Assembly (NCBI GenBank): GCA_040143965.1
Contig: JASJQH010000084.1
Span: 1-32,271, forward strand
DNA length: 32,271 nucleotides
From: Basidiobolus ranarum
Taxonomy: Eukaryota
Direction: 5' to 3'
In this document: positions 1 through 32,271 of the stretch, piece by piece
Numbering within the stretch: position 1 is the stretch's first letter
Layout: each line of letters begins with the position of its first letter
Notes under the pieces: model-generated
Database searches by the model: none
What the model saw: the letters and a program-made list of their open reading frames with translations, nothing else
Told to the model about the DNA's origin: nothing
Position numbers and translations under genes: made by a program

Positions 1-468
1 ACCAAAATCCACATTGATCAATAAGGAAGAGTGTTAGAGCAACTGTTAACCCTGGACTTGGTATATTGAGTCGTTTTTCCAGTTTTGATTTTGTGAAAGT
101 AATTTATTAGCTTCAACTGCATACATACCCTATGCAATATACTTTCTTACGTATTGTAAAAAAAATAACGACAGTAGGACTGGAAAGAACGAATATTTTG
201 GTACTGTGAACTTATATAACCATGAGCATATTATACATATATATAACCTCATATTTACGTTTTAAACGCCAAAAACCCATTTTACCAGATAACTTTTGAT
301 ACATCTAGTAAAACTATAACATAATTTCATAAAATACACCTTCTACTTTCATTGAACTAGATAATATGAACTATATTCAAAAGAGAACTAAAGATATCAT
401 TTGCTTTGACAAGTTTATTCGCCATTTGGATGTACTGTTGATTTAAAACAATGTTAAACTAAACAAAT

Positions 469-868
469 TTAGTTCTTTCCAGATTGAGACTTGATAACCT
501 TCTTAACAATCTTCTGTTCCTCGATAAGGAAGGCACGGACGATGCGTTCACGAACGCAGTGACCGCAACGACTACCGCCATAAGCACGTTGAACAGTCTT
601 TTGACGCTTGGAGATGCGGGCATATTCACGAGGGCGAAGAGCGGGAACCTATTCATTAAATATTATTTAGCATGTTGTGTCTTGTATCTATGTTTAGTAC
701 TATACTTACACCGGAGAGGGCGTTACCACAGTCACCGCAACGGGGAGCACTGCCAGGCTTCTTCTCGTGCAAGTAAGTGAGCTTGCCACCAGGGGTCTTA
801 ACAATGCGAACACGGTTAGACTTGGTGTTGTAGGACAGACGACGACGATAGGTGACACGTTGAGCCAT
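469..868 (-). CDS. RPL34: 60S ribosomal protein eL34. Coding exons 868-710 and 648-469, with an additional 5'UTR intron at about 880-1091.
   Basis: Translation [30 protein letters not shown]...PRCGDCG. A GTAAGT..TAG intron (649-709) joins in frame to VPALRP...[16 protein letters not shown]. Confidence 0.97.
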
Positions 869-2187
869 TGCGACAGTAACTACTAATCATTGATATGTTT
901 AGTTTCATTCATGTAAGAAGTAGAGTACGTTGATAAACCAAATGGATGGATTTGATAAAGGAATAGATAATAAAAAATGCAAAGAAAAAATCCAATTCGT
1001 TTCTAATGTAATCCATTGATAACTTGTGAAATAATACTAGTAAAGATATCGATAATAGTAAATTAAATAATTGATGTAATAAGATACGTACCTCGTTGAG
1101 TTTTTCAACTGGATGTAGGCAAAAGGGAGAGTCACTTTACTAACTTCTTTCCCTTTTGTATGTCGGTTGAATTTTGCGACATCCTTGGGTATCAATTCCC
1201 TGTTATGATTGGTCAATGCAAATAATTAATCCTTTTTTTTTATTATCATAATGGAATCACCATTCCTGATCCAGAATCATTACACTAGACTGCGCTAATA
1301 AGCTGTTACAAGTCATTAATGAAAGAATTCGCACTGTATATCATAATCGAATGGGTAAAGATATGAATACTGCCATCTGCATTATAAGCAAAGTAAAGCA
1401 ACCATCAGGGTCTTTAGTCCTTGGGGAAATCGGCGTCAGTTTGAAGGAGAAACAACATCTGCTTCACATATGTTGATTCACTAGGACTAAGTTTTAGTGA
1501 GAACATTGAGTTAAAAAGTTATAATTCGTTAGTGAAATTTATCAAGAAGTATATACTCGTTTTCCAGGCCCATTCGAAAGGACTCTCAGGAATAGAGAGG
1601 AAATACCACTTTTCAAATATATCGCCTTTTTTTGATTCTTAGTCATTACCATTTATCAACATCTGTAAGCTTTCTCCGTACACCTTACATACTTCATTCA
1701 TTGTTTAAATATATCTAATTGTTGTAGAGTAATTAGGAGTGTGTAGACATATCTTAACTAGCTTATCAAAACAAAGATTATTACTAGTATCAACGGCTAC
1801 GATACACTTGAATATAACATGTCTTTATGGTAGTTCACGTGTGAAAAAATTGTTCCATGTTCCAAGTGCTTAAATCACAACTTGAACTCAACTAAACTAA
1901 CTTTGAATTAACAAATCGACTAGTCACTTACCAGTTACTTTACCAAATATTCTTTACTTCAACTTTGGTTTTGTAAAATTGAATCGGATTTAATAGCAGT
2001 CAAGTCATGAGGAGCTAATTTGATTATTTCTACTTTCTCACTAGAAAGCTTATGATGATAATTGTTTCCCAACAGAGCGTTACAGCATAAGATTCAATTG
2101 ACTGTTAGATATGGATATATAAGACCTATCTTCTGTACGTAAAAGCCAAGCACTCTTTTCTCAAACACTTCGTAAACCATCACTACT

Positions 2188-2775
2188 ATGCTCTTTGTGT
2201 TATATCTATGTCTTGGTTTTCTGAGCTTTACGAGCGCCTTCAGAGGTTATCCTAAATATGCTGTCGCTTACATATCCAACAGGGTTTCTGGAGTCCATGG
2301 TGTTGTGAAATTCATTCAAAGTGCCCCGACCTCTGTAGTCAGGATCGAGGTAAACTTAAAAGGACTTTCACCAGGATATCATGGCTTCCACGTACACGAA
2401 TTTGGGAGCTACGGGAATCAGTGTGAAGCAGCAGGCGAGCACTTTAATCCAACCAAAACCATACACGGAGGACCTATGGATCAGCGCAGACATGTCGGTG
2501 ACTTGGGTAATGTATGGGCTAATAGACAAGGGATAGTTAAACTTGCCAGGAACGACAGAATGATTAAGCTTAGTGGACCATATTCGATTATTGGGTTAGT
2601 TTCCAATACTTGTTCATTTATGAACCAATTTAACTCGTTTCTCTACAGTCGTTCAGTTGTTGTTCATGAAAAAGTGGATGATTTTGGAACAAAAGGTACT
2701 CTAGAGTCATTAACCTCTGGTAGTTCGGGCAAAAGGATCGGATGTGGTGCCATTGGTAAACGAAAGATCAATTAG
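2188..2775 (+). CDS. Secreted Cu/Zn superoxide dismutase with signal peptide. One 54-nt intron at 2595-2648; spliced product about 177 aa.
   Basis: Motifs HGFHVH, CEAAGEHFNP, HGGP, RHVGDLGN, IIG^RSVVVHEKVDD and GKRIGCGAIG; hydrophobic N-terminus; TATA-like GATATATAAG at about 2115. Confidence 0.93.
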   Translation: MLFVLYLCLGFLSFTSAFRGYPKYAVAYISNRVSGVHGVVKFIQSAPTSVVRIEVNLKGLSPGYHGFHVHEFGSYGNQCEAAGEHFNPTKTIHGGPMDQRRHVGDLGNVWANRQGIVKLARNDRMIKLSGPYSIIGLVSNTCSFMNQFNSFLYSRSVVVHEKVDDFGTKGTLESLTSGSSGKRIGCGAIGKRKIN

Positions 2776-3147
2776 TAGACTTATCAGTAATTTTTGACTA
2801 ACATTAATTTATCAAGACTTGGTCAGACGTTACCAGTAATCTTTGGATGTTTATTCTGAATACGAAATGCTACCTTGGGTTCATTGAATAAACACCAAGT
2901 TGAAATCAGTTGATAGATTTTTTATTACTATACATATTATGAAAATAAAAATAGAAAGTGGGCTAAACGAATAGAAATGTAAAATAGAGAGATAACACCC
3001 AGGTAACGAAAGAACGAATGGAAAAATCAGATAAAGTATGAATAGCTCCACAGAAAGTTTAAAGAAAGAGATGTTCGGATGTGGTGATGAAGTTAAGGCT
3101 CAATATTTCTTGATATGATAGTTGCTTCCATTATTTCTCTAACCATT

Positions 3148-4551
3148 TTACCATTCAAAATCACCATTGACCTTATGGAAGAGGTAGTCCTTTCCATTGA
3201 CAAGCATGATTCCATCTTTGAGTACACACTTCCACTTGTTTTTTGTGCGAGTGACTTTATCATATTGACATAGCACTATATGTTCCATTTCTTCGCCACC
3301 ATCTTCACCACGGTCATCATCATCAGTGTCGTCTAAGTCAGAGTTAATGGCATCTTCAGAATCAACCACTGGCTCAGCCTCCTCAACATCTTCTTCACCC
3401 TCTTCGTCTTCATCCTCATCTTCATCATCATCATCTTCACCATCGACCTGGGGAATCTTACGAGAGGACTTCGCGAGTGCCCGAGAGGCAATCAGTGCAT
3501 CAATTTCCTAAACAGAGTTATTAATAGACGACATCAAGAATAAATACCAAGTTGAGATGCTTACTTGAGTGGACATGTCTGACGAGCCATCAGTTTGTGG
3601 GATATTATGATTAGAATTTTGCTCTATTAGCAATTGTTAGTGATGTTGGTTAAAATCAACTTCACGCTGTGTAAAAAATCGACTTACCACCATTACTACC
3701 AGATGGTAGCATAATAGTGTTATAATAAGATGCGGCTGCTTGTTGAGGTATTTGTGTTTGCTCTTCCGGGCGTGGAGGCTAAAAAGATATAATACATCAA
3801 TCGATGAGCTCTTATTTTGGCTTCATAAACTAGTGTTCAATACCATATATGTTTGCGGGGCACCAACACCATTATCTTGCTTTAAAGCACTGCTTGCTGA
3901 CGCAAGGGTTGCCAAATTAGCTGCCGCCACACCATGCGATTGCTGCTGTTGATACTGCTCTGCATACGCGTACTAGAAAGAATATTTCATTAATACATAG
4001 CTAGATAGAAGATACAACTACCAGTATTTACCTCTTGACCTTCTGTAGGTGGTGGAGCGTGTGCGTACTGCTCGGTATATTGCACTGGGTTTCCAGTCTC
4101 ATCATAATAAGCATTGGTATAGCCTTCAGGAACTTGTGGCTCTGATACAACAAAATTAGCCACTCTAGCATTGGCAATTTTGGTTTCCCAAGACTACAAA
4201 ATAAATTGAAATAAGGCTAAATATAGTGTTCTTACATATTCATAAGTTTGATAAATACGCATCATACCCTTTGTAATTCTTGAAGGATCGACTCATCAAC
4301 ACCCATATCTTCAAAGTCTTTTTGAACCGTGCTAATCACTTCGTCGATAACGTGTCTATAGACACCGGCCTTTAAACGTGTAAAGAATAGGAGTTAGAAT
4401 TAAGACATTCATTAAAAACATGAGGTATTTGGACTGATATATCTTCAAAGTCGATTAGTCGCAACAATTCTCTTGAAAGTTTCCCTGAAAACCATCTGTT
4501 TGTCGACTTGAGAATAAATATCTATCAACATACCACAATACTGTTCGACAT
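3148..4551 (-). CDS. TOA1: Transcription initiation factor IIA large (alpha/beta) subunit, multi-exon
   Basis: N-terminus MSNSIV^AGVYRHVIDEVISTVQKDFEDMGVDESILQELQR; IPQTDG and IPQVDG (taspase-site-like) motifs; acidic linker; C-terminus IVLCQYDKVTRTKNKWKCVLKDGIMLVNGKDYLFHKVNGDFEW*. Confidence 0.95.
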
Positions 4552-5106
4552 TGTAAGTTGGTACTTTAAACTTTAACGATGGATTGGATAGTGTGATTTT
4601 GAGCTTTAGATAAGAGTCTATTCAAAATACAGGAAGGTGTCAACATAGTACGAAAAAGATATAATAGTTCAACCAAAAGTATATATCGATGAAGTTTTGG
4701 AAGGTATGAAAAATTGAGTCTCGAATAATTAGATATTTGCCTTTCCAACCAACCAATATTCCTATTTATATTGTACTTTCAAGCCGGCGAGAGCAGAAGA
4801 GTGAGAGGTATTTAAAGACAAGAAGGGGCAGAGAAGTCTGCTCCGCTTAAGTTTGACCTATGAATTATTCGGACCTCTGATTGGTCAGAGATGAATAAAT
4901 CATCAGAATAGAATTAATTTTGTGGCGAGTAATCATCACAAAGACAACTGCGTAATTTCAATATTTAGAAAATATTACTAATTCAATATTTCATCTAGAC
5001 GCTTTTGAAGTGAAATTAAAATGATCCTGAAATCTAAAACATCTTGATATTTGTTTATTCCGATATTGGTAATTTTCTATATAAAAGTGATCTGGGTTGC
5101 TCTGAT

Positions 5107-8171
<3,065 letters not shown>

Positions 8172-8590
8172 TTTGAGCGTAGAAAATAGTCACTAGTTTC
8201 GTACTTCTGTAACACTCGTTTTAATTGATGAATAAATAAGTTGATGAAATTAGTGCCTTGTAATAAAATTTCCAATCTAATTTCAAGTGAGCATTCAACT
8301 TGGCTTAAGTTGGTTGGTGAAAGCATTTATAAATACAGTTCACAGTACTCAGGTTTTCTACAACACATGAATATTACGCTACGTTTGTACATTACTTCTT
8401 ACACATTCTTTGCTATGAAAAGACTTCCGATATCTTCTGATTGATCATTATTATATATATCAAGTATGAGAGCAAAAATATTTGAGTAAGTTTGAATTAT
8501 ATTAATTTATTATATTATATATACAGTTATGAACACCAGGAACACTAAAGTGAAATTAATGGTTAATACCAGATTATAATGATAATAACA

Positions 8591-8674
8591 GACTCCTCAG
8601 AAAAAGACATTCGACATATTTTTGATTGTAGGTCAAAATCCGTCCGCCCGTCTACATTTATCCTCAGCGGAGTC
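8591..8674 (-). ncRNA. snR70: Box C/D snoRNA, snR70/U43-like; predicted guide for the 18S Cm1639 equivalent (E. coli C1402)
   Basis: 6-bp terminal stem GACTCC/GGAGTC, variant C box CTGAGGA, and guide GACGGGCGG complementary to the universal 18S CCGCCCGUC, followed by variant D' box CGGA. D box CTGA at 8600-8597. The +5 rule hits the C after CCG. Confidence 0.88.
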
Positions 8675-8821
8675 ACACTTTGTGTTAAAGAAAAGTTGCT
8701 TACATTATGTACATAGATTCCTTGGTCAGTTCATCAGCTCTTCGTTTCGAATATAAATTCTAGAATTATGATATAATGGTAAGTATCGGGTTTACAAGAA
8801 AAATATAAACATAGCAATTTG

Positions 8822-8910
8822 CTAACTCAGACAAGGCTGAAACAAAATATTATTGATTTAATCCACATGGGGTTTTCAGTGGAATAGGTCAATATTGTCA
8901 TCACAGAGAA
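8822..8910 (-). ncRNA. snR41: Box C/D snoRNA, snR41-like; predicted guide for the 18S Gm1126 equivalent (yeast numbering)
   Basis: C box GTGATGA (8904-8898), D' CTGA (8879-8876), D CTGA (8830-8827). The guide GTTTCAGCCTTG is complementary over 12 nt to 18S CAAGGCUGAAAC, and the D+5 rule lands on the first G. Confidence 0.88.
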
Positions 8911-9464
8911 GCTAATATAAAAATCAAGAAATATTCAAGTTACTTACCAAGAGCTCATTGGAGGTGAGAAAGAGAGTATGGATCAGTAAAGAAGACTCTC
9001 TCACTTTATACTAGAAATTTCTTTTTTTTCAGCCCTCTAGTAATGGGTAGATTGGGTAAGCATGGGTCAGCCATTCACGTGAATCTGATTCTATTGGATG
9101 TCATGAACATGGCTTCGATTTGTGATTCTATGGGTGAACTCAACGCCTATTGATCCCTAGTCGTTCAAGTTGGACAAAAAGTTAAGTGAGAAATGTTTAG
9201 CGCAGATTTGGTCAAAAAAATTAAATAAATCTCAAATGCATTTTGCTTAAGTGTACTTCTATAACTGTAATCCAATAATATCCTGGGAGCATACCGTAAT
9301 AGGCCAATCATACAGTATTCCAAGTCAGCTCCAATGTAAATATGTGGCTGAGTGCCTGACATCACCATCACCTACACCTTTAGCATTTCGAGAGAGAAAG
9401 GAAAAATGAGTGTATATAAGAGTTAGAAGAATGGTTAGTATCTCATCAAATTCTCCCTAAAAAT

Positions 9465-9755
9465 ATGATTTTCTCAACTTCACTTCGCATCTGCTGTATA
9501 TCTGCTCTGATTATTCTGAGTTCTATCCAAGCACAATCTACAGATCCGGCACCACCTGGAAGTGACTGTCGTAAATCTGGCTGCGGCTTGGGTGCGAAAT
9601 GTATGAAAGGGAAGAACAAGAAATGGACTTGTCAAGGGATTGGAGCTCCTGTAGACTGTCGCCAAACTGGTTGCCCTCAGGGAAATGTTTGTTTGGGGAT
9701 TGAAGAATGCTTTGAATCATACTGCATTCAAAAATGGCAGTGTCATCGCCCTTAG
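9465..9755 (+). CDS. Small secreted cysteine-rich protein (96 aa) with two internal repeats
   Basis: Signal-peptide-like N-terminus; 10 Cys in the mature part; repeats DCRKSGCGLGAKC...KWTC and DCRQTGCPQGNVC...KWQC; TATATAAG at about 9413; AATAAA at about 9802. Confidence 0.85.
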   Translation: MIFSTSLRICCISALIILSSIQAQSTDPAPPGSDCRKSGCGLGAKCMKGKNKKWTCQGIGAPVDCRQTGCPQGNVCLGIEECFESYCIQKWQCHRP

Positions 9756-10331
9756 TGTATTGATTATTAATGCAGGCTTTTATTTAATACCAATCAACAG
9801 TAAATAAACTAGTCAAGAGTTGAAATATGTTTTTAGCGTGGGATGTCTATGCGAGTAATCTAGTTACATCGGATTGTTCCGGCCCATCAATTGAGGCGGC
9901 AATGTAGCTGAATGATCGAATGTAGCCGTGGCGTTCACCTATAATCCACATTGAATCCACCACTCCCTTTTCGTGTAACCTTCCGATAATCTCCATGAAA
10001 TTTCTTCATGTTAAGTTAATCATAAACGATCTAAAACCTCAGAAACCATTATATCTACCCGTACATTGGGTAAATGAAGTGGTGATAATCTGAACATCTA
10101 TCCCCCTAATCTTGAGAAAGAGCATCCTCACATGGTCTCTTAAGTTGCTTAAGTGTCCTGATTATCAAGCGAGAGCTGGCACATCTTTGTCAAACGTGCA
10201 ATCAGTCCTACCTAAATAAAATCTCATCAGATTGATATCCTTTTTGGGCACCAAAACGAATGCTTTAAATACGACAGGTGAGTCCTCGTAGTAAAACCAT
10301 CAGTTTCTTCAACTATCACTCAATAACCAAT

Positions 10332-11570
10332 ATGTCCAACCAAGCTATTCAATCTATTAGAGAACATCAAGCTAAGCGCACTTTGTGCATGATTCCTGGT
10401 ATGTCCTCTGATACTTTTCTGTTATTGCTTCGAAACTAATGAAAATATTCTGCTTTAGGTCCTATTGAATTCCACGAGCATGTTCTTGAAGCCATGACTG
10501 TCGGTGCTACTTCTCACGTTGATCCTGGATTCATTAATATTTTCGGTGAGACCATTGAGATGGTTCGTAAGATTGTATTCTCCAAGGATGCTCAACCTTT
10601 CATTGTTGCTGGTTCCGGTACTCTTGGCTGGGATATGGTTGCCACCAATCTCGTCGAATCTGGCGAAAATGTTCTTGTTATCACCAACGGCTACTTCGGT
10701 GACAAATTCGGTCTCTGCCTTCAGAACTATGGTGCCAATGTTACCTTCCTTCCTTCCGACACCCCAGGAAACCGCCCTAGCATCCAAGCTATTGAACAAG
10801 AGCTTTCCAAGAAGAAATACAAGTTGGTCACTGTTACCCACGTTGATACCTCCACTGGTGTCTTGGCCGATATTGCTAACATTGGTCGCTTAGTCCGTCA
10901 AAAGTCCCCTGAAACATTAGTTGTTGTTGACGGTGTCTGCTCTGTTGGTTGTGAGGAAATTAGATTCGATGACTTCGGTTTAGATATTGTCTTGACTGGA
11001 TCCCAAAAGGCTCTCGGTGCCCCTCCTGGTTTATCCATTGTCGTTGCATCTCAACGTGCCATTCAAGTTTACAACAACCGTAAATCCCTTCCCGCTAGTT
11101 ACTACGCTGGCTGGAACCGTTGGATCCCTATTATGCAAGGATATGAATCTCGCAAGCCAACATACTTCGCCACCCCTGCCGTTCAACTTGTCATGGCCTT
11201 GAACGTTAGTTTGAAACAATTATTGGCTTATGGTGTTGAGAATAACTTCGCCAAGCATCGTGAAGTTAGTGATAGTGTCAAGAATACCCTCGAGAGCTGG
11301 GGTCTCAAACTTGTCCCCGTTTCCCGCGATGTTGCCGCCCATGCTATGACTGCCGTCTACTACCCCGAAGGTGTTCAAGTTACCGACTTGCTTCCTAAGA
11401 TGGCTGCCCAAGGAATCACCATTGCTGGTGGTCTTCACCCAACCATCGCTGCCAAATACTTCCGTATTGGTCACATGGGTATCTCCGTCACCCAACCTGA
11501 ACGTGGACACATCCAGAAGGTTCTCAGCGGTGTTCAAGCATCTCTTCGTCAATGTGGTTACAAGTGCTAG
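10332..11570 (+). CDS. AGX1: Alanine-glyoxylate / serine-pyruvate aminotransferase (class V PLP enzyme), intron 10399-10458
   Basis: LCMIPG^PIEF, AGSGTLGWD, THVDTSTGV, VDGVCSVG, GSQKALGAPPG (PLP lysine), YFATP, FRIGHMG; strong codon bias. Confidence 0.94.
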
Positions 11571-13168
11571 ATGTATGGCATATGTTCCTTTCTTATTGAC
11601 CTTACTCCATCTCAGCATCTCATCAGTTAAAACACAGTAATATTGTCACCCATTCAACATGAATGAAATTAGCATCAAATGATTCATTGTTAACATGATA
11701 CTATATAAAATAATGATGATTTTTTAAATCAATGAACAACATTTCTTTCGTAACTACTTTCGAAAATAGGAAAATGAAATTTGCTTCACCCCCATTTTAT
11801 TGCATGAAAAATTTTGTTTATCTTTTGGGATCTCTGCCAAGTTTTTTGTCTAATTACTGTTGGATATAGATCATACTTTTCATTCGTCCAATGGGTTTTT
11901 GGTGACACTGGATAATAATTCGAGTATATATATATATCCAATCAGAAGACATTTATGTATACTCGCCATTGGGTGGAGGTTGAGGAGCAGTATCCTTGAG
12001 ATGTACTGGGTGTGAAGCGATATTACTTGAATAGTCCTCTTCATCTTTTGCATTGTATAGAAAATCTTATCACTCATTATATTTTATTATGCGATGATCA
12101 GGTACATAGAGAGCTGCTCATGGGCCATGAATTATAATTATGAAATATTTGAGCTCATTAGCCATTTCAGAAGTCTCATATGTACTCCTCAGCTTCCTGT
12201 TTCACCATACTAAATGTCATCTGATTATCACTCTCAATATTTAGCTTAGAAAACCCCAATATACACTGTATTCAGCACTAAGAGGGGGGTGAACATACTT
12301 TTGAGATTTTGAACTTCATTTATAAATCTAAATTCAGTAACATATAAGGGATTCATATACAATCCAATTTACTGCTAGAGATGAATAATTCCCAAATACC
12401 AGATGGACAACCATTTGATCAACTGCCTTTTGATTATGTACAAATGGTGAGGTCAAGCTATAGATACTCACTGGAGTGGAGTTTTATCTGCGTACAAGGT
12501 TCAAAAAAGGTGAACTATGATTGATAATGCTGAAATATGCGTCCAAAGATCTCTCAATGATTATTCCATATTTAGTTGGATTCCCACCGCGTTGGTGAAA
12601 ACCTATGAACCCAACTAGTGGTATTTATAATACACAATGCCCCCCTTGAGTTTCTTCACTATTCTATAACTTGCCCTGGTGACTCGTACGAAGGATCGTA
12701 TAGAATATTGCTTTCGCTCTACACTGGAAAATGAGAGGGATATGGGTTTTCACAGTTACAAAAATCAATACCTTTGACAACTAAGAGCACCTCACAGTAT
12801 AAAATACAAATTAATTATTATTCTTGATTTCAGCGGTGGGTAGAGCGATTAAAGATTTGGGGGAGTAATGCATAAATATCGGTGACAAATCGATAAATTA
12901 GAAGTGGAGAAAGAGAGGGCTTTTTTTCCCCGATTTTCTTTAAGTTAAGGTGCGGAGACAAAGAGATAATTACACATAGTGGAGTACTTTGATGTAAACT
13001 AGTTACGTATGAAGTCAGGGAACTCAAGAAAAGTAATTGTACAATATGGTATGTCAAAAAAAGATCAATAAAACTTGTAAAAACAAATGGTGTGTTGAAG
13101 AAAACGAAATCACTAAATTCCGTGTATACAAAAGGAAATATTCGTTCCAATTAGAAATTATGCTTGAA

Positions 13169-15520
13169 TTACATACCACTGGGAGGCATATGCGTTGGAA
13201 CAAAATTTGGAACTATTGGCACTGATGACATTGGCATAGACCCAGGTATACCAACTGAGTGCCCATTAGGCGGTGCAAAGTCAAAGTTGCGAACTGGTAT
13301 TTCATACTCTGATTTTCTGCCTTGCTTGCGGTTTGCTGTCTTCCCTTTGTTGGATTTATGGTCATCCGTTATCATAATGGGTGGAGACATGCCAGTAGCA
13401 ATTACTTGCCCTAGATAATCCTTCATCGTGAAATAGATGCTATATAGAGATGTTAGATACCGGTGATCATCAAGACTTCAACAGGCTTAATCTTACCAGA
13501 ATCCAACTTTTTCGTTGTGGTGTCTGCAGTAACAAGTTATACGAGCAGGTAATATAGTATCACCACTACTAAAATCAACTAATTCGTTACAGTTGAAAAG
13601 TAAGATTTTGCGTTGCTCAAGTTGAAGCGACTAAAGTACAAAAAAGTTAATTTCCATCGGCGAACTAAGAGATATCTGATAAAAAACTTACTTGCTCATC
13701 ATCCAAATTGAGACCCGGTAGAGCATTTCCAAGCTCACTTACGGGTGATGAGGCTCTACTAGCATTAGGTGTATTGCTTACGCTAGCCTGTTGGTTTTTG
13801 ACTTTGTTTTCTTTCTTTCGAAGTGCTCTTTTTCTCTGAAGTTTGACATGGTTACTATCTAAGAGGAAATAGATGGCTAGTTAATGTACTACTAACCTCA
13901 CGCTGTACACATGATATACATGTATACACCTTCCTTGTGATATCAGTCGCACATATAACATTGGTTTCCAGGTTAAGGACATTATGCTCTAAAGGATTTG
14001 TTTGATCTGAAGATGGAATTAGTATTGCACTGACAATTTGGTAGTGTATACACAGCATCTCTACCTTTAGAATTCTTGCGCTTAAACTTCTCCTTAGCCA
14101 CCATAAATTCAGGTAGGCGCAAGTGAGACCATAACGAAACCTTTTCACCGCGATCTGTTACCAACTGAAGGCAGAATTTGATTTGTGTTTCAACGCGGGA
14201 CTTAGCACCAGATTCAGGTACTCCTAGCACACGGATTTGTAACCTTATAACAGTATAAAATTAATACAAGTCTTGAGTATGAGTGAAACGTTATCAGGTA
14301 CCCTTTCCCGGCGATATTGTTGGTTTGAGGCGCGTTAAAGCTTGTGATATGAGTAGGAATCGAAGTGCTAATTTACAATGCTGTTAAATACAGTATTAGG
14401 ATTCAAGTTACGAAGAACTTAATAAACTTACTTTCTATTATGCATATATTCTGGACAATTATTAGGTCTTCCTGAATTATCAGAAAAATTCATAGAATTA
14501 ACTGGATGATACTATAAAAAGCAAAGCAGTATTAGGTAAAAGTCGGTTGATTTGAAGCAAGTAGTTTTTACATACATTCGGTACCGCGAAAAATTGTGAA
14601 TAATCAGGATTATGTTCTCCATGGTTGTTTGAAGTCTCGCCTACAGTATCAAGTGCTAGCATGTCACTAATCGAGACGGTTTGTAATGGCTGCTGAGAAA
14701 CTCCGGCGTTATTCATTCCAAAAAAGGCCCCGTCAAGTTGATGTTGTAATGGGGAAGGTGGTCTCGATAATGGATCCATATCATGTGGTAAATAAGGATG
14801 CATAGCAGAAACAGATGGAGAAGCCATAGGCGTTGCACTCGGAGAAACGGGACGAGAAGGAATGGCAAATATATTTCCCTGCGCATCCATCGATACTGGT
14901 GTATTCTGCATATGGGAATTAGGACTAGAGAAATTCAAAGAATAATAAGGGTGACGAAGCGGGTGTTGTAGTGGTGATGGTGGTGAAGTAAAAGCAGCGT
15001 TAAGGGGAGGAGAGGCCATAGGTGTTGCAGTTGGAGAGGGTGGCTGTGAAGGCGTCAAAAACATGTTACTGCCATCTAAAGAGAAAGGCATAGGTTGAAA
15101 AGAATTATTCGTTTGCGAGTTATAACCCGGTGGAAGAAATGGACTTTGATATGGAGATGGAGGTCTAGATAAATGGGCCAGATTGGGATTTGAAGGTATG
15201 AATTTTTTTATGCCAGTTAATGCAGGAGAGGCTACTGGCGTAGCGCTTGGAGTAGCTTGAAGGGATGGAGCAAAATACAAATTACCCTCGGCCTCAATAT
15301 TTTCCATTTTAGGAACGCAATTGTATTGATCGTTGTTAGCTGGAAGATTGACGTAGTTGAAATTGAAGCCAGGAAGTTCTTCAGATGGTGTATTGACTGC
15401 AGAGTTGACAGCTGAATCAAAAGCATTGAAGTGTGGTGAAAAGGAATTCTCTGGTCCCAACGAGGGTGAAGATGATTGCCCAAGATTAGACCGACGATGC
15501 TTGAGACGGTTTTGATACAT
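13169..15520 (-). CDS. SPT23/MGA2-family transcription factor: Pro/Ser-rich N-terminus plus DNA-binding domain, with no IPT/ankyrin/TM recognised. 3' end uncertain; a possible last exon lies at 13112 to about 13054.
   Basis: Spliced exons give GLQIRVLGVPESGAKSRVETQIK, CISCVQRE^KRALRKK, ILLFNC, RITCYCRHHNEKVGF and SPPIMITDDHKS, which are hallmark Spt23/Mga2 motifs. Confidence 0.87.
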
Positions 15521-16596
15521 TATGAATAGATCGGGGAAACGACACGTAGAAATGACGTTTGGGGTCGAAGTTGTTTTGTTTACCCAAGAATATCGGCTCG
15601 GAAAAAATTAGTTTGAAGTAGTTTCGTTCTCAGCGCGAAAAGTAAGGCTGTTTGAAAGGAAACCAAAACGTGGGTTAGCTTGGGTGAGTAGTTAAACTTC
15701 TGTCAGAGCCAGGTGAGCGTGTACAATTGATAAATCTTGTCAAAGGATCTGAAGTTGGACGGTTTCTTCTGGTCGCTTTTCTTATTCAGTGAATTTGATT
15801 GGGCGTAGCATTTACCCATCAGCTGATACGGCTTCATCAAAATCAAATGGTTGATTGGTAGAAAGATCACTTGTTGAATCTTGCGAGAATTGAATTTTCT
15901 GGTACGCAGACGTCTTCTCATGTCTTAGATTGTTACACGCATGTAGAACTTGTATAAATACGACCACCATATATTCAAGAATGTACGCACCTAGATATGA
16001 TATTGATTCGTGGCCCGGTTTTTGTAACCATAAGCATGCGTTACTGTTCTGGAAGATTGCTTTTGCCTGTTCGAACCGCCAACACCTATACACATGCCAT
16101 TGCCGATAACTTCCCAAATTACAAATGGTGCACAACCCAGTAGCGCCCTAGAGGTGGTGTGTCAATGGTACACATTGAGAATTCTGTGGACAGCAATTGG
16201 TTTGTCGAGTTGCATTGGTGCGCTCTACGTGTGTCAGATATGAAACAAAGCTTCCGTGTGTAATTCTAGATCTGGGAGTGATTGGCTACAAATCAGAGTC
16301 TCCACTAATCAAATCATAAAGATCAGCAACCTTCCACCATGAAAGAATTAGTATTCCGAAATCTAGATTTGCAAGTTCTCAAAATATCCAAGTTCTATGA
16401 AGCCGAGTTTCTCATCACAGCGGCAACAACAATAATTACAAAATGCTCTATTTTTGTAAATAATATGATTGAGAGGTTGGTACGCAATCCATTCATCCTA
16501 CGATATTCGTATCAGGGATACGTGATCGGACATGAAATTCCTTCCTGCATTTTATCTTGATACCTTGACTCAAAGCTTATTGATAGAACAATAAAC

Positions 16597-16986
16597 ATGC
16601 AACCTACACTAGCTCGATTTGCTATTAGAATTCCTAAAAAGCATGTCCCATTAATCAAGTTTTTAGGTCCTCGCAAGAGACTAGCCACACAAAGTAGTAT
16701 ACTATTGATGTAGAGGGTAATAAGCTGATACCTAACTGTATTCATTTTTAATCAAACAGCTGAGCAAACACAAACTTCTACCTCTGCCACTCTTAATAGC
16801 TCTGCTACAAAGTCGGAGAAATCTTATGTTGAGTATAATGAGCTCCCAACCCGCTTTCGCAGGGTTCCAATCACTCAGGAAGAAATTGAAGCAATCGAGG
16901 TACGTATTTTCTTATAGAGCTATTGCTTCACATTGACTTATCTTTTTTCACATGTCTAGATGGGTGGTGCAGGATATACTTTATAA
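16597..16986 (+). CDS. KGD4: Alpha-ketoglutarate dehydrogenase subunit 4 (KGD4/YMR31/MRPS36 family). Introns about 16694-16759 and 16900-16959. Not in the ORF track.
   Basis: Spliced translation MQPTLARFAIRIPKKHVPLIKFLGPRK...YNELPTRFRRVPITQEEIEAIE^MGGAGYTL*, carrying the family P-x-IKF-x-G-x-R and LP-x-RFRR...EIE-x-I-x-GGA motifs. Confidence 0.92.
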
Positions 16987-17152
16987 GTGTCGTCTCTTAT
17001 GGTATACGGGGAACATTGTTACTTTCTAGCCAAATTGTAGCTTGAACTGAATTTGTATTGTATGAAAGAGTAAACTTTCTTAAAAAATCCTATGAAATAT
17101 TGGTTTTAAGTTGATACTTTGAGAGGTTATTGGGGTCTTTCGGTTTATTCGA

Positions 17153-20100
17153 TTAAGTATTAATCTGATCTCCACTGTTGGCCAGTTCACAGGCATTCTT
17201 CAACATAAATTGATCTAAATATCTCAAACTCAGACAATCGATTTCATTCCATCCATGATCATTAATTTTATCACCATTAAACATTGGTGAGAGAGAGTCG
17301 ATATCTTTTGCAGAAAGCTTGTCAATCTCAATCTTAACTTCAGTCATGAGACCATTGTAGTATTCGGCAGACGATTTCAGTTCAATTCCTCGAAAATCCA
17401 ACCATCCATAAGTAGCTTCTAAATCTTTTCCAGTGCGTAGACGGAGAAGTGTGAGGTTATATATGGAGTGCAGAGTATCTACCATATGCAATGTTGAGTT
17501 AAAGGGCGAAATCTATTTCATTTGGCTGCTTATTACCTGAGGATAGAACAACTGATTTCATCAGGACTTGAATTGCCTCCTCAACTAGGCCCAAGGTGGA
17601 CAACATATAGGCTTGGTTATTATACGCTTGTATCTAAGAGAATAAACATTAGAACATGAAAAAGAAAGATTCTCAACGGCCTGGCTTTTACCAATAGTGA
17701 TTTCCTATAATCTTCATTGAATAATTGCTCTATATCTACACGATTTTTACATTTTCTTATTTCAGAATTAGTTGTATATGACTCTACTTCCAACTTGGCC
17801 TTTTTCATGGTCGGTTCCTCTACATACGATGTCCATACAATGCTCTTTAGTGGTTATTTCCAAGGTTGAACACACAAAATCTTACCGTTACAGCTTTCTT
17901 GAACACAGAATTTAGAAATCGTTAAAAGTAGTTTTTCCACTCTGAGATAAATATCTTTGGCTTTCTCAGCTGTCTCTATAGTTTGATCTTTATACCATAT
18001 CGCTTCAGCTAAATACAATTGAATGGATATATCCAATGGGTCGATTTCCAGTATTGAGTTACATACATCAATAGCTCGATCGAATTTAGGAGGGTCAAGC
18101 ATCAGTAGAGTATACACATAGTCTCTAATGACTTTACGCATTATTCCGTCCATGTTGGTTTGCTTGGTGAATATTTGTCTGGGGATGGGACTGATGATAT
18201 TAGAGTATTCATTCTCAGCTTCTTTGAATCTCTTTTGTTCTAAATAAACCGCACCTAGTCTAGATACGACGTTTAGCAAGCTTATACATGCTTGAGGACT
18301 GGTGCCATTCAGGTGAGATCTTTCACTAGTGAGTGCTAAATCTCCTGTTAATCTCTTTGTCATCCCAAAATACGTGATTTAGAGAAAAGTTCAATTTTAT
18401 ATTAAAATAAAGTGGATCCCTACCTCCGTAAGATGTGTAAGCATCTTGATTTCCACTTGTAGCTTTCCTGTTCTTTCGTATACCACGCACAAATTCCAAA
18501 GTGGGTGGCTACTTCTTATGTTGGATTCTAATGAAGATTTGAAGTATTTAACAGCCATGTTTGGTTTGGACTATTCATATGGAAAAAATGAGTATACGAT
18601 TATAAAGAAAGAATCAACTAAATTAAATACCAAGTGTACTGCTGAACATCCGGCCATATTAAATGAATCACTTCTTAAGTTTTTCTCGGCCGTAAAGCAT
18701 TTCTTGAAGTACTCTAAAGCTTCAGAATAATATCCTTCATGGTATTTGATGTGGCCTGGATGTTTATAAATCATAAAGTTAGTCTTTAGAAATCCTTCGG
18801 TATGGAATTTCACCGTTACCTAATAAGTAATATGCCGGATAGAATTCAGCTCCTAGGAATTGTATACACTTTTCAATTAAATCGTAAGGTATTTCTTTTC
18901 TACATGTTTGCACGTAAAGACTCATCAGTAGGTACAGAGTAACCCCGTACTCGATCTCAATATCTTCGTTAGGCAACAAGGAGTAGATAGGCTTTACGGT
19001 AATATGGTGACTCGGATTAATATTTGGATTTGTATACAGGTCATTGTGGGTTCTCATGTTCTTCTCTAGATGCATCTTAGCTAGCAACAATATATGCTCT
19101 ATAGAATCATTACAGACCTCCATAGGGTGCGATATCTGATTGATCACTTGAAGCCATATAAGCTTCACCAAGTAGTACCTTATGAAGCGGAAATCCTTAC
19201 TTGTAGACATTGATGTCGAGAGAGACTCGAAATAAATACTGTACATCTCCAATAGAGTCAATTGGCTTGTATCTTTACTGGGCTTCAGTAAAAAATTCGA
19301 GAGAGAGAGCGCATCAATCTCCTTACTCAACCAAACCTTCAGCCTTCGGGTGAAAGCTACTGTTGGTTCTGACATGAACATGAGAGCGAGATTATGCGTA
19401 GTGCCCAAAAAGTACCCCAATGCCAACGGATTACCTTTTGAAATAAACAAAATGTATGGTTTATTGATATTAATCGCATGCTCTACTATGGAATGTACAA
19501 AGTCACCAGAACTTTTCATATATATATATATAAGAACAATTCTGAGAGGACGAAACAAATGAAAATTTGAGTCAACTATAAATGAACGCCTACCTCTAAA
19601 TTTATGCATAATATCCTCTAGTTTACGTATGTAAGAAGCTCTTGAAGTACTAACTGAGGAGTTCTAACGCTTTTTTAAGCATGTGTACACTCATAATATA
19701 AAGGTTCTATGTTTACCATATTTTCCAGCGTTTCTCTATTTGCATCTATAGCCAAGGTCTCTATGCTTTTACTTGGAATACCTGTATATATATGACGTCA
19801 GCGGGTGTAAATATATATAAAGCATACAAACAACATTTACCTTCTAGTGTTTCCATACTCTCTAAAGCCTGAGAAATTCTGAAAGTAGAAGCGAATATAC
19901 ATTGGTTTATCCAAGTGAGATTTTGTATAATTTTTCTTCTCCATTTTTTATCGAGAGGCAACTGTATTGTAGCCACTTCGCTACGAAAATCAAGATTCGC
20001 TACAACTCGTTTATACCAGTCATAATCTACCTCTTTTCTCAAAATCTCTTGATTTAGTTGATTAGATATTGTACTTGGACTGATATTAAGTTTGCACAAC

Positions 20101-20350
20101 AGCTGAGAAAGTAAAGGCTCCAGGATTGAGAAAGAGCGTTGTTTAAACAAACCATATATATACGAACAAAGACATAAGCTATATTTCGTACGAAAAGAGG
20201 AAGAATGTGCATTGGAGGGGGCGATTCCACACCAAGAACAATGTGTTCCCATATCTCGTGTATGCTACCTTAGAATTGTAGCTAGTGTAATTATTAATGT
20301 CTTTCAGTGTTGCAATATATCAAATTGAATTTTCAACAAGATTGACATCT
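17153..20350 (-). CDS. Large multi-exon alpha-helical/TPR-like protein of unknown function; 5' end not resolved
   Basis: Consecutive long minus-strand ORFs separated by GT-AG introns, with TPR-like segments (AYYLLG..YHEGYYSEALEYFKKC; RLGAVYLEQKRFKEAENEY; AIDVCNSILEIDP; NQAYMLSTLGLVEEA). Confidence 0.7.
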
Positions 20351-20665
20351 AGCCAACGTTAAAACAATGGGTTTAACTTTATGTTAATAATTGTATTTAC
20401 ACACCTTTGAGATTATGCTCAAGTTGATAGTGAATTCGTGATCGAAAACCAACTTTACCAATGATTTCGAAATGAATTTAAGGTTTCCGCAGTTCACGAC
20501 TCTGATTTAGTGGCTGCGTATGATTGAAACCGACTAGGAATGGAAGGGGGTAATAAGAAATTTTTTATTTGGGGAGGGGCCCAAAGGAAAGGAAAGGAAT
20601 TTGAATTTATTTTCAATAATTGTTTCTAACTTGTCCTTGGACTTTCGATAACTTTTACATACAAC

Positions 20666-21728
20666 ATGGCTCAACAAGCTGCTAATTTTTTGAAGGGCAA
20701 TGGTAAATCCTTGTTTACTAGCGCCGGTGCCTTGATTACCTTGGGTGCTCTTGGCTACGGTGTCAACGCTTCCTTATTCAACGGTATGTTAACTTCACAA
20801 ATATTCAATACTCTCGCAGCACATTGCTAACATATTCGGGATCAGTTGATGGTGGTCATAGAGCTGTTAAATACTCTAGAATTTTTGGTGTTCAAAAGGA
20901 AATCTATCAAGAAGGTACCCATATTGTTATCCCTTGGCTCGAAACCCCCATCATATACGATGTTCGTGCTAAGCCAAGAAACATTGCCTCTTTGACCGGT
21001 ACCAAAGGTAAATCTTTTTTATTATATCCGATTATTGCCATCAAGCGTAGACTCACACTTCTCGGTTAGATCTTCAAATGGTTAATATTACCGTTCGTGT
21101 TCTCTCCAAGCCCAAGGTTGATGCTCTCGATACCATTTACAAAACTCTCGGAACCGATTATGATGAGCGTGTTTTGCCTTCAATCGTTAATGAAGTTTTA
21201 AAGAGTGTTGTAGCTCAATTCAATGCTTCTCAGCTTGTTACACAGCGTGAGAGAGTCAGTAGACTTGTACGCGAGAATCTTCTCCGTCGTGCTCTTCGTT
21301 TCAACATAGTTTTGGATGATGTTTCTATCACCCATGTTGCTTTCTCTCCTGAGTTCTCCACTGCCGTTGAAGGTAAACAAATTGCCCAGCAAGAAGCCCA
21401 AAGAGCCTTCTTCATCGTTGAAAGCGCCAAGCAAGAAAAACAGTCAACCATCATTAAGGCTGAGGGTGAAGCCCGTTCCGCCGAACTTATTGGTGAAGCC
21501 ATCCGTAACAAACCTGGTTTCATTGCCTTGAGAAAGATTGAAGCTGCACGTGAAATTGCCCATATCATTGCCAACTCCAACAACCGTGTCATGTTGGATG
21601 CTGATACTCTTTTGCTCAATGTTCAAACAAACATGTAAGTGATTTCATTGCTCTGGTATAACTTAGGCAATTCCTAATATTTGGTATCTAGTCCCGCTGC
21701 TACTACCGTTACTTCTGCTTCTCAGTAG
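20666..21728 (+). CDS. PHB2: Prohibitin-2 (SPFH domain). Introns 20784-20845, 21008-21069 and 21635-21691.
   Basis: LFN^[29 protein letters not shown]^[45 protein letters not shown]; last exon gives ...[13 protein letters not shown]. Confidence 0.95.
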
Positions 21729-22082
21729 ATTGACTCGACTGCATAGCTCCATACATCATTTATCTTATCGTTAGATTTCCATCATCATTCCTAATGCTAA
21801 TACGCATTATCGTATTAACGTGGGTTTCATTCAAAATACAAAGCAAAAGCAAAATAAATTACACTGTTTCTTAACTTGATTTGACTTACAACCAAACTTA
21901 AACACATTAAAGTAATTTACATCTTAAGGCTAAAATTAGTTCGATTGCTGGATCAATTTCCCTTCAGCTCTAGAGCCAATGAGAGAAGTAAACTAAAAGA
22001 ATTATTTTCGTAATGTAATAAAAGATTTCCAGTGGGTCTTAAATCTCCCTCTTTCTATTTTCCCGTAGGGCTATCAGTCGAT

Positions 22083-22808
22083 ATGGTTAGTATTGATTAT
22101 TTATTAAAAACAAGAAAGCCATTGATGGATGGTTAGAGATACTAGGTTAGATATCTGAACGTAGTTATACAGTTTACCGTCCCCTTTCGATTCTACTTGA
22201 GCTAGACTAGCTATATATTTGTTTCAATTATTAATGACTTTCCGTAATGTTAGGGTATTGATATCAAAAAACACCACGTAAAGAAGGGCAACAGATCCGA
22301 ACCCCGCAGTCAAGATGTCTATCTCAGATTGTTGGTGAAGTTGTACAGATTCCTCGCACGTCGTACTGATGCCAAGTTCAACAAGGTCATCCTCAAGCGT
22401 CTCTTTATGTCTCGCGTTCACAGACCTCCTCTTTCCATCTCTCGTTTGGCCCGTTATGTCAAGGGCAAGGAGGGTAAGGTTGCTGTTATTGTCGGTACTG
22501 TTACTGATGATGAGCGTCTTTTGGAAGTTCCCAAGTTGACTGTCTGTGCCCTTCGCGTCACTAAGACTGCTCGTGCTAGAATCTTAAAGGCCGGTGGTGA
22601 AATTATTACCTTTGATCAATTGGCTCTCCGTTCCCCCACTGGTGCCAACACCGTCCTTTTGAGAGGTCCCAAGAACTCTCGTGAGGCTGTTAAGCACTTC
22701 GGTGCTGCTGGTGTGCCCAATGGTCATGCTAAGCCATATGTTCGTTCTAAGGGTCGTAAGTTTGAGCGCGCTAGAGGTCGTCGTGCCAGTCGTGGTTACA
22801 AGAACTAG
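22083..22808 (+). CDS. RPL18: 60S ribosomal protein eL18. ATG-only first coding exon, intron 22086-22253.
   Basis: ATG|GTTAGT...TAG|GGT gives [12 protein letters not shown]...[16 protein letters not shown]...[25 protein letters not shown]. Confidence 0.97.
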
Positions 22809-22945
22809 ATACATTTTTGTACATTGTCGGGAAATAAACGATTTCATTTTCTATTTTATCCAAATTAACATTGATTATACATATATTTATTTATCCAATG
22901 GATAATACAATTCTAGTGGGTATGGGAATATGGTACGAGATACAC

Positions 22946-22976
22946 CCTAACACCCATATACCTAACACCCATATAC
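22946..22976. repeat. Perfect 15-bp tandem duplication (CCTAACACCCATATA)x2
   Basis: Directly visible downstream of RPL18. Confidence 0.9.
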
Positions 22977-23797
22977 GTAATCGGTAGGATTGTATTCGGC
23001 TTAATAGGCTAACTTCTTTGTTTACCTGATAAGAAATCATGCGCAGATCGTTAAGGCTTCATTTATATATCCAAACATTAACTGACACCGCTAGCCCTAA
23101 AAATAGTGCTGTTGATCTTTGGTTAACATATGCGATGTATATCTAAATATATTATTTCCACACATGAAAGAAGAGGTAACTAGATGGTCTCTACCGACGT
23201 GGTTCTCCTTGTCAATCAATTCATATAAATAATGTCGAGGCCACACAAAGGGGTTCGTTCAACGTGGTGATTTTTACATCTGAAGATTGGATATGTCTTT
23301 GAATTGGATTCTCTTAGTAACCCAATGTTTCACGTTAGAAGGTAAATGACTACGATGTATGTAAAGGCGATAGTGATCGTCTTCATAGTAAGTATTAATA
23401 ATCACTTTAAAAGAAATGTTGTCCAATGACTTCAACATCCCGATACCCCCACCGGAAAAATTTAATCAGAGGCGCACACTAGAGGTGTTCACCCACAATA
23501 ATTCAGGGATAACATTGTTGTTGTCATGCTGGTGCCAGATTAAGGTGAATGAACCACTGATATTGTCACATCTCTTTTTTCAACCGAAGATTCTGAAACC
23601 GCCCAGGTGGATCCACCTAGGGGAACCATAAAAATATGTTTATCTTGGCCAATCTAAATATGTGTCTGAATGCTCAGGCTCATTGTTACAATGATTCACC
23701 TTGATTAGGTGCACAGCGGGTTCAAAGCAATGTCACCTACCAAGTATATAAAGTTGGGTTTGGCAAGCTTGAACCAACACTCCAAAAACAATTAGCC

Positions 23798-24298
23798 ATG
23801 TTCTCCACATCCCCATCTCAATCTAACAAAGGAAATAATAACGAAAGCAACGGTTCAAGCAAGAATACCAAATCAACACAGACTGTAAACAATGATACTG
23901 CCACTACTAGCAATAAGCGTCCCAGAGACTCTCATGAGGTATCTACGGAAGTAGAGACCAAGATGGATATATCCTACCGTTCAAATATTACCACACAAAA
24001 CGAAATCAAGCCAAAGAGTACGATCTCCGGTGCTAAACGTTTCCGTCATGATCAAAGTCTTGCTATTGCTGACAACTTAATGGAACACTATTTATACAAA
24101 AGTGTAGACATGCTTTCAATTGACGCTTCATCAATGAAGTCATTTTACCCTGTGCATATGAATGCTAATTTGGAGCATAGCCTTGTACTCTCCCTGTCGA
24201 TCAATCATAAAGTGTCAAGGAGAAATACAACTAGACCACTCATGCGAAACAGTCAACAACGCACACGTCTTTCGTTAATTCAACATTTAAGAGTATAA
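23798..24298 (+). CDS. Hypothetical protein (166 aa), Asn/Ser/Thr-rich and likely disordered
   Basis: Intronless ORF with GCCATG start, TATATAAAG at about 23746, AATAAA at about 24388 and basic NLS-like KRPR/KRFR. No domain recognised. Confidence 0.6.
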   Translation: MFSTSPSQSNKGNNNESNGSSKNTKSTQTVNNDTATTSNKRPRDSHEVSTEVETKMDISYRSNITTQNEIKPKSTISGAKRFRHDQSLAIADNLMEHYLYKSVDMLSIDASSMKSFYPVHMNANLEHSLVLSLSINHKVSRRNTTRPLMRNSQQRTRLSLIQHLRV

Positions 24299-24544
24299 CC
24301 AGTAGAATTGTTGTCCATTAGATTTCGTCAAGAATCGTACAAATTTTAGAGTTTTATATGTAGATAGCATGTTGCGTTTTTGTAGAAATAAATTCTTGTT
24401 ATATATACACTGAAGTGCTTCATTTACAGTAATACCCACTGTCATCTATGTCAAGAGGATTTGAAGAAAATAGCCAAAATACGTCAGAAGGGTTTTGATC
24501 TTTATGAGTAATTGTATATAAAAAGGGAAAAACTGAGCTAGTAT

Positions 24545-25129
24545 TTATTCGAGTTGTTGAGCAGGGAATTCAAAGACAACATCCTTGCCGGTCAATTTTC
24601 TGTAGACAGAGGAGTAGGTATCAAGTTTGTACTCAAGGGAGTTGGTGTCCTTGTTGTCAAGGAAGACCTTGGTGACTTTGGAACCGTCAACCTTGACACG
24701 AGTACGCTTGCCGATGATTTCAGTGGGATAAACAATATCATCTAAAATCTTCTCGTGGACAGCAGTCAAAGTACGAGATCTAGGGCGAGCTTGCTTAGCA
24801 CGAGAGCGACGAGTAGGCTTTCTCATGATGCGACGTTGAGCAATGAAAATGACGTGACGGTCAGAGAACTTCTTCTCAAGTTCACGAGTAAGGCGTTGTT
24901 GAACCTTTTGGAAAGCCTTGAACAAAGGAACTGGAACAAACACAACAATGGCCTTCTTACCACCGCTGACTTCGATTTCTTTGGCAGCGGCAATTTGAAG
25001 AGGACGAAGGTCCTTCTTTAATTCGGCAACGCCGTTTTCTAATTCAACGAGTGCTTGAGCGACCATAAGTTCAAGCTCATCAGCGGGAGCAGCACCGGCA
25101 GATTTAACGATTTTGTTAGCGGCAGACAT
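24545..25129 (-). CDS. RPS7: 40S ribosomal protein eS7, with a 5'UTR intron at 25139-25290
   Basis: MSAANKIVK...[15 protein letters not shown]...[11 protein letters not shown]...[14 protein letters not shown]. The true ATG is at 25129; the ORF track starts at an upstream TTG. Confidence 0.97.
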
Positions 25130-25638
25130 GATGTACAACTATTGAAATAAATGGTCTTTAGTTCTACTAATCCATAAAAATGTGAAGGTGGTTGGCTAAT
25201 CCGTTCAATGTTTTATTTATCCATCCATCTATATATCAATCTATAGCATAGTAAACTGATCACTCTTCAATTACTAAATTGTTGACTTACGCTAAGATCT
25301 ACTCTCGGAAAAGAAGGAAACCTAACTAGGAGCTGCCCTGAGTTTTAACATACGAATCAGCTCCCCATCAAATCAATCTTAATCCAGGTAGCACGTGATT
25401 TAGCGAAATTCACTTCCGATGCTTGCTACATGTGAATCTATCGCGTTTAGCTAGCGCTTAGTTAGCAAATTAAAGTTAACTTCAAATCAATTTATTTGCT
25501 CACTCTATTAAGTATAAATCTCAAACATTAATCGCAGCTGCATGAATGGGGATAATGAGGATAATGCGAAATCTATCCAGGCTCTCCAGATAAAACGAAG
25601 TCGAAATGCCTTAAATTAGCATGCTTTGACTGGCAAAC

Positions 25639-28600
25639 TTAGTTTTTCTTCTTACTCTTCTTAGCCTTGGACTTGACCGCTTCAATGTTGGCCGCAGACA
25701 CCTTTACTTTGCCCAACATTTGAGAGATCATTTCCATATCAGGAATGCTTTTGATAAGTTCTTTCTCGCGGGGAGTGGTATCGTTGGAATGAAGGAAAAA
25801 GTTGATTGCGGCTTTGCAAGCTAGGAAGTTCAGAGATGGTTAGCAAAGTCCAGTTAAACAATCTAAGTGGGATTATTCACTTACCTTTTCCTTTCTTCAT
25901 TGATCCCGGAGTCAATTTGACTCTGTACTTGAATTTTTGTAATGAGGTGTAAGGAGCACATACGGGGACAGCGAAAAGTAGAGTATCATCAGGGAATGGA
26001 CTCCCGGTTAAGGTATCGAGAAGGGTGAGGTTTTCCTAAAAATTTATAGATTGAGTTACATAGTTCGTTAGATGCTACCCAGTTTCTTTACTGACCGCAT
26101 CTTCTCCTTCTATCACAGTGATGTTTTCTTCCTTGAGAAGTTGTCTGATTTCTTCAGCCTCATGCGTATTGGAGGGAATTTGCTAAATGTAACTTTATAT
26201 CAGGAAATTGAGACATCAATGATAGATGGATAATGTTCATTTACCGGCAGATCAATTACATTGTTATCGAGAGTTTCAGTTCCTTCCTTTTCAACAATCA
26301 CATCACTAGTGACATTTGAAGCACTTGATGGCTTCTGGCTTTTACTTTCTTCTTTCTTTGGCTGGCTGACCTTATCGTCCTTGTTCTTATCCTTGCCTTT
26401 ACCCTTCTTTTTCGTAGCTTTAGCAGACTAGATGAAATTCGGTAACATTATCAAAAGATGTTTGAACAATACATACTCGAACCAATTACTTACTCCAAGA
26501 ATAGCCATCTTGAGTTCTCTTTCTTCATCATCTTGATCAGCATATTTCTCTTTCATTTTCTTCATTTTTCCTTTCTTACCCCGTGTAGTGGGTGGAGCAG
26601 GTTGAACAGGTTGAGCTTGCTTCTGCTTTTCTGATTTCTTCTGGGTGGTACGCTCAACCTTTACCGTTTCTTCTGAAGGTTCAGGGGTTGAGGGGGCGCC
26701 CTCCAGTTTCTTCTTTTTTAATTCTCTTCGTTCCTTTGCTGACATATACTTCTTCTTTTCTCCGATCTCTTCAGAGGTTTGAAGTCCTTTGTCTTCCTTT
26801 TCCAATGGAAGTACGAAATCTACATCTTCTCCATGCTCTTCCAGATTATATTTATCAAATGTTTCCACCATATGATCTAATGATGGGCTTTCCGGTTTCG
26901 AGACATCGCTGGTAATGTTGCCTGATTCTTCCCCAATCGACGATTCATCACTTTTTAGGAGAGACGTTGGGTTACTCTCGATTGTACCATTGTCAGAGTG
27001 CTCGACATGGGTTTCAATAGAATCATCAGCAGTGGAGGTTTTCGTTAGATCTTCTTCGGGTTGTGTGAACTCAATTTTATCATCCATGTTTTCAAGGACT
27101 GGCTTACTTAAATCCTTCAGCTCTTCTTGCTCGATTTTTCTTTCAACTACGTGATTACCCACGGAAGAATCATCCAAGCGGAAAGCTATTCCAAATCCAT
27201 ATACCAAGTGGGAGGGTGGCATGAAATTCTTCTTACCACGAATCATGAAACTACCAGTAGTAAGGTATTCACCAGAAGGGGCTGTTTTCGAAACTTGATC
27301 ACCATATACCCACCAGGCACTGGTCACAATCTTGGCATCCCAAGCTTTACTTTGACATACTGACATAATACCAGCCTGGAATAGAGTACTGGGTGGAATT
27401 GGGTCCTCTGTATTCTTATTCTTGACGATTACAGATGCGGCACCGTGAAGATCAGCGTGAACATATATATCCCCTTTCTTAAGATGGCGCTTTACAAGAA
27501 GTTCATTCTGTTGCATATCACGACCCGCGATAACAAGATAGCCCTCTGATGAGATGAACCACTGGAATTTCTCGAACCAAAATGGCTTACGCATTTTATT
27601 AATAGTCGCAGTAATCTTGGTATCCTTCAGATCTTGACGGATCTTCTGCTCAGCACTTTTTAAAGCTTTGGTGGAAGCGGCGATAGTTTTCTCTTGCTTA
27701 GATGCGGAGAATTTCTTAACATCGTAATATTTACGAGCATTGGCAAAGGCGGTGGAGAAAATATCCACATCAACATCCAAAGGTTTAAAAGTCTCCACAT
27801 CTTCGGATTCATCATCTGAAGAATCAAAGAAATCTTCCACTTCTTCAGGATAGCTTAATGACAATGTGATTTGATTCTTTTCCAATTTTAACTTGGAAAT
27901 CTTGATAGCTACAGGATTGTTTTTCTTCTTTTCAAGTTCAACCAGATCTTCTAGCTCTTTCCAGTCCATACCACTGGCAACATAATTCCGGATAACCAGG
28001 ACCGCCTGATCAACGAGTTCCAAGTTCTCTTCAATTAATTGGGCTTTCTTGACGTTAGTCTCTTGTGCGTTTTCAAGCCCCTTGACTCTACTCAGCTGTT
28101 CATTCTTGATGCTTTCCAATTTCTTTAGAGCTGCCTCTTCCTAAACGTAGATGTTCATAATCAATGATATATTCTAGACAAGAGTTAAAAGAATTAACGA
28201 AAGTTACTTGTTGGCGAGCTTTCAAATCGATCTTTTGACTTTCCAAAGCCGAGAAAAATTCATCCACCGCTTTGTCAAAGGAAGAGAATTCACGGTAACT
28301 CTTTGTGGAATGTTGTTCGAATAGGAATGGATGGAACTCCTCGTATCTGTGAATCTCATTTAAGGATGACAATCAAATCAATGGTAACGTCCGATGTAAA
28401 GAATATAATGGTAATAAGGATACGTTTCAAGGACACTTTCCTCCTCTCCATCGTCTTGCTTTGGAGCGCGCATTCCGTTGCCATCGTGCTTTTTTAATAT
28501 AATGTAGCCCTTTTGCTGTCCAGAACCACACAATTCAACCATTTTATCAGCTTTCTGATAGGCCTCGAGCAAGGTATCGAGACGTGGCGAATCTGGTAGA

Positions 28601-29693
28601 TTGAGTAGATTCAGATGAGTCAAGATTCGGCTTCGATTACTTGTCAAGAATATACTAACCTTCGTTCTGGCCAAATTCTGAAGCTACCTTCAAATTTGGA
28701 TCCATCTTAGCCAGAAGAATAATATGCTCAGTTAAGGCAGGTCCATAATCTTAAGTAAAACAGTTTAAATGAATGGTTTTGCATGAAGAAGGAAAGCAAA
28801 ATATATATTACCAAAGCATGCGTTGAGTAACTTCTTTAAAGTATCTTTGGGGCCTGCTTTCTCCACTACTTCACTCAATCTTTCACGATCCATAGAGGTG
28901 AATTCTCGAGCAACAGCCTTTGTATCATATATCTCGCCGACAACCATTCTTACATTTTCATTGGATTGAACCACACGCAATAGTGTCAAGATTTTGTATG
29001 TATGGTCAGTAAGAATGATGTTACCCTGTCAATACCACAATGAAATTTAGTTAATTAGTGTGTAAAAATGAGTCAAGAAGGATACTCACAGAAGCATAAA
29101 ATTCGGCAATGATATGATAACCACCAACTCCATCCTCACTAAAACTAGCAAATTCGAAATCGATAATACGATCCACACCGAGCTGGCGTACGTCTGTAAG
29201 TCGTCGAGCGCGTAAATGTTTACGTAGCTATGGTCGTCAAGTTAATATAGAGAGTACAGAACATGTAGATATATCCTAAAATACCTTCATACAAAACGTT
29301 GATGGAGCAGAGTATTTATCTCGAGCAAATTCGGTTGTATGAATACGGATACCCGATTCGATCAGTAAGTGTTCTTTACGATCAGGCTATGAAAGTAGTG
29401 AGATAGTTTAGTTCATGTAAAAAAGGGTTCTTCCATTTTGAGTTCTTTTAATTAATACAACGTTCATAAAAGAGTACATGAACTGACCTTGGAAAACTTG
29501 AAAAGATAGGTTTTGGAGTTGACATCGTAGCAATTTTGAAGACGAAGACCAACGACCCTTGAAATGTGAATGGATGCATGAATACTCCCAATATCAAGAC
29601 TAAAAAATCCAACATTTTGAAACCTCTAACCCACCTTTCTTTTAAATCAGCTACCGTGGCACGTATATCTAATGCAGAAAATCTCTGTTTCAT
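25639..29693 (-). CDS. RQC2: Ribosome quality control complex subunit 2 (NEMF/Tae2; NFACT domains), multi-exon
   Basis: [135 protein letters not shown]. Confidence 0.96.
28347..28423 (-). other. U12-type (minor spliceosome) GT-AG intron in RQC2/NEMF, 77 nt
   Basis: 5' site |GTATCCTT; branch point TCCTTAA (28366-28360) about 13 nt before CAG|; no polypyrimidine tract. Removal joins VLET^YEEFHPF in frame. Confidence 0.85.
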
Positions 29694-30197
29694 AGTTTAT
29701 TGGAAGGTGGTAAATAATAACGTTGAGTGAACTTCTCAGTGAAAAAATTGAAAATTTAATGCTCTTCTAGAGTACTAAAGATACATCAGATTAGTACAGG
29801 CTGCGGATTTCTGGTAAATAAGCTAGCACCCTGATTACCTAAATCTCAATATGCATCATCAGCTTAGGAAAGATGACGGAATGGATTTTCTTCAGATTAG
29901 ATACACCCAAATTCATGGCTTTAATCCGGACAACACCAATTCCATTGCAATATTCATCGGAAATCTCGAAAAGATACTCTAGCACCTACGAATTGACATT
30001 TACGATTATTAATCATCCACAAGTGAGAATTCATTATGAAATCCCCCATTACTATGAATACAGTAATTTCTCCGTAAAATTAATCATCAAAATTCATTTC
30101 CTAATTTGAAGAATGTTACTATCGCGTATATAAATGCTAAGGAACCCAAAGGTCTCCTGCAAATTCCTTAAAATCTTTATTGAATATACTCTAGATA

Positions 30198-30828
30198 ATG
30201 TCACGTCCATCAATTGTTGGTCCAGAGGTTCCTGTTGAGCCTTTTCCTTTCGAGCTTCAAGGTGAAGTGGTGCGAGGCTTCGGACGTGGTAGCAAGGAGC
30301 TGGGCATTCCTACCGGTATACTTCAATATTCAATAATTTTTTCTTTCTCGAAACCGTTTGAACTCATCGTTGTTTTTACCATTTTTTTAGCCAATCTTCC
30401 TGAAGAAGCAGTTAACTCCATCTGCAGTGAACTTGAAACTGGGGTTTATTATGGCTGGGCTCAAGTACTAAATAAGGAGGTTCGTCCTATGGTCATGAGT
30501 CTTGGTTGGAATCCCTACTACAAAAATGAGAAACGTTCAGCAGTAAGTTTGCTATATTTTTAAGGCTGACCCGAGGTCCTCTGCATATATGTTTATACTA
30601 ATGACTTTCACCTTAATACAATAGGAAATTCACATCATTCATAACTTCGAGTCTGACTTTTATGGAAGTGAACTTAAAGTTGTTGTTACTGGCTACATTC
30701 GACCCGAAAAGGATTATGACTCTCTTGACGCACTGGTTGAAGATATCCGTACTGATATTGAAGTAGCCAAAAATTCCCTCAATAGACCTGGTTATGAAGA
30801 AATCAAGCACCTACCATTTTTCGCATAG
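30198..30828 (+). CDS. FMN1: Riboflavin kinase. Introns 30316-30390 and 30543-30624.
   Basis: [18 protein letters not shown]^[28 protein letters not shown]^[23 protein letters not shown]. Confidence 0.96.
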
Positions 30829-31235
30829 TCATGGGAAGATGTGTTCCTCTTTGCATTTTATATTAAATCCTGTCCCTATATTCACCTATTCTTTTCCATG
30901 TTACCTTGATGTTTTGACACTCGGTCTTGTTTATGCGTGTTCTTGGTACCTCTTACTTTAAATAATGTGTATATTTTGACCTCACAGTAGGGGTTGACTT
31001 TTCATATAAATAGGGCCTAAATCATGTTCCTTTGTATACAAAATACTTCAAGTCAATAAGCAACAATGTTTCATTTCAGTGTTACATATTACTAGATTTT
31101 ATGTGTATCAACAAAGCAATATTGGATATTAAACTCCAGTAATGGTTGCTTTTGTATGCAACTTTGTTTATCATATTTTTTTGTGATGTTTATTTTCTTT
31201 ATCCTAATTATTAACTCTTTCTTTATACATCTGAC

Positions 31236-31406
31236 TGTTGAAGTATTTTGGGAGTTTGTTAGAAGTGGTTAGGAAAACTAGAAGAACTGATAGCTTACTC
31301 TTATTGATTTATTCAGTAAGAAGTTGATATTGATGGTTTTGTCAAGAGGTAAACAAACAAGCATGTAGAATGTTTTAACAGAGGTCCCAGGAACATGTGT
31401 GCATAG
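31236..31406 (-). mobile_element. Older, diverged LTR fragment (3' half) related to 31568-31737
   Basis: Aligns colinearly with 31568-31737, including the terminus ACTTCAACA, the AATAAA and shared blocks GTTTTGTCAAGA and AGGTCCCAGG. Confidence 0.7.
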
Positions 31407-31567
31407 CCCAACTGGAGTAGATAGCCTTTTAGGCCAGAATGACAAGGAAGGAAATAGACATCTCTGTAGATATGAATGCTAACTACTTAATCTAAGGGAA
31501 CAAATATGTTCACAAATCTACAGAGAACTACTTGGAGCTGTTAAGATGATTAAGAAATGGAAGGCCC

Positions 31568-31914
31568 TGTTAAAGTATTTGGGAGACTGTTGGAAGTGGT
31601 TTGGAGAATTAGAGAAATTGGTGGTTTTCACTTTTTGATTTATTGAGTAGAAGGTTGACCTTTATAGTTTTGTCAAGATGTAAACAAATCAATGTGTAGA
31701 ATGTGTTAAGGAAGGTCCCAGGCACATATGTGCAAAGTTTGGGCTTCTAGCACAAGTTTGAAAAATCTATATGCTTGAGAACTCTGAAGTTTGTAAAAAT
31801 ATTCCAAGTAAATTCAAATTGAGAACAATGGATAATATCTTAGGGAAATATGAGATAACTAAGTACTAAGCTATATATAACTACATAGGTGTTTAGGCAA
31901 AGCTAATTTCAACA
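31568..31914 (-). mobile_element. 3' LTR (about 347 bp) of a Ty1/copia element
   Basis: On the minus strand it begins TGTTGAAAT directly after the polypurine tract GAGGGAGAG (31923-31915) and ends ACTTTAACA (TG...CA with short inverted termini). It contains TATATATAG and an AATAAA about 70 nt from the end. Confidence 0.8.
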
Positions 31915-32123
31915 CTCTCCCTCAACTAAATAGTCTTATAACTAATCCTAAGGAAGGTCCAAATTTCTCAAATTTCTGACTAGCTAATGGTTTGTTGATA
32001 TATCAGCAATCTTGTCTTCTGTAGAACAATTAGTTGAGTCAATAAACTTATACTCTATAGTTTTTCTAATGATTTGATGTCTAATATCTATATGTTTACT
32101 TCTATTATGAAATATGGGATTTC
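31915..32123 (-). pseudogene. Degenerate Ty1/copia pol C-terminus (RNase H) plus PPT
   Basis: Minus strand translates NPIFHNRSKHIDIRHQIIR...STEDKIADI[frameshift]TKPL...KFEKF..LGL, matching the copia KHIDIR and ADIxTKxL motifs. Confidence 0.9.
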
Positions 32124-32271
32124 TGTTGAAATTAGCATTGCCTAAACACCTATATAGTCATATATAGCTTAGTACTTAGTTATTTTATAATTCACTAAGA
32201 TATTATCAATTATTCTCAATCGGAACTTACTTAGAATATTTTTACCAACTTAGAAGTTCTCAGATATATAG
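32124..32271 (+). mobile_element. LTR of a second, same-family copia copy in the opposite orientation, truncated by the window end
   Basis: Starts TGTTGAAATTAGC and is a highly similar inverted copy of 31767-31914. It interrupts the RNase H reading frame. Confidence 0.85.

Follow-up and report, generated by a model that had tools for sequence, protein, structure and literature searches.

A gap of 1.3 kb in the genome of Basidiobolus ranarum, flanked by a plus-strand Cys-rich ORF (from approximately position 9420) and a minus-strand gene for a DEAH helicase (ATG at 8171-8169), raises the question of whether it contains a gene of its own. A preliminary description had proposed that it hides a non-coding host gene, with an snR41-like guide in one intron and an snR70-like guide in the other. 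We examined this proposal in the window, the whole stretch of 32,271 nt in which the gap lies. The locus presents the boxes and guides of two box C/D snoRNAs, with their register, a terminal stem, splice-site motifs, a lack of ORFs and an order of snoRNAs common with other fungi (Table 1). The reading that we favour, and consider rather likely, is that of a spliced non-coding host on the minus strand that releases two C/D snoRNAs, a two-member form, in the Basidiobolus lineage, of the snR41-snR70(-snR51) cluster.

Table 1. Features of the putative snoRNA host unit and of its downstream neighbour (positions are those of the window)
Feature	Position	Strand	Basis or remarks
Candidate TATA box of the host unit (TATAAA)	9005..9010	−	Sequence motif; function presumed
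Predicted exon 1	8948..8985	−	Pyrimidine-rich, holds ATG; 8985 is a guess, placed some 25 nt downstream of the TATA box
Predicted intron 1 (188 nt)	8760..8947	−	GTAAGT 5′ site, CUUAC branch-like site, TAG 3′ site
snoRNA 1 (snR41-II/Afu_455/Nc CD9 type)	8822..8910	−	Rfam match below gathering and 13-bp guide pairing
snoRNA 1 boxes	C box 8903-8898; D′ CUGA 8879-8876; D box CUGA 8830-8827	−	Sequence
snoRNA 1 D guide	8843-8831	−	GUUUCAGCCUUGU, adjoins the D box
Predicted exon 2 (56 nt)	8704..8759	−	Between splice-site motifs
Predicted intron 2 (159 nt)	8545..8703	−	GTAAGC 5′ site, UUAAC branch-like site, TAG 3′ site
snoRNA 2 (84 nt, putative functional equivalent of snR70)	8591..8674	−	Stem, boxes, guide, position
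snoRNA 2 terminal stem (6 bp, GACUCC/GGAGUC)	8674-8669 with 8596-8591	−	Fold and box-and-stem scan
snoRNA 2 boxes	C box CUGAGGA 8667-8661; D′ CGGA 8642-8639; D box CUGA 8600-8597	−	Sequence
snoRNA 2 antisense element	8652-8644	−	GACGGGCGG, then A and CGGA; 9 nt after the C box
Predicted exon 3	8490..8544	−	Candidate AATAAA at 8511-8506; 3′ end approximate
Start codon of the DHX35-like DEAH helicase (MSFWKK...)	8169..8171	−	Downstream of the host unit, same strand

The TATA box, the introns of 188 and 159 nt, the polyA signal and the ATG frame of three codons reported in the preliminary description were all present on the minus strand at the positions given here. The ATG of the host, at 8958-8956, runs into a stop when 8948 is joined to 8759 (ATG AGC TCT TG/A, giving the peptide MSS), and the longest ATG-started ORF in the spliced predicted exons has 17 codons, in agreement with the non-coding host proposed earlier. 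The two snoRNA introns are clearly long for the region, as had also been stated: chaining of the exons of the helicase gene yielded 15 introns of 42-95 nt with a median of 54 nt, in a rough procedure carried out without a homologue, in which some junctions are certainly wrong. The stretch from the TATA box to the 5′ splice site (9004-8949) is 66% pyrimidine, as compared with 49% for the strand, and this composition is the basis of the putative 5′TOP-like start of the preliminary description. Control through 5′TOP elements is a vertebrate finding, and in a 5′TOP gene the transcript begins with a C and continues in pyrimidines without a break.

Both snoRNAs have a GTAAG 30-37 nt above them and a TAG 44-62 nt below them, and the branch-like sites of both introns are found 19-21 nt from the TAG. 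Only 2.6% of minus-strand positions have a GTAAG 25-45 nt upstream, yet both snoRNAs do. This spacing bears on the possibility that the snoRNAs are cut and trimmed by endonucleases and exonucleases, as in S. cerevisiae, from an unspliced polycistronic or independently transcribed precursor, with the splice motifs being leftovers or the product of chance. According to the text of PMC3596301, which cites Mitrovich et al. 2010 (its reference 15) for intron loss in yeasts, S. cerevisiae and species close to it do make the same cluster in an unspliced primary transcript, after the loss of splicing signals. Here, however, both units keep the strong GTAAG, the branch-like site and a typical spacing, the rare distance to GTAAG occurs twice, and the lineage is intron-rich, judging from the approximately 15 introns of the neighbouring gene (a rough count). 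We regard an unspliced precursor as most improbable and continue with the spliced host.

The branch-site regions of the two host introns (8790-8762 and 8572-8547, minus strand) are alike (GATACTTACCATTAT and GGTATTAACCATTAA, respectively) and are closer to each other than to the branch regions deduced for the helicase introns, a likeness for which an old tandem duplication or a shared constraint are possible origins. Predicted exon 2 contains CUGAUGAACUGA at 8737-8726 (minus strand), in which a D-box-like motif comes right after a C-box-like one; this is too short for a snoRNA and probably a product of chance.

Whether the unit is a gene in its own right depends on its relationship with the helicase gene, for which the snoRNA introns might form part of a long 5′ untranslated leader. 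In that case a protein-coding gene would be the host, and a separate non-coding gene would not exist. The two lie on the same strand, predicted exon 3 starts 373 nt above the helicase ATG at 8171, and the candidate AATAAA is weak evidence at the 38% G+C of the window. However, a transcript extended to the helicase ATG would hold nine upstream ATGs, one of which opens an ORF that crosses the helicase start in a different frame, and a TATA-like TATTTATAAA at approximately 8335 on the minus strand could serve the helicase gene on its own. In addition, the cluster sits in non-coding hosts in other fungi, as described in the text of PMC3596301. Because of the nine upstream ATGs in the extended leader, the TATA-like element available to the helicase gene itself and the lack of a long ORF, a separate non-coding host is favoured, and we consider a helicase leader unlikely.

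Judging from one 127-aa exon, DHX35 is a reasonable label for the helicase gene: human DHX35 was the best named solved relative (E 1.5e-42), and only an unnamed 672-aa 'RNA helicase' outscored it. Between the host unit and the helicase start, a stretch of approximately 47 nt that runs from GTAAGA to TGTTGTAG (8396-8350, minus strand) could be a small intron of the helicase leader, and a stop-to-stop frame of 77 codons in which ATG comes first (8326-8093) passes over the helicase start out of frame.

On the other side of the gap, a small Cys-rich ORF on the plus strand (9465-9755), with a signal-peptide-like start (MIFSTSLRICCISALIILSSIQA...), is divergent from the snoRNA host, and the approximately 450 nt from its ATG to the TATA box of the host are common to both. 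An intron-free ORF of 375 aa for an alanine-glyoxylate aminotransferase (10443-11570, plus strand) has its closest match, at 95% identity, in a protein of Basidiobolus meristosporus CBS 931.73; its next matches are two more B. meristosporus paralogues (72% and 65%), and other species, mostly Mucoromycota and Glomeromycotina, come to approximately 60%. By these matches the window belongs to Basidiobolus or to a very near relative.

We scanned the window against Rfam, which gave no match at gathering thresholds, and the only match at E<=0.05 in the whole window was Afu_455 at 8825-8908, that is, at snoRNA 1. In the local scan, snoRNA 1 reached 38 bits against Afu_455 (RF01860; E 1.4e-4, gathering 48) and 31 bits against snR41 (RF01218; E 2.9e-3, gathering 50), in alignments that include the C box and the CAUGUGGA block. 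Its D guide, GUUUCAGCCUUGU, and its D box are identical to the consensus sequences of both families. The search against snR41 suggested in the preliminary description thus returned matches with an identical guide, although with scores below gathering. The C box (GUGAUGA, with TGATGA at 8903-8898) agrees with RUGAUGA. No terminal stem of at least 4 bp was found for snoRNA 1 in a box-and-stem scan; at its ends, the stem columns of the Rfam snR41 model are mismatched, and folding gave weak outer pairing only. The 17-mer formed by D guide and D box occurs once in the 32-kb window and in none of 100 shuffles.

Guide targets were sought in foreign rDNA, namely that of eukaryotic contaminants in prokaryote assemblies, fetched by a published 18S primer pattern. 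The scan returned at least 40 loci, and nine longer ones were examined for guide pairing. As an observation in itself, the eukaryotic 18S primer site is present in at least 40 contigs that are assigned to species representatives of bacteria or archaea, and several of these contigs contain whole 18S-ITS-25S units.

The D guide of snoRNA 1 formed 13 bp, including one G-U, with GCAAGGCTGAAAC of the 18S rRNA in 8 of the 9 foreign loci. The fifth nucleotide from the D box pairs with a G at approximately 1129-1131, counted from the NS1 primer site, within CAA[G]GCUGAAAC, which is the equivalent of yeast Gm1126. The exact D guide and the 13-bp pairing at this site bear out the identification of the first snoRNA as an snR41-type guide. 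A second guide of the kind found in S. cerevisiae snR41, directed at Am541, was considered and rejected, as snoRNA 1 has no complementarity to the Am541 site, and its D′ guide had no convincing target in the foreign rRNAs. By these features snoRNA 1 is of the split, Gm1126-only snR41 type. Such a division is found in Neurospora, where, in the table of PMC2780460, CD9 is an intron-encoded snoRNA that directs 18S-Gm1122 through a D guide and is a homologue of snR41 and S. pombe snR41-II, while the Am538 guide is on a separate snoRNA, CD13. With Afu_455, CD9 and S. pombe snR41-II, snoRNA 1 has in common the identical D guide and D box, the CAUGUGGA block, a length of approximately 85-90 nt and an intronic location; it is set apart by a different and shorter region from C box to D′, and its Afu_455 score of 38 bits compares with a gathering value of 48.

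The second snoRNA is less conventional. Its C box departs from RUGAUGA at position 1, with C for R, and at position 5, with G, but keeps both GA pairs. Its D′ box, CGGA, departs from CUGA at position 2, and the GA dinucleotides of both boxes are intact. Its guide formed nine Watson-Crick pairs with CCGCCCGTC of the 18S rRNA in all nine foreign rDNA loci, the only match of this guide free of G-U pairs. With the D′ box at 8642-8639, the fifth nucleotide is the C right after ACACCG, within ACACCG[C]CCGUC. From the position of the universal 1392-1406 primer site, we take this C to be E. coli C1402. Cm1402 of E. coli is listed as the equivalent of yeast Cm1639 (snR70, helix 44), human Cm1703 and Arabidopsis Cm1641 in a table of PMC2794176, and the snR70 family is described in PMC5824354 as acting through a D′ antisense element.

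The D′ box was picked between two overlapping copies of CGGA after the target had been seen, a choice backed only by the alignment with metagenomic loci described below. The 10-mer ACGGGCGGAC, which contains the guide core, had a single occurrence in the 32-kb window, and none of 100 shuffles contained it. Since the 17-mer of snoRNA 1 and ACGGGCGGAC are unique and absent from the shuffles, and since the spacing to GTAAG is rare (2.6%), both snoRNAs are beyond what chance would produce.

The covariance models of snR70 and SNORD43 did not match snoRNA 2 at E<=10, even when a stretch of 116 nt was searched alone, so that the search of these models named in the preliminary description came out negative. 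Other Rfam C/D families matched it at chance level (snoZ182, 17.9 bits; snoU36a, 16 bits; snoR77Y, 15.9 bits) and were rejected. Its D guide had no convincing target in the foreign rRNAs; the best pairing of the second guides of both snoRNAs was one of 9 bp with TGGAATAGG in a single foreign 18S, and we classify both second guides as orphan. The claim that the second snoRNA is snR70-like is supported in its predicted function and place, through the Cm1639 target reached by a D′ guide and the position in the cluster, and fails in the comparison with covariance models and with the profile described below. Judged by predicted target and position, snoRNA 2 corresponds to snR70 in function and in place, and descent of the two from a common gene, which sequence does not show, is likely.

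To relate the locus to other fungi, we scanned metagenomes with a pattern that joins CATGTGGA, across a gap, to the D guide and D box of snoRNA 1. The scan returned 10 loci, 7 of them distinct, with a G+C content of 44-50%. In Rfam searches of seven loci, Afu_455 was found at 87-98 bits in all seven, Afu_294 in five and snR51 in two, and because these three families are found there we assign the metagenomic loci to cluster III of the Pezizomycotina type. In all 10 loci, ACGGGCGG was located on the strand of the snR41-like D box and 119-156 nt downstream of it; no locus had it upstream. A C box of the form AUGA(A/U/C)GA precedes it by 12 nt, and the letters after it are A (G in one locus) and then CAGA or CAUA. 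The window has this core 175 nt downstream; there it stands 9 nt after the C box, and A and then CGGA come next. Thus, snoRNA 2 shares the core ACGGGCGG-A-C(A/G)GA and its position with the middle snoRNAs of 10 out of 10 metagenomic loci. Since these loci show the same order, the same core and the same spacing to a non-consensus D′ box, they support the choice of the D′ box at 8642-8639.

These homologues also bear on the possibility that snoRNA 2 is a decaying or inactive copy, with the active Cm1639 guide located elsewhere in the genome. The non-consensus C and D′ boxes, the guide pairing of only 9 bp and the missing covariance-model match speak for such a copy. However, the terminal stem of snoRNA 2 (6 bp) and the GA dinucleotides in each of the two boxes are intact, and its oddities recur in the metagenomic homologues: position 5 of their C box, at which snoRNA 2 also departs, is variable (A, U or C), their D′ boxes (CAGA, CAUA) are non-consensus, and their guide core is 8 nt long. 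Because the homologues show them too, the short duplex and the unusual boxes are best seen as traits of the family, and we consider a decayed copy very unlikely.

Beyond its core, snoRNA 2 has little in common with the metagenomic middle snoRNAs. A profile built from six full-length ones (stretches of 133-139 nt, including 6 nt of flank on each side) missed it, placing it at 2 bits and E 5, at rank 12 of 19, and ACGGGCGGAC is the only core that they have in common. The middle snoRNAs of the seven Pezizomycotina-like loci received no snR70 or SNORD43 label from Rfam at gathering thresholds either, and their D guides had no clear target.

In several metagenomic loci (L042, at approximately 370-385, and also L041, L043, L044, L045 and L048), the snR41 intron has its 3′ site (..CAG or ..TAG) right against GTAC or GTAT, which leaves an exon of almost zero length between this intron and the next, and in metagenomic cluster III loci a nested intron separates snR51 from its D box. 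Both the near-zero exon and the nested intron in snR51 are described in PMC3596301.

A third member of the cluster was searched for in several ways. snR51 had no match in the Rfam scans of the locus and of the whole window, and two guide motifs of snR51, derived from the metagenomic loci and searched with up to two mismatches, had two and zero matches in the window, which is at chance level and far from the locus. Overall, no relatives of snR51, U45 or U55/Afu_294 were found in the 32-kb window. The box-and-stem scan of 9420-8100 returned snoRNA 2 alone, in a procedure that stemless snoRNAs such as snoRNA 1 escape. A plus-strand match to snoMe28S-Cm2645 at 8406-8466 (19.8 bits, E 0.37) was taken as chance. 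The earlier remark that a recognisable snR51 is lacking is thus confirmed by Rfam and guide-motif searches within the 32-kb window, and snR51 may lie elsewhere in the genome.

The arrangement itself has been described. The text of PMC3596301 reports that cluster III, snR41-snR70-snR51, is intronic in Euascomycetes, Basidiomycota and Rhizopus oryzae, with host RNAs that 'lack long open reading frames', and Neurospora snoRNA hosts are called UHG-like and compared to gas5 in PMC2780460. What had been presented as a hidden arrangement is therefore already known from these two sources, in which intronic snR41-snR70-snR51 clusters occur in non-coding, GAS5-like fungal hosts. As in fungal cluster III, an snR41-type snoRNA is followed on the same strand by a Cm1639 guide, with one snoRNA in each predicted intron, short exons and no long ORF; in contrast to the three members of that cluster, only two are present here, and snR51 is missing from the window. 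Basidiobolus is not among the cluster III species named in the text of PMC3596301, the figures and supplements of which may list further early-diverging species. With the vertebrate hosts GAS5 and UHG/SNHG1, the unit has in common one snoRNA per predicted intron and a spliced RNA without a real ORF, but there is no relation in sequence.

Among the snoRNAs themselves, the difference between snoRNA 1 and S. cerevisiae snR41 is the lack of an Am541 guide. Like snR70 (RF01238) and SNORD43 (RF00221), which Rfam groups in clan CL00059, snoRNA 2 is directed at the Cm1639/Cm1703 site by a D′ antisense element, and like snR70 it is placed after an snR41-type snoRNA; it differs from both families in the missing covariance-model match, the C box CUGAGGA and the D′ box CGGA. 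It is also compact, with 84 nt as compared with 133-139 nt (flanks included) in the Pezizomycotina-like metagenomic homologues, and is nearer in size to plant and animal U43 than to the ascomycete snR70 of 130-160 nt. From this, one could suppose that a two-member cluster with a compact guide of 84 nt is the ancestral state of cluster III, kept in an early-diverging lineage, and that snR51 and the growth of an insert in snR70 came later. We consider this reading, under which the pyrimidine-rich leader could also place growth-linked control of snoRNA hosts before animals, quite unlikely.

For the separate spliced host, we infer a course from transcription and splicing to processing and methylation, apart from the DHX35-like gene, as follows. 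RNA polymerase II would make a short minus-strand transcript, from approximately 8985 to approximately 8490, which would be spliced at the two introns. Each intron would free one box C/D snoRNA by debranching and subsequent exonucleolytic trimming, while the spliced exons would be a disposable non-coding carrier. The guide adjacent to the D box of snoRNA 1 would then bring fibrillarin/Nop1 to the G of 18S that corresponds to Gm1126 of yeast, and the D′-adjacent guide of snoRNA 2 would target for methylation the C in helix 44 that corresponds to Cm1639 of yeast and C1402 of E. coli, a nucleotide of the P-site part of the decoding centre.

Taken together, the locus is an ordinary and correctly read example of a published intron-encoded fungal cluster, and it leaves the understanding of snoRNA hosts unchanged. 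It is of mild interest in that its Cm1639 guide is compact (84 nt) and has non-consensus boxes, and in that the cluster has two members. The Rfam model of snR70 has no reach beyond yeasts, and under protein-based annotation the locus would stay empty. The fungal snoRNAome survey PMC5824354 does not mention 'Basidiobolus' anywhere in its main text. For the Basidiobolus lineage, two snoRNA genes and a likely non-coding host are added, and the linkage between the Gm1126 and Cm1639 guides is extended to this lineage.

Follow-up and report, generated by a model that had tools for sequence, protein, structure and literature searches.

A U12-type intron in the RQC2/NEMF gene of Basidiobolus ranarum at a position occupied by major-type introns in the sampled animals and other fungi

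Introduction

The RQC2/NEMF gene of Basidiobolus ranarum lies in a stretch of DNA of 32,271 nt, the whole of which is referred to here as the window. One of its 12 introns, the seventh, carries splice signals of the minor class, which raises the questions of whether it is a genuine U12-type intron, whether the organism has the machinery to remove it, and whether its class was kept from an ancestor, acquired later or put to a regulatory use. A minor spliceosome in Basidiobolus is expected, as one has already been published for the genus: 249 minor introns (0.554 %) were reported in Basidiobolus meristosporus by Larue and Roy 2023 (PMC10639083) and 237 by Olthof et al. 2024 (PMC11347168), and this species has a minor-intron density among the highest outside Amoebozoa (PMC10639083; PMC11347168). 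The genus is known for its minor introns, which number a few hundred, the one considered here included. NEMF is not named in the accessible portions of the texts and supplements of these two papers, and the online databases introns.info, FigShare and MIDB may list the orthologous intron. Literature searches combining NEMF with U12 or minor introns returned no paper concerning NEMF among the matches listed.

The RQC2/NEMF gene and its seventh intron

The gene (Table 1) is single-copy in the assembly, where a second NEMF copy bearing another intron class was sought and none was found. A search with the long exon lying downstream returned a 100 % identical public B. ranarum protein (P0001), followed by the protein of B. 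meristosporus at 87 %. The domains PF05833, PF05670 and PF11923 (NFACT-N, NFACT-R and NFACT-C) in P0001 identify it as an RQC2/NEMF orthologue, and the closest solved relatives of the product are human NEMF (E 2.3e-235; PDB 9gy4, 3j92) and yeast Rqc2 (PDB 8aaf). The human protein is a full-length orthologue, with Thr269 aligning to Thr281, the residue whose codon is interrupted by intron 7; in contrast, human and mouse NEMF are not among the listed minor-intron genes. Threading P0001 onto the window yields 11 introns, the seventh of which has the same ends as those given here (28423-28347). The twelfth and last, a major-type intron at 25884-25821 (minus strand), is missed by the public model, which ends at 1018 aa as a result. 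Its inclusion gives a protein of 1076 aa, the C-terminal end of which matches B. meristosporus.

Table 1. Coordinates of the RQC2/NEMF gene and of the elements of intron 7 in the window
Feature	Position	Strand	Remarks
RQC2/NEMF gene	25639..29693	minus	13 exons, 12 introns, 1076 aa; 11 introns major-type
U12-type GT-AG intron, RQC2/NEMF intron 7/12	28347..28423	minus	77 nt, phase 2, in Thr281 codon (AC|A)
5' splice site GTATCCTTA	28415..28423	minus	5 pairs with the U11 5' end of its own genome; poor pairing with the U6atac box
Branch-point region TCATCCTTAAA	28359..28369	minus	ATCCTTA pairs with own U12 (UAAGGAU)
3' splice site CAG	28347..28349	minus	13 nt past TCCTTAA; polypyrimidine tract absent
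In-frame TGA within intron 7	28378..28380	minus	if retained, protein truncated at 295/1076 residues
Exon 5' of intron 7	28424..28592	minus	ends ...SVLE + AC
Exon 3' of intron 7	28208..28346	minus	starts with A; ends ...KARQQ

The donor of intron 7, read directly from the sequence, is GTATCCTTA, which matches the minor-type RTATCCTT pattern. The branch site, TCCTTAAA, is located 13 nt from the 3' splice site and fits the TCCTTAAC-like element required at about 10-20 nt, with the branch adenosine probably at 28361 or 28360. Pyrimidines make up only 5 of the 13 nt between TCCTTAA and the end of the intron, that is, no polypyrimidine tract is present. Removal of the intron at 28423/28347 restores the peptide ET-YEEFHPF, as found in B. 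meristosporus and human NEMF, while its retention introduces a stop after residue 295 (codon 296), ahead of the NFACT-R domain. The original prediction of a U12-type intron at 28347..28423, with TCCTTAA about 13 nt from the CAG, no pyrimidine tract and a restored T-YEEFHPF, was exact in these details, and the ends of the public model are identical. Donor, branch site, absent tract, reading frame and the scores given below all fit, and at the level of sequence intron 7 is confirmed as a genuine U12-type intron. A donor-like GTGTCCTTG is also present in the exon at window positions 28436-28428 (minus strand), 13 nt 5' of the true donor, and its use would shift the frame.

Strength of the minor-type signal

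The combination of a donor with ATCCTT at +3 to +8 and a CCTTRA near the 3' end did not occur in any of 200,000 random sequences generated with the base composition of introns, and an analytic estimate places it at 7e-6 per intron. For comparison with other introns of the same genome, the assembly was scanned with the pattern RTATCCT...TCCTTAA...AS, which gave 212 match rows versus 81 for the reversed pattern, a donor being repeated among the rows whenever several acceptors fit. Sixty regions (L078-L137), 49 canonical-looking and 11 weaker, were hand-picked among the matches listed (100 of the 212) and provided 57 candidates; in 48 of these the reading frame stays open for 45 nt or more on either side. 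These 48 candidate minor introns comprise 31 of the AT-AC and 17 of the GT-AG type, are 60-85 nt long and have their branch site 6-19 nt from the end. The AT-AC share (31/48) is high among these pattern-selected candidates of the organism's own genome, and two regions, L104 and L107, each hold two candidates within about 700 nt.

Scoring matrices were trained on these pattern-selected candidates, so that the scores are partly circular. The donor of intron 7 scores 11.3 on the minor-donor matrix, whereas the remaining introns of the gene, 11 in number, lie between -6.6 and -28.6; the claim that the latter have U2-type donors therefore holds for all 11, which are major-type and score negatively. 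Within the candidate range, the intron 7 donor is low, 13 of the 48 candidates having lower values, and its branch site (10.8, candidate range 9.3-16.7) exceeds only four of them. The total of 22.1 is the top minor-type score of the window and exceeds those of all 30 shuffled windows (maximum 18.9). The base at +9 is an A, a small deviation shared with 9/48 candidates, and the base after TCCTTAA is also an A, as in only one candidate, C being found there in 36/48.

Further minor introns were not recognized in the window, as the next scores, 16.1 and 15.3, fall inside the shuffle range. The motif GTATCCTT recurs at 29085 and was rejected, since it starts at the fifth base of a major-type intron with the donor GTGAGT (29089-29026, minus strand) and a minor branch site is absent.

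Minor spliceosome components of the genome

The original prediction of a working minor spliceosome is matched by the gene content of the assembly, in which U11, U12, U4atac, U6atac and CENATAC were all found. Searches with the Rfam models gave one full-length match for each RNA: U11 at 84.6 bits (Rfam cut-off 39), U6atac at 66.3 bits (cut-off 33), U12 at 49.4 bits (below the cut-off of 53; E 2.9e-7) and U4atac at 46.6 bits (below the cut-off of 53; E 2.1e-5). The position of U12 and U4atac under their cut-offs speaks against the assignment of intron 7 to the minor class. A similar picture was obtained in B. meristosporus, for which Table S7 of PMC11347168, as far as available, lists U11 and U6atac (the latter at K493scaffold_519:39962-40096) with high confidence and two further RNAs as putative. 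That fungus belongs to the same genus and has the same signals, although it is another species, and its NEMF protein has the same ET-YEEFHPF junction. Of the proteins specific to the minor spliceosome, CENATAC (PF14968), encoded in three exons, was detected over its cut-off, as was a PF18036 domain like that of U11/U12-25K.

A TCCCAYA element is located at -62 to -66 upstream of all four minor snRNA genes (L001-L004), and also upstream of 4/4 U6 loci with readable upstream DNA (L142-L145; six were fetched of the 25 U6 matches). Its background frequency is five occurrences on both strands of the window. A TATA-like stretch mostly lies nearer the start of the TCCCAYA-bearing snRNA genes, and the element itself resembles the plant snRNA upstream element. 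U6 has 25 matches in the genome, 18 of them above the Rfam cut-off, and each minor snRNA has one.

The RNAs are also able to pair with each other and with the intron. U4atac and U6atac both deviate from the Rfam consensus yet pair and co-vary, with 13 contiguous base pairs in stem II, seven pairs in stem I and an extra helix at the U6atac 5' end. Duplex folding predicted five pairs between U11 and the intron 7 donor and seven contiguous pairs between U12 and the branch site. In the U12 gene (G000:C7055:8882-9029; L001:1501-1648), a U replaces the A of the Rfam consensus opposite the base that precedes TCCTTAA. That preceding base is an A in intron 7 and in 21/48 candidates (28 % background, p = 0.014), a weak hint that the two positions may have been co-adapted.

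Taken together, the signals and the gene content point to splicing of intron 7 by the minor spliceosome. U11 would read the GTATCCTT donor and U12 the ATCCTTAA branch site; U4atac/U6atac.U5 would join after this recognition, and use of the first AG, 13 nt downstream of the branch site, would restore the NEMF frame.

The variant U6atac box and donor recognition

The U6atac gene (G000:C89:21836-21969; L002:1501-1634) departs from the canonical form in the box that pairs with the donor, which is GUCGA where the consensus is AAGGA. In human cells, suppression assays have shown that donor positions C5 and C6 are paired with U6atac G14 and G15 (in the part of PMC4980772 available). The C at the G14 position leaves donor positions +6 and +7 mismatched, and the best duplex of U6atac with the donor was calculated at -1.8 kcal/mol, versus -5.4 for an AAGGA control. 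The only U6atac found thus cannot pair canonically with +6 and +7, which argues against the minor class of intron 7. A second, canonical copy was detected neither by Rfam search nor by a core pattern allowing two mismatches in the 13,754-contig assembly, which may be incomplete. Candidate introns adapted to the variant box were sought with RTATCGA plus TCCTTAA; the 49 rows obtained (versus 212 for RTATCCT) lacked the tight TCCTTAAC pattern, included some repeats and were rejected by inspection. In the 48 candidate minor introns, +8 is T in 45 cases, although this position was left free by the search pattern. The reversed-pattern control of that scan, at 640, far exceeded the forward count and is probably repeat-derived and unusable, the corresponding RTATCCT control being 81. 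The 10-mer GAGTCGAGAG, which holds the variant box (L002, about 1513-1522), recurs about 90 nt upstream of the U6atac gene (about 1414-1423), possibly by chance.

The divergent box and its poor duplex could indicate that the U6atac gene is decaying and that a minor-looking intron is removed by the major spliceosome or by a hybrid one, and hybrid machinery has been proposed for some fungi (PMC11347168, in the part available). Such a scenario is highly improbable. The donor of intron 7 scores only about -1.7 on a matrix of the gene's own major donors (an approximate value, as one donor was misplaced by one base in the matrix). U6atac retains the AGC triad, stem-loops, T-run terminator and upstream element, and its co-variation with U4atac argues likewise. 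Moreover, 31 of the 48 genome candidates are AT-AC introns with minor signals.

Variant boxes have precedents. A CC variant of U6atac, with [GU]CCGA in place of AAGGA, was described by Davila Lopez et al. 2008 (PMC2396436), who listed it for Trichoplax, cnidarians, a sponge, Acanthamoeba, Physarum, moss and oomycetes, whereas the two fungi named, Rhizopus oryzae and Phycomyces blakesleeanus, have AAGGA. According to the available part of that report, organisms with the CC variant keep canonical minor introns, which is a further point against removal of intron 7 by another machinery. Like the CC variant of PMC2396436, the Basidiobolus U6atac is single, can pair with U4atac, carries a C where the human RNA has G14, retains G15-A16 and is poorly matched to canonical minor donors; unlike it, its box matches [GU]CCGA at 4/5 positions, with U for the first C. 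The U6atac of Trichinella has also been described as diverging around the box (PMC11347168, in the part available). Among the literature found on variant boxes, only PMC2396436 was recovered, and its accessible portion contains no fungal variant. With the GUCGA box, an unexplained observation of 2008 extends to a fungus whose canonical minor donors number in the hundreds. Basidiobolus would be a good system in which to ask whether minor splicing can do without pairing of U6atac to the donor at +6 and +7.

The same position in other lineages

Homologous introns were sought in metagenomes with the pattern Y[DE][DE]FHP[FY]L[FY], which covers the codons just after the splice site. It gave 32 loci, 23 of which are NEMF; the other nine were dropped as chance matches lacking a tblastn hit. 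The sample catches only NEMF genes with that motif, and plants, oomycetes, amoebae, cnidarians and chytrids are not among the organisms identified in it. In 10 of the 23 NEMF loci (nine distinct sequences from about five lineages) the codon in question is interrupted by an intron of the same phase, namely in a Glomerales fungus (L044, donor GTGAGT), three Mortierellaceae (L052, L056 and L060, with GTAAAG, GTATGT and GTAAGC), a bird (L055, GTAATG; junction peptide 98 % to a turaco protein), a fish (L065, GTGTGT), bdelloid rotifers (L039 and L057, GTATTT) and an unplaced eukaryote with two copies (L048/L064, GTTTTT). None of the 10 has an RTATCC donor. On the minor-donor matrix the introns of the fungi and vertebrates, six in all, obtain -5.8 to -21.0, with branch-site scores of 2.0 or less; the other four, from the rotifers and L048/L064, were classed by eye. 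In a further rotifer locus just the acceptor is visible, another locus breaks off at the site, and the site is empty in the remaining 11 (a rotifer-like sequence in five copies, one other rotifer, four unplaced sequences and one intronless record, which is probably transcript-derived).

The coincidence of codon and phase across animals and fungi indicates that the intron position predates the split of these groups. The suggestion that position and class of the NEMF intron be compared between lineages thus gave a divided answer: the position is shared, and the minor class was not seen elsewhere (0/10). The G with which exons usually end before major introns is missing at this site: the base preceding the donor is C in Basidiobolus and in all six fungal and vertebrate homologues, whereas 8 of the 11 major introns in the B. 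ranarum gene follow a G. This is weak evidence for an ancestral minor intron, because the Thr codon constrains that base. The tables of human and mouse minor-intron genes in PMC6717393 contain the controls PTEN and NCBP2 but none of NEMF, LTN1 and TCF25, and a presumed Ensembl identifier of NEMF is not in the available part of Table S8 of PMC11347168. The Arabidopsis orthologue, searched under a presumed locus id, was not found as a minor-intron gene in the literature. On the human side, a clinical variant that we assume to be described as c.807-2A>C would place an intron of NEMF at the same codon (Thr269, phase 2), and this variant was not found in the literature searched.

Two observations concern the sampled loci themselves. 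The bdelloid rotifer-like sequences L036, L039, L057, L059 and L066 vary in intron presence, and where the intron is present, Thr is replaced by Ser and AG precedes the donor. The NEMF of L048/L064 is very AT-rich, with T-rich introns, degenerate donors (GTTTTT, GTCAAC) and best matches of 68-69 % (chytrids).

Origin of the intron class and its possible role

The most plausible reading, to which a probability of roughly 0.7 may be assigned, is that Basidiobolus kept an ancestral minor intron that other lineages converted. The intron would have been minor-type in the animal-fungus ancestor and would still be so in Basidiobolus, with conversion to the major type or deletion in animals and Mucoromycota. 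Class conversion is considered to proceed almost exclusively from minor to major; minor introns favour phases 1 and 2, and conversion is frequent, leaving converted introns with a minor-like bias in phase (PMC10639083 and PMC7367187, in the parts available). As in the conversions described by Moyer et al. 2020 (PMC7367187) and in PMC10639083, orthologous introns of differing class in phase 2 are seen here; unlike in the usual cases, the minor form occurs in one fungal lineage, whereas minor-intron-rich vertebrates carry the major one. The direction of the change is accordingly taken from the general rule and not from an outgroup. Against the retention of an ancestral minor intron stands its absence from all 10 homologues, although vertebrates and Glomeromycota keep many minor introns, and also the larger number of changes required: two or more conversions, versus a single one if the switch took place in Basidiobolus.

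Such a switch, in which an ancestral major intron gained a minor donor and branch signals in the Basidiobolus line, would belong to the processes by which this genus became the richest in minor introns among fungi, and is unlikely. By parsimony alone this one-step history is favoured, as none of the homologues is minor-type. In the accessible text of Larue and Roy (PMC10639083), moreover, the low density inferred for the ancestor of Zoopagomycota is called notable given B. meristosporus, and the L056 donor GTATGT already has the first four bases of a minor donor. However, several coordinated changes at two sites would be required, against the near one-way rule from minor to major (PMC10639083; PMC7367187, both as available), and the sample behind the parsimony argument is small (nine distinct sequences); one of its lineages, the bdelloid rotifers, is the group of Adineta ricciae, a species shown in the minor-intron-loss figure of PMC10639083. 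A related and rather unlikely possibility combines this history with the variant RNA: the Basidiobolus minor spliceosome may have captured an ancestral major NEMF intron, with U6atac bearing GUCGA having given up most of its donor pairing and recognition left to U11 and proteins. If so, a genus rich in minor introns would have become so partly through major-to-minor conversion, against the one-way rule.

The empty site in 11 of the 23 NEMF loci could also be explained by an independent insertion of a new minor intron in Basidiobolus, where others hold a separate major one, and minor-intron gain has been documented in Physarum (PMC10639083, in the part available). This is very unlikely, since the codon and phase match exactly in birds, fish, rotifers and two fungal subphyla, and patchy loss among close rotifer relatives fits one old intron with losses.

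Under the preferred reading of a retained ancestral minor intron, intron 7 would be an ordinary minor intron with no special job; its ancestral class, the direction of conversion and this neutrality are what we infer from the comparisons above. The alternative of a regulatory intron, in which slow or stress-tuned minor splicing sets NEMF output and retained transcripts are degraded, is compatible with either history. It might be suggested by the truncation ahead of NFACT-R upon retention, by a branch site that is weak for this genome (4/48 candidates lower) and by the single copy of NEMF. Nevertheless, it is quite improbable. A stop upon retention is expected of most introns, the minor class is not conserved (0/10 homologues), and NEMF, with LTN1 and TCF25, is missing from the human and mouse tables mentioned above (PMC6717393). 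In addition, work cited in the available part of PMC7367187 found the excision rates of the two classes to differ too little to matter. In Rhizophagus, there is no proliferation-linked rise in minor splicing, and proliferating cells show modestly higher, not lower, minor retention. The further proposal that ribosome quality control is rate-limited by intron 7 is thus unsupported, given the major or absent intron in other lineages, the human and mouse lists and the Rhizophagus data.

The locus is a useful data point in that the intron is minor in this fungus and major in vertebrates, a situation that escapes any orthology table built around human genes. Counting sites of this kind would help to decide between conservative retention and gain of minor introns in Basidiobolus.

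Other features of the window

The flanks of the gene contain what we take to be a riboflavin kinase gene with two major introns (30195-30830, plus strand) and, on the other side, presumably the gene of ribosomal protein eS7 (24545-25138, minus strand), while the contig end (31850-32271) is apparently a remnant of a copia-type retrotransposon. A candidate C/D-box snoRNA resembling Afu_455 is located at 8825-8908 on the minus strand (38 bits, under the cut-off of 48; E 0.0067).
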